DNA of 64,000 nt. Origin: Candidatus Saccharimonadales bacterium. GTDB taxonomy: Bacteria > Patescibacteriota > Microgenomatia > Levybacterales > UBA12049. This document shows positions 1 to 64,000 of the stretch, piece after piece. How positions within the stretch are numbered: the first letter of the stretch is position 1; each line of letters begins with the position of its first letter. The position numbers were made by a program, and so were the translations under genes. The stretch spans positions 864 to 64,863 of the forward strand of contig DATIIS010000030.1 in the NCBI GenBank assembly GCA_035479415.1. Reading direction: 5' to 3'. The notes under the pieces were generated by a model, which had not been told where the DNA came from, made no database searches, and was given only the letters and a program-made list of their open reading frames with translations.

Positions 1-1
1 A

Positions 2-1195
2 CGACCTGAAAGAATGATCAATACAAATATCCCAACAGGGACAGTCGAAGTATCAGTTGAGGAGTACAAAGTTCTGAACAAAGCAGACGAAATGCCCATC
101 TCAATTGATACAGATGGCCATGAAATAAGTGAAGAAGTACGTCTGCGCTACAGGTATTTAGACCTCCGCCGCGATAGAATGCAAAAAATTATGAGATTGC
201 GATCAGATTACACAAATTCAACCAGATACGCACTCATGAAAAAAGATTTTGTTGAGATTGAGACACCTGTTCTTACCAAATCCACCATGGAAGGCGCTCG
301 GGATTTTCTTGTGCCATCACGATTTCAACCTGGCAAATTCTACGCGCTTCCACAAAGTCCACAACAATATAAACAGCTTTTGATGACTGCAGGATTTGAA
401 CGCTATTTTCAGTTCCCACGCTGCCTTCGTGATGAAGATTTGCGGGCAGATCGAGGATTTGAGCATACACAAGTTGATATTGAAATGAGTTTTGTGACCC
501 GTGAAGAAGTAATGAAGACTGTGGAAGAAGTTGTTAAGGAAGCAGTCAGTGCAGTAGGTGGAAAATTAAAAGATCAAACTTTTCCAATAATCAATTATAA
601 AGATGCTATCGATAAATATGGAGCAGATAAGTTTGATCTACGTACGGAGGAAGAGAAAAAAGAAAATGTTCTTGCATTTGCTTGGGTTGTTAATTTTCCA
701 TTTTTTAAAAAAGTAGATAAAAAAGATATAGCTGAAGTCAGAGATGGCAAATCCGGATGGACATTTACCCACAATCCATTTAGTATGCCAATCCCGGAAC
801 ATGAAGAATGGCTTCTCAAGGGAGAAAATATCGATCAGATCACAACAACACAATATGATTTGATCTGCAATGGATTTGAAGTCGGTGGTGGAAGTATCCG
901 AGCGCATAGAGCTGATTTATTGAGAGCGACTTACAAAATAATGGGTTACTCAGAAAAAGAAACAGAGGCAAGTGTGGGACATATGCTTGAAGCATTTTCT
1001 TATGGCACACCTCCTCATGGTGGAATTGCGCTTGGACTTGATCGGCATGTTATGCTTCTCGCTGGAGAAACTTCATTGAAAGAAGCAATTGCATTCCCAA
1101 TGACCTCAACAGGTCGTACTGCTGTTATGGACGGCCCATCCGAGGTATCAGAAGAACAGCTTAAAGAATTGGGTTTGAAAGTTGCCAAGAAGTAA
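2..1195 (+). CDS. aspS: Aspartyl-tRNA synthetase, 5'-truncated by window edge; bacterial-type flanks but no GAD insertion
   Basis: Frame is open to the window edge (RPER precedes the first M). Class II aaRS motifs FYALPQSPQQYKQLLM, RDEDLRADRGFEHTQVDIEMSF and GGIALGLDR. Bacterial-type YGADKFDLR and FTHNPFSMP lie only ~40 aa apart. Confidence 0.9.
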   Translation, partial: RPERMINTNIPTGTVEVSVEEYKVLNKADEMPISIDTDGHEISEEVRLRYRYLDLRRDRMQKIMRLRSDYTNSTRYALMKKDFVEIETPVLTKSTMEGARDFLVPSRFQPGKFYALPQSPQQYKQLLMTAGFERYFQFPRCLRDEDLRADRGFEHTQVDIEMSFVTREEVMKTVEEVVKEAVSAVGGKLKDQTFPIINYKDAIDKYGADKFDLRTEEEKKENVLAFAWVVNFPFFKKVDKKDIAEVRDGKSGWTFTHNPFSMPIPEHEEWLLKGENIDQITTTQYDLICNGFEVGGGSIRAHRADLLRATYKIMGYSEKETEASVGHMLEAFSYGTPPHGGIALGLDRHVMLLAGETSLKEAIAFPMTSTGRTAVMDGPSEVSEEQLKELGLKVAKK

Positions 1196-1253
1196 CTGGT
1201 CTTTTCATTTTTCCTTCAACCATCTACAATTATAGGTATCTATACATTCCGCG

Positions 1254-2423
1254 ATGAAAAAATCTCAATCCCCAATTTGGCAAAAGAAACGCAAAAGAAA
1301 ATTCAAAAATACCAAAAGTATTCATGTTTCAGCTCCATCCCGACAGACACATCCTGATGTAGAGAAGGAAATCTTTCCTTCTCAAAAAAAGGTAGCTATT
1401 TCCAAACCTCCATGGTTTAAAAACCTATTTCCCAAGAATGAAAAGAAAGAAAAAGCACCCAAATCATCTCATCTCAGATCATCGATTGGAAAGTGGCTAC
1501 AGAAATATGATTCAGATTTGCAACTTATCCTTTTTCCACTTATTTTGCTTGTTATTTTAATTATTCTTCATATTGTTAATAGCCAGCTTTTCCTCACTCT
1601 CTCCAAACAAAATCCAATTAGCGATGATAATCTAACGATTCTTCAGCCATATCCATATGTTGATGCTGTTTCTCAGCCGACAATTTCTGCCCAATCTGCT
1701 ATTATTCTTGATCGAGGATCTCAAGTTATCCTTTTCTCCAAAAATCCACAGTTGAGATTCTCAATGGCATCAACAACAAAAATTATGACAGCACTTGTCG
1801 CATTTGATTATTACAAATCAAACGATATCCTTACTGTAAAGCGCTCGTACGTTGAAGGGTCGGGACTTAACTTCTATGCAGGTGAACAATTTCGTTTTAT
1901 TGATCTTATGTATGCTATGCTTTTGCCATCTGCAAATGATGCAGCACAAGCTATTGCTGACAATTATCCAGGAGGAGCAGATGCATTTGTTGCCAAAATG
2001 AACCAAAAAGCGCAAAGCCTTCATCTGACCAGCACTCATTATTCAGATCCTATTGGTCTTGATGACGATCATGATTATTCAACAGTTATTGATATGGCCC
2101 GTCTTGCTTCATATGCAGTAACGTTGCCCAATTTTGTTGATATCACCTCTACAAAATATAAAACAATTTCATCAATTGGATCCACAAGACAGTATCCACT
2201 GGTTAGTACCAATGAATTATTGGGAATTGATGGAGTAACAGGTATTAAAACGGGAACTACGGAAGGCGCTGGTGAAGTTCTTGTCTCATCAGTTGTTAAG
2301 AAAAATCATACATATATTATTGTCGTTATGGATAGTCAGGACAGATTTGCGGATACAAGTAAATTATTGAATTTTATTGATACAAGCGTTAAATATATCG
2401 TCCCACCACAGCCACCAAATTAG
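1254..2423 (+). CDS. Serine-type D-Ala-D-Ala carboxypeptidase (peptidase S11 / PBP5-like)
   Basis: SxxK (SMASTTK), SxN (PSANDAA) and KTG (GIKTGTT) motifs in the correct order. Lys-rich N-terminus followed by one TM helix. Confidence 0.8.
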   Translation: MKKSQSPIWQKKRKRKFKNTKSIHVSAPSRQTHPDVEKEIFPSQKKVAISKPPWFKNLFPKNEKKEKAPKSSHLRSSIGKWLQKYDSDLQLILFPLILLVILIILHIVNSQLFLTLSKQNPISDDNLTILQPYPYVDAVSQPTISAQSAIILDRGSQVILFSKNPQLRFSMASTTKIMTALVAFDYYKSNDILTVKRSYVEGSGLNFYAGEQFRFIDLMYAMLLPSANDAAQAIADNYPGGADAFVAKMNQKAQSLHLTSTHYSDPIGLDDDHDYSTVIDMARLASYAVTLPNFVDITSTKYKTISSIGSTRQYPLVSTNELLGIDGVTGIKTGTTEGAGEVLVSSVVKKNHTYIIVVMDSQDRFADTSKLLNFIDTSVKYIVPPQPPN

Positions 2424-2428
2424 TAAAG

Positions 2429-3619
2429 TTATTGAGAAGAAGAGCCTGAGTTATCCAAAATTGCTGGGACATAGGCAAAGAAGCCGTCCTGTCCTTGGAA
2501 TATAACTACTGGCATAAGATAATTCTGTTGAGTTGCCCCCATATAATAAGCTAGGAAAACTTTGTTGATAAGAATCTGACTTTCTGTGCCATTGTATGAT
2601 GCTATATATGCTTTTCCACTTTTTAACTCATCAAATGCTTGTTGAGGGCTTTTGATAGGATATGTAGCCACATTTTCAGGTTGGAGATTGATTGTTTGAT
2701 GTTGGTATATTGCTGATGCAATTTCTGCTTCGTTTTGACCGGATGCGACGAGAAAATGCATTGTAGAGTATGGTGGATGAGGATAAATAATAGGAAGTGT
2801 CATGTCAAAATCTTTAGAATGTGTTAAATCCTGGCCAATACCTGCAGTTAATGTATAATCTATTTCTTTTTGATACAGATCTACTCTTACAACCTGTGCA
2901 TTTGCAAGGGCAGTAGTTGGTTGCAGTTGTCCATTTACAACTGCATACAATTGCGGAGCTGTTGTATAACTGTCGCCATCAGGAGGATTTTGTGTAAGTG
3001 CAAGATCTACATCTGATGGAAATCCATTGAAACTACTTAAGAATGTCTGCACAGTTTGAATTGCTGCTGTAGGATCATTCATATTTTGAATATATTGTGC
3101 TTGAAGAACAGAAAGTTGGGTTAAATAATTAGAATTCATCGTGAAGTTCTGATTGACGACATTGTAATCAATTGTTCGTTGAAATCCCGTGAGGCCTGGG
3201 GTTGTTTCTCTCCATTCATATTCTGGACCACCAAGTGGAATTGCCGGAAGCGGATCACCTTGGCCATTAACAAATTGTAAATTAGAAACATTTTGTTTGG
3301 CATTTTGCAAATTTAGTACATCAGGCTGACTGATAATCATTGGATACACATACAATCGATCCGGGAAATCATCAGGCAATGCGCCACTAACAGTATTGAT
3401 AGTATAGGTAAATTGTTCTGTTACGCTACTTTGAGGGAAATTATATGGTGGGAGTTTGCCATATGCTTCATTTGGAGCTGCAATTTTAGGTGGAAAAAGA
3501 ATTGCATGGATGACTGCTCCAACTTTCAAAAAAACAGTAACAATAATAACAAGACCTAAGAGAAGTCCAAGCACAATCCCTGCTTTCTTAGAAAATTCTG
3601 TAGTATCATGAAGTGTCAT
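2429..3619 (-). CDS. Hypothetical membrane-anchored protein
   Basis: 396-aa uninterrupted ORF with an N-terminal TM helix (GIVLGLLLGLVIIVTVFL). No family recognised. Confidence 0.6.
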   Translation of the reverse strand: MTLHDTTEFSKKAGIVLGLLLGLVIIVTVFLKVGAVIHAILFPPKIAAPNEAYGKLPPYNFPQSSVTEQFTYTINTVSGALPDDFPDRLYVYPMIISQPDVLNLQNAKQNVSNLQFVNGQGDPLPAIPLGGPEYEWRETTPGLTGFQRTIDYNVVNQNFTMNSNYLTQLSVLQAQYIQNMNDPTAAIQTVQTFLSSFNGFPSDVDLALTQNPPDGDSYTTAPQLYAVVNGQLQPTTALANAQVVRVDLYQKEIDYTLTAGIGQDLTHSKDFDMTLPIIYPHPPYSTMHFLVASGQNEAEIASAIYQHQTINLQPENVATYPIKSPQQAFDELKSGKAYIASYNGTESQILINKVFLAYYMGATQQNYLMPVVIFQGQDGFFAYVPAILDNSGSSSQ

Positions 3620-3715
3620 ATATTTTAGTATAGTTTAGATTTTGACTGCAATGCAAGTTCGGCAACTTTGTACAATGTAAATTTTTGAAGTTTGGTATAA
3701 TTAGTTCACTATTAT

Positions 3716-5293
3716 ATGGTAAGAACACGAATTGCACCAAGCCCGACTGGTAATCCTCATATTGGAACGATTTATCAGGCTCTGTTTGATTATGTTTTTG
3801 CTAGAAAATATGATGGAAAGTTTATATTGCGTATTGAAGACACAGATCGTGTTAGATTGGTAGAAGGAGCAGAGGCGGCAGTACTAGAGGCACTTACATG
3901 GTTTGGTTTAACTCCTAATGAAAGTCCTAATAATCCTGGCGATGTAGGTCCTTATAGACAATCTGAAAGGAAGGAAGCTGGCATATATAAAGAATACATG
4001 TTTGGGCCAAAAGGTTTAGTTAATAGATTCATTCCTACAGATATGCTCCCAGAAACTCAGCGAGAAATAAATAACCAGAATCATTATTGTGCCTATTATT
4101 GCTTTTGTACAAAAGAACGCTTGGATAAAATTCGTTTAGAGCAACAGGCACAAAAAAAAGTTCCTCGATATGATAAATTTTGTTTAAAAATAACTCGTGA
4201 AGAAGCAATTGAAAGAAGTAAAACGGAAGATTTCGTTATTCGTCTTAATATACCGAGAGATTATACAATTGAGTTCGATGATTCTTTTATCGGTAAAATA
4301 AAAGTAACTGGTATTGATGTAGATGATCAAGTTCTTCTAAAATCAGATGGATATCCCACATATCACTTTGGAGTCGTAGTTGATGATCACTTAATGAATA
4401 TAAGTCATGTTTTTAGAGGTAAAGAATGGTTGCCTTCTACACCTAAACATATAATCCTCTACTATTATTTTAATTGGTCAAGACCAATTTATATTCATTT
4501 ACCACTAATTCTAAATAGCGATGGTAAAGGCAAACTCTCTAAAAGACATGGACATTCCTCGGTAAATTATTATAGAGAAGAAGGATATTTACCTCAAGCA
4601 ATTCTCAATTATTTAGCGAATATTGTATGGAATCATCCAGAAGGAAACGAAATTTTTTCTCTAAATGAATTTATAGAAAAACTTCATATAAATAAAATTA
4701 TCGATGCAGAAAAAGTTTACGCAAATACAAATATGGAGCTTAAATCCATTATATCTCTAGCAAATAAATTTGATGAAGAGATAGATCGATTTATTACTTC
4801 TCAGGCTCCACGATTTGATCTTGATAAACTTCAATGGATTAATGGGATCTATATTCGAGAAAAAATGAGTAGTAATGAACTATTAAATACTCTTAAAAAA
4901 TATGAAGAAGATTTTGGTGAAAGCAATTCATCACTAAATCAGATAGATGATAATATTTTATTAAGAATTGTGGAATTAGCTCAACCTAGAATAAATACTC
5001 TTAAAGAATTTTATCCACTGATTACTCAATTTCTTCCCGATGCCAAGTTCTATGTTTCAAATGACGCAGAAAAAGAAATTGCTAAATCACTGCAAGATGC
5101 ATTTGAAAGATTGGATACTTGGAATAAAGATACAATTCTTGAAGTACTTCGAGAAATACTCAAAAAACATAGCATTCGGATGCCAATTTTATATACAATA
5201 GTAACAGGACAGATGAAAGGACTGCCGCTTCCTGAATCCTTGGAAATTCTTGGCAAAGAGACAGTTCTCACACGCCTACAAAAAATTGTGTAG
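3716..5293 (+). CDS. gltX: Glutamyl-tRNA synthetase
   Basis: Class I HIGH motif (SPTGNPHIGT) and KMSKS-like KLSKRHG, with a GluRS-type catalytic core (ILRIEDTD, YPTYHFGVVVDD). Confidence 0.9.
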   Translation: MVRTRIAPSPTGNPHIGTIYQALFDYVFARKYDGKFILRIEDTDRVRLVEGAEAAVLEALTWFGLTPNESPNNPGDVGPYRQSERKEAGIYKEYMFGPKGLVNRFIPTDMLPETQREINNQNHYCAYYCFCTKERLDKIRLEQQAQKKVPRYDKFCLKITREEAIERSKTEDFVIRLNIPRDYTIEFDDSFIGKIKVTGIDVDDQVLLKSDGYPTYHFGVVVDDHLMNISHVFRGKEWLPSTPKHIILYYYFNWSRPIYIHLPLILNSDGKGKLSKRHGHSSVNYYREEGYLPQAILNYLANIVWNHPEGNEIFSLNEFIEKLHINKIIDAEKVYANTNMELKSIISLANKFDEEIDRFITSQAPRFDLDKLQWINGIYIREKMSSNELLNTLKKYEEDFGESNSSLNQIDDNILLRIVELAQPRINTLKEFYPLITQFLPDAKFYVSNDAEKEIAKSLQDAFERLDTWNKDTILEVLREILKKHSIRMPILYTIVTGQMKGLPLPESLEILGKETVLTRLQKIV

Positions 5294-5294
5294 T

Positions 5295-5885
5295 ATGAAA
5301 ATAGCAATTGCCCAGATTATCTCATTTCTTTTTAATCCAATACTTCTTTTGGTTTTTGTACCATTACTTCTTGTCTATAAATCAACCGGGAATATCGTAT
5401 CTGCATTTATTTGGACTGTCTACACTATGATTTTTCTTCTAGCATTGGTATTTTTTATTATTTATGGAGTACATAAAAAAATTTTTACTGATATGGATGT
5501 CTCCAAACGAACCCAGCGGCCACTTCTTTTTATTGTATGCCTAGTGATGGGTTTGTTATATCTGTGGGGTTTATATTTTTTAAATGGTCCAAAGATTCTT
5601 ATGGTTATTGTGATTGGTCTTATGATAAGTGTACTTCTTGCCTCCCTTATTAATCTCAAAATCAAGGCTAGTATCCATGTGGCGACTGTTTCTGCACTTC
5701 TCTTTGCTCTGGCGATTGTGTATCAAGGATATTATTATATTGCACTTCTATTAATTCCAACAGTTGCTTGGTCACGTCTTACCATCAAACGTCACACCTT
5801 ACCCGAAACTATTGTCGGGGGTTGTTTTGGGATTTTGTTATCACTAGGAGTATATCTGTTTGTCACACATATCTATATGCACTAA
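5295..5885 (+). CDS. PAP2-superfamily membrane phosphatase (putative)
   Basis: ATG at 5295 lies 2 nt after the gltX stop. Polytopic membrane protein with PAP2-like motifs ASIH and SRLTIKRHTLPE (SRx5Hx3[D/E]). Confidence 0.55.
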   Translation: MKIAIAQIISFLFNPILLLVFVPLLLVYKSTGNIVSAFIWTVYTMIFLLALVFFIIYGVHKKIFTDMDVSKRTQRPLLFIVCLVMGLLYLWGLYFLNGPKILMVIVIGLMISVLLASLINLKIKASIHVATVSALLFALAIVYQGYYYIALLLIPTVAWSRLTIKRHTLPETIVGGCFGILLSLGVYLFVTHIYMH

Positions 5886-5886
5886 T

Positions 5887-6255
5887 ATGATCAATTGGAA
5901 GAGGTTTTTTAAATCATTCAAATACGCGGCTGAAGGAATTCATTATGCTTTCCGTAATGATCAGAATTTGCTTGTACATTTATTGGTCGCTTTTCTTGTC
6001 ATTAATGTAAGCATTGCGCTTAAGGTATCTCATTATGAAATGGCTATTCTGGGTCTGACCATGATGATGGTAATTACTGCTGAGATGGTAAATTCCGCGA
6101 TAGAAAAAATGGTTGATTTAATTACCAAAGAACACCGTATGGAAGCTAAAATCGCCAAAGATGTTGCCGCAGGTATGGTCTTGGTCACAGCAATCGCAGC
6201 AGCAATCATCGGTACTCTTATTCTGCTTCCTTATGTATTGGAATTATTTCATTAA
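5887..6255 (+). CDS. dgkA: Diacylglycerol/undecaprenol kinase family protein
   Basis: Small 3-TM protein with DgkA-family motifs (YAFRNDQN, AEMVNSAIE, AKDVAAG). The internal ATG at 5887 directly follows the upstream stop. Confidence 0.75.
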   Translation: MINWKRFFKSFKYAAEGIHYAFRNDQNLLVHLLVAFLVINVSIALKVSHYEMAILGLTMMMVITAEMVNSAIEKMVDLITKEHRMEAKIAKDVAAGMVLVTAIAAAIIGTLILLPYVLELFH

Positions 6256-6584
6256 TTCACTCTGCAGTCACAATGCTTATCTCTGAGGATTTGTTTTTGT
6301 TCTGCAAGTGTATGAATAAGTGTTGTTTGATGTGCATCACCTGTTGCAAGTGAAAGATCAAGCTCATTATGATGCCTATAATTCCTTTTTTTCATTTCTT
6401 TGACAAGCTGTTCATGGCGATTGGCAAGTGCTTTTAATTTGCCTATCCAACGAAGTGTCTCGGGATGATGTGCGTATCCTTTTTTATGTTGTGTTATGAC
6501 AGTCCAGATAGAATGAAGTTCTCTGTGCTCCCCAAGGAGGTGTTTGCGGCATAAGATAGTAGGTGATAAATCCCAAATTCTCAT
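6252..6584 (-). CDS. Pyrimidine-dimer DNA glycosylase family protein (DenV-like)
   Basis: The N-terminus MRIWDLSPTILCRKHLLGEHRELH and the later HPETLRW are typical of this family. 110 aa. Confidence 0.6.
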   Translation of the reverse strand: MRIWDLSPTILCRKHLLGEHRELHSIWTVITQHKKGYAHHPETLRWIGKLKALANRHEQLVKEMKKRNYRHHNELDLSLATGDAHQTTLIHTLAEQKQILRDKHCDCRVN

Positions 6585-6640
6585 AAGCTTATTGTATCAA
6601 ATAGCTTTTTTGCGCGTATTTTAGTAAAATAGCTTCATTG

Positions 6641-6718
6641 CATAGGGACTCCGAAGGAGACTGGTTCGGAGTTACAGTAAATAAGTAGTAGCAGTCATTA
6701 TTGCCGAATCATCTAACG
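6641..6718 (+). repeat. Direct repeat copy 1 (73 nt identical core 6646-6718), ending with the first 17 nt of the tRNA-Gln sequence
   Basis: GGACTCCGAAGGAGACTGGTTCGGAGTTACAGTAAATAAGTAGTAGCAGTCATTATTGCCGAATCATCTAACG is identical to 6760-6832. It contains an 8-bp hairpin ACTCCGAA/TTCGGAGT. Confidence 0.95.
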
Positions 6719-6753
6719 TGGAGGCGACCGAAGGAAGGGCAGCCGAAGGCTGA

Positions 6754-6832
6754 CATAGCGGACTCCGAAGGAGACTGGTTCGGAGTTACAGTAAATAAGT
6801 AGTAGCAGTCATTATTGCCGAATCATCTAACG
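6754..6832 (+). repeat. Direct repeat copy 2 (core 6760-6832), fused to the functional tRNA-Gln
   Basis: Identical 73-nt core offset by 114 nt from copy 1. Identity stops exactly in the tRNA D-loop (after AACG, position 6832). Confidence 0.95.
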
Positions 6833-6886
6833 GTAGGATAGCGGACTCTGAATCCGTTCATCATGGTTCGAATCCATGTTCGGCAG
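6816..6886 (+). tRNA. tRNA-Gln (anticodon CUG)
   Basis: Manual cloverleaf. Acceptor TGCCGAA/TTCGGCA, U8, D-stem ATCT/GGAT with a GG loop. Anticodon stem GCGGA/TCCGT with loop CTCTGAA (U33, CUG, A37). T-arm CATGG-TTCGAAT-CCATG. U1-A72 and G73 as in bacterial tRNA-Gln. CCA is not encoded. Confidence 0.9.
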
Positions 6887-8386
6887 CACATCTGTACGCA
6901 CTTCTGGTTTTAGAAGCACATCATATGGTTTTTTGAAGCTAAAAGTAATCTTTTTATCCTTCAAGAAAAAGTTCTCACCAACCTTTTTAAGTATCCGTTG
7001 TTTTTGTTCTACAGAACCATTATTTATAACTTCACGAATCTGAAAAGCAGTATCAAAGAAGTCTTCAATAAGTTCTAACCAAGTTTTCATAGATGTTTGA
7101 TTATCTTGATATTTATCATCCATGGAAGCTAATTGATCAAGAAGTCGTTGTTTTTGGTCTAAAAACTCATCCTTTGTTAACTCTTCATTAGAACGCATCT
7201 CTACAAGTCTGTTTATCTTATCTCTCAAATTCTTTTGTTGTATTTGAATATATTGAAAATGAGTGTCATTTTTCTTTAATTCATCTTTATACTTTGCCTT
7301 AATAAGCTCTAGTCCTAGTTGCCATACCTCCTTGTCTATTTCTATCTGTAGTATCTGACCATATAGCAACTCCTTAAATTCAGTATCGGTTAAGGATTCC
7401 TCAGTGCAATTACCTTTTCTATGAGTGCAATGATGATAAATAAAATTTTTCCTTTCACCAGTTTTCTTAATCAATTTATCTTTAACAGTGGTTGTAATTG
7501 CACAGCCACAATTTCCGCATTTCATTAACCCTTCAAACTCTCTTTCCCAAGTAATTTTTTTTGGCTTTGATCTATCTTTTAATTTTTCTTGAACTAAATC
7601 AAATAGTCCCTTAGATACAATCCCTTCATGACTGCCTTCAAAGATCTCACCTTTTAAAGTAAAGTAGCCATAATAGACAGGATTGTGCAAAATAATATCA
7701 ATGTGACTTTTAGAAACTCTATTGCCTTTTTTTGTTCTAAGCCCTTCCTCATACATGATGTCTGCAATTTTCCCAAGTGAATAAATGCCAGTTGATGCAA
7801 GCTCAAAAGCTTTTCCAATTAAAGGTGCATAAATAGGATGAGGTTTAATATTTCTTTGCCCCCGCTCACCAAAGCCCTCATAACCTAAAGGAGCAGGCCT
7901 TGGATACTCCTTTCGGTCTACAGCTTTCCTATACAGACCACGTCTAACATTTTGACTCAAGGTACGTGAATATTGATTTGCCATACCGAAATGTATTTGG
8001 AGTATTAAATGATCGCTTTCAGGTGTATACACATCACCTAGAGGAGTTCTAATTTCCTTCAAAACACCATCTTGTAGCAATTGCAAAAGAATACCACCCT
8101 CTTTTGGATTTCTACAAAGCCTATCAGGTTTCCAAGTAAGAATTGCATTTGCTTTTCCTGATTTTATCAACTCTATCATTTGGTTAAACTTTTCGCGTTG
8201 GTCAGGCTTAAATGCACTTTTTTCTTCTTGGAGTTTATATTTAACTTGGAGATGCAATCTGACTTCAACTTCCTCAGACTCTTTATTTTGGTCTTTAATT
8301 GAGGCAACTTGTTTTTCTTTAGATTCAGACGATTTTCGTGAATACCGTATGTAAGTTAAATTATCCATATCAATATTTAATATCAC
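6827..8386 (-). CDS. Large serine recombinase (resolvase/invertase N-domain, recombinase domain, zinc ribbon, coiled coil)
   Basis: N-terminal YIRYSRKSSESKEKQ (catalytic Ser region) and WKPDRLCRN. Zinc ribbon CGNCGC...HHCTHRKGNC, then a Lys/Glu-rich coiled-coil tail. The last ~20 codons are antisense to tRNA-Gln. Confidence 0.85.
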   Translation of the reverse strand: MILNIDMDNLTYIRYSRKSSESKEKQVASIKDQNKESEEVEVRLHLQVKYKLQEEKSAFKPDQREKFNQMIELIKSGKANAILTWKPDRLCRNPKEGGILLQLLQDGVLKEIRTPLGDVYTPESDHLILQIHFGMANQYSRTLSQNVRRGLYRKAVDRKEYPRPAPLGYEGFGERGQRNIKPHPIYAPLIGKAFELASTGIYSLGKIADIMYEEGLRTKKGNRVSKSHIDIILHNPVYYGYFTLKGEIFEGSHEGIVSKGLFDLVQEKLKDRSKPKKITWEREFEGLMKCGNCGCAITTTVKDKLIKKTGERKNFIYHHCTHRKGNCTEESLTDTEFKELLYGQILQIEIDKEVWQLGLELIKAKYKDELKKNDTHFQYIQIQQKNLRDKINRLVEMRSNEELTKDEFLDQKQRLLDQLASMDDKYQDNQTSMKTWLELIEDFFDTAFQIREVINNGSVEQKQRILKKVGENFFLKDKKITFSFKKPYDVLLKPEVRTDVLPNMDSNHDERIQSPLSYR

Positions 8387-8459
8387 TTTTATTATTAACT
8401 ATAGAATTTTTAATATCTAGAACTTTTTGGTTCTTACACTGTACATTCATGGTTATACT

Positions 8460-8936
8460 TTACTTATTTTTTAAAAATGGTAAGGTCTCTCTTATTTCCT
8501 TTATTTTTTGATTTATTCGTTCTTTTTCTTCATCACTCATATTATTATAATTAGTATTATTAACTTTAGTATTATTAGGTGGAACTTTATTGCTTTTATG
8601 AGATGAAATATCTCTCGTAATAGTGGTGAAGTTTTTTTCACTATTGTTACTATCATTAGTGAAAATTTTTTCGTCATTAAATGTATAGAGATTTGATGTT
8701 GAATAACCACGTTTCTTATAATCTATAAAGCCCAATTGCTTTAGTCTTTTAAGATGCATTTGAATAGTTCTTTTCTTTTTACCTCTTAATCTTGCTATAT
8801 GCTCTTGAGAATAGAATATGCTATTGTTGCCAAATCTTAGGGATAATAAAACAAGAAGTGTTACAAGATCACCATCTGAAAGTTGATGGTTTTGAAGCAA
8901 CAAATTAGGTATTTGTGTAAAATTTATCATCTTCAT
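8460..8936 (-). CDS. Winged-helix/HTH protein (DnaD / HTH_36-like, possible replication or regulatory protein of the element)
   Basis: FTQIPNLLLQNHQLSDGDLVTLLVLLSL...EHIARLRGKKKRTIQMHLKRLKQLGFI matches the pattern of phage/plasmid HTH_36-type proteins. Confidence 0.5.
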   Translation of the reverse strand: MKMINFTQIPNLLLQNHQLSDGDLVTLLVLLSLRFGNNSIFYSQEHIARLRGKKKRTIQMHLKRLKQLGFIDYKKRGYSTSNLYTFNDEKIFTNDSNNSEKNFTTITRDISSHKSNKVPPNNTKVNNTNYNNMSDEEKERINQKIKEIRETLPFLKNK

Positions 8937-8953
8937 CTCAATGGCGTTTTCTA

Positions 8954-9184
8954 CTAAGAAAAGATTCTTCCTTTTAGCAACTTCATCGTGTTGCTATATT
9001 CTCTTGCGTTAATCATAAGACCTCCAAAAAAGAATTTGTTTGATAATGATTCACAGATATTTTTATTATCAAAAACAAACCAACATATGCCTTGTTCTCT
9101 TTCAATTTTTATTAAACTTTGTCCTTCAACAATTAAGGCTGCTGCTTCTGCAAGATCCTTAGTTCTATAAATATTTTGATTCAT
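8954..9184 (-). CDS. DUF5659-like small protein
   Basis: TKDLAEAAALIVEGQSLIKIERE...WFVFDN...GGLMINAREYSNTMKLLKGRI follows the DUF5659 pattern. The internal ATG (9184) is preferred over the ORF-track start at 9226. Confidence 0.55.
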   Translation of the reverse strand: MNQNIYRTKDLAEAAALIVEGQSLIKIEREQGICWFVFDNKNICESLSNKFFFGGLMINAREYSNTMKLLKGRIFS

Positions 9185-9338
9185 ATTTTTCTTTCCATTT
9201 AAACTTAATGATGTCTTCAATGACAATGGATAAGTTTATTGCAATTTCAAAGATTTCCTGTTCACTGAGAGGCCTTTTATAGCGAGGTTCAAAAATAGTT
9301 TTGATTTTTGTTTTTAAATTTTCATCTAACCATTCCAT
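9165..9338 (-). CDS. Small hypothetical protein (57 aa), below the ORF-track length cutoff
   Basis: Hand translation gives MEWLDENLKTKIKTIFEPRYKRPLSEQEIFEIAINLSIVIEDIIKFKWKEKYESKYL. Its 3' end overlaps the start of the DUF5659-like gene. Confidence 0.3.
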   Translation of the reverse strand: MEWLDENLKTKIKTIFEPRYKRPLSEQEIFEIAINLSIVIEDIIKFKWKEKYESKYL

Positions 9339-9423
9339 ATTAATCTTGGCTTTTGGCCATAGATTAATTTTCTCAAAAAATTTGGGCTACCTTATACATT
9401 TTTATTTTCTGAAGCCAAAAAAA

Positions 9424-9458
9424 CGGGAAAAAGTCCAGATTTCGGGAATGTGCGGGAA
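9424..9458. promoter_or_regulatory. Three CGGGAA (TTCCCG on minus) direct repeats upstream of the small-gene operon
   Basis: CGGGAA at 9424-9429, 9443-9448 and 9453-9458. On the minus strand they sit just upstream of a TTGGCT-N16-TATAAG promoter-like sequence. Confidence 0.35.
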
Positions 9459-9474
9459 TAATAAATTATTTTTG

Positions 9475-9948
9475 CTAATCATCCTCAGCAAGCGCTTTTA
9501 ACGCAGCTTCCACAATTGCTGAATCAGTTTTATGAGTAATACTAGTATCAATCTTTTGTACATAATCAAACCCAGCTCTTGATAATAAATCCTTTGCAGC
9601 TGTTATTTGAGATGGCCATGCACCTTTTGCTCTTACTGCTTCATTTAATTTAAGTACAGCATCAACAGCACCATCTTTGACTAATTGGTCAATTCGCTTA
9701 AATTGCTTGGCATACTCTTCTCTATGCTCCTTCATACGGTACTTATATGCCTCATAGAGCCTTCCATTTCTCGTGAACCATGATTTAACCGTTTGGTGCT
9801 CACGCTTTGCTTTAAAGGCAATTGAACGATAGGAGTATCCATGTACAGCCATATCAACATAGAGTTTGTCCTTATCGTCTTCTAGCGAGTCAAAAGCATT
9901 ATATATAGGGCGGTTGATATTGGTTGATTTTGGTAGTTTTGCAGCCAT
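9475..9948 (-). CDS. HTH protein resembling phage terminase small subunit
   Basis: HTH-like GYSYRSIAFKAKREHQTVKSWF and the C-terminal ITAAKDLLSRAGF motif, typical of TerS-type proteins. Weak, pattern-based call. Confidence 0.35.
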   Translation of the reverse strand: MAAKLPKSTNINRPIYNAFDSLEDDKDKLYVDMAVHGYSYRSIAFKAKREHQTVKSWFTRNGRLYEAYKYRMKEHREEYAKQFKRIDQLVKDGAVDAVLKLNEAVRAKGAWPSQITAAKDLLSRAGFDYVQKIDTSITHKTDSAIVEAALKALAEDD

Positions 9949-10020
9949 GCTTTTATTATCTCATGGAGAAAATTCAAAATTATACAATTCTAAATAAATG
10001 ATTATTTTGCTTATAATGTA

Positions 10021-10049
10021 CTGTGTTTTACTGTGTTTTTCTGTGTTTT
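10021..10049. repeat. Three helically phased CTGTGTTTT tandem repeats (iteron/operator-like)
   Basis: CTGTGTTTT at 10021, 10031 and 10041 (10-bp period). They lie just upstream of the minus-strand TATAAT (9979-9984) of the 9948 gene and downstream of the Cap15-like gene. Confidence 0.6.
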
Positions 10050-10086
10050 AGCCTCAGGTGTTATTAGGAGATTTATTGTAAAATGA

Positions 10087-10689
10087 CTACAAATCGTGCT
10101 TTAGTTGCTTAGATGAAAAGAGATATTCCATGTCTCCAGTATTGCCTGCGCTGTTGAAATATGTTCCTTTCAACTTTTTACTTTTACCCGACTCTACATA
10201 CTCAACTTTCGCCGTTCCCAAATGGTTCTTCATTTTTTCTTTGCTTTTAACTGCTATTTCACTGTCGTATGTGTAATAAAGGTATTGATTGTCACCTTCA
10301 TTTCCAAAAGATGCAATAACTTTTTTTGATTTAGATTCAGGAAAATAGGCTCTAAAAGAAATCTTTGAAAAGGTTTGGTCTATCTCCAAAGCACCTGGTA
10401 CTTCGGTATTCAATCCATTCTCCTTATGACTGGAAACGTGCTTACCTTCCCATCTGCCTTCCAAATTAGGTACCGTTACAACGCCAAAAAACCTAAAAAT
10501 GTTAATTTTCCACAAGTATATGTCAAACAAAATAAAGAGCAGTCCATAAATAACTAGAGGGGTTGGTTTATCAATCCACCATGGAAGATTGGGAATATAT
10601 TTATCAAATCCCGCAAGCCAAAGAGAGACAGTAGGTAGTAAGCCTACAAACAAAATTAAATGTGATAATTTTTTTAGGTCAACTCCCAT
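10087..10689 (-). CDS. 2TM plus beta-strand-rich effector (S-2TMbeta / Cap15-like) of a CBASS-like module
   Basis: Two N-terminal TM helices (LILFVGLLPTVSLWLAGF and LVIYGLLFILFDIYLW), then a ~130-aa beta-rich domain (EGRWEGK, ISFRAYF, LYYTYDSE, GTAKVEYV, KGTYFNSAGNTGDMEY). The start codon lies inside the end of the NTase gene. Confidence 0.6.
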   Translation of the reverse strand: MGVDLKKLSHLILFVGLLPTVSLWLAGFDKYIPNLPWWIDKPTPLVIYGLLFILFDIYLWKINIFRFFGVVTVPNLEGRWEGKHVSSHKENGLNTEVPGALEIDQTFSKISFRAYFPESKSKKVIASFGNEGDNQYLYYTYDSEIAVKSKEKMKNHLGTAKVEYVESGKSKKLKGTYFNSAGNTGDMEYLFSSKQLKHDL

Positions 10690-11587
10690 TTTTTACTTTA
10701 TACCATGCATCAGCAAGACGGATAAAGTTTCTGGCTTTCTCTGGTTTCCATTGATGCTGCATTGTGCCAAATAAATGATGCTGGTGACTTACGGTGAAAA
10801 AGGTTGATAAGTTCGGATGGCGTAAAATAAAATCTGTTATATACAAAAATGTTGATTTGTAGTCACCAACAAAAAGATTGTCAGGTACATTATAAATAAG
10901 ACACTCCACTGAATAAGAAGGTACATCTTCCATTTGTATCAAACTCAAATCAGCAAGTTCTCCTCTGATTCTTTTAAATATTCGGACAAAGTCTTTGTAT
11001 TTTCCATATGTTCTATTCTGATGATTTTTCCGAATACCATTCTCTTTATGTATCTTAGGATAGTTTGTCATCATTGTCCCATCAGATGTCCAAAAAGCTA
11101 TACCGCTCACAAAATCCTCTTTATTTAACATAGTAAAACTATTAAAGTTTTTATAGGTTATTGTTGGGACAACATCTGCATTAAGTCTACCAGCATTGCC
11201 TTTTACTTTAATCGCTTTGTTTCCAATATCTACGTTTGCATCTCCAAATTGACGCTTTAGTACGATTCCTACATCTTTTTTGAATAACTCCCACGTATAT
11301 GTAGCCGATGAAGGATATGCTATTTGGTACCACGATTGTTCTAAAGCTGATAAGTGAGATGTTCTTCCGCAAAAAGAGGACGTTAGTTCCAAAACCACAT
11401 CAATATCACTGTCTTCTTTTACATTTGTACTATTGAGATATGAACCTTGCAGATAAGTATCAAATGTTATGTCTGCAAAAGCACTGTTTCCGACTACTGC
11501 ATTTTTAATTTGTTGATATGCTTGCTCAGCACGGGTACTCCCTGGTGGATTTGCCAACCTTAAAAAATCGCTATGAACAAAGGCCAT
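10679..11587 (-). CDS. SMODS / CD-NTase-like nucleotidyltransferase
   Basis: Pol-beta NTase core YLQGSYLNSTNVKEDSDIDVV (GS...DxD), a third acidic strand LNADVVP, and the YSVECLIYNVP helix typical of SMODS/CD-NTases. Confidence 0.65.
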   Translation of the reverse strand: MAFVHSDFLRLANPPGSTRAEQAYQQIKNAVVGNSAFADITFDTYLQGSYLNSTNVKEDSDIDVVLELTSSFCGRTSHLSALEQSWYQIAYPSSATYTWELFKKDVGIVLKRQFGDANVDIGNKAIKVKGNAGRLNADVVPTITYKNFNSFTMLNKEDFVSGIAFWTSDGTMMTNYPKIHKENGIRKNHQNRTYGKYKDFVRIFKRIRGELADLSLIQMEDVPSYSVECLIYNVPDNLFVGDYKSTFLYITDFILRHPNLSTFFTVSHQHHLFGTMQHQWKPEKARNFIRLADAWYKVKNGS

Positions 11588-11692
11588 ATTATCCCAATAA
11601 GCATAGCACTGAATCTATATTAGTCAAATACTTGTGCTTCTAGTTAATAAAAGAGGCCTCAAGGTTAGTATGTACAACTATCTAGGTTAAAT

Positions 11693-12844
11693 TTATTGTT
11701 TACTTTCTTTAGTCAAAAAACTTACTGTGTTCTGGATTTCACTTTCGGATACAAATATTCCCTGAGCGCGAACTGGCTTTTGAAGTTCAGGTTCAAGAAA
11801 AAACATGTCACCTTTTCCAAGCAATCTATCTGTATCTGGAATATCCAAAGAGACACTATAATCTAATTTCCTTGGAAGAAATAAACCAATACGTGCTGGA
11901 ATATTAGATTTTATTTGAGGCGAGAATACCTCTGCATTTGGCTTTTGAGTTGCCAAAATCATATGTACGCCTGCACTATGACCAAGTCGTGTTATACGAA
12001 CAATTGCATCCTCTGCGTTCATGTAGGAGTCCTCTAAAAGTGCTTCCATGTCATCAATCACAGTGACAATATACGGTAATGCTTGGTAACCCATTATTTG
12101 GTTATATGAATCAATATTCCGTACTCCCTTTTCTGCAAAAGTTTTGTGCCGTCTATCTATTTCAGCCATTAACCATTTAAGTGCTGAGAGAATTTTTTCT
12201 GGTGCATTTAATGCAGGAGTCAATAAATGAGGGATACCATTGTAAATAGACATGTCAACATTTTTTGTATCTATAAGAATAAGCTTTACCTCTGTAGGAC
12301 TTGCTCTGAATAGGAGTGATGTAATAAAGGAGTTGATGACAGTTGTTTTTCCTGACCTAGCATTGCCTGCAATAAGAAGGTGAGGTAGTCGTGCTAAGTT
12401 AGTAACTAGAGGAAAACCTACAACATTCAACCCTAAAGGCAATGCAAGCTTTGATTTGGCTTGTTGCATAACTTGCGAAGATAAAACTTGTTTCAGCCTA
12501 ACTAGTTCTGAGGTGATGTTAACAATTTCTAAGCCAATAAGATTTCTCCCAGGAATGGGGGCTTCAATGCGAATTTGTCCAGTTGGAGCTTGTGTAGCTA
12601 AAGCTAAATCACCTGCTAGAGCAGTTACTTCAGAAATGCGAGTGCCAGCAGCGACTTCAATAGCGTATTGCGTAATTGTTGCTCCTAAATTTACTTCTGC
12701 AACCCGAGCCTCTACTCCAAAGCTTTTTAACGTTTTCTCTATTGTTGATGCAATACTCTTAATATCTCCCCGCTGTGCTTTTTCGCCAACAACATCAGAC
12801 AAAAGAGATAACGGAGGGTATTCCCATACAGCTGATTTATCCAT
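11693..12844 (-). CDS. FtsK/SpoIIIE-family ATPase, motor domain only (no TM, no gamma domain)
   Basis: FtsK alpha/beta pattern: PPLSLL..., EVNLGATITQYAIE, Walker A LLIAGNARSGKT, Walker B VTVIDDMEALL, ILATQKPN...IPARIG. 383 aa, ends right after the motor. Confidence 0.75.
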   Translation of the reverse strand: MDKSAVWEYPPLSLLSDVVGEKAQRGDIKSIASTIEKTLKSFGVEARVAEVNLGATITQYAIEVAAGTRISEVTALAGDLALATQAPTGQIRIEAPIPGRNLIGLEIVNITSELVRLKQVLSSQVMQQAKSKLALPLGLNVVGFPLVTNLARLPHLLIAGNARSGKTTVINSFITSLLFRASPTEVKLILIDTKNVDMSIYNGIPHLLTPALNAPEKILSALKWLMAEIDRRHKTFAEKGVRNIDSYNQIMGYQALPYIVTVIDDMEALLEDSYMNAEDAIVRITRLGHSAGVHMILATQKPNAEVFSPQIKSNIPARIGLFLPRKLDYSVSLDIPDTDRLLGKGDMFFLEPELQKPVRAQGIFVSESEIQNTVSFLTKESKQ

Positions 12845-12914
12845 AGTGCAAGTATATCAAAGAGTGAGTAATTTATTGAGAAGTACCTTCTATGGTAGAA
12901 TAATCTTGTAAGAT

Positions 12915-13154
12915 ATGAAACTTTTCAGGTATCGTAAACCGTCTTTGAACACATTACTAGGCGTTACTGCTGCAAAAAGACGATTTAGGAAAGCTGTTGG
13001 CATAAGCACATTTGAGAGATACACAAAACCCTCCAGAATTAAGCAAAGCTTTAAGCAAAAGCTGGGAATATATTCACCTACAATGACCTTAATACGACAA
13101 ACAAGCAAAGGTAATTTCCCAACTTTTTTGGGACTTTTTAAAAAGAGGAAATAA
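12915..13154 (+). CDS. Small basic hypothetical protein
   Basis: 79-aa Lys/Arg-rich ORF, divergent from the FtsK-like gene and preceded by TGGTAGAAT. No family recognised. Confidence 0.35.
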   Translation: MKLFRYRKPSLNTLLGVTAAKRRFRKAVGISTFERYTKPSRIKQSFKQKLGIYSPTMTLIRQTSKGNFPTFLGLFKKRK

Positions 13155-13243
13155 GATAATCAAAATTTCTAGACTTATAAAAAGTTCCTACATAGTCAAT
13201 CAGTGCCAGCAATGAATTTTAGCCTCAAAAATTTTTTACCTTT

Positions 13244-13272
13244 GAGCTCACCGCGAGCGAGGATTCGAACCA
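13244..13272 (-). other. tRNA 3'-end-like fragment (T-loop plus acceptor strand only)
   Basis: The minus strand reads GGTTCGAATCCTCGCTCGCGGTGAGCTC: a canonical T-loop, then 3' T-stem and acceptor-like sequence with no 5' partner. It differs from the tRNA-Gln 3' end. Confidence 0.3.
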
Positions 13273-13333
13273 AACAGATATAAAATATTAAAGCAAAGAA
13301 GAAGTGTATGCTTTCTTGAAGAAACCTGGAGTT

Positions 13334-14284
13334 TTAGTCCGGAATGAAATCTCTGGGTACATTGTTTATTCTATCCTGAATACTCACTTTGCTTACTATC
13401 TCTTCTGAAGTAGTTTTCGAAAATGAATCAACGATTTTAGTAAGTTCGTCCGGAGTAATACTCGTTTTATATTGAGATAATCCTCTTAGATCCAATTCAG
13501 GGGATGTAATGACAGTTGATCCGATTTTAAATGCAATAGTAACTTGAAAAAGATTATCTACGTCCTTTTGAGTCAACTGAGACAACATCTTAGGTTCGTC
13601 TTCTCCATCTATATATTTTCTATAAACTTTTATACCGTTAGGAGTAACAAAAAACATACATGCCTTATCCAATGCCCCCCAGTCGGGGTCGGATTGCTTC
13701 AAATCCTCGCAGGTTTGAGAATTCAGGATATTGTCATCTTTATATTCGGTAAAAGAAATGATATCAACAGGGCTTCCTCCAATTTCATCTCCGTTTGGTG
13801 GCTCATAGCGTAAAGTCAAATTTGTAGGCTTACCTATATCAGGGGCCGAGTCGGAAATATCCCAATCTTTCAAGGTAAACCCCTTGGGCATGAATGTTGG
13901 AGTATAAATAGCAAAACCAAGAGACCGTATCGATTGAGCATCTTTTTTTATAGCATTTATTACGATTGCTTTTTGCATAGCGTTATAATCATCTTTGTAA
14001 ATTTTTTCCTGAATCCATGGGCTAATTAAAGCTGCTAAAGCGAAAAGGATAAGAATATAAATAATGGTATGCTGTGCTTTATATACTTTTTTATTTTTTA
14101 TGCTTACAAAGGATAATATAATTCCGGCTAAAAGAAATACGCACCATTGGGATTCAAAAATATAATAAGCGATGCCTACATAAGGAGAAAAGAGAAAAAT
14201 TCTAAAAAGACCTTGAAAAATTGTATAAAGTCCCAAGTTCAAAAAAATTACCAATAAAATAATTTTGCGAGTTTCTTTAGGCAT
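13334..14284 (-). CDS. Hypothetical membrane protein with extracytoplasmic C-terminal domain
   Basis: 316-aa ORF with about four N-terminal TM helices and a soluble C-terminal domain (YTPTFMPKGFTLKDWD). No firm family. Confidence 0.55.
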   Translation of the reverse strand: MPKETRKIILLVIFLNLGLYTIFQGLFRIFLFSPYVGIAYYIFESQWCVFLLAGIILSFVSIKNKKVYKAQHTIIYILILFALAALISPWIQEKIYKDDYNAMQKAIVINAIKKDAQSIRSLGFAIYTPTFMPKGFTLKDWDISDSAPDIGKPTNLTLRYEPPNGDEIGGSPVDIISFTEYKDDNILNSQTCEDLKQSDPDWGALDKACMFFVTPNGIKVYRKYIDGEDEPKMLSQLTQKDVDNLFQVTIAFKIGSTVITSPELDLRGLSQYKTSITPDELTKIVDSFSKTTSEEIVSKVSIQDRINNVPRDFIPD

Positions 14285-14459
14285 TGTACTAATAGTTTGG
14301 AATTTTAAAAGAGTAAAGTCAAGATTAAATCGAGAAATTATTCATTATTTCCCTTCTCATCTTTAAGAAATATTACATTTCCATTATTATAAATAAAGCC
14401 AAGCTAATGATATATTTCTAGTTGACAGCATTGAGTAAATCTACCACTATATATAGTAT

Positions 14460-16034
14460 ATGCAAAAGCCTCAAATACTCATTGTTGGAGCTGGTCCAAC
14501 AGGCCTTATGATGGCCTGCCAACTTACCGTCTTTGGAATTCCCTTTAGAATTATTGAAAAAAATGATCATCCAGTCAAAGAATCTCGTGCGCTTGGGATT
14601 CAAGCAAGAACACTTGAAATTTTTCGTCAGATGGGCATTGTTGATGAGTTCTTGAAAAATGGTCAAAAGACAAAAGCACTTAATTATATCGTTGGGAATA
14701 TAACACGCCGTATCCCAATAGGCGAATTAGGGCAGGGAATTTCTGAATATCCATTTCTTCTCATGCACGAGCAATCCAAAACAGAAAAAGTTTTCAACGA
14801 GTTCCTCCAAAAACATAGTAAAAAAGTTGAATGGGGGACAGAGCTTGTCCGTTTTACCCAAGATCTGGACGGAGTAACAGCTGTCATAAAAGAAAAAAAA
14901 GGAAAAGAAGAAATACAGACATTTGATTATGTCGTGGGTGCAGATGGTGCACGTAGTGTCGTTAGACATGGGCTTGGGATTGAATTGGCAGGAGCAACAT
15001 ATCATCAGCTTCTCTATGTCCTTGACTGCAAAGTTGAATCTTCTACTTTTAAAGATAATGAAATTTATCTATCTCTTTCAAAAAATATATTTACTGCATT
15101 TTTTCCACTTGCTCACAATGTCTGGAGAATTATTGGAGTAGTCCCGGATGAACTTTCTTTAAAGAAGGATATAACATTTGAGGATATCCAAGCACATTTT
15201 TCAGAACATCTTACTATTCCTGTCAAACTTTCACATCCCAACTGGATTTCTGTCTATCACTCTCATCACAGATGCGTTAAAGAATTTCGTCTCGGAAGAT
15301 GTTTTTTGACAGGTGATGCGGCACATATTCATTCACCAGTTGGAGCACAAGGGATGAATACAGGACTTCAAGATGCGTATAATTTAGCTTGGAAATTGGC
15401 TTTTGTCCTTCAGGGTAAAGCTGATCCAGCGCTTCTCGATACATATAATGAAGAGAGATTGCCTTTTGCTCAAAAACTCGTTGAGACAACAGATAGAGCA
15501 TTTAGTCTTGTTGTAAGTGAAAATCCTCTTAAAGCCATTTTTACAAAATATATTGCACCTCTTGTAATGAAAGAAATTGTCAAAAAAGATTTCACAAGGA
15601 TGTTTATGTTTAAAACTATCTCTCAAACAGGTATTTCCTACAAAGAAGGTCCGCTTTCTCAGAATGCATCGTTTGGAATTTTTCCTAAAATTTCACCATT
15701 GCCAGGGGATCGTTTGCCCTTTATTTTTTATACAAATGAAAAGGGACAAGAGAAAAATATTCAAGAACTAGTGACAACGACAAAAATGGAACTACTTATC
15801 TTTGAGAATGACAATACCATGGAAGATGTCTTAAATCTTAGTTTAGAGAAATATAAAGATACATTTCATATAACAGTGATCAAAGGCAACAAAGAATTAT
15901 TTGAGGCCTTTGGGATAGTCTCTGATGGATTCTATTTAGTCCGACCTGATATGTATATCTCATATCGTAGTCAGGGGATCTCTGTTCAACATTTTGAAAA
16001 GTACCTCCAACAATTTTTTATCTACACAATATAA
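14460..16034 (+). CDS. FAD-dependent aromatic-ring monooxygenase/hydroxylase family
   Basis: GxGxxG (ILIVGAGPTGLMMACQL), DG motif (VVGADGARSVVR) and GDAAHIHSPVGAQGMNTGLQDAYNLAWKL. Confidence 0.8.
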   Translation: MQKPQILIVGAGPTGLMMACQLTVFGIPFRIIEKNDHPVKESRALGIQARTLEIFRQMGIVDEFLKNGQKTKALNYIVGNITRRIPIGELGQGISEYPFLLMHEQSKTEKVFNEFLQKHSKKVEWGTELVRFTQDLDGVTAVIKEKKGKEEIQTFDYVVGADGARSVVRHGLGIELAGATYHQLLYVLDCKVESSTFKDNEIYLSLSKNIFTAFFPLAHNVWRIIGVVPDELSLKKDITFEDIQAHFSEHLTIPVKLSHPNWISVYHSHHRCVKEFRLGRCFLTGDAAHIHSPVGAQGMNTGLQDAYNLAWKLAFVLQGKADPALLDTYNEERLPFAQKLVETTDRAFSLVVSENPLKAIFTKYIAPLVMKEIVKKDFTRMFMFKTISQTGISYKEGPLSQNASFGIFPKISPLPGDRLPFIFYTNEKGQEKNIQELVTTTKMELLIFENDNTMEDVLNLSLEKYKDTFHITVIKGNKELFEAFGIVSDGFYLVRPDMYISYRSQGISVQHFEKYLQQFFIYTI

Positions 16035-16058
16035 TTTTGTTCTTGATATACTATTCTC

Positions 16059-16502
16059 ATGAAGAAAGGAGTTGATTATATTGGTGTTGGAGTGGGTGCT
16101 GCTATCATAGATGATACAGGTAAAATACTTATCACCAAACGCGGCAAAAAAGCAAAAAATGAGCGTGGAAAATGGGAAATTCCCGGTGGGGGAGTTGAGT
16201 TTAATGAGACATTTGAGACTGCTCTCAAGAGAGAGATAAAAGAAGAGCTTGATGTTGAGATTGAAATCTTGGAATTATTAGGAATTTACGATCACATCAT
16301 ACCCGAAGAGAGACAGCATTGGGTTGCGCCAACATATATTTGCAAGCTTGTAAAAGGTATACCCAAAATTCTTGAACCTGAAAAATGTGATGAAATTGGA
16401 TGGTTTACATTGGAAGAAGCTGAAAAATTATCACTTTCGCTCATAACCAAACATGATATTGAACTGTTGAGAAAAAGGTTTCCTATTTACGAGAAAATAT
16501 AG
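16059..16502 (+). CDS. NUDIX hydrolase
   Basis: Nudix box GGGVEFNETFETALKREIKEELDV (Gx5Ex7REUxEExGU). Confidence 0.85.
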   Translation: MKKGVDYIGVGVGAAIIDDTGKILITKRGKKAKNERGKWEIPGGGVEFNETFETALKREIKEELDVEIEILELLGIYDHIIPEERQHWVAPTYICKLVKGIPKILEPEKCDEIGWFTLEEAEKLSLSLITKHDIELLRKRFPIYEKI

Positions 16503-16514
16503 TATAATACACAT

Positions 16515-16634
16515 ATGGCAAAGAGAAATACAGGAGTCGGAAAAATGAAAAGGACTCATTCATACAAAACAAAGAAGCGTCTTGAAACAAAGCGAGAAAT
16601 GCTTGCTTCTCGTGCAGCAAAGCGCCACAATTAA
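16515..16634 (+). CDS. Small basic protein (39 aa), not in ORF track
   Basis: Hand translation gives MAKRNTGVGKMKRTHSYKTKKRLETKREMLASRAAKRHN. It fills the gap between the NUDIX and GIY-YIG genes. Coding status uncertain. Confidence 0.25.
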   Translation: MAKRNTGVGKMKRTHSYKTKKRLETKREMLASRAAKRHN

Positions 16635-16638
16635 TCTC

Positions 16639-16908
16639 CTATATAGTTTTTTTACTACAAAGAATTTCCTTTTGTTTGTGAGTTAATCTTTTTAATGTGA
16701 TTTCACGTCTAGCTGCAAGTAAATTTGATTCATGTTCTTCGAAATAATGTAATACGACGGGCCGTCTGATTTTTGTATATTTAGCGCCACCTGCTAATTC
16801 ACCATTATGTTGTCGTAGTCTTTTAGTAAGATTTATCGTTTTGCCAGTATAGTATGTGTTATCTGAACAGCGAACAATATATGTAAAATAGCTAGTTATA
16901 TCTGCCAT
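16639..16908 (-). CDS. GIY-YIG nuclease-family protein (UPF0213-like)
   Basis: YFTYIVRCSDNTYYTGKTINLTKRLRQHN ... KYT contains the GIY-YIG core. 89 aa. Confidence 0.75.
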   Translation of the reverse strand: MADITSYFTYIVRCSDNTYYTGKTINLTKRLRQHNGELAGGAKYTKIRRPVVLHYFEEHESNLLAARREITLKRLTHKQKEILCSKKTI

Positions 16909-16954
16909 TACTTAGAGTGTAGCAAAAAAATTCTAAAAATGTCCAAACTAACAC

Positions 16955-16983
16955 TTGATAAGTATGAGTTAAAAAAATATAAT
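16955..16983 (+). promoter_or_regulatory. Sigma70-type promoter of the FTR1-like gene; likely leaderless transcript
   Basis: TTGATA (16955-16960), 17-nt spacer, TATAAT (16978-16983). The ATG at 16991 lies 7 nt after the -10 and there is no SD. Confidence 0.45.
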
Positions 16984-16990
16984 TCATGGT

Positions 16991-17791
16991 ATGATACCTG
17001 TTTTTATCGTTGCATTCCGCGAATTTCTTGAAGCATTTCTCACGATTGGTATTTTTTTAGGTATCTCAACAAAATTTAACTTACACAGATCAAAAAGTAT
17101 TATCTGTGGTTCGATTGTGGGTTTTATCGTGGTGTTCGTTCTTGCAACAATTGTTTTTGGTGCTGATTCTAGTGTTATTAAATACCTGCCAAAGGATTCT
17201 TTTGACTTGATTAAAGGATGGCTGTTTATTCTTTCTGCTATTTTTGTGGCTTACGCAGTATTTTCTCTCCATAAAATTCTTTCTCACTATTCTGAAAAAA
17301 ATGTCAAAAAGATAGAATCAACAATTGATAAATACAAAATTTCATATTGGCTTTTGCCTTTTACTGCATTTTTATTTGTTTTAAAAGAGGGAAGTGAAGG
17401 AATTTTTTTCAATGTCACTAACGGAATTTTTTACTCTTTTAATCAGGACCTGGTAGGTTTTGGATTAGGATTTATAGCAGCACTTCTATGTGGATTTATC
17501 ATTCAAAAATTCTTTTCTTTTGTTTCACTTAAGCGAATTTTTAGAATTACTGAGGTCTTTATTATTTTTGTCGGTGTTGATGCTATAACTGAAGGATTTG
17601 AAACGCTGGCAATGTATTACTTTCATGTTAATATAGCAGATTATGATATGTTAATAGCGCTTCTCTATATAATATTTGTTTATGAAGTATTTATACGTGA
17701 TAACAAAAAAACTGATCCTACATTGGCAGTCGCAAAAGAAGAAATAAAGCTCACTAAAAGTCAACAAAAAAAGATTAAGAAAAAAATATGA
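16991..17791 (+). CDS. FTR1/EfeU-family iron permease-like membrane protein
   Basis: Polytopic membrane protein with two REXXE-like motifs (REFLEAF and KEGSEGI). Confidence 0.55.
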   Translation: MIPVFIVAFREFLEAFLTIGIFLGISTKFNLHRSKSIICGSIVGFIVVFVLATIVFGADSSVIKYLPKDSFDLIKGWLFILSAIFVAYAVFSLHKILSHYSEKNVKKIESTIDKYKISYWLLPFTAFLFVLKEGSEGIFFNVTNGIFYSFNQDLVGFGLGFIAALLCGFIIQKFFSFVSLKRIFRITEVFIIFVGVDAITEGFETLAMYYFHVNIADYDMLIALLYIIFVYEVFIRDNKKTDPTLAVAKEEIKLTKSQQKKIKKKI

Positions 17792-18207
17792 TACGATTTT
17801 CACGAAGCGAAGACTACGCCATAATTTTAGTTAATAAACTTGCAGCAGAGTACAATAGACGGCTTGTAACTCTTACTGAAGTCGCAAAAGAATATGATAT
17901 CTCACTTTTTTTCTTAAGAAATTTAGCGACTATTCTTCGTAATGCAGGGCTTATAAAGGCAACAGAGGGTAAATTTGGGGGATACACTTTGACAAAAAAT
18001 CCTAAAAAAATTAAGATGGGAGATATTTTGCGGAACTTTTCAAGTGACGAAGAGCTTACCTGTTGTTCCAATGACAAAGATCATGCAAGAGTTTGTCCAA
18101 AACAGAAAAATTGTGTAGCAGGCAATACCTGGAGAAAACTCAATAAAGAATTTATAGATAAAGTGTATAATCTTTCCCTAAATGAGTTCGTCTCGTACAA
18201 TAAATAG
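17788..18207 (+). CDS. Rrf2-family transcriptional regulator (IscR-like, Cys-cluster present)
   Basis: Rrf2 N-terminus (RFSRSEDYAIILVNKLA...TLTEVAKEYDIS) and Cys ligand cluster CCSNDKDHARVCPKQKNC. ATGA overlap with the upstream gene. Confidence 0.8.
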   Translation: MIRFSRSEDYAIILVNKLAAEYNRRLVTLTEVAKEYDISLFFLRNLATILRNAGLIKATEGKFGGYTLTKNPKKIKMGDILRNFSSDEELTCCSNDKDHARVCPKQKNCVAGNTWRKLNKEFIDKVYNLSLNEFVSYNK

Positions 18208-18215
18208 ATTTAAAT

Positions 18216-19232
18216 TTATTCTTTTTTAACATCTTTAAAGAAAGATGTGCCAAGTATTTTAAAGTAATCATTAATATAAAGCCAAGGCCCGTCAAGAATT
18301 GGAAAAACTGCAACAACTTCTCCGCTATCATTACGTAATTCCTCAAGCATATTTTTCTTTTTTACATTTGTTAACTCTTGTAAAAGTCCAGCAAGAGAAA
18401 AGCCACTACTTGGTCCAGCCATTATCATAGTATCTCGAATAAGCCTAAGACTTAATTCATATGATTCCTGTGCACCAGCGATATATGTTTCATCAACATT
18501 TTCCTGCCAAGGTAAGGAGACTTCTTCAAGTCGTTTCAATGTCCGGACTCCTGGTACTGAATCTCCTTCTTTAACAATTACTCCAACAGTTTTTATTTTG
18601 GCATTTTTTCTTTTTAAGTATCTATTGATTCCAATTATTGTTCCTGTAGTCCCAAGTCCTGTACAAAAAAGGGTAATGCTTCCATCTGTTTGCTCCCAAA
18701 TTTGTGGTCCTATGTTTTTTTCAAAGAAAAGAGGATTTGATTGGTTGTCATATTGGTCAAGATTATACGCAGTTTTTTTACTTCCATTTTTTCTGGCGAG
18801 TTCTATTCCATTACCGGCGACAACTACTTGTGCTCCAAAGAGTTGAAGAATTCTAATTTTTTCGTTGGGAGTTGATGAATTTACATAGACAACTGTTGAT
18901 TGATTTGCAAAAAGTGCGAGAGCTGAGCCAGTATTTCCTGATGTAGCTTCATAAAATGTTTCTATGTCACTGAGGTCTGTCTTTTTATTTGCGTCAGAAT
19001 ACATTTGATACATAGTTCCTGCTTTTACTTGATCAAGAGGGGGAAGCCTTAGATCCTTTGCAAAAATTCTGACATTGTCTTTTTTGAAAGGGTTCAATGT
19101 TTCATCAACTATTTCAATAAGTGGTGTTATGGAATGATTGGCAGGATTTATATATTCTTTTTTCGCATCATTTCCAGCAAATATTCTTTTTGAAAAATTT
19201 GAAACAATTTTATTTTTTATTATTTTTTTCAT
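18216..19232 (-). CDS. PLP-dependent enzyme of the cysteine synthase / Trp-synthase beta (PALP) family
   Basis: TPLIEI..., a Lys-containing QVKAG segment, EATSGNTGSALA and GLGTTGTIIG motifs. The internal ATG at 19232 is preferred. Confidence 0.7.
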   Translation of the reverse strand: MKKIIKNKIVSNFSKRIFAGNDAKKEYINPANHSITPLIEIVDETLNPFKKDNVRIFAKDLRLPPLDQVKAGTMYQMYSDANKKTDLSDIETFYEATSGNTGSALALFANQSTVVYVNSSTPNEKIRILQLFGAQVVVAGNGIELARKNGSKKTAYNLDQYDNQSNPLFFEKNIGPQIWEQTDGSITLFCTGLGTTGTIIGINRYLKRKNAKIKTVGVIVKEGDSVPGVRTLKRLEEVSLPWQENVDETYIAGAQESYELSLRLIRDTMIMAGPSSGFSLAGLLQELTNVKKKNMLEELRNDSGEVVAVFPILDGPWLYINDYFKILGTSFFKDVKKE

Positions 19233-20322
19233 ATGTTTCTCCAAAGGTTGCAAGTTTGGCAACTACATCTACTAACACATCTGCCTGATGAACATTGAAG
19301 GCGATTCGTATCCATCCTGGAGTTCCAAACGGCTCTCCTGGCATCACTGCAATTTTTTGTTGTTTAAGAAATTTCTGTGTAAAATCGAAAGAATTATTGG
19401 TAAGTTTCTTTATATTACACCAAAAGTAAGGCCCACTTTCAGGCAACGCGACATCGATCCACTCTATTTCTTTAAGTTTTGGATAAATTATGTCGCGACG
19501 TTTTTTGAAATCATTTAGGAGTTGTTGAGTGTAATCCTCGTGAGAAGTAAGTATCGCTGTGAGCGCTGCTTGAGAGACATATGGTGTGGCAGCAGTGATG
19601 GAGCTTTGTATAGCTTCTAGAGCAGAAATAATTTCTTTAGGAGCAACAGCATATCCAATTCTCCAGCCCATCATTGAAAAAGATTGACTTACACTAAATA
19701 TTGTAATTATGAAGTCGTTCATACTTTTATCAATTGTTGCAAGACTTATTTGTTTGCCGGTATAGACTAATTTTTCATAACTTTCATCAGAGATAATCAT
19801 AAGGTTATTTTTTTTAGCAAAGATTAAAATATCTGAAAGTTCTTTTTTTGTAAAAACTTTTCCAGATGGGTTATGCGGCAAATCGAATAATAATATTTTT
19901 ACTTTAGTATCAGTTTTTAGATCTTTTATTGTTTTAATATTTTGAAGATCAATGATAAAAGGTTTTAACTTTAATATCTGTAGCATCTGCGTGAATGCTG
20001 GCCAATACGGTCTTATTAATGCAACTTTGTCTCCAGGATTGGTAAGGGCAAAAAGTGTTTGAAAAATTATTTGTTTGGCGCCAGTTGAAATGATAATATT
20101 TTCTGGAGTGCTTGATATCTTATTTTCCTCTTTTAATTTTTTTTGTATAGCGATTTTTAATTTACTGTCTCCGCTGATTGCAGTATATGGTGTGTTATTG
20201 TTAGTTATTGCTGATATTGCAGCTTTTTTCCCCGAGCTAGGTATTGGACGATTTGAGATACCTATTGTTAAATCAATAATTTTTTCGCCAGAATTTTGTT
20301 GTTCAAGTATCTCTCCATGCAA
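19210..20322 (-). CDS. Class I/II aminotransferase homolog lacking the PLP-binding lysine (SQSFSMMGWR)
   Basis: Fold-type I pattern (IIDLTIG, NPSGKVF, SDESYEKLVY, SVSQSFSMMGWRIGY). The codon at the SxSK lysine position is CAA (Gln). The only canonical start is TTG at 20322, although conserved N-terminal sequence continues in frame upstream. Confidence 0.7.
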   Translation of the reverse strand: MHGEILEQQNSGEKIIDLTIGISNRPIPSSGKKAAISAITNNNTPYTAISGDSKLKIAIQKKLKEENKISSTPENIIISTGAKQIIFQTLFALTNPGDKVALIRPYWPAFTQMLQILKLKPFIIDLQNIKTIKDLKTDTKVKILLFDLPHNPSGKVFTKKELSDILIFAKKNNLMIISDESYEKLVYTGKQISLATIDKSMNDFIITIFSVSQSFSMMGWRIGYAVAPKEIISALEAIQSSITAATPYVSQAALTAILTSHEDYTQQLLNDFKKRRDIIYPKLKEIEWIDVALPESGPYFWCNIKKLTNNSFDFTQKFLKQQKIAVMPGEPFGTPGWIRIAFNVHQADVLVDVVAKLATFGETYEKNNKK

Positions 20323-20381
20323 TGCTGCACTTGGAAGAACTGACCATCCAAAAACTCTTTTTGATAAGACTAGCTTTTTTA

Positions 20382-21647
20382 TTAGCTAATGCTCCTTTCA
20401 ATATGAAGACTTTCAGATAATAATTTTTCGTCGTCCATGAAGGGGGCAATCACCTGAAGACCAAGTGGTAAATCTCCGGAGTCTTTAATTGGTAGTGAAA
20501 TCGAAGGCATTCCACTGTATGTCCATGGAATATTCATTGCGGGATTGCCTGTATATTCTAGTGTTTTTGGTGCATATGAAGTTGCTGCTGGGCTAATCCA
20601 AAAATCTATAGTGTGTTTATTCATTTCTTCTTTAATAAAATATCTTAATTTGACTTGCTTTTCAAGTAGCTCTTTATATTTATCTACTCTGATGCGAAGA
20701 CCTTTTTTAATTAGTTCTTTTGTTTTTGGACGATACAGCTTCTTAAATTTGGGGTACCAGTCTTTATGTAACTCTGCCATTTCGAAAGCGACAAGTGTCC
20801 ATATATCTTCATTAGTCTCATAAATATTCTCAAATATCGAAATTTCTTTAATAATAAAACGATTATCTTCAAGTTTTTTAACCGATTCTCTAAATTTTTC
20901 TAATACTTTTTTCTCTGCCTGATCTAAATAGTTACCAACAGGAATTCCTAGAACCACGGGATTAGTATTCTTGCGTTCTTTTCCTTTCCAATTCTGTAGA
21001 AGTACTTGAGAGAAAGGTATAATGGATGATACACTAGTTGTAAATAAACCGACAGTATCAAGTGTAGGAGATAGACCAATCAGCCCATCTTTATTAATCC
21101 TTCCATAACTACATTTAAATCCTACAACTCCACAATATGATGCCGGACGTAAAGTCGAACCCACGGTTTGTGAGCCAACTCCAAGATCACAAAGTCCCGC
21201 AGCAACAGCTGCAGCCGAGCCACTACTTGATCCCCCTGGAGTATAGTTAGAATTTACTGGGTTTACTGTTTCATTTGGTTCAGCATATGCAAATTCAGTA
21301 GTTACAGTTTTTCCAAGAATGAGAGCTCCTGCATTCTTGAGTTTGGTTACGATATCTGCTTGTTTACCTCTAAATTCTTCGATAGGCATAAGAGATCCTG
21401 CTTGCGTTGGTAAATCATCAGTTAAAAAAATATCTTTTATTCCAACGGTCGCTCCATATAAAGGTAATGTTTCACCACTTCTTTTTTTTAGATCTATCAC
21501 ATCTTTTTCTAGTCTTTTTTGTCGATCCTTTTCTGGTAGAAAAGAATGTAATGTTTTATCAACAAGTTCTATATTTTTGCAAAGAAGTGAGATATATTCT
21601 TTTTGATTTTCTTCGTTTTTTGATAAATGGTTTTTATGGGTATTCAT
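20382..21647 (-). CDS. Amidase-signature family amidase
   Basis: AS signature GGSSSGSAAAVAAGLCDLGVGSQTVGSTLRPASYCGVVGFK, with the upstream catalytic Lys in GIKDIF. Confidence 0.8.
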   Translation of the reverse strand: MNTHKNHLSKNEENQKEYISLLCKNIELVDKTLHSFLPEKDRQKRLEKDVIDLKKRSGETLPLYGATVGIKDIFLTDDLPTQAGSLMPIEEFRGKQADIVTKLKNAGALILGKTVTTEFAYAEPNETVNPVNSNYTPGGSSSGSAAAVAAGLCDLGVGSQTVGSTLRPASYCGVVGFKCSYGRINKDGLIGLSPTLDTVGLFTTSVSSIIPFSQVLLQNWKGKERKNTNPVVLGIPVGNYLDQAEKKVLEKFRESVKKLEDNRFIIKEISIFENIYETNEDIWTLVAFEMAELHKDWYPKFKKLYRPKTKELIKKGLRIRVDKYKELLEKQVKLRYFIKEEMNKHTIDFWISPAATSYAPKTLEYTGNPAMNIPWTYSGMPSISLPIKDSGDLPLGLQVIAPFMDDEKLLSESLHIERSIS

Positions 21648-21659
21648 AAATTTATTATT

Positions 21660-22823
21660 TTATATTGATTTAGTGTCAGGCGACTCGACAACATTTTTGG
21701 GTAACGGATGATGTGAGAAAAAATCCCAAATGATATGCGCTGCGTTAACCTGATGAATAGTGTTATTTATACGTTCATTAAAGGCTATATGAGGCCATGA
21801 ATGTCCCTCACCAATAATTTTATAATGTACAACAGATGAATTCCCGTCACAGTTTGTCCACTGATATTCATTTAATTTTTTGTTTTCAACTGTAATTATT
21901 GGTTTTGGTTTACATTTATCGCGCGCAGCCCAACGATTCGCCCATGTGAATGCAGCGAATTCATTTTTGGCCTCAAGTCCCACATATGGAACAGTCGTAT
22001 CTTTTGTTCCATGAATTTCCATAATTGGCAGTGATCTAAGTGCGCGACAGGTCTTAAATGCTGTCACATATGATCCCGAAACTGACGAAAATGCGGCCAC
22101 ACGATTTGAAAGTTGACAGGCTAGTTTGGCAACAAATCCTCCTCCATTTGAAAATCCTGTTGCGTATATCTGATGAGGATTTACGCAGAGATTGCTTTGT
22201 ATTTCATTTAGCATATTACTCACAAAGAGAACGTCATTGGATGTAATTGTTGGATGAAGACCTGTGTTCCATCCTTGAAGTTTCACAAGACTTGTTGTGC
22301 CTTCCGGGTATATCAAAATAACATTATTATTATTTGCGATATCGTCAAAGTGGGTAAACTTTTCTAAAGAAAAAGCATCGGATGCATATCCATGAAATGC
22401 CATTATGAGTGGATGCTGGGTATTATTTTTGTAACCAGCTGGTAAATAAATAATAAATTTTCGTCCTTCTTTCCCATCAGTAATTTGGACATAATTACTA
22501 CTTTTTGTTTTTAATGTAAGTGGAGTATTACACCCGGTACTTTGAATAGGTTTATCAATAACAATCGTCTCGTTTTTATTGGATTTATTTTTGAAATGTG
22601 TAACAGGGATGGTGTTATGGATATTTTTTTGAATAGATTTTATAACTGAAATTGTATTTTGACGAAAAAGAGGTGAGATATCTGGTAAAAAGAAAAGACT
22701 TATAAGTAAGATACATATAAGAAGGGTAAGAATGATTATATTTTTCCTTCGATCTTGTTGTTGAAGTTTTATAAAATTTTCTTTAATTCTTCGCATATCA
22801 TCGTTTTTGTCCTCCTCTTCCAA
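21660..22823 (-). CDS. Secreted esterase, PHB-depolymerase/feruloyl-esterase (LpqC-like) family
   Basis: N-terminal TM anchor, HPLIMAFHGY, nucleophile elbow GFSNGGGF, and IHGTKDTTVPY. Confidence 0.65.
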   Translation of the reverse strand: MEEEDKNDDMRRIKENFIKLQQQDRRKNIIILTLLICILLISLFFLPDISPLFRQNTISVIKSIQKNIHNTIPVTHFKNKSNKNETIVIDKPIQSTGCNTPLTLKTKSSNYVQITDGKEGRKFIIYLPAGYKNNTQHPLIMAFHGYASDAFSLEKFTHFDDIANNNNVILIYPEGTTSLVKLQGWNTGLHPTITSNDVLFVSNMLNEIQSNLCVNPHQIYATGFSNGGGFVAKLACQLSNRVAAFSSVSGSYVTAFKTCRALRSLPIMEIHGTKDTTVPYVGLEAKNEFAAFTWANRWAARDKCKPKPIITVENKKLNEYQWTNCDGNSSVVHYKIIGEGHSWPHIAFNERINNTIHQVNAAHIIWDFFSHHPLPKNVVESPDTKSI

Positions 22824-23904
22824 TTGTCCAACGCAAAAATGGAATACGAAGGAGAATAAGACATATAATCAGTGATAAGATAAAAGTCATAAGGCTAGTA
22901 AAGATTATTTTCTCAAGTGTGGGGACTTCTGCTGGCATAATAGGGATAACGTGTTGTATAAAATATGTCAAAATCATGACGTGAACAAAAAATATTCCAA
23001 AGGATGTATCAGAAATGCCTTTAATTAAACGAAAAAGTTTCTTTTTTCCGACCCAAAGAATCGAAAGCCATGAGAAAAAAGGAATAACCGCAATACTATA
23101 AAAAATGACACTTGGTTGTAATACGCTCAATGCGTAAGTCATCGATTCCGTATGAAGTTGATGTAAGAAATAAATAGAATAGCATAGGAATGTTATTGCA
23201 AAGATAATTGAAAGAAGTCTGCCATAATTTTTTACAAAAGCGTAAATTTTGTTCATATAGATAGCAACGATTGATCCAGCTATAAAGAAAAATTGGTAGG
23301 TTATAAAAAGTCTATCCTGATAAGGTATTATAACGTTTTTGACAAAGGAAGTTTGAGTGAGTGGGCCTTTTTGTAGATATGCAAAATCGAAATAAATCAT
23401 AGCAACCTGCAAAATGAAACTTATTAAAATTACTGCGATTGGATGATGAGAAATTTTTTTAATAAACCACAAGAAAAAGGGAAAGAGTAAATAGTATTGT
23501 AGAGCAAGAGAGATATAATAAAGTTGATACGAGGCGTTTCCTGTCAAAATATCCATCCAAAAATTATTGAGCGAATTATTAATCCAGACATAGATCAAAC
23601 TCCAAAGAATATACGGAATAAAAATAAATAATAAACGTTTTGACCAAAATTTAAACGGCGAAAAAGCGCGATGATAGTAGACATACGTAAGAACAAGCCC
23701 TGTCACAAAAACAAATATTTCACGGTTATAGTGAAGAAGATGGATAAAAAGAGCAATAGCATCAGTTCCAAATGTTGATCTCGAATAGAGAAAAGCGCAT
23801 GAAGCAAATGTGTGGATTATTACAACTGAGAATACTGTTATTGCTCGCAAAAAATCTATTTCATAGATATGAGCTTTCTTTTCTTCATTATTTTCATTTT
23901 CCAT
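22798..23904 (-). CDS. Membrane acyltransferase family 3 (O-acyltransferase)
   Basis: EIDFLRAITVFSVVIIHT N-terminal motif and about 10 TM helices. Overlaps the downstream esterase gene by 26 nt. Confidence 0.7.
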   Translation of the reverse strand: MENENNEEKKAHIYEIDFLRAITVFSVVIIHTFASCAFLYSRSTFGTDAIALFIHLLHYNREIFVFVTGLVLTYVYYHRAFSPFKFWSKRLLFIFIPYILWSLIYVWINNSLNNFWMDILTGNASYQLYYISLALQYYLLFPFFLWFIKKISHHPIAVILISFILQVAMIYFDFAYLQKGPLTQTSFVKNVIIPYQDRLFITYQFFFIAGSIVAIYMNKIYAFVKNYGRLLSIIFAITFLCYSIYFLHQLHTESMTYALSVLQPSVIFYSIAVIPFFSWLSILWVGKKKLFRLIKGISDTSFGIFFVHVMILTYFIQHVIPIMPAEVPTLEKIIFTSLMTFILSLIICLILLRIPFLRWTIGRGGQKR

Positions 23905-23930
23905 AGTTCTATTATCGCAAAAAACGGATA

Positions 23931-25403
23931 TTATTTGGAGGGATAAAATTCTCTTAATATATTCTTATCGATTTTATTCGTTTTTCCTCTCGGGAGTTCA
24001 TCGAGCAAATATAGTTCAGCAGGAACTTTTTGTGGGCTCAATTGGGATGCAGCAAATTCTTTTAGTTCTTTCACAAAGAGATCATCTTTTTTATCACTTA
24101 CCAAAAAGGCGACAACCTTTTCTCCTAAAATATCATCTTTTTTCCCAAGAACCGTTGCTTCAATAACTTCAGGATACATAAGAAGTATTTCTTCTATTTC
24201 TCGGGGCATGATATTTTCGCCTCCGCGGATAATTATGTCTTTTTTTCTCCCAGTAATAAACAAATATCCTGCCTTATCCATATATCCTAAGTCTCCTGTC
24301 CGGAACCAACCATTTACAAATGAGTCTTTATCCCTCCCATCCTCATAATGTTTGATGATTTGTTCTCCTTTGATATAAATTTCTCCTGTTTTGCCTGTCT
24401 TTTCTCTCCGTCCTGTCTTTATATTTACAATTTTTGCATCAACTTCTAGTGCGAGCCCCACTGAGCCAGGTATATGTTTGCGGGGAGGTAGGGGATTTGA
24501 AAATATTGTGGATGCCCCTTCTGAAATGCCATATGTTTCAATAACTGGAAATCCAAATTTTTTTTCAAATCGTCTTAAGTTTGCTTTTGGAAGTGGGGCA
24601 GATGCAGTTCTAAAAAAACGAAGCGATGATCTTTTGAGAAATGAGGGTTTATCGGATTTAAGAAGAATAGCAAGGATAGTTGGTACTATACTTATCCATG
24701 TCGGATCGTATTTTTTAACCCATGCCCAAAAATTACTTGCACTAAATTTGGGTGCGATAATAACAATGCTACCGACCAGCATTGAAGTAATAAGGCTTAC
24801 AACAGGCGCATTGACATGATAGAAAGGAAGAGGTGTCAATCCTTTGTCTGTGTTGGTTAATTTATGTCTTTTGCAAATATTTTTTGCCGTTATAACGATT
24901 TGTGTAGCGTTAAGTATCATACCTTTCGGAGTACCTGTTGAGCCTGAGCTTTGCAAGAAAATGGTCCCATCAGCTATGTGGGGCATTTCTTTAGGAAAAG
25001 TTTTTTTACGAGAGATAATTTTTTGTATATCCGAAAGTGAAAGTTGTTTTGTCTTTGGCTCTGTCATCCATTCTTCTGTTTCAGTAATGAGGATATCTGG
25101 AGTGTACTTTTCTAATAATTCATTATATTCAGATTCAGTTGTATTGGGGGAAATTGGGATAAGAAAATGACCAAAGATAAGTGATGTTAGCCAGATTATA
25201 GAATTTATGATTCCTCCTGATGTTGCGAGTATTATTGTTTGGCGAGACTTGATGCCGAGGAAATTCTGAAGACTAAGAACAGATGAAAGAAGTCGGTAGT
25301 AGGTAATTTTCTTACCAGTTATTGCTTCAATAATGCTTGTTTGTTGTCCTTGTTGTTTCGCATGTTTTACCAGTGCTCTATGTAGTACTTCACTTCCTGT
25401 CAT
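23931..25403 (-). CDS. AMP-dependent synthetase/ligase (acyl-CoA/acyl-AMP ligase)
   Basis: AMP-binding motif LQSSGSTGTPKG, plus ETYGISE, GWFRTGDLGY, GRKKDIIIRGGENI and PRGKTNKIDK. Confidence 0.85.
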   Translation of the reverse strand: MTGSEVLHRALVKHAKQQGQQTSIIEAITGKKITYYRLLSSVLSLQNFLGIKSRQTIILATSGGIINSIIWLTSLIFGHFLIPISPNTTESEYNELLEKYTPDILITETEEWMTEPKTKQLSLSDIQKIISRKKTFPKEMPHIADGTIFLQSSGSTGTPKGMILNATQIVITAKNICKRHKLTNTDKGLTPLPFYHVNAPVVSLITSMLVGSIVIIAPKFSASNFWAWVKKYDPTWISIVPTILAILLKSDKPSFLKRSSLRFFRTASAPLPKANLRRFEKKFGFPVIETYGISEGASTIFSNPLPPRKHIPGSVGLALEVDAKIVNIKTGRREKTGKTGEIYIKGEQIIKHYEDGRDKDSFVNGWFRTGDLGYMDKAGYLFITGRKKDIIIRGGENIMPREIEEILLMYPEVIEATVLGKKDDILGEKVVAFLVSDKKDDLFVKELKEFAASQLSPQKVPAELYLLDELPRGKTNKIDKNILREFYPSK

Positions 25404-25523
25404 AAATTTATAGAATAAAGTGTATCAATGTATTCTTTATAATACCTGAAAGGGAGGTTAAAAATAAAGATAGAAAGTGCTTTTTCTTACCATTATTTAA
25501 TCTTTTCGTAGTATACTTTCTGT

Positions 25524-26258
25524 ATGGCAGAGCACGTAAAGAGGCCAACTGAATCTCAATTTCAAAAGCATTTGAAAAAAGAGAAGCACAAACACGAAAA
25601 TCCGTTGCGAGATATTATCTTGGGCGGACAGGATGGATTGGTAAATGCATTGGGTATCATTTTGGGTGTTATGGCGGCATCAAGTGATGTCAAAATTCTT
25701 ATTGCAACTGTTCTTGCAGCAACAATTGCAGAATCATTTTCCATGGGAGCCGTTGCCTATACTTCCGCACTCTCTCAACGTGATTACTATGATAGTGAAA
25801 GAAAAAAAGAAAAAGATGAAGTTGATAAATTTCCAGAAATGGAAAAAGAAGAAATAAGACGTATTTATGAAAAAAAAGGTTTTAAAGGGAAAATTCTTGA
25901 AGAAATTGTGACAACGATAACACATGATAAGAAATTGTGGGTTGATACAATGATGGCAGAAGAATTAAAAATAACTCCCGTTGATACAAAAGCAGTTCTT
26001 AAAAGTTCTGTCATTGTAACAATCGCAACTGCAATTGGTCATCTTATCCCACTTGTACCATTCCTTTTTGTAACTAATGGATCAAGTTTGCTTATTGCTG
26101 TAATTATAAGTGGAATCACATTATTTGCAGTTGGAGCGTATCAAGCAGTGAGTCTTGTCGGAAGTTGGTGGAAGAGTGGAATTCGCATGGTAATTATTGG
26201 ACTTGCGGCGGCATTTATCGGTTACTTTATTGCGAGACTTTTCCATGCAACAGCGTAA
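25524..26258 (+). CDS. VIT1/CCC1-family iron/manganese transporter
   Basis: RDIILGGQDGLVNALGIILGV N-terminal motif, Glu/Lys-rich cytoplasmic loop and C-terminal TM helices. Confidence 0.75.
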   Translation: MAEHVKRPTESQFQKHLKKEKHKHENPLRDIILGGQDGLVNALGIILGVMAASSDVKILIATVLAATIAESFSMGAVAYTSALSQRDYYDSERKKEKDEVDKFPEMEKEEIRRIYEKKGFKGKILEEIVTTITHDKKLWVDTMMAEELKITPVDTKAVLKSSVIVTIATAIGHLIPLVPFLFVTNGSSLLIAVIISGITLFAVGAYQAVSLVGSWWKSGIRMVIIGLAAAFIGYFIARLFHATA

Positions 26259-26279
26259 GCATTAATTATTTATTGAAAT

Positions 26280-26591
26280 ATGTTCATGATCGTTCGTACA
26301 TCAGATGAGTCAACACACAAAAAAAATGTTTTCGATGACAGTTTGATTACAGATGTATCCAATCTCCCAGATGATGTCTCATTAGATTTTATTGAAGTTG
26401 AAGAGTATTTTGAAAAAGGGGAAGCATCTTTCAATCGTGTTTATCATATCTATGACGGCGCGATGAAAGTAATTATTAATGATAGAGAGATCGTATTGAG
26501 AAAAGGTGATGGGATTTTTATTGAAAAAGGGATGAACTTTGAAATGACTGGCACCTTTAAAGCAGCGGCAGTGCATCGAGTGGCAGTTTGA
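26280..26591 (+). CDS. Small cupin-like protein
   Basis: 103 aa, beta-rich with GDGIFIEKG...F, reminiscent of a cupin barrel. Weak. Confidence 0.4.
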   Translation: MFMIVRTSDESTHKKNVFDDSLITDVSNLPDDVSLDFIEVEEYFEKGEASFNRVYHIYDGAMKVIINDREIVLRKGDGIFIEKGMNFEMTGTFKAAAVHRVAV

Positions 26592-26636
26592 GTTTGTTTT
26601 TTAATTTATCTCAGAGTTCATGATATACTCCTCGAT

Positions 26637-27923
26637 ATGGTTGAATTACTTACTCAGACAGCTGCAGAACGCCGACAAAAACTAAGAACATGGAATGGTA
26701 AAAAGCGTGAAGAATTAAGGGATACTTTTACTGATCCTATTGCAATTTATGCAAAAAATGTTAGAAGATTTGTCCAAGAACAACCTGAAAAAGTTAATAA
26801 AATTGCTCATTGGAATGACATTGAGCAATTCTCATATATATCACAAAGTATTCCGATGGTCTCGACACCTTCACGATTTTCTGAGTATACATCCTTGCTT
26901 TCTCATCAAGATTCAGGCAATATGAGTCCTAGTAATTATGGATTTAATAGTAGTAGAGGTTTTTTTGAACAAGCGGATGGGAGATATAACCATTTCCTCA
27001 TGACTGTCACGAGTAGCCCATATAGACAAGTTACACCTCTCCGCGCGCCAATAGGAGAATATGGATCAGAGTTAGCAGAAAAGATGCTTCGTACGATGAT
27101 GTTTCTTGTTGAATTTGCAGGGCAGGATCGTCAAACACATGATGCATTTATACATAAAGTTGATACACATAGAAATGTCGCAGAACGTCATATATTACGA
27201 GGATTAGACAAAAATTCTTCAGGTCCTGAAGAAGGCGCAGTGGCAAGTTTGCAAGAAGGCATACCTTCAATGTTCTCGGTACTTTTTATGCATACTGCAG
27301 AGAAAATAAAAGGATACGAAAATAATCCAGATGGCGCAGTTAAACTTGTTTGTGAAAGCGATCTTATTAACGCAACCACTGGAATATCACCATTAGCAGT
27401 TGCTTTTCCTATGCAAGCATATGGTAGTTATTTTAGAAATCCTAACGAGTTTGCTGATAATAACAAATTAGTTTGCAGCACTAAGCTAATTAAAAGCCTT
27501 GAAATAATGAAAATAAAATCTGATCAGTTGGAGTATGATGCATGGGTGAAGTATTTTAACGGAGAAACAGATGGAATCCATCCGGTTCGTTTAGGACTAG
27601 TTTGCCCTGTATATGGGGATTTTAAAAATAATGATAGAGTATTAACTTCTGGAGGAATATCAATGATCACAAAATTAATTCCACTTGTTGCCGATTGTAT
27701 TACTATAGATTCTGGATCTCAAAGTGAACATCGACTTGCTAAAGACATTCCTCTTTTTATTAATCCACAAGCAGAATATTTAGGAGATTTTGTGCAAAGA
27801 GTAGGATTGATGCGTAGAAGTGGTGAATTAGCAAATTCAAGGAAAGTACAATTTATAGGAGCGCCCGATATTTTTACTAGATCAGCACTTTCGGATACAT
27901 ATAGGCGCTCAGAAGTGAGATGA
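26637..27923 (+). CDS. Hypothetical cytoplasmic protein, no recognisable family
   Basis: 428-aa uninterrupted ORF with no TM helices. Its 3' end overlaps the convergent ABC-2 permease gene by 47 nt. Confidence 0.55.
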   Translation: MVELLTQTAAERRQKLRTWNGKKREELRDTFTDPIAIYAKNVRRFVQEQPEKVNKIAHWNDIEQFSYISQSIPMVSTPSRFSEYTSLLSHQDSGNMSPSNYGFNSSRGFFEQADGRYNHFLMTVTSSPYRQVTPLRAPIGEYGSELAEKMLRTMMFLVEFAGQDRQTHDAFIHKVDTHRNVAERHILRGLDKNSSGPEEGAVASLQEGIPSMFSVLFMHTAEKIKGYENNPDGAVKLVCESDLINATTGISPLAVAFPMQAYGSYFRNPNEFADNNKLVCSTKLIKSLEIMKIKSDQLEYDAWVKYFNGETDGIHPVRLGLVCPVYGDFKNNDRVLTSGGISMITKLIPLVADCITIDSGSQSEHRLAKDIPLFINPQAEYLGDFVQRVGLMRRSGELANSRKVQFIGAPDIFTRSALSDTYRRSEVR

Positions 27924-28650
27924 GAAATGTGACAACAGCAAGAACACCAATATCAAGCGGAATTTGAGCGAGCGAATTTCCTACAAGAAGAGCACGAAGT
28001 CCGTCAACCATATAGCTCAGTGGATTAATATTTGCAACAAATTGAAGCCAAGATGGCATAATATCGATTGGGTAAATTGCATTGGATGCAAAGAAAAGTG
28101 GTAAGGTGATGACCTGTCCAATACCCATAAATCGCTCACGAGTTTTAACGAGTGACGCAATTATCATTGAAAGTCCTGTGAAGAAACTCCCTCCCAAAAC
28201 CACTAGAAGAATTGTCCCAACAACAGAGACTATCGTAAAATGAAGTTTGATATTTAAGATCAGTGCAAAAAGAAAAACAATAATTACCTGACTAATTCCT
28301 CTGACACCTGCTGATGCCATCTTCCCCCATACGAGTGCAAGTCGTGGAGTAGGAGAAACGAGAAATTTCTGAAGTACTCCCATATCACGCTCCCAAATGA
28401 TTGAAAGTCCATAAAATATCGCGATAAAGACGACAGATTGAGTCAAAATTCCTGGAGTTATAAATTGGAGATAGGTGACACCGTTGGTTGGGATTGCTCT
28501 CGCTTTACTTAATGCTTCTCCAAAAATTCCAAGCCAAAGAATTGGCTGAATAGCTCGAGTCGCGATTTCTGTCGGATCATGAAGAAGTTTGCGAACTTCC
28601 ATTTCTGCGATGTAATAAGATTTTGATAATACTTGGTATATGTAATTCAT
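27877..28650 (-). CDS. ABC-2 type transporter permease
   Basis: 257 aa, six TM helices, typical ABC-2 N-terminus (EVRKLLHDPTEIATRAIQPILW). Downstream of the ATPase gene. Confidence 0.75.
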   Translation of the reverse strand: MNYIYQVLSKSYYIAEMEVRKLLHDPTEIATRAIQPILWLGIFGEALSKARAIPTNGVTYLQFITPGILTQSVVFIAIFYGLSIIWERDMGVLQKFLVSPTPRLALVWGKMASAGVRGISQVIIVFLFALILNIKLHFTIVSVVGTILLVVLGGSFFTGLSMIIASLVKTRERFMGIGQVITLPLFFASNAIYPIDIMPSWLQFVANINPLSYMVDGLRALLVGNSLAQIPLDIGVLAVVTFLISLLSAYMYPKVLI

Positions 28651-28763
28651 ATAATTTTCAGTTTTTAATTTTCAATTTTCATTAAATTTTCAATGACATA
28701 ATGTTTAAAAATTGAAACATTGATTTTTGAGTGAAAATTAGAAATTGCAAATTGAAAATTAAG

Positions 28764-29576
28764 TTATCCCAATCTCCTTTCATTTGCTCGCAATTGTTTG
28801 ATATCACGGATATTGCCAGACTCTTGAATCGCGGCTCCGGTAAAGTAAATAAATGCATCTTCAAGCGTTGCATGTTTCTTTTTGGTTTGTTTGGTCAATT
28901 CTTCAACTGTTCCAATTGCGGCAACATTGCCTTTTTGCATTATCGCAACTCTATCTGCAACTTCTTCAGCTTCTTCCATATAATGTGTTGAGAAAAAAAT
29001 AGTTGTACCAAATTGCGTACGGAGTTCAAGTAGATGCTTCCAAACATTTCTCCTCGCTACTGGATCAAGACCAGTTGTTGGCTCATCAAGAAAAATAACA
29101 TGTGGTCTATGAAGCATTGCTTGTCCGATTTCAAGTTTTCTTACCATTCCACCAGAAAAGTTTTTAACGAGGATGTCTTTAACTTGCTGCAAATCAAGAA
29201 ATGTCAAAATTTCTTCAATTCGTGGCATTCGCTCAGAGCGAGGTATATCATACAATTTTGCCATAAGTTTGAGATTCTCAATTGCAGTGAGGGATCCATC
29301 AACAGAAAGCATTTGTGGAACGTATCCAATGACTCGCCTGGTGTTATTGGGATCTTCAGTGATGTTATGTTTATCGATAAGTATTTTCCCTGAGGTAGGT
29401 TTTAATAACGTAATTAGCATTTTAATGGTAGTTGATTTGCCTGCACCATTTGGTCCAACGAAGGCAAAGACTTCACGTTTGTTAACAGTAAAAGAAATAT
29501 TGTTTACTGCAGTAAAATCATCAAATTGTTTCACTAGATGATCTACCGTGAGTATCACGTCATTTTTATTTTTCAT
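28764..29576 (-). CDS. ABC transporter ATP-binding protein (DrrA-like)
   Basis: Walker A GPNGAGKST, signature FSGGMVRKLEIG, Walker B VIFLDEPTTGLD. Confidence 0.9.
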   Translation of the reverse strand: MKNKNDVILTVDHLVKQFDDFTAVNNISFTVNKREVFAFVGPNGAGKSTTIKMLITLLKPTSGKILIDKHNITEDPNNTRRVIGYVPQMLSVDGSLTAIENLKLMAKLYDIPRSERMPRIEEILTFLDLQQVKDILVKNFSGGMVRKLEIGQAMLHRPHVIFLDEPTTGLDPVARRNVWKHLLELRTQFGTTIFFSTHYMEEAEEVADRVAIMQKGNVAAIGTVEELTKQTKKKHATLEDAFIYFTGAAIQESGNIRDIKQLRANERRLG

Positions 29577-29673
29577 AGCTATAATTTTGAAATTTCGAAA
29601 GAGAGAGGTACAATAAGACTATCTATTACCAACTATAAAATTATACCATACGTAAGCTTAATATTTGATTAAT

Positions 29674-30324
29674 ATGAAAAGAATTAGTATCTTTGTTGTT
29701 TCTTTACTCGTTGGATTTTTGGTAGTTGTCGGATTTGCATATGCAACTCGTGAACAGCATATTATTGCTGCATCAAATGTATCCAACTCGCCACTAACAA
29801 CAAAATTTTCTCTTGTTGATGCACCAAGCAATTCTTTAAAAGGAAAAATTGCCTCAATGTCTGGATCTGTACTTTGGCTTTCACGTACTGCTCGCAAACC
29901 AGTACAATTGCATTCATCCCAAGCAATTCAGCAAGGCGAGGAAATAACAACAGGTGAGAATAGTAGTGTTTCAATAGTTATAAAAAATACTGATGAATTT
30001 ATGTTATCTGGAAATACTCATGTTAATTTTATTCAGATGCTTCCAATAAATCTTGTTGTCGCTCAAAATAAAGGTTCTGTACTTTATGAAAATACTGGTG
30101 ATAATGCACTGACAGTTAATGCTCTTGATTTGATAGCAACAATTAATAGAGCTTGGGTCGCAATCTCCGTTGACCCAGATGCAGGAACGGTAACTATTGA
30201 TGTCCAAAAAGGTGCCACAACTATTGGGTATGAGGATTCTCAAAACACCAGCCAAGTGGTACAAGTAACTGCTGGAAAAGAATTTGTTTTTGATGACACA
30301 ACGAGAACGGGAAGTAGCGAATAA
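29674..30324 (+). CDS. Secreted/membrane-anchored hypothetical protein (FecR-like beta-rich domain possible)
   Basis: N-terminal TM/signal (ISIFVVSLLVGFLVVVGFAYA) and a beta-rich body. Weak family call. Confidence 0.5.
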   Translation: MKRISIFVVSLLVGFLVVVGFAYATREQHIIAASNVSNSPLTTKFSLVDAPSNSLKGKIASMSGSVLWLSRTARKPVQLHSSQAIQQGEEITTGENSSVSIVIKNTDEFMLSGNTHVNFIQMLPINLVVAQNKGSVLYENTGDNALTVNALDLIATINRAWVAISVDPDAGTVTIDVQKGATTIGYEDSQNTSQVVQVTAGKEFVFDDTTRTGSSE

Positions 30325-30336
30325 GAGTTTTAGTAG

Positions 30337-31509
30337 CTATTTATAAGAAGCAAGTGGCGTAAGCATTGTTTTCCCTTCATATCCGAGCGCCCATAAAGCA
30401 ATGCCACTAAGTTGTTTTTGATTCGCGAGATTTACAGTGGAGACTACTGATTGTACATCAGGGAAATAAATTTGGTGAAACGTCTCTGCATCCTGGTCTT
30501 TATATACTACAAATTCTTCTTGAGATTCGTTATCAAAAAAAACATTGCAATCAGTACATGTCGGCAAGAAAGATTCCATTCTATTATCACTTGCAAGTGC
30601 TCCAGTTCCAGGTATAACTGGAGCATGAATTGCTGTTGTGAGCGTTTCCCATTTATAACCGTAGAGTGGCATCCCAATAATAACTTTGTCAGGCGGAATT
30701 TGCTGTACTGTTTTCTCAACAGCACTTGTGACATCATATTCCAAATCGATACCTGCACCAGTCAGTGGTGCAACAGGACCTGTTACAAATGAGACTGACG
30801 AATGATAATCATATGCCATAATAATCATATTGTCGGCATACTGCCCGACAATTCGGATATCAATCAGATTTGGAATAATCGCATCAGTTGGACTTATCTC
30901 AACTGTAAGTGTTCCAAGGTGTTTTTGATTAAGCTTGTGTTTGACCTCTTTTACAAATGTAGAAAAGCTATTTCGTGTTTGAGTAGATGCAGTTGCAGTA
31001 TCTTCGATATCAAGATTAAGATCTTGGAAATGATATTGTTTCATAATTGGTGCGACCTCAGTAACAAGAGTATCGGCACTCATAATAGGCTTACTAATCA
31101 TCTGATGTATATCATTGGAATTTCCACTTGAGATGAGAAGGGAAAGTCTGATATTTTTCTTTCTTGCGTTGGTGAAGATTTGAGTTACTTTGCCTGAGTG
31201 AAGCGCACTCCAGCCAGGGTCTTTTTTTTGTGGGTTCATCAATTTGACAATATGTCCTTCTCCATTGACGTTGAGCGCAAAATAAGTAAGTGTCGTTATA
31301 TAGTTGTCCTCATTAGGTCCGGCATTATTTAACTGCCAATACGGGAGAAATCCGATAACTTGTTTAGAGGCTTTTTCTGTTGGCTGTGCAGGGAATGATG
31401 GTTTAATATATATGAAATAGAAATACCCGCCGATAAGAATTCCTACTGCAAATCCAATAAGCGCGATAAAAACGTTTTTAGTCAGCATATGGTATCTGTA
31501 TGGTAGCAT
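30337..31509 (-). CDS. Glycoside hydrolase family 18-like protein
   Basis: N-terminal TM anchor, GH18 catalytic-type motif FQDLNLDIED (DxxDxDxE-like) and a YDYH segment. Confidence 0.65.
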   Translation of the reverse strand: MLPYRYHMLTKNVFIALIGFAVGILIGGYFYFIYIKPSFPAQPTEKASKQVIGFLPYWQLNNAGPNEDNYITTLTYFALNVNGEGHIVKLMNPQKKDPGWSALHSGKVTQIFTNARKKNIRLSLLISSGNSNDIHQMISKPIMSADTLVTEVAPIMKQYHFQDLNLDIEDTATASTQTRNSFSTFVKEVKHKLNQKHLGTLTVEISPTDAIIPNLIDIRIVGQYADNMIIMAYDYHSSVSFVTGPVAPLTGAGIDLEYDVTSAVEKTVQQIPPDKVIIGMPLYGYKWETLTTAIHAPVIPGTGALASDNRMESFLPTCTDCNVFFDNESQEEFVVYKDQDAETFHQIYFPDVQSVVSTVNLANQKQLSGIALWALGYEGKTMLTPLASYK

Positions 31510-31573
31510 ATCTTTTTAAAAGGTAGAAATCTCAATAGATTTCTTATTGACAATAATACTGTTATATCAGACA

Positions 31574-31837
31574 ATGGAGCCAATGAATAAAACACTTATT
31601 CTGGTATCAGTTATTGTCGGAATTCTTCTTATTGCCGCAGCAGTTGCATACTTTATGATACCTGCACGATATCTACCAAGCTTCTTCCCTGGTTATGATA
31701 GATCATTGATGACTCATCATTACAAGCATGGAATTGGCGCATTTATTCTTGGAATTGGATGTTTTATTTTTGCCTGGTTCCGAAGCGGCAAAAAAAATTC
31801 TACCTCATCACCTAAAGAAGAAAAGCAAGGTGAGTAA
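31574..31837 (+). CDS. Small membrane protein
   Basis: Two predicted TM helices. The internal ATG at 31574 is preferred over the TTG at 31547. 30-nt convergent overlap with uppP. Confidence 0.4.
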   Translation: MEPMNKTLILVSVIVGILLIAAAVAYFMIPARYLPSFFPGYDRSLMTHHYKHGIGAFILGIGCFIFAWFRSGKKNSTSSPKEEKQGE

Positions 31838-32662
31838 AGACCCAACAACTGTACAATATACTGCAAAAGGAGTAAGTGTATTTGTTTGAAAATACCTTGT
31901 TAAGAATTTTACAGATAAGAAAGCTGCAATCCCTGCTGCAATTGCGCCGATAATTGCCGCGGTAATTGCTGGACCACTCGCATGTGCAAGTTCTGGGAGT
32001 TTCAAAAGTGACGCAGCACCGATAATTGGGGTCGCCAACAGAAAAGCAAATCGTGCAGAATCCTCATGTGAAAGCCCTGTCAGAAGTCCGCCTGTTAGTG
32101 TCGCACCTGTTCTTGAGAAACCTGGAATGAGAGCAATAGATTGGAGAAGACCTATCTTCACAGCTTGAAACCATGTAATTTTGGCGAGTCGTTCATTGCT
32201 GCCTGTAGAAATCTGTTCTTTTCTTTTTTTTCTCAGAAATTCAGCACCAAAGAGAAGAAGGCCATTGAATATAAGCACTCCAGCGACAAGGGAAGGGTTG
32301 GCAAAAAGACTTTGTAATGAGTCCTGAAATAATAATCCAAGTATTCCTGCAGGGATTGTCGCGACTACGAGAAGCCAACCTAATTTTGCATCTTTATCGC
32401 TTTCTTTTATCTCACGTTCTTTCAGTGAACGAATAAGTCCGATGATAATCCGTTTCCAATCATTAAAGAAGAAGAAAAAAAGAACAATTGCAGTTGCGGT
32501 ATGAGTAGCAATCAAAAAGGTGAGAAAAAATGGAGCGCTTTGATCAATATTCCATCCAAGAAGAGCCGGAAGAACAACACTATGACCAAGACTTGAGATG
32601 GGAAAAAGTTCAGTTATTCCTTGTACAATTCCAAATACTACTGCTTGAAAAGGAGTAAGCAT
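31808..32662 (-). CDS. uppP: Undecaprenyl-diphosphate phosphatase
   Basis: BacA/UppP N-terminal motif VQGITELFPISSLGHSVV and the C-terminal PGFSRTGATLTGGLL motif. Confidence 0.9.
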   Translation of the reverse strand: MLTPFQAVVFGIVQGITELFPISSLGHSVVLPALLGWNIDQSAPFFLTFLIATHTATAIVLFFFFFNDWKRIIIGLIRSLKEREIKESDKDAKLGWLLVVATIPAGILGLLFQDSLQSLFANPSLVAGVLIFNGLLLFGAEFLRKKRKEQISTGSNERLAKITWFQAVKIGLLQSIALIPGFSRTGATLTGGLLTGLSHEDSARFAFLLATPIIGAASLLKLPELAHASGPAITAAIIGAIAAGIAAFLSVKFLTRYFQTNTLTPFAVYCTVVGSLLTLLFFFR

Positions 32663-32749
32663 AACTGAAGTATATCATGGAAAATGAGAAATGAAAAATG
32701 AGTTTTTGGAAGTTAGTTTGTCTTTTCTATTTTTTCATTCGGTTAATAC

Positions 32750-34777
32750 TTATTTTATTTTCAATACACTTACTTCGGAATTATGAAATACAACACTCAG
32801 AAATTTGGGTGGGTGTTTGGCTAGTGGTTGTGTCGATTCAAGATAGATATAACCAATATTATTTTGATGTAACATATCATTCACTTGTGATGAATTTCTA
32901 TTAGCCAAAGTAATTTTTTGAATTTGTATTCGTTTGTCCGTATTTACCCCATGACTTTGTACAATGCTATTTGTATTGGCATCGCCATCAATATAAAGAG
33001 ATCTGTCTGAAAGAAAGCTCAGATAATAAGAGAAATTACCAGTCCATGTCCTTGGATCATAGACAGGAATTGCGATTCGTTTTTGTAATTTTTTATCATA
33101 GACAAATACTTGAGGTCTTTTAAGATTGTCTGCAAGAATCACTGCATTTTTTGGTGAATTATTTTTTATGTACGTGAGCGCTTGCAGCTGTTTGGTATCA
33201 ACAAAAATGTTGGGCGTATTGGCATAAATTTGTGAGATATAGACATGGGCTGTATCGAGAACTCTTGGAATAGTCAGTAGGACAACAATAACAATAGCTA
33301 TATATTTCAACGTATTGTTTAGTTTGTCAATCCAATAACCACAGGCGAGAGCAGTATAAATTGATCCGACGATCTCTGTTGTGATAAGAAATTGAGAACT
33401 ATTGGCGCCTCCGGATGTCTGGATAAAGAAAAAACCTAAAATTGTCGAAATTATAATTGCAGGAATGAGAAAAATATTGATTTCTCTTGGAAAATACGCA
33501 AGTGATTTACGGGTCTGAAAAATGCCAAAGAGAAGTGTTCCAAAAACAAAAATAATATATAACAATGCAAAGAATATCTCAAATCTCGCAACTCCAAACC
33601 AATTATGATGGGAAGCATAGATCTCTCTTGCCATTTCAAAATGGACGAGATTGAGGTGTGGTTGGGAAATAAAATTTTCAAAACGCCAACCGCCAGTAAA
33701 GACAAGACCACCAGAATTTGCATTGACTGGTAAATACAGAATAAGACTTAGGATACCTGTAAGAAGCAAAGGAATAATCATACGGAATTGTCGTTTTATG
33801 AGAAAATAAATAAAAAGAGCAGCAACTCCTGAAGCCATAAAAATTCCATCATATATCTTAAAACTTACAAGACTTGCAAAAACAAATGCAGTGAGAATTC
33901 CAAGGATAAATTTCTTTTCTCTTATCCAAAGATACAGAAGACTCATTCCCGCAAAAAAGACAACTGCCGCAAAAACACGAGGTGGACTAACCCACAGCCA
34001 GAGTGAATTTTCGAGTGTTGGTACATTGAAATTAAATCCACCTTTATTTAAAAAAGTAAGGACAAATGTGATATCTCCACTGAAATAAATGAAGAATACT
34101 AAAAAACGAAGGAATGATTTTTTCATCTTAAGCAGTTGTCCAAATGCCACAGGAGCAAGTCCCAAAAGAAGTGAAAGCAGAAGAGTAAGATATTGATATT
34201 GTGTCGAGATCAAGGGAAGGTTGAATACTCTGATTAGATCAGCTGAAACAAGATTGCTCATGTAATGATAATTGTGGACAATTACTCCTGCCATTCCTGG
34301 TTCAGATGGTGGGACTTGTTTGATGAGCTCATTTGTTAGCGCAATATGATAAAGAGAATCAGGAGGTGTACAGCAGAATGAAATTCCATTTGTGGTTGTA
34401 ATACCGACAAAAAAGACACTGGTTAATTGGAGAAGTGTTCCGACAAGTATGAGAGCAAGTAGAAGAAAATCAAGTTGTTTAATTTTTATTTTTTTAAATG
34501 CACCAGGTATGCGTTTTATTTCACCTGATTTTATCCATAGAATGAGAAATATAAAAAGATAAATATATGTCATCCATCGAATTCCTAAGAAGCCAAAAAC
34601 AAATCCTTGCCAGCCCCAGAGTGCGATACCTGTGACAGTTGAAAGGATAATTTTTTGAAACGGAGTAAGATTGAGCTTCTTTAAGAAAAAATTACCAGGG
34701 ATATAAAAAGCGAGAAAGACAGTGACAAAAAAGTAAAGAAAGAAGAGCCAGAACGAAGGAAGAAGAAAGGTTGTCAT
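32750..34777 (-). CDS. Large polytopic membrane protein with C-terminal soluble domain (GT-C-like glycosyltransferase possible)
   Basis: 675 aa, more than 12 TM helices then a ~170-aa soluble tail. The architecture resembles GT-C/PMT-type enzymes, but no motif was verified. Confidence 0.5.
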   Translation of the reverse strand: MTTFLLPSFWLFFLYFFVTVFLAFYIPGNFFLKKLNLTPFQKIILSTVTGIALWGWQGFVFGFLGIRWMTYIYLFIFLILWIKSGEIKRIPGAFKKIKIKQLDFLLLALILVGTLLQLTSVFFVGITTTNGISFCCTPPDSLYHIALTNELIKQVPPSEPGMAGVIVHNYHYMSNLVSADLIRVFNLPLISTQYQYLTLLLSLLLGLAPVAFGQLLKMKKSFLRFLVFFIYFSGDITFVLTFLNKGGFNFNVPTLENSLWLWVSPPRVFAAVVFFAGMSLLYLWIREKKFILGILTAFVFASLVSFKIYDGIFMASGVAALFIYFLIKRQFRMIIPLLLTGILSLILYLPVNANSGGLVFTGGWRFENFISQPHLNLVHFEMAREIYASHHNWFGVARFEIFFALLYIIFVFGTLLFGIFQTRKSLAYFPREINIFLIPAIIISTILGFFFIQTSGGANSSQFLITTEIVGSIYTALACGYWIDKLNNTLKYIAIVIVVLLTIPRVLDTAHVYISQIYANTPNIFVDTKQLQALTYIKNNSPKNAVILADNLKRPQVFVYDKKLQKRIAIPVYDPRTWTGNFSYYLSFLSDRSLYIDGDANTNSIVQSHGVNTDKRIQIQKITLANRNSSQVNDMLHQNNIGYIYLESTQPLAKHPPKFLSVVFHNSEVSVLKIK

Positions 34778-34854
34778 ATTTTTACAAGCTCTACAGAATT
34801 ATAGCATGTTTGGTCGCTCGATATTATTTAAAAAAATAAAGGAATATTATTTAC

Positions 34855-35595
34855 TTAAAATTGTGTGGCGAGAGGGATGACGCCTTGGTCAGGAACTCCA
34901 AACCAATACGAAGTTCCATTGGTGCCATCTGCATTTTTTGATTCAATAATTATGAGATTGTCAGCTGCCCATCCTGTTGCTGATCCAAATGCCGCTGCAC
35001 TTACATCTTTTGCAAATACTCCAGTTAGATCAAGGAATTCGTTCCCATTGCTAAGTGGTTTGCCACTGCCATTGAAGACCATAACCTGAGTTCCATCAGT
35101 TGAATTTTCTTGGATAAAGAAATAATTGTCGCCTGGTGACCAAGTGTTGTATGGGACAATAAGACTATCACCTGTAGGGAGAGTTCGGCTGTAGACAATT
35201 GGCCCATCATCAATCTGTACTTCATAGGTTGTATTGCCATCTTTAGTACCGACTGTATCAATTGTTACTTTTCTTGTTCCATCAGGTGAGGTCTGCGATG
35301 TAGTTGAAATAGCAGGAGTAAATACAATAGTAGGTTTGGTTGTGACTTTTGCAGGTTTTAGTACATCCATCACGGTAGGAGCAACTGTCGGAGCAGGAGT
35401 TGCAATTACGACCGCGGCTTCCTGAGAGGTAGGAGGTTGTGGAGTTTGCTGCTCAAGACTTTCTTTCTGAGATTGCATCGCTTGAATAAGAGTTTGTTGA
35501 TGTGAATTCATATGCGCCAAAACGAAATATCCTACCAGAGCGCCTGCGAGGACAAAGACAAGTACTTCAAGTTCTAAATATTTTTTAAGCATCAT
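34855..35595 (-). CDS. Secreted hypothetical protein with Pro/Thr-rich linker
   Basis: N-terminal TM/signal, PT-rich spacer and a beta-rich C-domain. 2 nt downstream of the YkuD gene. Confidence 0.55.
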   Translation of the reverse strand: MMLKKYLELEVLVFVLAGALVGYFVLAHMNSHQQTLIQAMQSQKESLEQQTPQPPTSQEAAVVIATPAPTVAPTVMDVLKPAKVTTKPTIVFTPAISTTSQTSPDGTRKVTIDTVGTKDGNTTYEVQIDDGPIVYSRTLPTGDSLIVPYNTWSPGDNYFFIQENSTDGTQVMVFNGSGKPLSNGNEFLDLTGVFAKDVSAAAFGSATGWAADNLIIIESKNADGTNGTSYWFGVPDQGVIPLATQF

Positions 35596-35597
35596 AA

Positions 35598-36326
35598 TTA
35601 GTCAGAAATTGGATTATTTTGAACACAGTTATTCGGTGGTGAAAAAGAATTACAGATCGAGACAGCGGTCCCTTGTTGGTCGCCTGATGGCCCATCGGCC
35701 CATTCATACAACGCTTTTGCATCGACTTGGCGCTCATTAATACATCCATGACTCATCATATGACCAAAATTATTGTGCCAATAAGCTCCATGAAGACCAA
35801 AGTCTTGATAGAAATACATAACATAAGGGACATTTGGAAGATCATATGCATCAGCTCCTGATCCACCTGACATACGAGTGGAGACTAACTTCTCCCAAAT
35901 ATGGAAGTTGCCAACGGGTGTCGGGTCCCATTTGCCAGAGGAGATAAAGTAATTCAGAACAAGATCAGATCCTTGATATGCGTAGAGCCGTTGAGTTGAG
36001 AGGTCAACGTAAATATGTTTGTCTCCAGATGCAGTTGATGCGCCAAGAACGGAATTTGATGTATTGCCCATAGTGAGACTCATTTTAGGTGGGATAACTT
36101 TATGTCCTTCAAATGTACCAACTGCATTGTTATCGATGTGTACTGAAAGATCGCTTTGGCAAGTTTTGGAATTAGCACAAAGGGTGGGTGGTTTCATGAA
36201 AAAAATGCCTATGACAACAACGATAACTGCCGAAAGCATCGTGACAAAATACATTTGGATATAATATCCTGTGTTTTTTTTGATTTTAGGAGAGGGAGAT
36301 TTTGTATGTTTTACTTTTTTCGGCAC
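35598..36326 (-). CDS. L,D-transpeptidase (YkuD domain)
   Basis: YkuD catalytic motif HGAYWHNNFGHMMSHGCINE. N-terminal TM anchor. Confidence 0.8.
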   Translation of the reverse strand: MPKKVKHTKSPSPKIKKNTGYYIQMYFVTMLSAVIVVVIGIFFMKPPTLCANSKTCQSDLSVHIDNNAVGTFEGHKVIPPKMSLTMGNTSNSVLGASTASGDKHIYVDLSTQRLYAYQGSDLVLNYFISSGKWDPTPVGNFHIWEKLVSTRMSGGSGADAYDLPNVPYVMYFYQDFGLHGAYWHNNFGHMMSHGCINERQVDAKALYEWADGPSGDQQGTAVSICNSFSPPNNCVQNNPISD

Positions 36327-36417
36327 TCTTCTAGAATAATAGATTTCTCAAGCATTTTGCAAATGGGAATTTTACGAAAATTGACAGGTACTAGGAGGTT
36401 TATTATAATTTTATGCT

Positions 36418-37116
36418 ATGTTACCTGATTTTGCAGCAGGAAGACCACCTGAAGAACCAAATAGTCATGTCCAAACATTTTTGGATGGGAGGTTTAATCC
36501 TTCAGCTATTAGTATTGTACATAAAGATGATCAGCCTGGATACTTACGATTAGTGAATAATCATTACAGAGAGCGTGAGCAAGGTCCTATTGCGAGATTG
36601 CTGCAACCTTCTGATCTAATGAATGGACCCCTTACCCTAGGTTCTGAAGAATTTGCTGTTTTTCCTGTAGCTGGGCCTGTATCGATAATGTATGGTACAC
36701 CTGGCTTCTCTCTGGGCGTAGAAGTTTCAAGCATAGATGGAAAGCTTATTGTGAGTTCAGATGCATCTCATTCAGGTCTTGAAAATGACACGCAACCTCT
36801 TGTTATACGGACAGAGTTTTTTTTACAAAAACCATCACTAAATCTAAGTTCAGATGAACTAGCAGAATTTGATAAGCGTCAGGGTGAAAGAGTAGGAGAA
36901 TTAGGAATGCTAGGTTTACTCGGAAGGAGTGCAGTAATTGCGCATCTTCCAAAAAGATACGAAGCGTTTTTCAAAGATCAGAAAGGTGAGACTGAATTAA
37001 TTGAAGGGAGAGTTCAACCTCTGGATCGGTCAGATCGAGTGCTAGTGGGCTTGTTTGGCAATGCGAGTCCCGTCAATGCATATTTTTCATTAGCACGAGA
37101 AGAAGATAGAAGATAA
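36418..37116 (+). CDS. Hypothetical cytoplasmic protein, no recognisable family
   Basis: 232-aa ORF, Arg/Glu-rich, no TM helices. The only plus-strand gene in a minus-strand envelope-gene block. Confidence 0.45.
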   Translation: MLPDFAAGRPPEEPNSHVQTFLDGRFNPSAISIVHKDDQPGYLRLVNNHYREREQGPIARLLQPSDLMNGPLTLGSEEFAVFPVAGPVSIMYGTPGFSLGVEVSSIDGKLIVSSDASHSGLENDTQPLVIRTEFFLQKPSLNLSSDELAEFDKRQGERVGELGMLGLLGRSAVIAHLPKRYEAFFKDQKGETELIEGRVQPLDRSDRVLVGLFGNASPVNAYFSLAREEDRR

Positions 37117-37130
37117 TGATAAATCAATAG

Positions 37131-38102
37131 TTACAGTACGTGGCAGGTTATAGTTTGTTTAATACTATTTGGTTGTGTCAATGTTATACGATCCTGTATA
37201 ACTTTTTTTATTTTGAAAGTAACATAGGATTGTACAGTAGATGTATTGCCAAAAGGACAGTCACCATTATCAGGATAATATATTAATTTATTTATACCCT
37301 TTGTTAATTCATAATTATTTAAGCGGTCGATATTTTCTATTCCATTTAGACGAAGTGTCCCTGCAGTTATAGCTTGAGATGAGCCAATTGTGGCTGTGAT
37401 GTTATATAAGCCTTCTTGAGGAGCGTACATATCTGCGGTAAAAATATAACCATTTCCTTGAGAAATTTCTTTAAAATTGGTAATTGTAACACTATTTTGA
37501 GACGAAGCTTGGTGAAAAAGTTGAAATGTAATATAGCCACTATAAATTAAAAATGGTACAGAGCAAAGGAAAAGTATAAGTGCTGGTTTGAAGCTATTTT
37601 TGCGAAATTTTTTATCAACGAATGAGAAGACAAATTGCGCACCTTTAAAACATAAATACGTAATTACTGGAGTAATAACAGGAAATGGTACATAAAGAAG
37701 TGGATTCGCCCAAACCAAACCTTGTGATAGAAAAAGCATAATAGCCCACACAATAGAGATACTCCATCCAAGAACCAGTCCGATACCCATACCAATTATC
37801 TCAATCCAAACTGGATAGCGAAAAGAAGCATTGTTATTTGAATCATCGACTCTATGTCCAATAAAAAATAGTATGATTGAAATCGGTGTTCCAACGACAA
37901 TAAATGCAATTCGGATAAGCGTAAGGATGGTATCTCCTCCAACTCCTGCAAAAGCACTATTTGTTATATAAAATAAATTAAATGAAATAAGTGCTGTAGT
38001 AAATACGACAGTAAAGCCCAATAGCAGACCTAGAATTTTATACCGATTCCTCGCATAAAATGATGTGTTGGTCGACTGACGTTTATTGTTACTCATATAC
38101 AT
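37131..38102 (-). CDS. Hypothetical polytopic membrane protein
   Basis: 323-aa ORF with about six TM helices and a C-terminal beta-rich domain. Confidence 0.55.
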   Translation of the reverse strand: MYMSNNKRQSTNTSFYARNRYKILGLLLGFTVVFTTALISFNLFYITNSAFAGVGGDTILTLIRIAFIVVGTPISIILFFIGHRVDDSNNNASFRYPVWIEIIGMGIGLVLGWSISIVWAIMLFLSQGLVWANPLLYVPFPVITPVITYLCFKGAQFVFSFVDKKFRKNSFKPALILFLCSVPFLIYSGYITFQLFHQASSQNSVTITNFKEISQGNGYIFTADMYAPQEGLYNITATIGSSQAITAGTLRLNGIENIDRLNNYELTKGINKLIYYPDNGDCPFGNTSTVQSYVTFKIKKVIQDRITLTQPNSIKQTITCHVL

Positions 38103-38138
38103 AGTATGTCATGCTTTTTTCACAAGAGCAATATATTT

Positions 38139-39383
38139 TTATGTTTTATGGTTAATATGCTTTAGGTTTATTCCTAGATTTTTCCATAGTATACTCAAAA
38201 AAATGAGAATATAGACTACATTACCCATAATCCAGGCTGATTGCGTTGCGCCGTGAGTCTGAACATCAGCTATATATCCAATAAGTTGGATAGCATATCC
38301 AAGAAGTAATAAAGAAAATAATGTGTTTCTTAGCTTTTTTTTCAGTTTGTTACTTAGTGAAAGTACGATGATTGCTGCAACAATGAGAAAACTTAGATCA
38401 TGGAAATGTGTATGAGGTGATGTCAGAAGTGTTATAAGAATAAGCATAATCCATTGTAATGAAAATTGTACAGAGTTTGGACTACGTTGTTTGTTCCAAA
38501 CAAAAAGTAACGGAAGGATAAGACAAAGATCCAAGAGTATCCAAGGAAGCTGAATGAGATGGACTGATTGAGTATGAAAAAGGATAAGAAGTGCAGTTTG
38601 TATGGAATGCTGACTCATAAGGTCTACGCCATAAATAGGATCATTTTGAGAAGTGCGCATGAGTGTTTGGATATATGAAGCGATTCCGTTTGGGCCAACA
38701 AGTGCATATGAGAGTGCTATTAAGATAGCCGCACCGCTAAGAAGACCAAGAGTCAATTTGCGCCTTCGTTGTACAAGGACTGCAAGAAAGGGGACAAGAA
38801 AAAAATGCGGTTTGATTAACAATAAAGAAAGCATAAGACCACTTCCGAAGTCCCACTTCTTTTTCGAAAAAATCCATGAAAGCAATAAGATCAAACTAAG
38901 TAAGATGCTAAGCTGGCCAATGAGAAGAGCTGTAAGAATGGGAATAAAAGTGATAGTGCAGATGATAAAAATGATCTTTATAGAGAGTTTGTGTTCACTT
39001 ATTTGCCGATAACCTAAGAAACAAATAATGGTGAAGAGAAGTGAATTTATGATTAGCCAAGAAAGATATGCATTAATTACTCCGAGATGTATGAATGGTG
39101 CAAAAATAATCGTAACAAAAGGAGGATTAATAAATGGAAGAAAGACATGCGTATCTTTGCTAATAGGCAAGATATGTTGTTGACTAATAATCTGAGAATG
39201 GAGATCGTAGAGTTGAGTTGATGAGTGGAATAAAAGATATGCTCCAGTAAAGAATGCAAGAAAGTCCATACCCTTAGGAGCACAGGTGAGCAGGTAGACT
39301 CCAGCATTTCCAATAAGAGATAAAAAAGTAATGATAAAAGCCGCTGCAATAAATGCCAAAAAAAGTTGATATATTTTGGTCAT
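38139..39383 (-). CDS. Polytopic membrane protein, DUF2029/GT87-like glycosyltransferase (tentative)
   Basis: 414 aa, more than 10 TM helices, with an early PKGMDFLAFFTGAYL segment as in GT87/DUF2029 proteins. Confidence 0.4.
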   Translation of the reverse strand: MTKIYQLFLAFIAAAFIITFLSLIGNAGVYLLTCAPKGMDFLAFFTGAYLLFHSSTQLYDLHSQIISQQHILPISKDTHVFLPFINPPFVTIIFAPFIHLGVINAYLSWLIINSLLFTIICFLGYRQISEHKLSIKIIFIICTITFIPILTALLIGQLSILLSLILLLSWIFSKKKWDFGSGLMLSLLLIKPHFFLVPFLAVLVQRRRKLTLGLLSGAAILIALSYALVGPNGIASYIQTLMRTSQNDPIYGVDLMSQHSIQTALLILFHTQSVHLIQLPWILLDLCLILPLLFVWNKQRSPNSVQFSLQWIMLILITLLTSPHTHFHDLSFLIVAAIIVLSLSNKLKKKLRNTLFSLLLLGYAIQLIGYIADVQTHGATQSAWIMGNVVYILIFLSILWKNLGINLKHINHKT

Positions 39384-39459
39384 AGTCTTATTGTATACCC
39401 CACGTAATGATGTAAGAAGAGATAAAAGATGATGATAGTTTGCATGGTATAATCTCTAT

Positions 39460-40077
39460 GTGAATTGGCGCCCAATCCTTCCACCATTTCGTAAATTCAA
39501 AAAAGAAATGTCGGCTGATGTTTCATTATTGGCAGATTTTATCTATCAAATTGGTGAGTCTGAAAATCTACGAAAACAATCCAAAGAAGTTCCTCTTGCT
39601 AAACTTACATCACCTGAAATGATCCAAAAATTCAGATATCTTAAAAAATGTTTGCTTACGTATAGGAAAAAGACTGGATATGGTCGAGGGATCGCGGCTG
39701 TGCAGATTGGAATTCCAGAGCGGTTTGCAGTTATTTATTATAACGAAAAACCGCTTATTATTATAAATCCTACAATTACAAAATCATCGAAGAAGAATTA
39801 TCGATATTCGGAGATGTGTATGAGTGCTTTTCCAATTGTTGCACCAGTTGTGAGGCCTTCCTGGATAGAATTTACTTATTACGACGAGTGTGGAGATAAG
39901 AAGCAATGGGATACCAAAGATAATACTGATGAAGGTCGCATGTACAATAGAGTCTTTCAACATGAGATTGACCATATGGAAGGAATTATCAATATTGATA
40001 GAGTTGATTCTCCTAGAGATTTGATCATGCAATCAGATCCTGAGTTTTATGCTTCGGTGAAGTTTGAGGAATTGTAA
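39460..40077 (+). CDS. def: Peptide deformylase
   Basis: Motif 1 GRGIAAVQIG, motif 2 EMCMS (EGCLS variant, Cys kept), motif 3 QHEIDHMEG. The true start may be the ATG at 39508. Confidence 0.85.
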   Translation: MNWRPILPPFRKFKKEMSADVSLLADFIYQIGESENLRKQSKEVPLAKLTSPEMIQKFRYLKKCLLTYRKKTGYGRGIAAVQIGIPERFAVIYYNEKPLIIINPTITKSSKKNYRYSEMCMSAFPIVAPVVRPSWIEFTYYDECGDKKQWDTKDNTDEGRMYNRVFQHEIDHMEGIINIDRVDSPRDLIMQSDPEFYASVKFEEL

Positions 40078-40217
40078 TTCTTTTACTGGTCCTGCCTCGA
40101 GCTCCTTCCATCAGTGCTCGTTCTAGTGAAGCCATTTATAAGATTTTAATTTCGGTTTGCTTCAAAGAACTGTGCTCTGTCGGGAGCCCTCCGCTCGTGT
40201 CACCCGTTTATTGTAGT

Positions 40218-41552
40218 TTAGAGTATAAAGAAGATCAGTCCTCCAGCTAAGAGAAGTAGCGCACTCGTCCCAACAAGTATATAGGTAGGTGTAGAATTGC
40301 CTGTTGGAGGCATTGTTGGTCCAGGTGTAGTGGGTACTTGAGTCTTTGTCTCTTGTTGGACAACAGGGACTTGCTGGACAACTGTTTGTGTCTGTCCAGG
40401 AACTTGTTGGACAATTGTTTGTGTTTGTCCTGGTGTGTGTATAACAACTTGTTGTGGCGGTGTTGTGACAGTTCTCACAATAACAACTGGTGTTGGAGTT
40501 GGAGCAGGAGTTGATGTTGGTGCAGGTGTAGGCGTTGCTGTGGGCAATGGCGTAGGTGTTGGAGTTGGTCCTGTACATGTGCTTGGTGGACTATTTGTAG
40601 GAGGTGTACTACCACAGACATTGGTTGCTGAGACATTACATTGATAGGTATCAACGCCATTGTCATCAAATGAATATTGTGTCGCAGGTGCCTGGACCGT
40701 GACTGACGTATTTTGTCCGGTTGTAAGATCTTGAATAACGACACTGTAGGAGGTTGCTCCACTAACAGCATCCCAATTACATACTCCTTGTGCTGATGAA
40801 CCATTTGGACAGACTGGACCTGTCGGTGGAGGAGTTGGACTAGGAGAAGGGACTGGACATGTCACTGGAGCACTCGTTGTCGGTGTGCCGGTGCCACAGA
40901 CATTGGTTGCACTGACTTTACATTGATACGGTTTGCCTGGAGTCATGGGAAATGATACTTGAGTTATGGTTGAAGCAACACTTGATGATTGGACGACAGT
41001 TCCGTTGTCTGTTTCTGTCACGACGACATTGTATCCTTGTGCTTCACTGAGTTGATCCCACTTGCAAAGTCCTTGGTCGTTTTGTCCTGAATCGGGGCAG
41101 AAGTTAGGTGGAGGAGTAGGTGTTGGAGCAGTACAATTACTTACTGCTGGATATGTGGCTGATCTTGAATCAGTTCCTGGTGCACCGTTACTCCATTTGA
41201 GACTAAATACGACAGTACCTCCTTTGAGAGAACTCTCTTGTGTATCAATCTGTGCTGTTTTTGTTTGTTTGGCTTTGACTGTTCCAAGATCAACAAATTT
41301 TTTGGTTTGGAGGTCATTGGCAACGACATCCATATTTTGTGCAGTGGAAGTTTCTGTATTCGTAAAGCTTACATTGATGGTCGCTGTTCCGGTCGTGCCA
41401 GAACATTCAGAAGTTGCTGCTTGGCTTGTAAACCAGGCGAAGTTTTGAAAGACTTGCGTATTTTGTGATAGATACACCGTCAGAGGTATCGCAAGAACAA
41501 TTACTGCGAGTACGACAAGAAAATATGGTTTTGGTCTATTAGATACATTCAC
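40218..41552 (-). CDS. Surface protein: N-terminal domain, two FN3-like Cys-containing repeats, PT-rich linker, C-terminal MPPTG sorting-like signal
   Basis: Signal anchor. Two ~80-aa repeats (C..G.C.WD.(L/V)S.A.(G/S)Y.VV...YQC.VSATNVCG). PTPTP linker. Tandem QQVPGQTQT repeat. C-terminus MPPTG followed by a hydrophobic helix. Confidence 0.7.
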   Translation of the reverse strand: MNVSNRPKPYFLVVLAVIVLAIPLTVYLSQNTQVFQNFAWFTSQAATSECSGTTGTATINVSFTNTETSTAQNMDVVANDLQTKKFVDLGTVKAKQTKTAQIDTQESSLKGGTVVFSLKWSNGAPGTDSRSATYPAVSNCTAPTPTPPPNFCPDSGQNDQGLCKWDQLSEAQGYNVVVTETDNGTVVQSSSVASTITQVSFPMTPGKPYQCKVSATNVCGTGTPTTSAPVTCPVPSPSPTPPPTGPVCPNGSSAQGVCNWDAVSGATSYSVVIQDLTTGQNTSVTVQAPATQYSFDDNGVDTYQCNVSATNVCGSTPPTNSPPSTCTGPTPTPTPLPTATPTPAPTSTPAPTPTPVVIVRTVTTPPQQVVIHTPGQTQTIVQQVPGQTQTVVQQVPVVQQETKTQVPTTPGPTMPPTGNSTPTYILVGTSALLLLAGGLIFFIL

Positions 41553-41558
41553 TCTGTT

Positions 41559-42158
41559 TTATTTATTGTTATCTTTAAGTTGGCAATTAGGACAGACAAT
41601 ATTGACATTTTTTACTGGTTCTAGAGTTGGGCAGATCGTTGGAGTTGGTTGATCTGGAGGGGTAGTTGGTGTTGGAGATGGTGTTACAATTGGTTTGGGT
41701 GTAGGAGTTGGTGTCGAGATACATTTACTTACTGCTTTATAACTTGCAGTTCTTGAGTCAGTACCCGCATGTCCATCTGTCCATGAGAGAGCAAAGGTAA
41801 CTGTTCCCGCGTCAAGTGTTGTTTTACTTGTTACGATGGCACTTGTTTTACTAGAGCCTCCTTTGATTGCTCCCATATTTACTGTCTTACCTGTTTGTGC
41901 ATCTTTAGCTGTAACATTCATAGATGTTGAAGTACTTGGCGGTTCGGCATTGGTAAAGGTGACCTCAATATTGGCTCCACTTCCATCAGGAGCACATGCT
42001 GTACTTGCTGATTGATTGGTAATCCAGAGAATTGATTCTGCGTTCTGTTTGAGGTTTTGTTGATTTTGTACTTCGATGACAGTTATGGGGATAATAATAA
42101 TTGCCAGCACGGCAAGTGTAATAGTTATAAGTTTGGGCGATAGAAATAGATTTCTCAT
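41559..42158 (-). CDS. Surface protein paralog (N-terminal domain only plus PT linker)
   Basis: About 130 aa align with the N-domain of the 40218-41552 product (VTFTNAE/VSFTNTE, GTVTFALSWTDGHAGTDSRTASYKAVSKC vs GTVVFSLKWSNGAPGTDSRSATYPAVSNC). Confidence 0.65.
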   Translation of the reverse strand: MRNLFLSPKLITITLAVLAIIIIPITVIEVQNQQNLKQNAESILWITNQSASTACAPDGSGANIEVTFTNAEPPSTSTSMNVTAKDAQTGKTVNMGAIKGGSSKTSAIVTSKTTLDAGTVTFALSWTDGHAGTDSRTASYKAVSKCISTPTPTPKPIVTPSPTPTTPPDQPTPTICPTLEPVKNVNIVCPNCQLKDNNK

Positions 42159-42269
42159 GGGAAAGTAACCCTACTTTAAGGATATGCTGTATAGAGTAAG
42201 ATGTCAAGGTTTATAGGTTTGATCAAAAATAACTTGCTATCTCTTTTATAAATTAGGTACTATTATTAC

Positions 42270-43634
42270 ATGGAGGAAAAATTTGAAGAGATAGTTTCTG
42301 CACCTTCAATTGCACTTGAGAAAAGTGTTGAGGTCACCAAAAAGATAGGTACAGGTGCCATGGGATCTCATTATAAAAGGGCACGAAGTTATTGGACAAG
42401 TCTTGGGCCAGGACTTGTGACTGGCGCTGCAGATGACGATCCGTCAGGTATTGCGACATATTCTCAGCAGGGAGCACAAACAGGCTTCCAACTTCTTTGG
42501 CTTGCATTATTTACCTTTCCACTTATGGCGATTGTGCAAGAGATGTGCGCCAGAATCGGTCTTGCCACAGGACGTGGACTTGCTGGGAATATCCGTATCA
42601 ATTATCCACGATGGGTTATGTATATTTGTGCAACACTTCTTTTTGTTGCAAATACATTTAATATAGGTGCTGATATCGGAGCAATGGCAAAAGGAGTTCA
42701 ATTATTTGCTCCACATTTTGATTTCTCACTTCTTGTTATTTTCTTTACCTTTTTTATGCTTCTTGTGCAGATCTATACTCCTTATGAGAGATATGCGAGA
42801 TATCTTAAGTGGTTGGTGCTTGTCCTTTTTTCCTATGTTGTGACGGGTTTGATAGTCGGTCTTAATCCCGTGACGCTTCTGTATCATGCAGTTATTCCTC
42901 ATTTAACTTTCTCAAAAGATCAGATAATTCTTGTCACAGCTATCCTGGGAACGACAATTTCTCCATATCTTTTTTTCTGGCAAACATCACATGAAGTTGA
43001 GGAAGAAATTCTCCATGGCAAGACTTCTATACGCTTGCGTCAAGAAAATGTAACTGACAAAGAAATTTCTGCCATGAGAACAGATGTCTGGTCGGGGATG
43101 TTTGTCTCAAATTTGGTAATGTTCTTTATTGTGGCTACTTGTGCAGCAGTTCTTTACGCACATGGAATTACCAATATTGATTCTGCGGCTCAAGCAGCCC
43201 TCGCACTTAAGCCACTTGCTGGCGACCAGGCATTTCTTCTTTTTGGGATTGGGATAGTGGGGACAGGGCTTCTGGCAGTCCCTATTCTTGCTGGATCTGC
43301 TGCATATACGGTTTCTGAAAGTTTTCTTTGGAAGCAAGGCCTTTATCGAAAATTAAAAGATGCTCGTGCATTCTATGGAATTATTATTTTAGCGATGATT
43401 CTCGGGCTTCTTCTTAACTTTATTGGTCTTAATCCAATTAAGATGCTTATTTATTCCGCTGTTCTTAACGGACTTGCCGCACCTTTTATACTCGTGCCTA
43501 TTGTGCAAATGACAAGCAATAAAAAGATTATGAAGGAGAGAACAAGTCATCCATTGGTTGCAGGTGTTGGCTGGATTGTTGTTGCACTTATGACTATCTC
43601 AGGAATTGTAACAATTTACACACTATTTACCTAA
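42270..43634 (+). CDS. NRAMP-family divalent metal transporter
   Basis: GPGLVTGAADDDPSGIATYSQQGAQTGFQLLW N-terminal motif and 11-12 TM helices. Confidence 0.75.
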   Translation: MEEKFEEIVSAPSIALEKSVEVTKKIGTGAMGSHYKRARSYWTSLGPGLVTGAADDDPSGIATYSQQGAQTGFQLLWLALFTFPLMAIVQEMCARIGLATGRGLAGNIRINYPRWVMYICATLLFVANTFNIGADIGAMAKGVQLFAPHFDFSLLVIFFTFFMLLVQIYTPYERYARYLKWLVLVLFSYVVTGLIVGLNPVTLLYHAVIPHLTFSKDQIILVTAILGTTISPYLFFWQTSHEVEEEILHGKTSIRLRQENVTDKEISAMRTDVWSGMFVSNLVMFFIVATCAAVLYAHGITNIDSAAQAALALKPLAGDQAFLLFGIGIVGTGLLAVPILAGSAAYTVSESFLWKQGLYRKLKDARAFYGIIILAMILGLLLNFIGLNPIKMLIYSAVLNGLAAPFILVPIVQMTSNKKIMKERTSHPLVAGVGWIVVALMTISGIVTIYTLFT

Positions 43635-43676
43635 TTTTAAACTTTATTTGTTAACTTCCTTATATAATAAGATTCT

Positions 43677-44063
43677 ATGGCTGCGCTTACTATCAGAACT
43701 CACAAAAAAAAGGAAATCATAGATATTACAGATGAAGTTGAGAGTTTAGCTCATAACAAGCCCGATGCCACGCTTTGTATGCTCTTTATCAAACACACAA
43801 CTGCAGCATTGACAACAGCTGATCTTGATCCGGGGACAGATCTTGATATGCTTGATGCATTTGAAGTACTGATGCCGCGTCTTGACTACCGCCATCCTCA
43901 CAATCCTGCGCATGCTCCAGATCACATATTATCATCAATTATCGGGCCATCACTTACTATTCCTATTTCAAATGGAGAACTAGAACTTGGGACATGGCAG
44001 AGAGTTATCGTTGTTGAGTTAGATGGACCACGAGAAAGAGAGATTGAAGTACGTTTCGTTTAG
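43677..44063 (+). CDS. YjbQ/UPF0047-family protein
   Basis: HTTAALTTADLDPG, HAPDHILSSIIGPS and GTWQRVIVVELDGPRER, typical of YjbQ. Confidence 0.8.
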   Translation: MAALTIRTHKKKEIIDITDEVESLAHNKPDATLCMLFIKHTTAALTTADLDPGTDLDMLDAFEVLMPRLDYRHPHNPAHAPDHILSSIIGPSLTIPISNGELELGTWQRVIVVELDGPREREIEVRFV

Positions 44064-44066
44064 CTA

Positions 44067-44459
44067 TTATGTCTGAGGAGTAGACTCTTTATTGATAAAG
44101 AAGTTATTTATCTCATCAACAATTTGCTGAGGGGAGACTTGAGATTTGAGGATATATCCATCCATACCCAACTTAAATGCTTCCTCGATAACATTTTGTT
44201 GTCCGAGATTGGTGATCATAAAAATTGGTGTATTTTTAGATGGTGTAGTGAGCGCACGAACATTCTTAAGAACATCAATCCCAGTCATCCTCGGCATCAT
44301 GATATCAAGAAGTATCATGTCATATTGATTGGCTTTTATCTTCTCGAAAGCATCCATGCCATCGACTGCGACTTGAACGTCGTAACCTGAAAGGGAAAAG
44401 ACTTTACTATAAATATCTCTAATAAAAAAATCGTCTTCAGCTATAAGTAACTTTCTCAT
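44067..44459 (-). CDS. Stand-alone response-regulator receiver protein
   Basis: CheY-like with EDD, phospho-acceptor LLDIMMP, and K in ILKS. No output domain. Confidence 0.85.
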   Translation of the reverse strand: MRKLLIAEDDFFIRDIYSKVFSLSGYDVQVAVDGMDAFEKIKANQYDMILLDIMMPRMTGIDVLKNVRALTTPSKNTPIFMITNLGQQNVIEEAFKLGMDGYILKSQVSPQQIVDEINNFFINKESTPQT

Positions 44460-44460
44460 A

Positions 44461-45687
44461 TTAATTTACGGTTGAATTAGTTGGATTATTTCTAACTATG
44501 ATACCTTGTCCATTTTTGACTGTCAAGAAACCGTTCGTTGTTTGTTGCTGTTGATTTTTTTGAGCCTCAGTTGCTACTGGAAGAGTAAATGTAAAAATAG
44601 ATCCCTTGCCTTGTTGGCTGTCTGCCCAAATTTTTCCTTTGTGCATCTCAACGATTGACTTGGTGATAAAGAGTCCGACTCCACTGCCTTTAGATCCTTG
44701 CTCCAATGATCCTGAAACTCTGAAAAATTTTGTAAACAGTCTTGGAAGCGCTTCTTTTGGTATTCCTTCTCCAGTATCTTGCACAGCAATTTCTAGATGA
44801 TCTTTTCTATCCGCTAGAGTTACAGTAACAGTTCCGTTATTGGGTGTATATTTAATAGCATTGCCGATGAGGTTGATAAATACTTGCCCGATTCTAAATG
44901 GGTCTGCCATAACCATAGGTAAATTATCAGGCATATTGAGCGTAAACGTTTGTTTGCGGGTGAGTGCATCTTGTTTGAAACTTGAATAGATATCTTTGAC
45001 AATAATTGATAAATCAAGTGGCTTGACCTCAACAGTAAGATCATTTCGTTCAATTCGTGAGATGCTTAACAAGTTATCAATAAGACTTGCGAGATTGGTC
45101 GTACTGACGATAAGTCGTGTGAGAAGCTCTTTTGCAGAATCATCAAGATTGGCTGAGTAATGCATCTGAAGAAGTGATGCGTATCCACGGATAGCTGTCA
45201 GAGGAGTTCTGAGCTCGTGTGCGGCCATTGACACAAAATCAACTTTCATCTCTTCAAGTTGTTTCTCTTGGGATGTATCAAGAAGAGTAAGAAGTGTGCG
45301 ACCTTTTGTTCCAAATGCGTCAGGTGTGAGTTTTAACGCAACTTGATATTTTTCGCCATTTCCTTTGAGGAGTGTTAATTTACTCTCAGGTGTATTGTTA
45401 GATTCCCCATAGACACTGTATGGGACAGGAGTATCTCCATTTGAAAATTTTAGAACTTCATCAATAGGTTTGCCGAGTGCATCTTTTGCTGCAATGCCAG
45501 TCATGGTTTCAGCCTTTGCATTGAATAAAAGAATTTTTTGTTTAGTATCTATGACAATTGCGGATTCATTAAGTGATGCGAGGATTTGCGCTTGGGCATT
45601 TTTGATCGCATGAGTATAACTGTAGTTAATAATGAACACAGTTACGATAACTAGAATAATAGCAAGGAAAATCGCCAAAAAAAACAT
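44461..45687 (-). CDS. Sensor histidine kinase (TM, PAS, HisKA, HATPase_c)
   Basis: H-box SMAAHELRTPLTAI, N-box LIGNAIKYT, G-boxes DTGEGIP and GSGVGL. N-terminal TM helix. Confidence 0.9.
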   Translation of the reverse strand: MFFLAIFLAIILVIVTVFIINYSYTHAIKNAQAQILASLNESAIVIDTKQKILLFNAKAETMTGIAAKDALGKPIDEVLKFSNGDTPVPYSVYGESNNTPESKLTLLKGNGEKYQVALKLTPDAFGTKGRTLLTLLDTSQEKQLEEMKVDFVSMAAHELRTPLTAIRGYASLLQMHYSANLDDSAKELLTRLIVSTTNLASLIDNLLSISRIERNDLTVEVKPLDLSIIVKDIYSSFKQDALTRKQTFTLNMPDNLPMVMADPFRIGQVFINLIGNAIKYTPNNGTVTVTLADRKDHLEIAVQDTGEGIPKEALPRLFTKFFRVSGSLEQGSKGSGVGLFITKSIVEMHKGKIWADSQQGKGSIFTFTLPVATEAQKNQQQQTTNGFLTVKNGQGIIVRNNPTNSTVN

Positions 45688-46055
45688 GCCGTAAGTTAAT
45701 ACTGGTAAATTATGAGCTATTTGTCAAGGGAAAGAACGGGAATAGGTGAGTGTACACCAGCGTGTTGAAGAAGTACCATAACTGAGACAGCTATAAAGGT
45801 GATCGCAAAAATTTTCTTTTGGCTGGGAGTTATTTCGAATGAGTTGAAAAAGTTATCTAGCATGGCAGGATAATTACTATACAATAATGAAAATTGGTCT
45901 GCAAGACCTATATAAAATTCATGTAAAAGTTGGGTAAGAAAATTGTAAAGGCGGCACTATATATAATAGTATATGTTAGCCTCGATTTATGCGGAAAAAG
46001 CGTCTTTTCTATTAGTTGTGTGTTCTTACAGAAATTGTTATAATAATCGTTACTT

Positions 46056-46727
46056 ATGACGCAGACAATACTTGTAGTCGAAGATGATAGAGGACTTCAA
46101 AAATATCTGAAAGAATTACTCCTGGACAATGGATACGCAGTTCAGACCGCTGCCGATGGAATTGCTGCTCTTGATTATTTTAAGAAGACAGTACCTGATT
46201 TGGTTGTCCTCGATCTTGGTTTACCTGTTATGTCAGGGGAGGCAGTATGTCGGGAGATTAGAAAGAAATATAAAGATCTTCCAATTGTTATCCTCACCGC
46301 AAAAGATTCAATTAATGATATTGTCGAAGGACTTAACTTAGGTGCTGATGATTATATCACCAAACCATTTGTCGCTGATGAATTCCTCGCTCGAATAAAA
46401 GCACGTTTTAGAAAGCAAGCAAACAATGATACTGTCCTCAAAGTTGCCGATCTTGAGCTTGATAGCAAAACAATGGAGGTAAAAAGAAAAGATCAGCAAA
46501 TTCAACTGACCCCACAGGAGTTTAAATTACTTCAATATTTGATGAGCAACAAAGGCCGAATCCTCACACGTGAGATGATCCTATCACGCATTTGGCTGTA
46601 TTCAAGTGATGTTGAGACTCGAGTTGTAGATGTCTACATGGGATATTTGAGAAAGAAAATTGATTCAAATACTGAGAAAAAATTACTTCATTCAGTCCGC
46701 GGTTTTGGCTACGTTATTAAGGAATAA
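46056..46727 (+). CDS. OmpR/PhoB-family response regulator
   Basis: Receiver (EDD, VVLDLGLP, KPF) plus winged-helix output domain (LTPQEFKLLQYL..., VRGFGYV). Confidence 0.9.
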   Translation: MTQTILVVEDDRGLQKYLKELLLDNGYAVQTAADGIAALDYFKKTVPDLVVLDLGLPVMSGEAVCREIRKKYKDLPIVILTAKDSINDIVEGLNLGADDYITKPFVADEFLARIKARFRKQANNDTVLKVADLELDSKTMEVKRKDQQIQLTPQEFKLLQYLMSNKGRILTREMILSRIWLYSSDVETRVVDVYMGYLRKKIDSNTEKKLLHSVRGFGYVIKE

Positions 46728-46747
46728 TTTTATTACAAGTGTAATTT

Positions 46748-47923
46748 CTAATTTACTGCCTTAAGAGTTGGCAGGCTAACAGTAACGGTTGTTCCTTTAT
46801 TTTCTTTTGATTTGATTTTTAGTTTGCCTCGATGATTTTCGACTATATGTCTTGCAAGCATAAGTCCAACCCCCATTCCTTCAATAAAACTTGCATATTC
46901 AGGTTTGTAAAAGCCTGTCATTATTGCTGAAAGATCGTCTTTGGATATACCTTTGCCCCGGTCTTTTACTTCCACTGAAAGGATACCGTGGAGATTTTTT
47001 AGTGTAATTGTTATTTTTTCACCAGGTTTAGAAAATTTTACAGCATTTCCCAAAAGTCCTGATACCATCTCAACCAATTTATCAAAATCTCCGACAATCC
47101 GAGTCTCATGATTGGTAAGCTTGCATTGAAACTCAAAAGGATGATCTGCATTGGTTAGTTTATATCTCTCAATTGCCCGCGCGATGACATCTTGCATTGG
47201 TACTTCACTAAAGACAAAATCAAATTGTCCTTGTTTGATTCTGTTGACATCTAAGAGCTCTTTGACAAGTGTTGTGAGTCTAATGCTCTCAACATAGAGT
47301 TCATTGGTCCATCGGGATTCAAGTGTGTCTTTGTCTTTCATTCGATTGTGAAGAAGTTGTATGTATCCATGTATTGATGTAAGGGGAGTTCGGAGTTCAT
47401 GTGAGGCAAGAGAAATAAATCGGTCTCTAATCTCAAGCGCCTTTTGAGATTCGTCTTGGAGCTTAGACTTGTTAAGAACTAGCGATATGGTATGTCCAAA
47501 GAGATCAAGTATTTCTTTTTCTGATGAATCAAGTATTTTGCCTTCTTTAAGAAAATAAAGAAAAAGATATCCAAGTAATTCTGTGGAATGATAAAGTGGT
47601 ATAACAATAAGAAATTTAATTTCATGAGGGAATTTTTTAATTTGCAATTTGAGGATGTCCGCTTGAGTCAAATATCGTATACCGTCGGATGAAATAAGTT
47701 TATTGAAATCTTTATTATTGATAAGAAAATTTGGCTTAATAAGATCGTCTGAAACATAGACCTTTTTTGAGGTAGTTTTATCAGTGAGAAAAAGTTTGGC
47801 ATAGTCTGCTCCTGTTATACTTTTTGCACTTTCTCCAATTTGTGAGTAAAGTTGTTTATCTGATTTTGTATCCGCTAAAGCAGTAATAGCTCTATTAACT
47901 TGGTCAAGCCGTAAATTTTTCAT
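46748..47923 (-). CDS. Cytoplasmic GAF-domain sensor histidine kinase
   Basis: No TM helices. N-terminal GAF-like region, H-box SLASHELRTPLTSI, N-box LLGNAVKFS, G-box DRGKGIS and GMGVGL. Confidence 0.85.
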   Translation of the reverse strand: MKNLRLDQVNRAITALADTKSDKQLYSQIGESAKSITGADYAKLFLTDKTTSKKVYVSDDLIKPNFLINNKDFNKLISSDGIRYLTQADILKLQIKKFPHEIKFLIVIPLYHSTELLGYLFLYFLKEGKILDSSEKEILDLFGHTISLVLNKSKLQDESQKALEIRDRFISLASHELRTPLTSIHGYIQLLHNRMKDKDTLESRWTNELYVESIRLTTLVKELLDVNRIKQGQFDFVFSEVPMQDVIARAIERYKLTNADHPFEFQCKLTNHETRIVGDFDKLVEMVSGLLGNAVKFSKPGEKITITLKNLHGILSVEVKDRGKGISKDDLSAIMTGFYKPEYASFIEGMGVGLMLARHIVENHRGKLKIKSKENKGTTVTVSLPTLKAVN

Positions 47924-48070
47924 AGTAACATCACCTATCTTACCAAATTAGCTCAAAAATACAACAAGTTTGGGTACGTTCTTATCATATTCTTACTATT
48001 TCTTACTAAACGCATTCATAAGTGGACGAGAATTAGGGAGCGGTTATATTTCTCGGACATATATTAATTA

Positions 48071-48364
48071 CTAATTATGTAATTTTTCATCTAATGGAGT
48101 TACTTCATTTGGTGCCTCAAGATCATCTTCTACAAGTTCCTTTGTCATCATTTTTCGATGTTCATGAATTTTGGCAGTTCCCCATTTTTTGAGATTGTCT
48201 TTTGCTTCATGAGCACGTTTGTTGACACGTTCTCTGATCTCCTCGTCAGAGAGAGCAAGAAGCGTTACTCCAACTGCTCCTGCTATAACACCCGCCAATC
48301 CAATTGCTGCTGGATTTAGATCAGATGTATTTTTTTCTTCTTTTTTAAAGTCATACGATAGCAT
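48071..48364 (-). CDS. Small membrane-anchored stress-type protein (YtxH-like, tentative)
   Basis: 97 aa with one TM helix and a charged helical tail. Strong SD GAAAGGAGGTGA upstream. Confidence 0.55.
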   Translation of the reverse strand: MLSYDFKKEEKNTSDLNPAAIGLAGVIAGAVGVTLLALSDEEIRERVNKRAHEAKDNLKKWGTAKIHEHRKMMTKELVEDDLEAPNEVTPLDEKLHN

Positions 48365-48436
48365 ATTTTTTCACCTCCTTTCAGATTTTTGGTTATAGAG
48401 ATATAGCGTTAGAATCATTTTCTAACGCTATGTAAG

Positions 48437-48691
48437 TTAGCTAGCTCTCCTTATAGCTTTTCCGAAGAAAAGTAGGAGTAATGAACCGGCAATTGCGACG
48501 ATAAATGCTGTGGTGTCAAATCCTGTAATTGAAATACCAAATAGAAGATTTGCTATAAAACCTCCAACAAGTGCACCGACAATTCCCAATAATACGGATC
48601 CTATAAAGCCTCCATTATTTGGAGTTGTATCAATTGCATTTGCAATTGTTCCAACTAACAATCCAAATAGAATCCACGTTAAAATATTCAT
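48437..48691 (-). CDS. GlsB/YeaQ/YmgE-family (transglycosylase-associated) stress membrane protein
   Basis: MNILTWILFGLLVGTIANAI...GFIGSVLLGIVGALVGGFI, the typical three-TM small protein. Same strong SD. Confidence 0.8.
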   Translation of the reverse strand: MNILTWILFGLLVGTIANAIDTTPNNGGFIGSVLLGIVGALVGGFIANLLFGISITGFDTTAFIVAIAGSLLLLFFGKAIRRAS

Positions 48692-48738
48692 TTACTCACC
48701 TCCTTTCTTCGGATAAGATGCCATCACCAGAGATCTGG

Positions 48739-48924
48739 TTATTTATTTTTTTTCTGACGAGCTCGTCCGCCGAGTTGTCCTGCCTTTCGAGCTTCTTCAC
48801 TAGTCCAAGTGTGGGCAGTTCCTTTTTTGTGGGCTGCTCTTCCACCTTTACTCGCAATCATGCGCTGTTTACTTTTGTCCATGGATGCAAATCCACGACC
48901 TTTACTTTTTCCTTTAGTTGCCAT
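48739..48924 (-). CDS. KGG-repeat general stress protein
   Basis: SKGGRAAHKKG and AGQLGGRA KGG-type repeats. 61 aa, basic. Same strong SD. Confidence 0.7.
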   Translation of the reverse strand: MATKGKSKGRGFASMDKSKQRMIASKGGRAAHKKGTAHTWTSEEARKAGQLGGRARQKKNK

Positions 48925-49200
48925 ACTTTATTCACCTCCTTTCATCATATTATGTTTATCCTAAATGATCTGCTTAAGAGATACACGAAAATTCCGTAAG
49001 GAATATGCAAGAGTTTCATATTATCATATGGAATGTATGAAGTGTATGTGATTTAGGTATAAGTACGTGTAAGAAAATTGACATACGGTTGACTATGTAT
49101 TCTTATGATGTTAGGATAAAGGCGACTTCGCTTGATTAGTATTTATACAGTAGAGTGTGATACTTAAAACAGACTTTAGATTTTGAAAGGAGGTGAGAAT

Positions 49201-49383
49201 ATGATCAAGAAAGCTTTAATAGCAACAGGAGTATTTGCTGTATCAGCAATGGCGGTCGCAACAATGACATTTGCGCAGACTGCAACACCAACAACAGCAC
49301 CTACATCGGGTACAACAACTGTTACTCCGACAACCGCTGTAAGTGCTCCTACCGCCGCGCCTGCGACAGGTCGCGCCGAGTAA
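49201..49383 (+). CDS. Small secreted Thr/Pro/Ala-rich peptide ending in APATGRAE
   Basis: SD GAAAGGAGGTGA lies 5 nt before the ATG at 49201. Signal peptide MIKKALIATGVFAVSAMAVATMTFA, with a ~35-aa low-complexity mature part. Directly upstream of the sortase gene. Confidence 0.6.
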   Translation: MIKKALIATGVFAVSAMAVATMTFAQTATPTTAPTSGTTTVTPTTAVSAPTAAPATGRAE

Positions 49384-49483
49384 TTTTAATAGTTAATTAC
49401 ATGACAAAATGGAGCAAAATGCCTTTCTTGTCATAAGATACAGAGTATTTTGCTCCATTGGAGTCAACTATTAGATTGTTAAT

Positions 49484-50113
49484 ATGAAAAATAAATTACT
49501 TTTAGTTATCATATTTCTTGGTGTGATTGCTGGCGTAGCTATTGGGCACTCATTTGCACATAAGAAAACTCAACCCAGCAAACAAGTACTTGGGACCCAA
49601 ACTATTGCTCAAAAAGAGATTGCTCCTACAACTTCACCAACTTCTTCAGAGCCTGTTGCGCCAGGAGTTCCTGAAAAAATTAGTATTCCCAAAATAAATG
49701 TAAATACAACTGTTGAGTCAGTGGGAATGGATAGTGAAGGAAGGATGGATATCCCTAAAGACCCTGCTGATACAGCGTGGTTTAGCCCGGGATATAAGCC
49801 TGGTATGAATGGAAGTGCTGTTATTGATGGCCATTTGGATCTGGTGACTGGTGCCCCAGCTGTTTTTTGGAATTTAAAGCTTCTGAGCGCAGGTGACAAC
49901 ATTTCAGTAACTGAGAATAACGGCAAAACATATACATTTGCAGTCACCCAAACCGTACGCTATCCATATAATAGCTTCCCAATTAAAGAAGTTTTTGCAG
50001 CATCAGATGTGCCGATGTTAAATCTTATTACCTGTAATGGTACATGGGATAAAACTACCAAGAACTATTCTGATCGACTTGTGGTATATTCCAAGTTAGT
50101 ATCAATAAATTAA
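49484..50113 (+). CDS. Sortase (class F-like)
   Basis: N-terminal TM anchor, catalytic His (SAVIDGHLD), Cys (LNLITCNG) and Arg (YSDRLVVY). Confidence 0.8.
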   Translation: MKNKLLLVIIFLGVIAGVAIGHSFAHKKTQPSKQVLGTQTIAQKEIAPTTSPTSSEPVAPGVPEKISIPKINVNTTVESVGMDSEGRMDIPKDPADTAWFSPGYKPGMNGSAVIDGHLDLVTGAPAVFWNLKLLSAGDNISVTENNGKTYTFAVTQTVRYPYNSFPIKEVFAASDVPMLNLITCNGTWDKTTKNYSDRLVVYSKLVSIN

Positions 50114-50119
50114 TATTTT

Positions 50120-50482
50120 ATGCAGAAGAAAATACTCGTCGCTGAAGATGATAAAGCAATAATAGAGGTAGTAAAGATCATTCTTGAAAATGAAGGATAT
50201 GAAGTCTTTACGGCTGATCAGGGAGAGACAGTTCATAAGATAATTAAGAAGCATAAGCCTGATATCCTTCTCCTAGATATTTGGTTATATGGTGAAGATG
50301 GTGGACAGATCGCAAAAAGCGTCAAATCCAAAGCAGATACCAAACATCTTCCTATAATTCTTATGTCTGCAAATAATGAAACAGAGAAGATCACCAAACA
50401 AGTAGGTGCAGATGATTTTCTTCTTAAGCCTTTCAATATCGACGACTTGCTCTATATTGTAAGAAAACATATTAAAAGTTGA
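50120..50482 (+). CDS. Stand-alone response-regulator receiver protein
   Basis: EDD, LLLDIWL, MSA and LKPF receiver residues are intact. No output domain. 6 nt after the sortase stop. Close paralog of 61598-61963. Confidence 0.85.
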   Translation: MQKKILVAEDDKAIIEVVKIILENEGYEVFTADQGETVHKIIKKHKPDILLLDIWLYGEDGGQIAKSVKSKADTKHLPIILMSANNETEKITKQVGADDFLLKPFNIDDLLYIVRKHIKS

Positions 50483-50525
50483 CAGGTACAATATTCCCTG
50501 TTACTCTTGATACCAATTGAGATAG

Positions 50526-50559
50526 TTGACAATTAGCAGAATCTATGATAGATTGCTAA
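50526..50559 (+). promoter_or_regulatory. lon promoter (TTGACA-N17-TAGATT) overlapped by a CIRCE-spaced palindrome
   Basis: TTGACA at 50526-50531. TTAGCAGAA-N9-GATTGCTAA at 50533-50559 compares with CIRCE TTAGCACTC-N9-GAGTGCTAA (14 of 18 matches, identical spacing). Confidence 0.45.
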
Positions 50560-50573
50560 TTACAAAGTTTTTT

Positions 50574-52946
50574 ATGGAAAAAGTAGTACCAATAATCCCA
50601 ATCAGAGACGGAATTATTTTCCCCAATACAGATTCAGTGCTTACCTTTGGCAGACCAAAAAGTTTGGCAGCACTTGAATCAGCATTTCAAAAGGAGCGAG
50701 TTGTATGTTTCGTTCTTCAGAAAAATGCACGACTCAACGATCCATCAACTGATGATCTGTATCAGATTGGAACTCTTGCTCGAATTGAGCGCATGATCAG
50801 AACCGATGGAGAAATCAATGCACAAGTCAGAGGACTTGCTCGTGTCAAAATCCTTTCTTACGAACATCACGACTCATACTTCATGGCCAAAGTTGTGGAG
50901 CTTTCCGATGAAGGTGAGAATACAGAGGAAATTAAAGCTCTCTGCAATCACTTGACCAATGAGTTCAGAAAAGCAATGAATTTTGGCAAATCAGCAGACT
51001 TTCTTCTTTTCATGAATATCATGTCTGAAACATCTCCTTCAGAGCTTTCAGATTTGGTCGCATCTGCACTTGATCTTAAACCATCAGAAAGACAAGAACT
51101 TCTTGAGGTAACTGATGTTAAGACAAGACTTCAAAAATTGACTGAATTATTGGCAAAAGAAATCAAAATTCTTGAACTTGAGCGAAGAATTGCATCAAAG
51201 ACTCAAGAGCGATTTGAAAAAGGCGCTCGTGAAGCAATGCTTCGTGAGAGACTTCGAACAATTGAGGAAGAATTGGGAGATAAAGAAGAGAATTCTGAGG
51301 TTCGCGTTTTACTTAATAAGATTAAAGATGCAAAGATGCCTGCTGAAGTTGAAGAAAAAGCAAAGAAAGAGCTTAACAAACTTCAGAATATGAACCAATT
51401 TAATCCTGAAGCAGGCTATATCCGCAATTATTTGGATCTTATGGTAGCACTTCCTTGGAGTAAGGAAAGTAAAGATGGCTCAGATATTGGATCTGCTGAA
51501 AAGATTCTTGATGAAGATCACTATGGTTTGCAAAAAGCAAAAGAGAGAATTGTTGAATATCTTGCAGTACATAAATTATCAGGCAAAATGAAAGGACCGA
51601 TTCTTTGTTTTGCTGGACCTCCAGGGGTAGGTAAGACATCAATTGGTAAATCAATTGCACGCGCGTTGGGACGCAAATTCGTCCGCGTATCACTTGGTGG
51701 AATCCGTGATGAGGCAGAAATTCGAGGTCATCGACGAACATATGTAGGTGCATTGCCTGGACGTATTATTCAAGGAATCAAAGACGCAGGTACCAAAAAT
51801 CCAGTCTTCATGCTTGATGAAATTGACAAAGTCGGATCTGATTTCAGAGGTGACCCATCAAGTGCACTTCTTGAGGCCCTTGATCCAGAACAGAATGGTC
51901 AATTCTCAGATCATTATTTGGAAGTTCCATTTGATCTTTCAAATGTAATGTTTATCACAACTGCCAATGTGCTTGATACTATTCCACCAGCACTTCGTGA
52001 CCGTTTGGAAATCATTACCTTCTCAGGATACACACATGATGAGAAGTTTAAGATCTCACGTGATTTCTTAATCAAAAAACAGCTTGATAATCACGGCTTG
52101 AAAGGATCTCAAGTTGAGATAACTGACAAAGCATTACAATTTATCATCCATCATTACACCCGCGAAGCAGGAGTTCGAAACCTTGAAAGAAAGATTGCAA
52201 CAGTTTTCCGAAAGGTAGCAAAGAAAGTCGCAGAAGGTGAAAAAGGAAAGATAGTAGTCACTGATAAAGATATAACAAAATATCTTGGCCCTGAAAGAAT
52301 TCATGGCAATGTGATTGAAAAGAAAGATGAAATTGGTCAGACCACAGGACTTGCTTGGACTGAAGCAGGTGGAGACATTCTCTTTATTGAGGTCGCGCTT
52401 ATGCCAGGGAAAGGACAACTTATTTTGACTGGACAACTTGGAGATGTTATGAAAGAGTCTTGTCAGGCAGCGATGTCTTATATCAGAGCACGTGCAAAAG
52501 ATTTGGGAATTCCTGAGAATTTCTATCAAAAGATAGATGTTCATGTCCATGTCCCAGAAGGTGCAGTTCCAAAGGATGGTCCATCAGCTGGTCTTGCAAT
52601 CACAACAGCAATTGTTTCAGCCTTGACCAAGATCCCAGTCAACCGCAAAGTTGCAATGACAGGAGAAGTTACACTTCGAGGCCGAGCACTTGAGATTGGC
52701 GGAGTTAAAGAAAAAGTTATCGCAGCACACCGTGCAGGTCTTAAAACCATTATCTTGCCAAAAGATAATAAGAAGGATCTGGAAGATGTACCAAAAGAAG
52801 TACTTAAGGATTTGCGATTCAAATTTGTCTCACATATGGATGAAGTCCTGAAGATCGCTTTGACTAAGCCTCTCAATGTTGAGCCAAAGAAGAATAAGAG
52901 CGGAAGAACACCTGTTGATATGCCTATTATCCCTGCGACGTATTAA
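50574..52946 (+). CDS. lon: ATP-dependent Lon protease
   Basis: LON N-domain (IPIRDGIIFP), Walker A GPPGVGKTS, Walker B FMLDEIDK, protease Ser in PKDGPSAGLA. ATG at 50574 chosen because the TTG at 50526 is the -35 box. Confidence 0.95.
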   Translation: MEKVVPIIPIRDGIIFPNTDSVLTFGRPKSLAALESAFQKERVVCFVLQKNARLNDPSTDDLYQIGTLARIERMIRTDGEINAQVRGLARVKILSYEHHDSYFMAKVVELSDEGENTEEIKALCNHLTNEFRKAMNFGKSADFLLFMNIMSETSPSELSDLVASALDLKPSERQELLEVTDVKTRLQKLTELLAKEIKILELERRIASKTQERFEKGAREAMLRERLRTIEEELGDKEENSEVRVLLNKIKDAKMPAEVEEKAKKELNKLQNMNQFNPEAGYIRNYLDLMVALPWSKESKDGSDIGSAEKILDEDHYGLQKAKERIVEYLAVHKLSGKMKGPILCFAGPPGVGKTSIGKSIARALGRKFVRVSLGGIRDEAEIRGHRRTYVGALPGRIIQGIKDAGTKNPVFMLDEIDKVGSDFRGDPSSALLEALDPEQNGQFSDHYLEVPFDLSNVMFITTANVLDTIPPALRDRLEIITFSGYTHDEKFKISRDFLIKKQLDNHGLKGSQVEITDKALQFIIHHYTREAGVRNLERKIATVFRKVAKKVAEGEKGKIVVTDKDITKYLGPERIHGNVIEKKDEIGQTTGLAWTEAGGDILFIEVALMPGKGQLILTGQLGDVMKESCQAAMSYIRARAKDLGIPENFYQKIDVHVHVPEGAVPKDGPSAGLAITTAIVSALTKIPVNRKVAMTGEVTLRGRALEIGGVKEKVIAAHRAGLKTIILPKDNKKDLEDVPKEVLKDLRFKFVSHMDEVLKIALTKPLNVEPKKNKSGRTPVDMPIIPATY

Positions 52947-52993
52947 CCTCTTTAATCAAAGCCTAATTTCTATAAAAGTGCTATAATTCTGAC

Positions 52994-53123
52994 CATGTCA
53001 TATCCTGACCGAAGTCTAATTACACAATTAGATTCATTTCTTGAAGGCGCAGATAATTATTCAACGAGGAGGTTGGTCAGCCCTGACATGATAGTTCATG
53101 TAGGACGAAATAATCGTCCTTTT
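52994..53123 (+). ncRNA. Candidate small RNA (or structured lon 3' region) between an extended -10 promoter and an intrinsic terminator
   Basis: TGcTATAAT at 52979-52987. Nested helix ATGTCA-tatc-CTGACC (52995-53010) with GGTCAG-ccc-TGACAT (53075-53089). Internal 7-bp hairpin 53015-53032. Terminator 53103-53123. Confidence 0.35.
53103..53123 (+). terminator. Rho-independent terminator-like hairpin
   Basis: GGACGA-aataa-TCGTCC followed by TTTT. Confidence 0.5.
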
Positions 53124-53346
53124 GGTTCACCTCCACATAATTCCATAGTAAGTAGTCTTCCTTCTGTAAACTGTTTGGATGTATCTCTTGTCGATCTTGC
53201 TAGTGATCAAGCAGGTATAGATAATGCTTATAGTTTTGGACCTCAACGGCAGGATAATATGAGAACATGGGCGAGATTTATGGGTGCCTCCATTTTCTAC
53301 TTGAATCTTAAAATGATTTATCATATGCTTGATATATCAATCAATT

Positions 53347-54837
53347 ATGAATGATATTCCTCATGGTTTTGGGCCAAAGTTATACGAGAAAACAGTTATC
53401 TTATTTCCTGAAGCAATTGTTGTCTTTGATACCAATGCAATAATTGTACGAGTTGATAAGCCTACATTGTCGATGTTTGGTTGGGATAACGAAAAAGATA
53501 TTGTAGGAAAGAATGGTTTTGATCTTATCGCTGATCAGGATAAGCAAAACGTAGAGGCTGCCTTCAAGGAAGTTTTACAAGGCAAAAAAATATCTAGTCT
53601 TCAATGCAACGGAGTCAAAAAAGATGGATCATTTCTCCGAATTTCTGCAAGCGCATCATTATTCACCGATAGTGATGGCAAACCCAAAGAAATTGTTGTT
53701 GTTATTCATGATATAACTCCTCATTTGTCAGAGCTTGAGCAAGTTAAAGAAGCTGAAAGGCAGCTATCTGAAGCTCAACAGATCGCTCATCAAGGAAGTT
53801 GGGAGTGGGATATCCCATCGGATACCTTTACCTGGACTGATGAGATGTACAGACTTTTTGCGCTTGCCCCTCAATCAACAAAGGTAAATCAGGAGACGCT
53901 TCTTGCACATGTCCACGAGGAAGACAAGGAAAAAGTCAAAAACTTTATAACCCAGTCTCTTGCTGAGGGTTCTGGAGTTTTGGATTTTCGTTTTATTGAT
54001 CCTGGAAGTAAGGAAGTATTTTGGTTCCACTGTAGAAGTAAAACTTTTTATGACACAAATCATCAGCCTATTCGTATGGTAGGAACAGTGCATGATGTTA
54101 CTCGTGAGAAAGAGCTTGATCAGGTTAAAACACAATTTCTTTCTGTTGCTTCTCATCAGATGAGAGGACCACTTACCACAATCAATTGGCATGCTGAGAT
54201 GCTCCTCCAAAGTCAGTCTGAAGGGTTGTCTGACACGCAGAAGAAATACATTCAAGAACTATACAATGCAAGTAAACGGACAGTTCATCTGACCAATGAT
54301 ATCTTAACAGTTTCAGAACTTGAGCTAGGCAGGATGCCTTTTAAGCCTGAGAACTTATCATTTCCTAAGATTGCAAAAAGAGTACTTGAGGACTATGATC
54401 ATAAAATTGCTGAGAAAAAAATTAATTTCAAAGAGCAGTACAGCGCAGATCTGCCTGAAATTCGTACTGATCTATTTCTCCTCAAAACTATTCTTAACGA
54501 ACTTATCTCAAATGCCATCAATTACACTCCTGATGGCGGGACGATAACGCTTACTATTTCTGTTGATCCGACTCGCGAGAAATCATTTCTTTTTTCTATT
54601 ACCGATAGTGGTTATGGCATACCAAAGGAAGAACAACAAAAGATATTTTCAAAGATGTATCGTGCTACCAATGCCAAAGAAAAAGTCATGGGCGGCACAG
54701 GACTTGGTTTGTATATTATCAAACTCATCCTACAATTAAACGGTGGAGAAGCTTGGTTTACATCGGAAGAAAATAAAGGGACGACGTTTAATGTAGCTAT
54801 ACCTTTTGTTTGTAAGACTGAAGGATCTCTAGCATAA
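53347..54837 (+). CDS. Cytoplasmic PAS-PAS sensor histidine kinase
   Basis: Two PAS-like modules, H-box SVASHQMRGPLTTI, N-box LISNAINYT, G-boxes DSGYGIP and GTGLGL. No TM helices. Confidence 0.9.
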   Translation: MNDIPHGFGPKLYEKTVILFPEAIVVFDTNAIIVRVDKPTLSMFGWDNEKDIVGKNGFDLIADQDKQNVEAAFKEVLQGKKISSLQCNGVKKDGSFLRISASASLFTDSDGKPKEIVVVIHDITPHLSELEQVKEAERQLSEAQQIAHQGSWEWDIPSDTFTWTDEMYRLFALAPQSTKVNQETLLAHVHEEDKEKVKNFITQSLAEGSGVLDFRFIDPGSKEVFWFHCRSKTFYDTNHQPIRMVGTVHDVTREKELDQVKTQFLSVASHQMRGPLTTINWHAEMLLQSQSEGLSDTQKKYIQELYNASKRTVHLTNDILTVSELELGRMPFKPENLSFPKIAKRVLEDYDHKIAEKKINFKEQYSADLPEIRTDLFLLKTILNELISNAINYTPDGGTITLTISVDPTREKSFLFSITDSGYGIPKEEQQKIFSKMYRATNAKEKVMGGTGLGLYIIKLILQLNGGEAWFTSEENKGTTFNVAIPFVCKTEGSLA

Positions 54838-54879
54838 TGTCTCTTGCATTCGGACAGACGAGTTATTATACTCAAACAT

Positions 54880-55269
54880 ATGGATGGCAGTAATAGTAAG
54901 AAAGTATTAGTTATAGAAGATGAAGCACCAATGCGTGATGCTATCGGTGACACGCTTGCTCAACATGGTTTTACCGTTCTGAGATGCGACAATGGTAAAG
55001 ATGGTCTTGATACAGCACTTCGCGAACATCCTGATCTTCTGCTCTTGGATATTTTTATGCCCAAAATGGATGGTTTGACAATGCTTGAGACAATTCGTAA
55101 TGATGCGTGGGGACATGATGTTCCTGTCATCATCCTTACCAACCTCAACCCTGACGCAGACAAAACCATCAAAACAATTCTTGACCACAAACCCGCCTTT
55201 TATCTCATCAAATCAAACGTCACTCTGGAGGCAATTGTCTCCAAGATTAAAGAAGTCCTCAATATGTAG
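54880..55269 (+). CDS. Stand-alone response-regulator receiver protein
   Basis: EDE, LLLDIFMP, LTN and IKS receiver pattern. No output domain. Confidence 0.85.
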   Translation: MDGSNSKKVLVIEDEAPMRDAIGDTLAQHGFTVLRCDNGKDGLDTALREHPDLLLLDIFMPKMDGLTMLETIRNDAWGHDVPVIILTNLNPDADKTIKTILDHKPAFYLIKSNVTLEAIVSKIKEVLNM

Positions 55270-55363
55270 TTTGTTGATATCACTAGTTTCAATTATCTTA
55301 AAAAGAAGGATTTGATTGATTAGACAGTATATTTCTCATAATGTAATATGCTATAATTTTTTA

Positions 55364-56053
55364 ATGTCAGCAGACTATAAATACTCAATCTTAAAAGATA
55401 TACTCGCCGTTAAGATCGCTAATAAAAAAGTATGGAAAGATCGCATACGTAATCAAACTCATTTTCTTCATCTACTTGAAGATGTTTTTGGAACAGATAT
55501 TTCTAATGAATCATTTGGGTTTTATCCAAAAAGAATTTATTTCGCAACTTCATTGACAGCGGACCCAAAATACACAAAAAGTATGATGCCATATTGGCAC
55601 AAAATAATTAAGGCAATAGAGAAGTTAGACTGGACAGTTTATTCTCCATTTGATCAATCCAATCCTCACTCAAAGATTCCAGATGGACTTGATTCATATC
55701 AGATACGCGATCTTGATCATATCAATGTCCTCAAATCTGAAGCTGCACTTATGGATCTCAATAGGCCCTCTCATGGAGTTGGACAAGAAATTGAAATGGG
55801 GCTTTCAGTGCCAAAGATTGGCTTTTCTCAAGAGAAAGTTTCACGTATGGTTAAAGGTATGCCAGGAATACTTGTTCTTAACTATAAAGATGAAAAAGAA
55901 CTTATCAGTCTTCTGAAAAAAATATTTCAAAGGACCAGTTATAAAAAAGAGCCGTTTTATATCGAAAAATGCTCAGAGCATTCAACAAAAAGTATCTTTA
56001 AAGGAGAAATTTGTCTTAACTGCGAATTTGATTCATATATTCATAAAGTGTAA
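55364..56053 (+). CDS. Nucleoside 2-deoxyribosyltransferase-like (NDT/SLOG-fold) protein with C-terminal Cys-rich tail (tentative)
   Basis: RIYFATSL ... VYSPF ... IRDLDHINVLKSEAALMDLNRPSHGVGQEIEMG follows the NDT-family pattern. It has its own TGcTATAAT (55349-55357) 6 nt before the ATG, so it is probably leaderless. Confidence 0.4.
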   Translation: MSADYKYSILKDILAVKIANKKVWKDRIRNQTHFLHLLEDVFGTDISNESFGFYPKRIYFATSLTADPKYTKSMMPYWHKIIKAIEKLDWTVYSPFDQSNPHSKIPDGLDSYQIRDLDHINVLKSEAALMDLNRPSHGVGQEIEMGLSVPKIGFSQEKVSRMVKGMPGILVLNYKDEKELISLLKKIFQRTSYKKEPFYIEKCSEHSTKSIFKGEICLNCEFDSYIHKV

Positions 56054-56093
56054 CTTTTTTACATTTCTCTCCTGAAGTATTATAATCTTCCCA

Positions 56094-57140
56094 ATGGTTA
56101 ATATCATCCTCACGTTTCTCATTCTTGTTCTTGTTATTGGAGGAGTGAGTTATTCAACCTTATCTAGACATATGATTGCTCATACCGTTGAGCAGGTTAC
56201 AAAAAAAGTTTCTCATGTAAATTCTCCAACTCCAACAGTTTCGTCACCTCTTGCAATTGCGAACATGCGGCATAAATCATATCCTGGAAGCGATATTGCC
56301 ATAGAACAAACGCTTAGTCCTGGCGAGAATTATAAAAGATATCTTGTTTCATACAGATCAGATGGATTAAAAATTTATAGTTTGCTCACAGTTCCCACTG
56401 GCACCAAACCAAAAGATGGCTGGCCTGTTATCATGTTCAATCATGGATATATTCCACCTGCATCATATTCAACTGCGAGTAGCTATGCAGTGATGATTGA
56501 TCCATTGGCTGCTGCTGGATATATCGTTATGGCTCCTGATTATCGTGGCAATAATAATTCTCAAGGAATACCAACACAGCCATATATAACACCTGATTAT
56601 GTAACTGACAGCATGAATGCACTTGCATCGGTTAAAAAATATAAAGACGCTAATCCTGAGAAAATTGGAGTTTTTGGTCATTCGATGGGAGGCAATATCA
56701 CGCTTCATGAACTTGTGATGACACACGATATCAAAGCAGCAGAACTTATGGCTGGAACTGTTGGTAGTGAATCCGCACTTCTTCAATGGTGGAATCACCG
56801 TATCTCCGCTCACAGTATAATAGGTAATGATTTGGATACCTCAAAAGTCGTTCAACAAATGGTCAAAGATAACGGGACTCCCACAACTAATCCTACCTAT
56901 TGGAACGCAATTGATCCTACGCAATCTATTAGTTTCATAACTGCTCCGGTCCAACTTCAGGTGGGCAGCGCTGATGTGGAAGTTCCTCTAGATTTTTCAA
57001 TAACTCTTAAAAACTCCTTACAAAGTGCTGGTAAACTAGTAGATTATCATGAATACAGCGGTGCGGATCATAACTTGAGTCCTGATACTGCCACTGCGAT
57101 GTCCATGAGTATTGCTTTCTTTAACAAATATTTGAAGTAG
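56094..57140 (+). CDS. Alpha/beta hydrolase (S9 peptidase / dienelactone hydrolase-like)
   Basis: N-terminal TM anchor, nucleophile elbow GVFGHSMGG, and a late GADH segment giving the Asp/His of the triad. Confidence 0.7.
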   Translation: MVNIILTFLILVLVIGGVSYSTLSRHMIAHTVEQVTKKVSHVNSPTPTVSSPLAIANMRHKSYPGSDIAIEQTLSPGENYKRYLVSYRSDGLKIYSLLTVPTGTKPKDGWPVIMFNHGYIPPASYSTASSYAVMIDPLAAAGYIVMAPDYRGNNNSQGIPTQPYITPDYVTDSMNALASVKKYKDANPEKIGVFGHSMGGNITLHELVMTHDIKAAELMAGTVGSESALLQWWNHRISAHSIIGNDLDTSKVVQQMVKDNGTPTTNPTYWNAIDPTQSISFITAPVQLQVGSADVEVPLDFSITLKNSLQSAGKLVDYHEYSGADHNLSPDTATAMSMSIAFFNKYLK

Positions 57141-57142
57141 AC

Positions 57143-57586
57143 TTATTTTGTTGAATAGTCAGCAGTAGTAAGTGATGTTTTGGTCAGAAGAGCAAGCAGT
57201 TGTTGTTTGTCTTTCTCAGACAAATTTTGAAGACTAGGTGGTGCATAGGAAGCAAGAGCTTCTGCGAATTTCTCGCATAACTTAGCACCTTTTGGAGTAA
57301 GGGTAATCATTTTTGCTCTTCTATCATTTGGATTTTCTTCTCTTTTTATAAATTTACTTTGAAATAATTTATCGACGAGCCCTGTGACATTGGAAGCATC
57401 ACAATTTAACATATAGGAAAGAGAGTTCATTGGGATAGAGTTATCTGATTCGAGGAGGCAAAGTGTATACATCTGCATTACGGTCAAATTATGCTTTTCA
57501 GCAATGTGCATGAGGCCATGTTTGGCATTAATTGCAACTTTAAGAAGCTGCCAATAGAGATTGTTTTGCAAGTTTGCTTTAGTCAT
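57143..57586 (-). CDS. MarR-family transcriptional regulator
   Basis: Winged-helix pattern (LTVMQMYTLCLL..., VTGLVDKLFQSKFIKREENPNDRRAKMITLTPKG). ATG at 57586 preferred so the divergent promoter stays intergenic. Confidence 0.8.
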   Translation of the reverse strand: MTKANLQNNLYWQLLKVAINAKHGLMHIAEKHNLTVMQMYTLCLLESDNSIPMNSLSYMLNCDASNVTGLVDKLFQSKFIKREENPNDRRAKMITLTPKGAKLCEKFAEALASYAPPSLQNLSEKDKQQLLALLTKTSLTTADYSTK

Positions 57587-57627
57587 GTTAATAGTATTGT
57601 ACATCAAAATTCTTACATTGTAAATAC

Positions 57628-57657
57628 TTGACAAAGTCAATTATTTAATATTATAAT
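57628..57657 (+). promoter_or_regulatory. Promoter of the MFS gene with a palindrome over the -35 box (likely MarR operator)
   Basis: TTGACA (57628-57633), 18-nt spacer, TATAAT (57652-57657). The inverted repeat TTGAC-aaa-GTCAA spans the -35. Confidence 0.5.
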
Positions 57658-57678
57658 GATTGAAGTTTAAAATAATTT

Positions 57679-59121
57679 ATGAAACAAAAATCACCCTGGT
57701 TAATATTTTTACTTGTAGCAATAGCACAATTTATGGTAGTTTTGGATATCTCCATTACCAACGTTGCTCTCCCTACAATCAAACAGACACTCCATTTTTC
57801 AACAAATTCATTGCAGTGGGTAATTACTGCATATGCGCTGACATTTGGGGGATTTTTGCTGCTAGGAGGCCGTGCAGCAGATCTTTTTGGCCGAAGAAGA
57901 ACACTTCTTATAGGAATGATAGCATTCACGATATTCTCATTTCTTATTGGTATATCTCAAAATGCAATTGAGCTTATTGTCCTTCGAGCATTTCAAGGAC
58001 TGGCAGCGGCTCTTATGTCTCCATCTGCACTTTCAATTGTTTTGACAACATTCAAAGAGGGAAGCGCGCGAAATAAAGCGCTAGGGTATTGGTCAACTGT
58101 TGCAACAGGTGGAGCAGCAGTCGGCTTACTGCTGGGTGGTGCATTGACAGAATATCTGGGTTGGAGATGGAATTTCTTTATCAATGTCCCTGTTGGCATT
58201 ATTGTCTCTTACGCAATTTCACAAATTGTTCCACGCCATGAAAGTGAAGCAGATCACAGTGATCTGGATTTGCCAGGCGCACTTCTTGTGACAAGTGGTT
58301 TGATTGTCTTTGTTTTTCTCATTAGCCAGGCGCCTGTATGGGGATTGTTTAGTCTGCCTTCAATTGGACTATTCGTACTTACTGTAATTCTACTTGGTTC
58401 ATTCATCTTTAATGAGTCACGAAGCAAGCATCCACTAGTCCCATTATCAATTTTTAGAGTAAGAAATGTTGTAGGAGCCAATCTTATGATGGCACCTGTT
58501 GCAGCAACAATGTTTGGTAATTTCTTTTTACTTTCTCTTTATATTCAAACAGTGTTGCATTATTCACCTGTTCTGACAGGACTTAGTTTCCTGCCATTCC
58601 CAATTATCATGGGTTATACCTCAACTCGGGTCTCTGGTCTCGTTTCAAAATATGGTTTCAAAAGATTTCTAATCATCGGACCTCTTTTAGTTATGCTTAG
58701 TATGATTTTACTAAGTATGTTGCCTGTTCATGGAAATTATCTTCTCAACATACTTCCTTCAGTTCTTATTATGCCATTGGGGATTGGATTGACATTCATG
58801 CCAATTATTGCCGCAGCTACATCAGGTGTTAAAAATACTGAGACAGGTCTTGCCTCAGGGCTTATCAATACAGCACAGCAAATGGGTGGAGCACTTGGAT
58901 TGTCTATCCTTTCAGGAGTTGCAGCATTTGTTACAACATCCGCAATTAATACAGGCAAGCTTCAGGCAACAGTTATCGGCTATGATAGAGCATTTCTTGT
59001 GTCAGTTATCTTTATGCTATTTGTGACTGTCTTAGCAATAACTGTTATTAGACAAAAGAAGCATCCCAAAGATCAACCTCATACTCAAAAATCTGTAAGT
59101 CATCAGGTTAGTTTTGAATAA
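57679..59121 (+). CDS. MFS transporter, DHA2 (EmrB/QacA, 14-TMS) type
   Basis: FMVVLDISITNVALPTI, GRAADLFGRRR and 14 predicted TM helices. Confidence 0.85.
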   Translation: MKQKSPWLIFLLVAIAQFMVVLDISITNVALPTIKQTLHFSTNSLQWVITAYALTFGGFLLLGGRAADLFGRRRTLLIGMIAFTIFSFLIGISQNAIELIVLRAFQGLAAALMSPSALSIVLTTFKEGSARNKALGYWSTVATGGAAVGLLLGGALTEYLGWRWNFFINVPVGIIVSYAISQIVPRHESEADHSDLDLPGALLVTSGLIVFVFLISQAPVWGLFSLPSIGLFVLTVILLGSFIFNESRSKHPLVPLSIFRVRNVVGANLMMAPVAATMFGNFFLLSLYIQTVLHYSPVLTGLSFLPFPIIMGYTSTRVSGLVSKYGFKRFLIIGPLLVMLSMILLSMLPVHGNYLLNILPSVLIMPLGIGLTFMPIIAAATSGVKNTETGLASGLINTAQQMGGALGLSILSGVAAFVTTSAINTGKLQATVIGYDRAFLVSVIFMLFVTVLAITVIRQKKHPKDQPHTQKSVSHQVSFE

Positions 59122-59206
59122 TCTTCTTTCTTCCACATTGTCCTTTTTAGTATAGTAATACTCAGGATGTCTACTGAAAGGAGTGCTATAATAGGTAAAA
59201 TTGTAT

Positions 59207-61579
59207 ATGGCAAAGAAAATTACAAGTTCTGAAAAAGAAAATCTTAAAAATTTATTTATAAAGAATCCTGTATTTTATAGTCACCTTATTGATCTAGCTC
59301 CTGAAGCAATCGCTATTCACAATAAAGGTAAAATTGTCTATGTAAATCCGGCCGCAAGAAAATTGTTCTCCATTAAAAATGAAAAAGACGTTATCGGAAA
59401 ATCAGTCATGGATTTTATTCATCCTGATTCTATTCCACTGATTCAAGCTAGAATTAAGAAAATGCTAAGCAAGAAAAGAGTTGCTCCCTTTGCTCTTGAA
59501 AAATTTATTGATACAAAAGGAAATACTATTTTGGCAGAAACCAAAGCTGTACCTTTTGCTTATCAGGGTGAGACTGCAATTATTGCAATTATGCGTGATG
59601 TAACAAAAAGCAATAAAGAGGAAGAGCAGCAACTTTTTCTTAACAGTGTAAGCAAACTATTAAGTTCCTCAATTGAATACACAACAACACTCAAAAATGT
59701 TATTGGAAGCATTGTCCCATCTCTTGCAGATTATAGTCGTTTAATTTTGGTAGATGATAAGGGTCAGGTTATTGAAGAAGTTTCTTATCACGTTAATCCT
59801 CAAAAATTAAAATATGTAAATAAACTATATGATACATATCGCAATAGTCCAGGTGTAAGCTATGGTGTAAGTTCAATTCTATCAAAAGGTAAGCCTGAGA
59901 TATTTGAACGAGTTGATGAGGCATCAATGAAAAAATTTAAAGATAATAAACAACTTACAGAAGTCATTAATAAATTGGGATTAACTTCTTATATGGGGGT
60001 ACCACTTAAAGCAAGAAATAAAGTGATTGGAGCTCTTACATTTTCGTCCATTAAAAAGGACAGAATTTATACAAAGAATGATCTGCGTTTTGCTGAAGAA
60101 GTTGCTCAACGAATTGCAAGCGCAATTGAAAATTCGAGGCTGTATACTCAAGCACAAAAAACAATTGAAGCAGAACAACGATTGGCAGCAATTGTTGAAT
60201 TCTCTGATGATGCAATTGTAAGTAAGCGGCTTGATGGTACTATTACGAGCTGGAATAAATCTGCACAGAAGGTATTTGGCTATACGGCCCAAGAAGCAAT
60301 TGGTAAAAATATCCGAATGCTTATTCCGAAAGAGCTACAATCTGAAGAAAATAGAATTATTCATAATATTAAAAATGGAAAACATATTGAGCACTATGAA
60401 ACTGTCAGGGTAAGAAAAGATGGGAAACAAATATTTGTTTCCCTGACGATCTCTGCAATTAAAGATAATCAAGGTAAAATCATCGGCGCATCCAAAATCG
60501 CTCGTGATATCAGTGATAAGAAAAAAATTGAAAATGAACTTGCACATCTTGCATCTTTGGTTGAATCAAGTTCTGATGCGATTTGGAGTAGTACGCTTGA
60601 TAATACAATTCTTAGTTGGAATAAGGGTGCTGAAGAGATATATGGTTATACTGCAAAAGAAATGATAGGTAAGAATGGAGTTACCTTTGTTGTCCCACCT
60701 GAAAAAGTAAAAGAACGTGAAGACATAATAAAAAGAGTCAGTAAAGGTGAAAAAATACAAAATCTTGAAACAACTCGTCGAAAAAAAGATGGAAGCATAA
60801 TTGATGTTTCGATGACTGTTTCTTCACTTAAAGATCCTCAAGGGAAGATAATTGGAATATCAGCAATTGTACGAAATATTACTGAGCAAAAAGAACAAGA
60901 GAAATTAAAAGATGAATTTATTTCTATGGCATCTCATGAACTAAAAACTCCTATTACAAGTATGAAAATGTTTCTTGATATTTTAAGTAATTCGCTCGGA
61001 GATAGCAATCCGCAAGCTCAATCATTTGTTAAAAGAATTAATGATCAGACTAATAAAATGAAAGATTTGGTAAATGATCTTCTAGATGTATCACGTATTG
61101 GAACAGGCAAATTGAGTTTTAATCACGAGAAATTCTTCCTTGATGAAGCTATCAAAGATACAATAGAAAGTATTCAGCCTGCTTCTCCAAAGCATATGCT
61201 TAAGTATAAGGACAGTATATCTTTACCTGTATATGGCGATAAGTTCCGTATATATCAGGTCATTACTAATTTATTAAATAATGCAATTAAATACTCTCCA
61301 CAAAGTAATAAAGTTATTATTTCGACAAAAATAAAAGATAGACAAGTAATTGTTTCAGTAAAAGATTTTGGTATTGGGATTCCTAAAGATAAACAACATA
61401 AAATTTTCGAGAAATTATACCAGGTAACAGATCCTCAAGTTAAGACATTTCCTGGTCTTGGTATGGGGCTGTATATCTCAAGAGAAATTATTAACGGACA
61501 TAATGGAAAGATGTGGGTAAAAAGTGAAAAAGGAAAAGGATCTACTTTTTATTTTAGTCTTACATTGGACCAAAAATAG
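59207..61579 (+). CDS. Cytoplasmic multi-sensor histidine kinase (PAS-GAF-PAS-PAS-HisKA-HATPase_c)
   Basis: Three PAS-like modules and a GAF-like module. H-box SMASHELKTPITSM, N-box LLNNAIKYS, G-boxes DFGIGIP and GLGMGL. Confidence 0.9.
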   Translation: MAKKITSSEKENLKNLFIKNPVFYSHLIDLAPEAIAIHNKGKIVYVNPAARKLFSIKNEKDVIGKSVMDFIHPDSIPLIQARIKKMLSKKRVAPFALEKFIDTKGNTILAETKAVPFAYQGETAIIAIMRDVTKSNKEEEQQLFLNSVSKLLSSSIEYTTTLKNVIGSIVPSLADYSRLILVDDKGQVIEEVSYHVNPQKLKYVNKLYDTYRNSPGVSYGVSSILSKGKPEIFERVDEASMKKFKDNKQLTEVINKLGLTSYMGVPLKARNKVIGALTFSSIKKDRIYTKNDLRFAEEVAQRIASAIENSRLYTQAQKTIEAEQRLAAIVEFSDDAIVSKRLDGTITSWNKSAQKVFGYTAQEAIGKNIRMLIPKELQSEENRIIHNIKNGKHIEHYETVRVRKDGKQIFVSLTISAIKDNQGKIIGASKIARDISDKKKIENELAHLASLVESSSDAIWSSTLDNTILSWNKGAEEIYGYTAKEMIGKNGVTFVVPPEKVKEREDIIKRVSKGEKIQNLETTRRKKDGSIIDVSMTVSSLKDPQGKIIGISAIVRNITEQKEQEKLKDEFISMASHELKTPITSMKMFLDILSNSLGDSNPQAQSFVKRINDQTNKMKDLVNDLLDVSRIGTGKLSFNHEKFFLDEAIKDTIESIQPASPKHMLKYKDSISLPVYGDKFRIYQVITNLLNNAIKYSPQSNKVIISTKIKDRQVIVSVKDFGIGIPKDKQHKIFEKLYQVTDPQVKTFPGLGMGLYISREIINGHNGKMWVKSEKGKGSTFYFSLTLDQK

Positions 61580-61597
61580 CAGTATACTATTATACAA

Positions 61598-61963
61598 ATG
61601 CAGAGAAAGATACTTATTATCGAAGACGATATCGATATTTTAGATGCAATACAATTTATACTTGAGAGAGAAAATTATGAAGTTTGGTCGACTACAAAAG
61701 GAGAAGAAGTATACAAAAAAATAAAAGAATTTAAGCCAGAACTTATTATTCTTGATGTCCTTATCTCTGGAAGCGATGGAAGAACAATTTGCAAAAATCT
61801 AAAATCCAACAAACAAACTTCGCATATACCAGTTATTATGATGTCAGCTCATCCTACTGTAGAAAAAGAATATAAACAATTTGGTGGAGATGATTTTCTT
61901 GCTAAACCTTTTGAAACAGATGAATTATTGTCTGCAGTAAACAATAATTTACTAACAAAATAA
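61598..61963 (+). CDS. Stand-alone response-regulator receiver protein
   Basis: EDD, IILDVLI, MSA and AKPF. Paralog of the 50120-50482 product. Confidence 0.85.
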   Translation: MQRKILIIEDDIDILDAIQFILERENYEVWSTTKGEEVYKKIKEFKPELIILDVLISGSDGRTICKNLKSNKQTSHIPVIMMSAHPTVEKEYKQFGGDDFLAKPFETDELLSAVNNNLLTK

Positions 61964-61965
61964 CA

Positions 61966-62391
61966 ATGAAACGAGTTTTTTCACAACATAAAATTATTAT
62001 TCTCTCCATACTTACAGCACTTATATATGTTATTCTTTTCATTCCAGTTATAAAGACGATTACTCCTCTCAATCTCAACTCCGTCAGCCCTTGTATCAAT
62101 CCAGACCCAGTACAATTTAAATATCTATGTAATCTTGAAGTCTCTATTACCTTACCTGAATTTTTTCAGGAACATAGCAAAATAAATACAATTAATTTTC
62201 CTCTATTTCTTGCCTATTGGATTGGCTTGTCAGGAATTTTTTATAGCGGAAGTATTCTTTCTCTCTCTGTTCTAAATCATTACAAAACGAAAAATAAATT
62301 GGCTCATATGGTTATCAAAATTCTACTTCTTGGGCTATTACTTCTTATTGCATTGTGTGTAACTCTTTTACCGAGCTTCTTTGGGTTCTAA
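61966..62391 (+). CDS. Hypothetical membrane protein
   Basis: 141-aa ORF with about four TM helices, 2 nt after the receiver gene. Confidence 0.5.
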   Translation: MKRVFSQHKIIILSILTALIYVILFIPVIKTITPLNLNSVSPCINPDPVQFKYLCNLEVSITLPEFFQEHSKINTINFPLFLAYWIGLSGIFYSGSILSLSVLNHYKTKNKLAHMVIKILLLGLLLLIALCVTLLPSFFGF

Positions 62392-62399
62392 ACCATTTT

Positions 62400-63029
62400 T
62401 TATGACTTTTTCTTCGACTCTTCTTTTGGCTTAATAGACATAATTGCGGCACTTGAAAGAAGCGTTGCGTTTGGAAGGAGAACTTTAGTGCCGTCATCTA
62501 ATTCTAATTTGGTGTGAGTGAGCCCCATATCAATTATTGTCCCTGTATATTCTCCAAATGCGCCGCCTTTAATATATGTCCGTTGGCCCACTTTAAAAGG
62601 TTGAGAGATAAGCAAAATTATACTAGCAAAAAAATTGGCAAGTGCTTGTTGAGCCGCTACTCCGAGAATAATTCCTGTGACAGCACTGCCAAGAAGAAGC
62701 GTTTGGATAGGGACATTGATAAGACTTAATGTCTCCAATAAAATAATTGGATATCCAATTGTTCTTAAAATAAATTGAATTGTTGTTGCACGTCCTACTC
62801 CAAGGTAAGGATAGGTAAATTTTCGAATTATTTCAGTAAATGTGTTAAGTGCTGTGCTTGCAAAAAAAATAAATCCAGCAATTCCGATAATTGCGATTAA
62901 TTTAGGATTTACCTCAGCGCTTTTTGCGTTCCATTCAGTGCTTGCTATAGTTGCAAAAATTATTGCCAAAATAAATGTAATGATGAGTTTGCTATTTATT
63001 ATTCGCCACAGAGGTTTTGCAACAGACAT
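62400..63029 (-). CDS. Small mechanosensitive channel (MscS family)
   Basis: Three TM helices, then GVAAQQALANFFASIILLISQPFKVGQRTYI...GTIIDMGLTHTKL, the MscS pore/beta-domain pattern. Confidence 0.7.
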   Translation of the reverse strand: MSVAKPLWRIINSKLIITFILAIIFATIASTEWNAKSAEVNPKLIAIIGIAGFIFFASTALNTFTEIIRKFTYPYLGVGRATTIQFILRTIGYPIILLETLSLINVPIQTLLLGSAVTGIILGVAAQQALANFFASIILLISQPFKVGQRTYIKGGAFGEYTGTIIDMGLTHTKLELDDGTKVLLPNATLLSSAAIMSIKPKEESKKKS

Positions 63030-63056
63030 TGTGTTAGCATAGCAAAGGTATTACCA

Positions 63057-63605
63057 ATGAGTCAAATGTCTGTTATAATGCTCAACAATATGAAAAATAT
63101 AGTACTTAATTCGAGATATTCTGTTGAGGAATGTCTAAGGATTCTGAAAGATAATTCAAGAAAAAATACATTATTACCTAATTTTAGTAACTTTGATAAA
63201 AAATATCAATTTGAAAGCGATAAAGATACCTTTATCCTTAAGAGGATTTATAGTAGAAATTATTATGCACCAATACTTAAAGGAAAGCTTACAAAGATTA
63301 GCAGTGGAACACGACTTGAAGGAGAGTTTGAAACTCGATCATGGGCTAAAACTTATACCATAATATGGTTTGCGTTTGCTATATTATTGTGTATCTCTAT
63401 GGTTATTCTTGGTATACACAATCTCTTTACTCAAAAGAAATTTATATTTGATTCCCTATTCCCAGTATTCTTCCCCATGTTTTTTATTTTATTTGGTGTG
63501 AATGTTTTTAAATCAATGAAGAGACAAGCACAAGGATGGGAGAAAGAGATGATTGAATTCTTGCAAAAGAAATTGGAATCAACTAGCCTCTCTGAACAGA
63601 GGTAA
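63057..63605 (+). CDS. Hypothetical protein with two C-terminal TM helices
   Basis: 182-aa ORF. No family recognised. Confidence 0.5.
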   Translation: MSQMSVIMLNNMKNIVLNSRYSVEECLRILKDNSRKNTLLPNFSNFDKKYQFESDKDTFILKRIYSRNYYAPILKGKLTKISSGTRLEGEFETRSWAKTYTIIWFAFAILLCISMVILGIHNLFTQKKFIFDSLFPVFFPMFFILFGVNVFKSMKRQAQGWEKEMIEFLQKKLESTSLSEQR

Positions 63606-63615
63606 AATATATATT

Positions 63616-64000
63616 ATGTTTCTTTTATTACATTTACTTGCTTATCGCAGGAAATTATTTTTTCTTTTCGTTTTTTTAGTAGCGCTAGGAGTATTATCTA
63701 GCATATACTTTACATATAACGACCTTACACAAGGTCCTTCTGTTAAGATAAATGACACAGAAATGTTAGTCTCTACACTACCTGATATTGAGAGCTCGTT
63801 TCAAAGCATGGAAGATAAAGGTATTGATGTTAATAAACCACTCATCTACGGTTATTATTTTTACGATCATGATAAAAATAAATTGTTAGCTTTCAGTAAA
63901 GTTCTTCAAAAGGAAGGGTTTTATATAGGGATATTAGATGAAAGCGCTACATATTCAAGCGACCATCAATATCTGCTTTATGTAACTGAAACGACAATAC
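63616..64000 (+). CDS. Hypothetical membrane-anchored protein, 3'-truncated by window edge
   Basis: ATG at 63616, open frame to the window end, N-terminal TM helix (LFFLFVFLVALGVLSSIYF). Confidence 0.45.
   Translation, partial: MFLLLHLLAYRRKLFFLFVFLVALGVLSSIYFTYNDLTQGPSVKINDTEMLVSTLPDIESSFQSMEDKGIDVNKPLIYGYYFYDHDKNKLLAFSKVLQKEGFYIGILDESATYSSDHQYLLYVTETTI

What the first reader, a model, noticed from the sequence alone, without database searches (positions are those of the whole stretch)
6641..13272. tRNA-Gln-associated integrative island: serine recombinase, HTH/DUF5659/TerS-like genes, FtsK-like ATPase and a defence module, but no virion genes
From the tRNA-Gln to about 13.3 kb almost every gene is on the minus strand and none is housekeeping. 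The block holds a large serine recombinase, an HTH_36/DnaD-like protein, a DUF5659-like protein, an unannotated 57-aa ORF, a terminase-small-subunit-like HTH protein, the CBASS-like pair, an FtsK/SpoIIIE motor-only ATPase and a small basic protein. No capsid, portal, tail or lysis genes are present. The set recombinase plus Rep-like HTH plus FtsK-like translocase recalls actinomycete AICE-type elements. The set TerS-like plus integrase plus regulators recalls phage satellites. Either type would be poorly described for CPR-type bacteria.
Basis: partly seen in the sequence, partly recalled or inferred. Interest (0 to 1): 0.65.

Follow-up and report, generated by a model that had tools for sequence, protein, structure and literature searches.

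The report
tRNA-inserted serine-recombinase defence element
This is a real 6.3-kb mobile element inserted at the 3' end of a tRNA-Gln gene in a Patescibacteria (CPR) genome; it carries an anti-phage CBASS system and an odd FtsK motor, and its serine integrase is unusual because the recombination site lies inside the integrase's own gene.

Summary
The block is a discrete integrative element, and I mapped it more precisely to window 6884-13211 (6,323 bp). It is flanked by a 5-nt core, CAGCA, at 6884-6888 and at 13207-13211.

The large serine recombinase (LSR) belongs to a large Patescibacteria family. In about 24 of 30 fetched loci its 3' end overlaps an antisense tRNA (Gln, Asn or Trp).

The crossover lies at the last acceptor base, the discriminator and the next base of the tRNA, so the tRNA body stays intact. 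It also lies inside the LSR ORF. Integration moves the last 22 codons (ALIDYVGTFY...) to the far end of the element, at 13138-13206. The integrated gene then reads into antisense tRNA instead. Three uninterrupted attP-type junctions (L008, L044, L045) support this.

The conserved core is orf57, DUF5659, an HTH_36 protein and the LSR. The cargo varies. Here it is a type I CBASS (CD-NTase plus Cap15) and a motor-only FtsK with altered catalytic motifs. Sister elements carry restriction-modification systems, a defence-type reverse transcriptase and similar genes.

The element fails the membership tests for AICEs and for phage satellites. No empty site was found. The closest relative carries the same LSR at the same site, with divergence like that of its host genes.

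The parts
6816..6887 (+). tRNA-Gln(CTG), the integration target. It stays complete after insertion.
   Evidence: ARAGORN. Rfam tRNA model, 57.8 bits. The acceptor stem covaries with that of relative L042 (A6:U to G6:C), so the whole tRNA is host DNA.
6884..6888 (.). attL core CAGCA: the last acceptor base, the discriminator G and the next bases of the tRNA gene. Read on the minus strand, it supplies the Leu codon of the LSR motif '...RTDVL'.
   Evidence: Read directly from the sequence. In 10 sister loci the proximal and distal junctions share the same short core (GCT[GC] on the LSR strand).
6827..8386 (-). Large serine recombinase in its integrated form (519 aa). Residues after ...RTDVL (PNMDSNHDERIQSPLSYR) are encoded by antisense tRNA. 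The real start is probably the ATG at 8368.
   Evidence: Pfam Resolvase, Recombinase and Zn ribbon domains. PHROG integrase, E = 7e-63. 352 homologues at E<=1e-20 were found, and the 120 listed are 50-86% identical. The tRNA-antisense tail recurs in homologues.
8460..8936 (-). HTH_36 / DnaD-like protein, a candidate replication-initiation or regulatory protein of the core module.
   Evidence: Pfam HTH_36, E = 1.8e-8. PHROG replication initiator or DnaD-like families, E = 4e-13. Homologues sit in the same position in L010, L033, L034 and L043.
8954..9226 (-). DUF5659 protein of the conserved core module. Function unknown; a candidate directionality factor or regulator.
   Evidence: Pfam DUF5659, E = 1.4e-4. 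Found next to the LSR in most loci and in 9 of 11 delimited elements.
9165..9338 (-). 57-aa conserved core ORF (orf57).
   Evidence: tblastn hits at 35-58% identity, in the same position, in nearly all LSR loci.
9475..9948 (-). 157-aa HTH protein. It is specific to this element, and the TerS assignment is not supported.
   Evidence: Only weak PHROG hits, E = 1.8e-4 to 5.5e-3. No Pfam or NCBIfam hit. PDB terminase hit, E = 0.95. No homologue in the other loci.
10087..10689 (-). Cap15-type two-TM effector of the CBASS system (cargo).
   Evidence: Pfam Cap15_CD_rec, E = 4e-18. PADLOC 2TM effector, E = 8e-48.
10679..11587 (-). CD-NTase (CBASS cyclase) (cargo).
   Evidence: PADLOC cyclase, E = 1e-86. 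NCBIfam anti-phage nucleotidyltransferase, E = 3e-70. The GS...DxD motif is present in the translation.
11693..12844 (-). Motor-only FtsK paralogue (alpha plus beta domains; no 4TM, linker or gamma domain). Walker B reads DD instead of DE, and TQRP reads TQKP (cargo).
   Evidence: Pfam FtsK_alpha and FtsK_SpoIIIE. 55-58% identical to full-length Patescibacteria FtsK; 69% identical to a 382-aa motor-only protein, P0122. P0122 lies in a different LSR element at the same host site. The motif changes are shared with P0122.
12915..13154 (+). 79-aa basic ORF inside the element. No evidence that it is a gene.
   Evidence: ORF list. No hit in Pfam, PHROGs, PADLOC or NCBIfam.
13138..13206 (-). Displaced 3' end of the LSR gene (the P arm of attP). 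It encodes ALIDYVGTFYKSRNFDYLISSF plus a stop, in frame with ...RTDVL across the core.
   Evidence: Translation. The segment is conserved in 12 elements at the LSR-distal end. Variation concentrates at third codon positions (entropy 9.4 versus 3.6 and 4.2; permutation p = 0.002).
13207..13211 (.). attR core CAGCA, the distal end of the element.
   Evidence: Sequence. Conservation is lost sharply outside this point in all 12 elements.

Best explanation
Window 6884-13211 is a 6.3-kb integrative mobile element of a Patescibacteria-wide family.

Mechanism of integration:
- Its large serine recombinase recombines an attP site that lies inside the 3' end of its own ORF with an attB site at the extreme 3' end of a tRNA gene. 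Here the target is tRNA-Gln(CTG) and the core is CAGCA.
- Integration leaves the tRNA body intact.
- Integration separates the last 22 codons of the integrase (ALIDYVGTFY...) to the far end of the element. The integrated gene then ends in a tail translated from antisense tRNA.
- Excision would rebuild the full gene.

Content:
- A conserved module (orf57, DUF5659, an HTH_36 protein and the LSR) provides integration, regulation and perhaps replication.
- The rest is exchangeable cargo. Here it is a type I CBASS (CD-NTase plus the Cap15 membrane effector) for abortive-infection defence, a motor-only FtsK paralogue and an HTH protein.

Shown: the gene content, both junctions, the split ORF, the family-wide tRNA association and the variable cargo.
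Inferred: that the element can still excise, how it moves between cells (no transfer genes; probably mobilisation, transformation or hitch-hiking), and that the C-terminal swap affects recombinase activity or directionality.
For: - Gene and domain calls.
- LSR-tRNA overlap: present in the window and in about 24 of 30 loci of this LSR family, involving tRNA-Gln, tRNA-Asn and tRNA-Trp.
- Homologue C-termini: at least 97 of 120 homologues end in a tRNA-antisense tail or stop within 5 residues of the core Leu. Only 1 of 120 (P0101) has the LAL... attP-type end.
- Distal segment: a conserved segment lies 6-10.5 kb upstream of the LSR end in 12 elements, always on the LSR strand and in frame. It encodes LAL[VIT][DN]YVG[TN][FY]Y with third-position variation.
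- Core: the two junctions share a short core in every element.
- attP-type junctions: uninterrupted P'-core-P junctions exist in L008, L044 and L045.
- Module structure: conserved core and variable cargo. Defence genes occur among the cargo of sister elements.
- Site turnover: a different LSR element occupies the same host tRNA in L043.
Against: - No empty attB site was found for this host or its relatives. L042, L043 and L022 are all occupied.
- No circular form of this particular element was seen.
- The closest relative has the LSR at the same site with divergence like that of host genes: 86% aa and 79% nt identity, against AsnS at 85% and 78%. The element may therefore have been inherited vertically for a long time and could be immobile now.
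- Composition is only mildly different from the rest of the window: GC 0.341 versus 0.364, and 3 of 45 control windows are more distant in tetranucleotide usage.
- attP-form junctions are rare: a first strict scan of JGI metagenomes found none and a relaxed scan found one, which is a remnant.
- The host-side half-site B' shows no conservation between hosts.
- AlphaFold2 gave no confident structure for the displaced tail: pLDDT 31-37.
Confidence: 0.85

Rival explanations
1. It is a fixed, domesticated remnant. An ancient insertion is now inherited only vertically, and the LSR is retained for another role or is decaying. The block is then effectively a chromosomal defence locus, not a mobile element.
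For: - L042 carries the same LSR at the same tRNA, with divergence like that of host genes.
- Composition is close to that of the flanks.
- No empty site and no circular form of this element were found.
Against: - The LSR ORF and the displaced 22-codon end are both intact, and the displaced end shows a purifying-selection pattern across 13 sequences.
- attP-type junctions, which only excision or circular forms can create, occur in three other loci.
- Cargo differs completely between sister elements.
- L043 has a different LSR at the same site.
Confidence: 0.2
2. It is an AICE-like conjugative element. The LSR integrates it, the HTH_36 protein replicates it, and the FtsK-like ATPase pumps double-stranded DNA into a recipient, as TraB does in actinomycetes.
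For: - The gene set LSR, Rep-like HTH and FtsK-family ATPase next to a tRNA is present.
- Mycobacterium AICEs with serine recombinases inserted in tRNA-Leu are documented (PMC3218068).
- A 69%-identical motor-only FtsK lies in another element at the same site.
- Patescibacteria have a monoderm-type T4SS (PMC12102498 abstract).
Against: - The ATPase is FtsK proper: E = 1.4e-67 to the FtsK model, against 36 bits for plasmid TraB, whose cut-off is 800. It is 55-58% identical to chromosomal FtsK.
- It has no TM anchor and no gamma or wHTH DNA-recognition domain.
- Walker B reads DD and TQRP reads TQKP.
- No FtsK is present in the 10 delimited sister elements.
- No RepSA, RepAM or Prim-Pol domain was found.
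Confidence: 0.1
3. It is a phage satellite (PICI-like) that is excised, replicated and packaged by a helper phage of the Patescibacteria host.
For: - Small size (6-10 kb across the family).
- Integrase, a Rep-like HTH protein and small regulators, including HTH_3 proteins in 5 sister elements.
- No virion genes.
- Defence cargo is typical of satellites.
Against: - The TerS similarity is not significant: PHROG E = 0.0055 and PDB E = 0.95.
- No capsid-remodelling or packaging genes.
- No relative of the LSR in IMG/VR viral contigs.
- No helper phage is known.
Confidence: 0.15

Closest known systems
Large-serine-recombinase integrative elements and prophages (phiC31, Bxb1, A118; the catalogue of Durrant et al. 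2022, PMC10083194)
   Same: Same domain architecture (Resolvase, Recombinase, Zn ribbon with a long coiled coil). A short crossover core with no long direct repeats. attP lies next to the recombinase gene.
   Different: - Known LSRs mostly target protein-coding genes. Durrant et al. do not mention tRNA targets.
- Hudson et al. [quoted passage not shown]
- Here the target is the last bases of a tRNA gene, and attP is inside the LSR ORF.
Mycobacterium AICEs with serine recombinases in tRNA-Leu, and phage phiRSM1 (small serine recombinase, tRNA-Ser)
   Same: Serine-recombinase-mediated insertion at a tRNA gene (PMC3218068; PMC4471427). The AICE gene set of int, rep and an FtsK-like tra gene resembles the window's gene list.
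   Different: - Different phylum.
- The FtsK here is a truncated housekeeping-type motor, not TraB.
- There is no RCR Rep or Prim-Pol.
- FtsK is not a family-wide component.
- The papers read do not describe a split integrase ORF for those elements.
Archaeal 'suicidal' SSV-type integrases (SSV1, pTN3, pT26-2)
   Same: attP lies inside the integrase gene. The elements insert into tRNA genes, and integration partitions the integrase gene (PMC8371274).
   Different: - Those are tyrosine recombinases, and they are reported as exclusive to archaea.
- Their gene is cut into two inactive halves.
- Here the enzyme is a bacterial serine recombinase. Only the last 22 codons are removed, and they are replaced by a tRNA-antisense tail.
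Type I CBASS with a Cap15 effector
   Same: A CD-NTase plus a two-TM Cap15 receptor/effector, with no Cap2 or Cap3 genes.
   Different: Nothing unusual in the system itself. What is notable is the context: cargo of a 6.3-kb element in Patescibacteria.

Membership tests
Large serine recombinase (serine integrase) element | Resolvase catalytic domain with the conserved Ser, plus Recombinase and zinc-ribbon domains | tested here: met
   Pfam PF00239, PF07508 and PF13408. Y15, R17 and S19 are invariant in 23 homologues.
Large serine recombinase (serine integrase) element | attL and attR share only a short core; no long direct repeats | tested here: met
   The core CAGCA occurs at 6884-6888 and 13207-13211. 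Cores of 4-7 nt are shared in 10 sister elements.
Large serine recombinase (serine integrase) element | attP and attB can be reconstructed and are observed in nature | tested here: inconclusive
   attP-type junctions were seen in L008, L044 and L045. No empty attB was found in the relatives fetched or in two JGI scans aimed at attP.
Large serine recombinase (serine integrase) element | Recombination directionality factor | not testable with these tools
   orf57 and DUF5659 are conserved neighbours and are candidates only.
AICE (actinomycete integrative and conjugative element) | TraB-type FtsK-like translocase with a membrane anchor and a C-terminal DNA-recognition wHTH | tested here: not met
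   No TM and no gamma domain. NCBIfam plasmid_TraB scores 36 bits against a cut-off of 800, while the FtsK model gives E = 1.4e-67.
AICE (actinomycete integrative and conjugative element) | RepSA, RepAM or Prim-Pol replication protein | tested here: not met
   Only a 158-aa HTH_36 protein is present.
AICE (actinomycete integrative and conjugative element) | Site-specific integration in a tRNA gene | tested here: met
   Insertion at the tRNA-Gln 3' end.
Phage satellite (PICI / P4-like) | Packaging hijack genes (TerS, capsid-size redirection) or another helper-exploitation module | tested here: not met
   TerS hits are not significant. No other virion-related hit.
Phage satellite (PICI / P4-like) | Induction and packaging by a helper phage | not testable with these tools
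   No LSR relative in IMG/VR. This result is limited by the search patterns used.
Type I CBASS | A CD-NTase adjacent to an effector, without Cap2 or Cap3 | tested here: met
   PADLOC cyclase, E = 1e-86. 2TM effector, E = 8e-48. The two genes overlap by 11 nt.
Suicidal (SSV-type) integrase | attP inside the integrase ORF, so that integration splits the gene | tested here: met
Suicidal (SSV-type) integrase | Tyrosine recombinase of the Phage_integr_3 type, archaeal host | tested here: not met
   This is a serine recombinase in Patescibacteria genomes.

The most novel reading that the evidence does not exclude
A widespread Patescibacteria family of large serine recombinases is a bacterial, serine-family counterpart of the archaeal 'suicidal' integrases. 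It targets the terminal bases of tRNA genes, and attP lies inside its own ORF. Each integration therefore exchanges a conserved C-terminal peptide (ALVDYVGTFY...) for a tRNA-antisense tail. This isoform switch would act as a built-in control of integration versus excision for small elements that shuttle defence systems among CPR bacteria.
Probability: 0.35. Interest if true: 0.8.

Novelty: new variant of a known kind. Interest (0 to 1): 0.62.

Why it matters
- Mobile elements of Patescibacteria are barely described. This gives a precisely delimited family with a conserved 2.5-kb core, 6-10.5 kb total size and hundreds of members. The family moves defence systems (CBASS, restriction-modification, a defence-type reverse transcriptase).
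- It extends the known target range of serine integrases to the 3' terminus of tRNA genes. This was once stated to be unknown for the family (PMC4383910) and later called rare (PMC3218068).
- It shows a bacterial integrase whose attP is inside its own gene, a layout reported as exclusive to archaea (PMC8371274).
- The predicted att sites are short and explicit, so the system can be tested directly. It could also supply new tRNA-targeting integrases as tools.
- The motor-only FtsK, with DD and TQKP motifs conserved in two elements, is a separate puzzle.

Tried and rejected
1. Crossover in the tRNA D-loop, with the 73-nt repeat (6646-6718 and 6760-6832) as att sites. Rejected. The repeat is upstream of the tRNA and outside the element, and relative L042 lacks it. 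The GCA_964464865.1 contigs simply break at this repeat.
2. Crossover in the T-loop, with 13243-13272 as the displaced tRNA end or a half-site. Rejected. The true distal junction is 32 nt further in. No displaced tRNA 3' copy exists in the window or in any locus.
3. FtsK as a truncated host gene, with the 316-aa TM protein (13334-14284) as its lost N-terminus. Rejected. FtsK lies inside the mapped element. The TM protein has only one homologue in 5.8 billion proteins.
4. Search for phage relatives in IMG/VR. None found.
5. JGI metagenome scans for uninterrupted attP forms. The first found nothing. A relaxed pattern found one remnant, L045.
6. AlphaFold2 model of the attP-form LSR (P0101). The body is good (mean pLDDT 80), but the displaced tail is unstructured or low-confidence. 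No structural inference was drawn and no fold search was run.
7. PDB sequence searches. The LSR gave no hit at E<=1e-3. The hits of the HTH protein to designer PPR proteins have no passing stretch and are spurious.
8. Rfam search and folding of the upstream repeat. Only the tRNA matched; fold z = -1.7.
9. Distal junction of the second LSR family (L034 group). The boundary of homology was seen, but no split ORF was evident. Not pursued.

Full report
**Observation**

- LSR, 6827-8386: Resolvase, Recombinase and Zn-ribbon domains.
- HTH_36 / DnaD-like protein, 8460-8936.
- DUF5659 protein, 8954-9226.
- 57-aa ORF, 9165-9338.
- 157-aa HTH protein, 9475-9948.
- Cap15 two-TM effector, 10087-10689.
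- CD-NTase, 10679-11587.
- 383-aa FtsK with alpha and motor domains only, 11693-12844.
- 79-aa basic ORF on the plus strand, 12915-13154.

No virion or lysis family was hit. The single tRNA of the window, tRNA-Gln(CTG), lies at 6816-6886/7. It overlaps the 3' end of the LSR ORF in antisense. The last 18 residues of the annotated LSR (PNMDSNHDERIQSPLSYR) are a translation of antisense tRNA.

**Source and assembly**

The window is 99.99-100% identical to GCA_964464865.1 where the two overlap. In that assembly, one contig ends at window position 6718 and another starts at 6834. The break sits at a perfect 73-nt direct repeat (6646-6718 and 6760-6832), whose last 17 nt are the first 17 nt of the tRNA.

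The closest relative found, L042, lacks this 175-nt pseudo-tRNA insertion. There the promoter-like sequence TTTTAGTA[C/A]AATAGCTTCATT directly precedes the tRNA. The repeat is therefore a separate feature upstream of the tRNA and is not an att site of the island.

**The LSR family and its tRNA habit**

The LSR has 352 homologues at E<=1e-20, and the 120 listed are 50-86% identical. The few that carry a source name are labelled Patescibacteria, Microgenomates, Curtissbacteria or Pacebacteria. An alignment showed that many of them also end in a tRNA-antisense tail (xDSNxx...LSYH).

I fetched 36 loci from species-representative genomes. In about 24 of the 30 loci of this LSR family, the LSR 3' end overlaps or abuts an antisense tRNA or a recognisable tRNA 3' part. 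The tRNA is usually Gln(TTG or CTG). It is Asn(GTT) in one subgroup, and Trp(CCA) in the WWE3- and Saccharibacteria-labelled loci L028-L031.

Of the 120 homologues, at least 97 end in such a tail or stop within 5 residues of the junction.

No relative was found in IMG/VR viral contigs.

**Finding the far end**

No displaced tRNA fragment exists on the LSR-distal side in any locus. All-against-all DNA comparison of the loci and an alignment of three of them exposed a conserved segment. The segment marks where similarity between elements stops on the distal side.

The same segment, ctgGCACTGATTGACTATGTAGGAACTTTTTAT on the LSR strand, occurs in the window at plus-strand coordinates about 13175-13209. 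It also occurs in L006, L007 (twice), L008, L012, L014, L016, L018, L023, L029 and L032. It is always on the LSR strand and lies 6-10.5 kb upstream of the LSR end.

**The distal segment is coding**

- Joined through a shared Leu codon to the LSR's '...YRT[D/N]V', it encodes LAL[V/I/T][D/N]YVG[T/N][F/Y]Y followed by a short variable tail and a stop.
- Variation concentrates at third codon positions: summed entropy is 9.4, against 3.6 and 4.2 at the first and second positions (permutation p = 0.002).
- The 33 nt outside the segment are unrelated between loci.

**Core and boundaries**

The two junctions of each element share only a short core. It reads GCT[G/C] on the LSR strand, which is [C/G]AGC in tRNA sense. 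These are the last acceptor base, the discriminator and the next base.

In the window the core is CAGCA, at 6884-6888 and at 13207-13211. The element is therefore 6,323 bp and contains every gene of the finding, including FtsK.

In several hosts the distal flank begins with CCA. The insertion therefore replaces an encoded CCA end with element sequence while leaving the tRNA body intact. The acceptor stem covaries between the window and L042, which confirms that the whole tRNA is host DNA.

**Direct evidence for the predicted attP**

Three loci hold the uninterrupted junction.

- L008 has a 45-residue LSR C-terminal remnant running straight into the P-arm segment (...YRTDVLALVDYVGTFYSSR*). It lies just outside a complete element.
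- L044 encodes a full LSR (P0101, 517 aa) ending ...YRTNVLALINFVRTYYREIPGIYQNFLSI*.
- L045, from a JGI metagenome, has a decayed LSR end followed by ...YRTDVLALVDYVATYY.

Such junctions can arise only from circular forms. They may also persist in tandem copies made from circular forms.

**Element anatomy**

Across the loci, the conserved part is orf57, DUF5659, an HTH_36-like gene and the LSR. Small HTH_3 regulators occur in five elements. Everything else varies: 81 of about 130 ORFs in eleven delimited elements are singletons.

Cargo of sister elements, includes:
- a type II restriction-modification set with Vsr;
- a reverse transcriptase matching PADLOC defence-RT models (best hit RT_VI, E = 2e-71), plus two HTH_VI hits;
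- a KAP NTPase, Mrr, DUF4238 and deaminases;
- one tyrosine integrase.

The window's cargo is a type I CBASS, a 157-aa HTH protein found in no other locus, and the FtsK motor. The 'TerS-like' reading of the HTH protein is not supported.

**The FtsK protein**

- It is 55-58% identical to full-length Patescibacteria FtsK proteins of 600-670 aa that carry the gamma domain. It is 69% identical to one other motor-only protein, P0122 (382 aa).
- P0122 lies in L043. L043 is a relative with the same host flank (gltX, PAP2, DAGK, then tRNA-Gln). Its LSR is only 26% identical to the window's but also overlaps the tRNA.
- Both motor-only proteins start at the alpha domain and stop before the gamma domain. 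Both carry Walker B DD instead of DE, and TQKP instead of TQRP.
- The protein scores as FtsK, not TraB.
- It is a conserved, truncated, catalytically altered paralogue carried by elements at this site. Its role is unknown.

**Age and mobility**

- L042 carries the same LSR at the same tRNA, at 86% aa and 79% nt identity. This matches its housekeeping genes (AsnS 85% aa, 78% nt).
- L022, a more distant relative with the same host flank, also has a family member there.
- Island composition is only mildly atypical.
- I found no empty site.

This argues for long residence in the lineage. Against a dead relic stand four points: the LSR is intact, its displaced end is intact and under selection, L043 has a different LSR at the same site, and cargo turns over between elements.

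**Comparison with known systems**

- This is a serine-integrase integrative element.
- tRNA targeting by serine recombinases was stated to be unknown in 2015 (PMC4383910). Ghinet et al. called it rare and cited Mycobacterium AICEs in tRNA-Leu and phage phiRSM1 (PMC3218068 and PMC4471427).
- The large LSR survey of Durrant et al. does not mention tRNA targets.
- An attP inside the integrase gene is the hallmark of the archaeal 'suicidal' SSV-type tyrosine integrases, which are reported as exclusive to archaea (PMC8371274). Here the same layout occurs in a bacterial serine recombinase, but only the last 22 codons are exchanged.
- The element fails the defining tests for an AICE (TraB-type translocase, Rep) and for a phage satellite (packaging or hijack genes).

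**Verdict**

The island as such is an ordinary kind of object: a small integrative element with defence cargo. Its integrase system is a new variant: it targets the tRNA 3' terminus, attP lies inside the integrase ORF, and integration swaps the C-terminus. The family is widespread in a phylum whose mobile elements are poorly known. Whether the C-terminal swap controls directionality, how the element transfers, and what the altered FtsK motor does all remain inferred or open.

Noticed in passing
window 6641-6832: A 175-nt insertion lies upstream of tRNA-Gln and is absent from relative L042. It contains a perfect 73-nt direct repeat (6646-6718 and 6760-6832) ending in tRNA nt 1-17, plus degenerate tRNA-like pieces (ATAGCGGACTC, TGGTTCGGAGTT). 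These amount to tandem pseudo-tRNA-Gln fragments. There is no Rfam match, and public assemblies break here.
   Followed up: partly
L007 11563-12020; L037 10252-10683: In two other LSR loci, duplicated 5' parts of the tRNA lie upstream of the occupied tRNA. A small GIY-YIG ORF (about 80 aa) sits between the duplicate and the real tRNA. This may be a separate tRNA-associated GIY-YIG mobile cassette in Patescibacteria. The window has a GIY-YIG gene at 16639-16908 with no tRNA fragment beside it.
   Followed up: partly
window 13243-13272 (+); L023 about 936: An antisense tRNA 3'-end-like fragment (acceptor 3' strand, T-stem 3' strand, T-loop) lies 32 nt outside the element's distal core. It forms a 19-nt, 84%-complementary inverted repeat with the T-arm of tRNA-Gln. 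L023 has a comparable fragment 73 nt outside its distal junction. Unexplained.
   Followed up: partly
window 11693-12844; P0122 in L043 3178-4326: The motor-only FtsK proteins share substitutions at catalytic motifs: Walker B DE to DD, and TQRP to TQKP. All six full-length FtsK homologues aligned keep the canonical motifs. The motor-only proteins may be slow or regulatory ATPases, or decoys.
   Followed up: partly
L034, L036-L039, L041, L043: A second, distant LSR family (26-36% identity) is found near tRNA-Gln. Its ORF overlaps the tRNA 3' end in L034 and L043 and lies 72-115 nt from it in L037 and L038. The L034, L036 and L038 elements share homology over only about 3.85 kb. L043 occupies exactly the same host tRNA as the window's element.
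   Followed up: partly
window 13334-14284 (-): A 316-aa protein with four N-terminal TM helices lies just outside the element. It is an orphan: one homologue (67% identity) among 5.8 billion proteins.
   Followed up: yes
L007 2104 and 2829; L022 888-1268; L018 4275-5069; L032 15914-17455; L033 16159-17643: Several loci hold extra distal-end segments, LSR fragments or a second LSR gene near the main element. This suggests repeated insertion and decay at these sites.
   Followed up: no

Follow-up and report, generated by a model that had tools for sequence, protein, structure and literature searches.

Two adjacent minus-strand genes in the stretch of DNA analysed here (64,000 nucleotides, referred to throughout as the window) very probably form a functional CBASS operon of type I (I-B), acting by abortive infection and carried as cargo by an integrative element at a tRNA-Gln gene of an uncultured CPR bacterium, as judged from sequence comparison and modelled structures. 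The upstream gene, cdnE (10679..11587, minus strand), encodes a 302-aa clade E CD-NTase (CdnE), the CBASS cyclase, and the downstream gene, cap15 (10087..10689, minus strand), encodes a 200-aa Cap15 / S-2TM-beta effector. The locus adds a new instance of the already known CdnE + Cap15 CBASS and not a new system type.

The cdnE and cap15 genes

On the minus strand the cyclase ends in ...AAA AAT GGG AGT TGA and the effector starts with ATG GGA GTT GAC. The cdnE stop and the cap15 start therefore overlap by 11 nt (10679..10689, minus strand), and translational coupling of the two genes through this overlap is plausible. In homologous operons the gap between cyclase and effector is 1-14 nt. Homologs of the cyclase number in the hundreds and those of the effector in the dozens, the pair being closely spaced and in the same order, and the many homologs with their constant order and close spacing therefore mark cdnE and cap15 as real genes rather than chance ORFs. 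Within the 105-nt gap upstream of cdnE a consensus scan picked out a promoter-like site, TTGACT-16-TG-TATGCT (11600..11627, minus strand). Sites of this kind are no more frequent in the region than chance would give, and the position of this one is a weak indication that it may be the cdnE promoter.

The cyclase is matched over its full length by PADLOC CBASS cyclase models, with E-values of 1e-86 (PDLC00788), 5e-65 and 2e-54. Every PDB sequence match below 1e-10 is a CdnE, and the closest solved structure is that of RmCdnE (6e0k, 3.8e-46, 35% identity). Foldseek searches with the AF2 model (pLDDT 92.1) returned CdnE entries as the best 12-14 matches, with TM of 0.77-0.87 (top TM 0.84-0.87); CdnC, CdnD and cGAS reached TM of only about 0.5-0.6, and the E-values of CdnD, CdnC, CdnG and cGAS were more than 10 orders of magnitude weaker than that of the best CdnE. 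The catalytic [G][S/G]...[D/E]x[D/E]...[D/E] triad is present and aligns to the motifs of RmCdnE, EfCdnE and LpCdnE, G48/S49 and D61/D63 lying in YLQGSYLNSTNVKEDSDIDVV and D138 in LNADVVP. In the alignment of the 59-homolog family G48, S49, D61, D63 and D138 are invariant (100%) and N175 is 97% conserved.

The effector passes Pfam Cap15_CD_rec (4.3e-18, 66.2 bits against a gathering cut-off of 31.2), is matched by the PADLOC 2TM effector model over residues 2-197 (8.2e-48), and is related by sequence to the Cap15 of PDB 7n34 (5e-8). Kyte-Doolittle windows exceed 1.4 at starts 5-12 and 41-53, and the AF2 model has helices at residues 8-31 and 44-61 followed by eight strands. With this model Foldseek gave 7n34/7n35, the Yersinia aleksiciae Cap15 (YaCap15), at probability 1.00 and TM (target) of 0.71-0.72 over about 123 columns, and these were the sole matches with E<1e-3. 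The two proteins share the same Pfam receptor domain and the two N-terminal TM helices, but are just 24% identical over the barrel.

These results bear out what the initial annotation had read from the letters, namely two minus-strand ORFs overlapping by 11 nt, a SMODS/CD-NTase product bearing the two motifs above and YSVECLIYNVP (all three are present in the 302-aa product), and a Cap15-like product with two N-terminal TM helices preceding a beta-rich domain. The profile search that it had suggested with Pfam SMODS came out below the gathering score (21.4 vs 26.5 bits), but the PADLOC cyclase models matched. On the effector, Pfam Cap15_TM was likewise below its cut-off (19.5 bits vs 28.2), and no NCBIfam model was passed by either protein. 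Because Pfam SMODS, Cap15_TM and NCBIfam fall short, the assignment of identity rests on the PADLOC models, the PDB relatives and the fold. An MNT toxin or antibiotic NTase, named in the same annotation as the possible confounder, is rejected for the cyclase, with NTP_transf_2 scoring just 14 bits and all strong matches being CD-NTases. Phage origin of the pair is also rejected: no match to the cyclase turned up when 50,697 phage records were searched by tblastn, though PHROG families exist for both proteins.

No database protein exceeds 43% identity to the cyclase, which is alone among the 59 homologs of its family in lacking Trp11 (98% conserved; Leu here) and Gln7, the two substitutions, W11L and Q7D, both falling in the N-terminal helix, and with so divergent a helix its regulation or activity could differ. 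Taken further, the operon might be an inactive relic, recently acquired and non-functional in this host, for example through the helix. The uniqueness of W11L and Q7D within the family, at near-invariant positions, and the distance to the nearest homolog would fit such a relic, but it is very unlikely, given that both ORFs are intact and full length against the profiles, the catalytic residues are all kept and the conserved core residues nearly all kept, the start/stop overlap is preserved and AF2 confidence is high.

CBASS type and the predicted signal

Neither the PADLOC scan of nine neighbouring proteins nor the Pfam scan of the neighbours found Cap2/Cap3, HORMA/TRIP13 or type IV ancillary genes. 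Since no accessory genes lie among the neighbours, the locus is a type I CBASS comprised only of cyclase and effector, as first proposed, and more precisely one of type I-B. In this it resembles the two-gene CdnE03-Cap15 operon of Staphylococcus schleiferi, whose type I-B CBASS has been characterised by experiment (Banh et al. 2023, PMC10686824). [quoted passage not shown] The S. schleiferi system acts by abortive infection through membrane disruption, and by analogy the same outcome would be predicted for the window pair. Compared by description, Ssc-CdnE03 makes cGAMP upon binding phage cabRNA, whereas the lid residues of the window cyclase predict a uracil-containing product; the window host also differs in being a CPR bacterium, with the operon riding on a serine-integrase element. 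DS-2 of DefensePredictor is a CBASS variant with phospholipase and diadenylate cyclase partners (PMC13092281). As an identity for this locus it is rejected, since the score against its model ('DS2_2_antiphage', NCBIfam NF053871) is 236.7 bits against a cut-off of 350 and neither a phospholipase nor a DAC is found among the neighbours.

Lid 1 of the cyclase is Asn175, the clamp positions are Thr265/His278 (His278 at W-2 being seen in 1 of the 59 family members), and the C-terminal loop retains its QW. How a lid 1 Asn and the (R/Q)xW/Glu clamp govern specificity has been described (PMC10442399). Because lid 1 is Asn175 and Thr265/His278 stand where a Glu-Arg/Gln clamp would be, a uracil-containing product is predicted, the donor site being open to a purine. 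A strict di-pyrimidine product would not be predicted for this CdnE, since Thr265 and His278 replace the Glu + (R/Q)xW clamp. The signal, which the initial annotation had left entirely open, is thus partly predictable: transfer of three positions from other enzymes points to a uracil-containing, cUMP-AMP-like CDN.

RmCdnE, a c-UMP-AMP synthase (6E0K/6E0L), is the best relative of the cyclase in both sequence and structure. The two share the catalytic motifs, the lid 1 Asn (N166 in RmCdnE), the QW of the C-terminal loop and an open donor pocket free of a Glu-Arg clamp. They are nevertheless only 35% identical, and they differ at the clamp positions (Cys252/Glu265 in RmCdnE) and in the N-terminal helix, where the window enzyme lacks Trp11. 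EfCdnE, LpCdnE and ClCdnE (PMC10442399) are also encoded in type I operons with Cap15 and share the lid 1 Asn and the conserved C-terminal-loop Trp, but their Glu + (R/Q)xW clamp excludes purines, unlike the Thr265 and His278 of the window enzyme. Cap15 itself has been described (PMC10419184) as a CDN sensor for uracil-containing ligands, one that forms oligomers and damages the membrane.

In the mechanism proposed here CdnE would stay inactive until phage infection, and by analogy with Ssc-CdnE03 a phage-derived structured RNA is a candidate trigger. Once active, the GS...DxD...D pol-beta site would cyclise two NTPs into a cyclic dinucleotide, predicted to be the uracil-containing, cUMP-AMP-like CDN. 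This CDN would bind the cytoplasmic beta-barrel of the co-translated Cap15, which would oligomerise via its two TM helices and permeabilise the membrane, and the infected cell would die before phage release. To our knowledge, no phage of this organism is known.

Ligand-activated, positive signalling is presumed in this scheme. Under an inverse, Panoptes-like logic the cyclase would constitutively make a CDN holding the effector off, and phage sponges or nucleases depleting the CDN would release the effector. OptE of Panoptes is an S-2TM-beta Cap15 homolog with the opposite ligand logic, and 'subtle differences' are thought to set the signalling mode (PMC12657218), which sequence searches cannot separate. 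Panoptes (OptS/OptE) is, however, defined by an mCpol synthase paired with the S-2TM-beta effector (PMC12657218), whereas the synthase partner here is a clade E CD-NTase. Characterised CdnE + Cap15 operons signal positively, and the neighbourhood contains no second CBASS for an inverse system to guard. Inverse signalling is accordingly given even less weight than the relic, and activation of Cap15 by its ligand is the preferred reading.

The island at tRNA-Gln

The operon lies in a co-directional block of ~6.4 kb, situated 3' of tRNA-Gln, that holds a large serine integrase, a Rep-like protein, small ORFs, the CBASS genes and an FtsK-like motor. The tRNA-Gln(CUG) gene (6816..6887, plus strand; ARAGORN, Rfam 57.8 bits) is a host landmark and the left island junction. 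The large serine recombinase, or integrase (6827..8386, minus strand), has the Pfam Resolvase (PF00239, 1.6e-15) and Recombinase (PF07508, 6.8e-17) domains, with PF13408 (Zn_ribbon_recom) at 3.3e-4 and below its gathering cut-off; it matches the phrog_95 integrase at 7e-63 and falls far below every cut-off of the NCBIfam recombinase equivalogs. Its last ~20 codons are antisense to tRNA-Gln. Beyond it, all on the minus strand, are a replication-initiator-like / DnaD-like HTH protein (8460..8936; Pfam HTH_36 1.8e-8; phrog_270, phrog_186 and phrog_428, replication initiation, 1e-11 to 1e-13), two small backbone ORFs of about 76-90 aa and 57 aa (8954..9338), and a putative DNA-binding regulator of 157 aa (9475..9948) with faint matches to phrog_323 (D5-like transcriptional regulator, 1.8e-4) and a Terminase_5 HTH (0.07). 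The PADLOC and PHROG scans assigned the two small ORFs to no family; homologs 44-52% identical to them stand beside the integrase in locus L042. On the far side of the CBASS genes is a motor-only FtsK/SpoIIIE-like ATPase with alpha + beta domains and no TM segment (11693..12844, minus strand; FtsK_SpoIIIE 4e-46, FtsK_alpha 4e-22, phrog_1358 6.5e-75). It falls well short of the NCBIfam cut-offs for FtsK, EssC and TraB, and is probably island-borne.

In island-free relatives tRNA-Gln is conserved downstream of DAGK, four loci (L011, L013, L016 and L012) having DAGK-tRNA-Gln with none of the island genes, and the sequence 3' of tRNA-Gln is conserved among island-bearing loci only. Integrase homologs lie over the same tRNA-Gln in L041 (86% identity) and L042 (62%), the latter with different cargo, and the pair itself is found beside a tRNA-ending serine recombinase in four other loci (L045, L054, L057 and L060). 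The recombinase-bearing island next to a tRNA described in the initial annotation is in this way recovered, and the block is missing from syntenic relatives. By its gene content and placement the block is read as a large-serine-recombinase integrative element at the 3' end of tRNA-Gln, with the CBASS as cargo.

Like other LSR elements (phage-type LSR integrases, SCCmec Ccr, XisF), the block is a small cargo island at a specific site with, at one end, an integrase of the Resolvase + Recombinase + Zn-ribbon type. Unlike these, integrases of the CPR family consistently have their ends over a tRNA gene in antisense, so that in the integrated state the tRNA would supply the ORF with its stop and about 20 codons. 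It is possible, if rather doubtful, that the island belongs to an undescribed family of miniature serine-integrase elements at CPR tRNA genes. Its members would have a Rep-like gene and an integrase ORF that the antisense tRNA completes, to which this copy adds an FtsK-like motor, and would move defence cargo, CdnE-Cap15 for instance, from one CPR lineage to another. AICE-like transfer of double-stranded DNA between cells might be driven by the motor. The least probable of the readings considered makes the pair mainly a selfish device by which the element stabilises itself or competes, killing cells that lose the element or that a rival element enters. In keeping with this, the pair is cargo of a small mobile element and recurs beside recombinases in several loci, but defence cargo on mobile elements is the norm, nothing in the pair resembles antitoxin logic, both of its proteins are standard CBASS components, and L034 and L037 carry it in chromosomal settings where no recombinase lies within 8 kb.

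Among the nearest GTDB representatives, whose GltX is just about 46% identical, there is no close relative with an empty site. Only the left island junction is set, because in the empty-site comparison left-flank synteny is kept and the right flank is not syntenic in the relatives. A search of the window for an att duplicate, as a direct repeat of the 3' or 5' part of tRNA-Gln with up to 3 mismatches, found none. A tRNA-like 3' fragment (T-arm + acceptor strand; 13245..13272, minus strand) was noticed on reading the sequence; it is not called as a tRNA by ARAGORN or Rfam, and forms with the T-arm of tRNA-Gln an inverted repeat (I24) of 19 nt at 84%. At 13207 a Logan contig of the same sample breaks off, with no repeat there to explain it, and a candidate right end of the island is placed at about 13207-13272. 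The Logan break at 6675 is explained by a 73-nt repeat. Logan breaks were set aside as weak evidence of island/empty-site heterogeneity, given this repeat and the fact that contigs also break inside island genes (L008). The minus-strand tRNA-like fragment was likewise rejected as a general distal-end marker, being seen only in the window and L060 and absent from L042, L045, L054 and L057.

Host, distribution and significance

The source MAG is labelled Candidatus Saccharimonadales by NCBI, and all informatively named relatives are Patescibacteria, in agreement with the CPR-like genome first suspected. Genomes of CPR bacteria are tiny, and each holds few defence systems. The locus is a clear, intact example of nucleotide-second-messenger abortive infection in a CPR genome, which would have arrived as cargo of a serine-integrase element at tRNA-Gln. 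Cataloguing the systems kept by CPR bacteria, together with the vehicles that move them, may give insight into phage pressure on episymbionts, and the divergent CdnE with its Cap15 could add to the uracil-CDN signalling pairs that have been characterised. Current understanding of CBASS is unchanged, and standard defence-finder pipelines would annotate the locus automatically.

CPR defensome surveys exist already (PMC12259885), and the literature on CBASS in CPR, Patescibacteria or Saccharibacteria yielded general surveys of this kind only, with no description of this pair. The description of the system as unusual was overstated, a two-gene CdnE + Cap15 operon having already been characterised (PMC10686824) and the same pair being present in other CPR MAGs. 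The cyclase-to-Cap15 order is kept in every locus in which the effector is at least 41% identical and there is room upstream, and the same order is found in two named CPR MAGs (Microgenomates, Minisyncoccia).

Identity of the two overlapping genes

Two minus-strand ORFs, the cyclase gene cdnE (10679..11587, 302 aa) and the effector gene cap15 (10087..10689, 200 aa), lie where the initial annotation had placed them, and the motifs quoted there are all found in the sequence. The effector start codon sits 11 nt inside the cyclase gene, giving the 11-nt overlap that had been described (AAA AAT GGG AGT TGA / ATG GGA GTT GAC on the minus strand). Both the observation and its interpretation as a CBASS module are correct.

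The 302-aa product had been read as a CD-NTase, and profile, sequence and structure comparisons agree with this. The PADLOC CBASS model PDLC00788 ('oligonucleotide-cyclase') spans the protein end to end (1e-86; residues 9-295 against profile positions 9-293 of 297). In a PDB sequence search the sole significant relatives are clade E CD-NTases, i.e. RmCdnE (6e0k, 3.8e-46), EfCdnE, LpCdnE, EmCdnE and ClCdnE. The AlphaFold2 model, built with 59 homologs, has a mean pLDDT of 92.1; Foldseek ranks 1-14 are all CdnE, with the RmCdnE c-UMP-AMP synthase at TM 0.84-0.87, followed by CdnD, CdnC, CdnG and cGAS at about 0.5-0.6. Residues Q47-G48-S49-Y50, D61, D63 and D138 are invariant in the 59-member family alignment. 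In Pfam, Cap15_CD_rec scores above its gathering threshold on the effector (66.2 against 31.2 bits, residues 72-188), and SMODS stays below threshold on the cyclase (21.4 against 26.5 bits). The best NCBIfam model for the cyclase, NF053871, which stands for the CD-NTase of the DS-2 CBASS variant (PMC13092281), matches full-length under its equivalog cut-off. A minimal, MNT-type or antibiotic nucleotidyltransferase is ruled out by the CD-NTase matches in PADLOC, PDB and Foldseek.

The 200-aa product is, as proposed, a Cap15 with two transmembrane (TM) helices and a beta-domain. Besides Pfam, the PADLOC CBASS '2TM' effector model covers residues 2-197 (8.2e-48), and a PDB sequence search returns Yersinia aleksiciae Cap15 alone (7n34, 5e-8). 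In the AF2 model (pLDDT 77.6) helices 8-31 and 44-61, both falling on hydrophobic windows, precede eight beta-strands, and Foldseek returns only 7n34/7n35 at E<1e-3 (probability 1.00, TM 0.71-0.72 on the target).

Among the nine neighbouring proteins there is no match to a CBASS accessory protein; the locus is therefore, in line with the earlier reading, a type I CBASS and, having a TM effector, belongs to the I-B kind. [quoted passage not shown] Under published specificity rules a lid 1 Asn (N166 in RmCdnE) chooses the uracil acceptor, and a Glu plus (R/Q)xW clamp limits the donor pocket to pyrimidines; RmCdnE has C252/E265 at the clamp positions, and its pocket accepts adenine (PMC10442399). 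In HMMER alignments, cyclase N175 aligns with Rm N166, T265 with Ef E267, Lp E262 and Rm C252, H278 with Ef R279 and Rm E265, and W280 with Ef W281. Family members carry T or C at position 265 and W, E, T or H at position 278, with the Glu-Arg clamp pair in 0 of 59. From the N175 match and the lack of this pair in the family, we infer on three positions a uracil-containing, purine-tolerant, cUMP-AMP-like product, which fits a uracil-sensing Cap15.

The N-terminal helix of the cyclase departs from the family norm at D7 (Gln in 92%), F8 (Leu in 95%), R10 (Thr in 81%) and L11, where Trp stands in 98%; it is the sole member of 59 without Trp11, unlike RmCdnE, which keeps Trp at the matching position. 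The RNA-binding lysines of Ssc-CdnE03 are in the N-terminal region. An RNA trigger, after the CdnE03 precedent (PMC10686824), could be taken as a lead only.

The island at tRNA-Gln

The pair lies in an island of eight co-directional minus-strand genes, 6.8 to 12.8 kb. These are a large serine recombinase (the integrase, 6827..8386; Resolvase and Recombinase domains; phrog_95 integrase, 7e-63), an HTH_36/replication-initiator-like protein, two small ORFs, a 157-aa putative regulator, cap15, cdnE and a motor-only FtsK/SpoIIIE-like protein (11693-12844). The last (383 aa; alpha and beta domains, no N-terminal TM segments) also matches C-terminal parts of PADLOC SspH models (7e-40). Its layout recalls the single-protein DNA translocases of actinomycete integrative conjugative elements; it matches NCBIfam TraB only very weakly, at 36 bits where the cut-off is 800.

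Several relatives keep the gene order of the left flank (peptidase S11, hypothetical, GltX, PAP2, DAGK). In four, tRNA-Gln(CUG), the tRNA found here at 6816-6887 (+), comes next, and the left-flank loci of these four hold none of the island genes. Integrase homologs occupy the same tRNA-Gln site in comparison loci L041 (86% identity) and L042 (62%), their 3' ends overlapping the antisense tRNA by about 60 nt as in the window; a third homolog (L043, 66%) overlaps tRNA-Gln(UUG). L042 shares the two small ORFs beside the integrase and carries quite different cargo, with no CBASS. In the tRNA-region alignment, conservation 3' of the tRNA is restricted to island-bearing loci, and the tRNA itself tracks host kinship. 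This argues that the island is an insertion at tRNA-Gln with its left junction at or within the tRNA 3' end. Members of the integrase family occur widely among CPR MAGs (Curtissbacteria, Pacebacteria, Microgenomates, Patescibacteria).

The last ~20 codons and the stop of the integrated integrase come from the antisense tRNA-Gln strand (window 6827-6887; L041 1611-1671; L042 11485-11545), the TAG stop deriving from the antisense of D-loop CTAACG. Since the tRNA supplies these codons in three independent genomes, the integrase C-terminus would differ between integrated and excised forms.

Candidates for the right end are the 490-bp gap 12845-13333, a tRNA-like 3' fragment at 13245-13272 (-) and position 13207, where a Logan contig ends; island membership of the FtsK-like gene is therefore only probable. 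The fragment, GGTTCGAATCC plus an acceptor-like strand, lies at the distal end of the island in the opposite orientation to the target tRNA and forms with the tRNA-Gln T-arm an inverted repeat of 19 nt (84%). A similar inverted fragment lies just past cap15 (about 8485-8510, -) in L060, another element with a tRNA, serine recombinase and CBASS. ARAGORN and Rfam call neither fragment a tRNA, and none like it was seen in L042, L045, L054 or L057. It may be an att half-site.

A perfect 73-nt direct repeat (6646-6718 and 6760-6832; spacer 6719-6759) lies immediately before tRNA-Gln and extends into it, the final 17 nt of each copy being the first 17 of the tRNA. In GCA_964464865.1, an NCBI MAG labelled Candidatus Saccharimonadales bacterium that also holds the exact cyclase and effector proteins, contigs CAYXGX010000004 and CAYXGX010000002 end at window 6718 and 6834, flanking the second copy; neither includes the 41-nt spacer and copy 2, and the window thus spans more than one NCBI contig. 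A Logan contig also ends nearby, at 6675. Public assemblies thus break at the repeat, and tRNA-integrase adjacency in this genome depends on how the window was assembled; L041 and L042, which share the arrangement exactly, independently support it. L041, a close relative, has a promoter-like TTTTAGTA.AATAGCTTCATT directly before the tRNA, without the roughly 170-nt insert seen in the window, where CCGAAGG recurs three times in spacer and repeat. The repeat may reflect a true duplication, a trace left by a previous integration, or a joining artefact.

Distribution of the pair

The closest homologs reach 43% identity for the cyclase and 50% for the effector; the pair therefore does not belong to the conserved core of a sequenced clade, the alternative raised initially. 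Two MAGs carry the same two-gene unit with no recombinase within 8 kb: one from Microgenomates, where it adjoins LexA and housekeeping genes, and one from Minisyncoccia. A metagenome scan with the effector alignment gave 53 loci, and a CdnE homolog is immediately upstream in every one with an effector at least 41% identical and room upstream. Five of the upstream-CdnE loci have a distantly related serine recombinase (25-31% identical), whose end abuts or overlaps an antisense tRNA in four of them (Leu L045, Ile L054, Tyr L057, Asn L060). The proposed mobile-element setting is strengthened by this, as locus comparison indicates that CdnE-Cap15 is recurrent cargo of tRNA-targeting serine-integrase elements. 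Matches of the cyclase and effector to PHROG families of unknown function (phrog_18746, 6e-58; phrog_23442, 5.5e-25) imply that related pairs occur in (pro)viral sequence; tblastn of the cyclase found none in 50,697 GenBank phage records.

The pair forms a conventional type I CBASS of CdnE and Cap15, a divergent new example in an under-sampled phylum on a small vehicle. Surveys of CPR defensomes have been published (PMC12259885), and a literature search found no paper singling out this pair in CPR.

About 3 kb beyond the island, a 147-aa NUDIX protein (16059-16502, +) matches PDC-S07, a candidate defence family in PADLOC (3.1e-24); a homolog (73% identity) is found in Levyibacteriota locus L012 (2920-3342).

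The host lineage

Among 185,579 GTDB species representatives no GltX comes closer than about 46% identity, and informatively titled matches are all Patescibacteria (Levyibacteriota, Microgenomates, Roizmanbacteria, Parcubacteria). This makes the host a deep-branching CPR lineage, and the 'CPR-like' description is supported; an episymbiotic lifestyle is assumed. The NCBI label Candidatus Saccharimonadales stands against Microgenomatia-type relatives (Levyibacteriota, Roizmanbacteria, Microgenomates and Curtissbacteria MAGs) by nearest GltX, locus synteny and integrase, and the class-level placement of the source MAG within CPR may need checking.

GltX itself (window 3716-5293 vs L041 2948-4336) is about 49% identical, whereas flanking genes are much closer (DAGK 80%, PAP2 72%, peptidase S11 64%, integrase 86%). 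This suggests that the glutamyl-tRNA synthetase gene near the tRNA-Gln site has been replaced or is diverging unusually fast.
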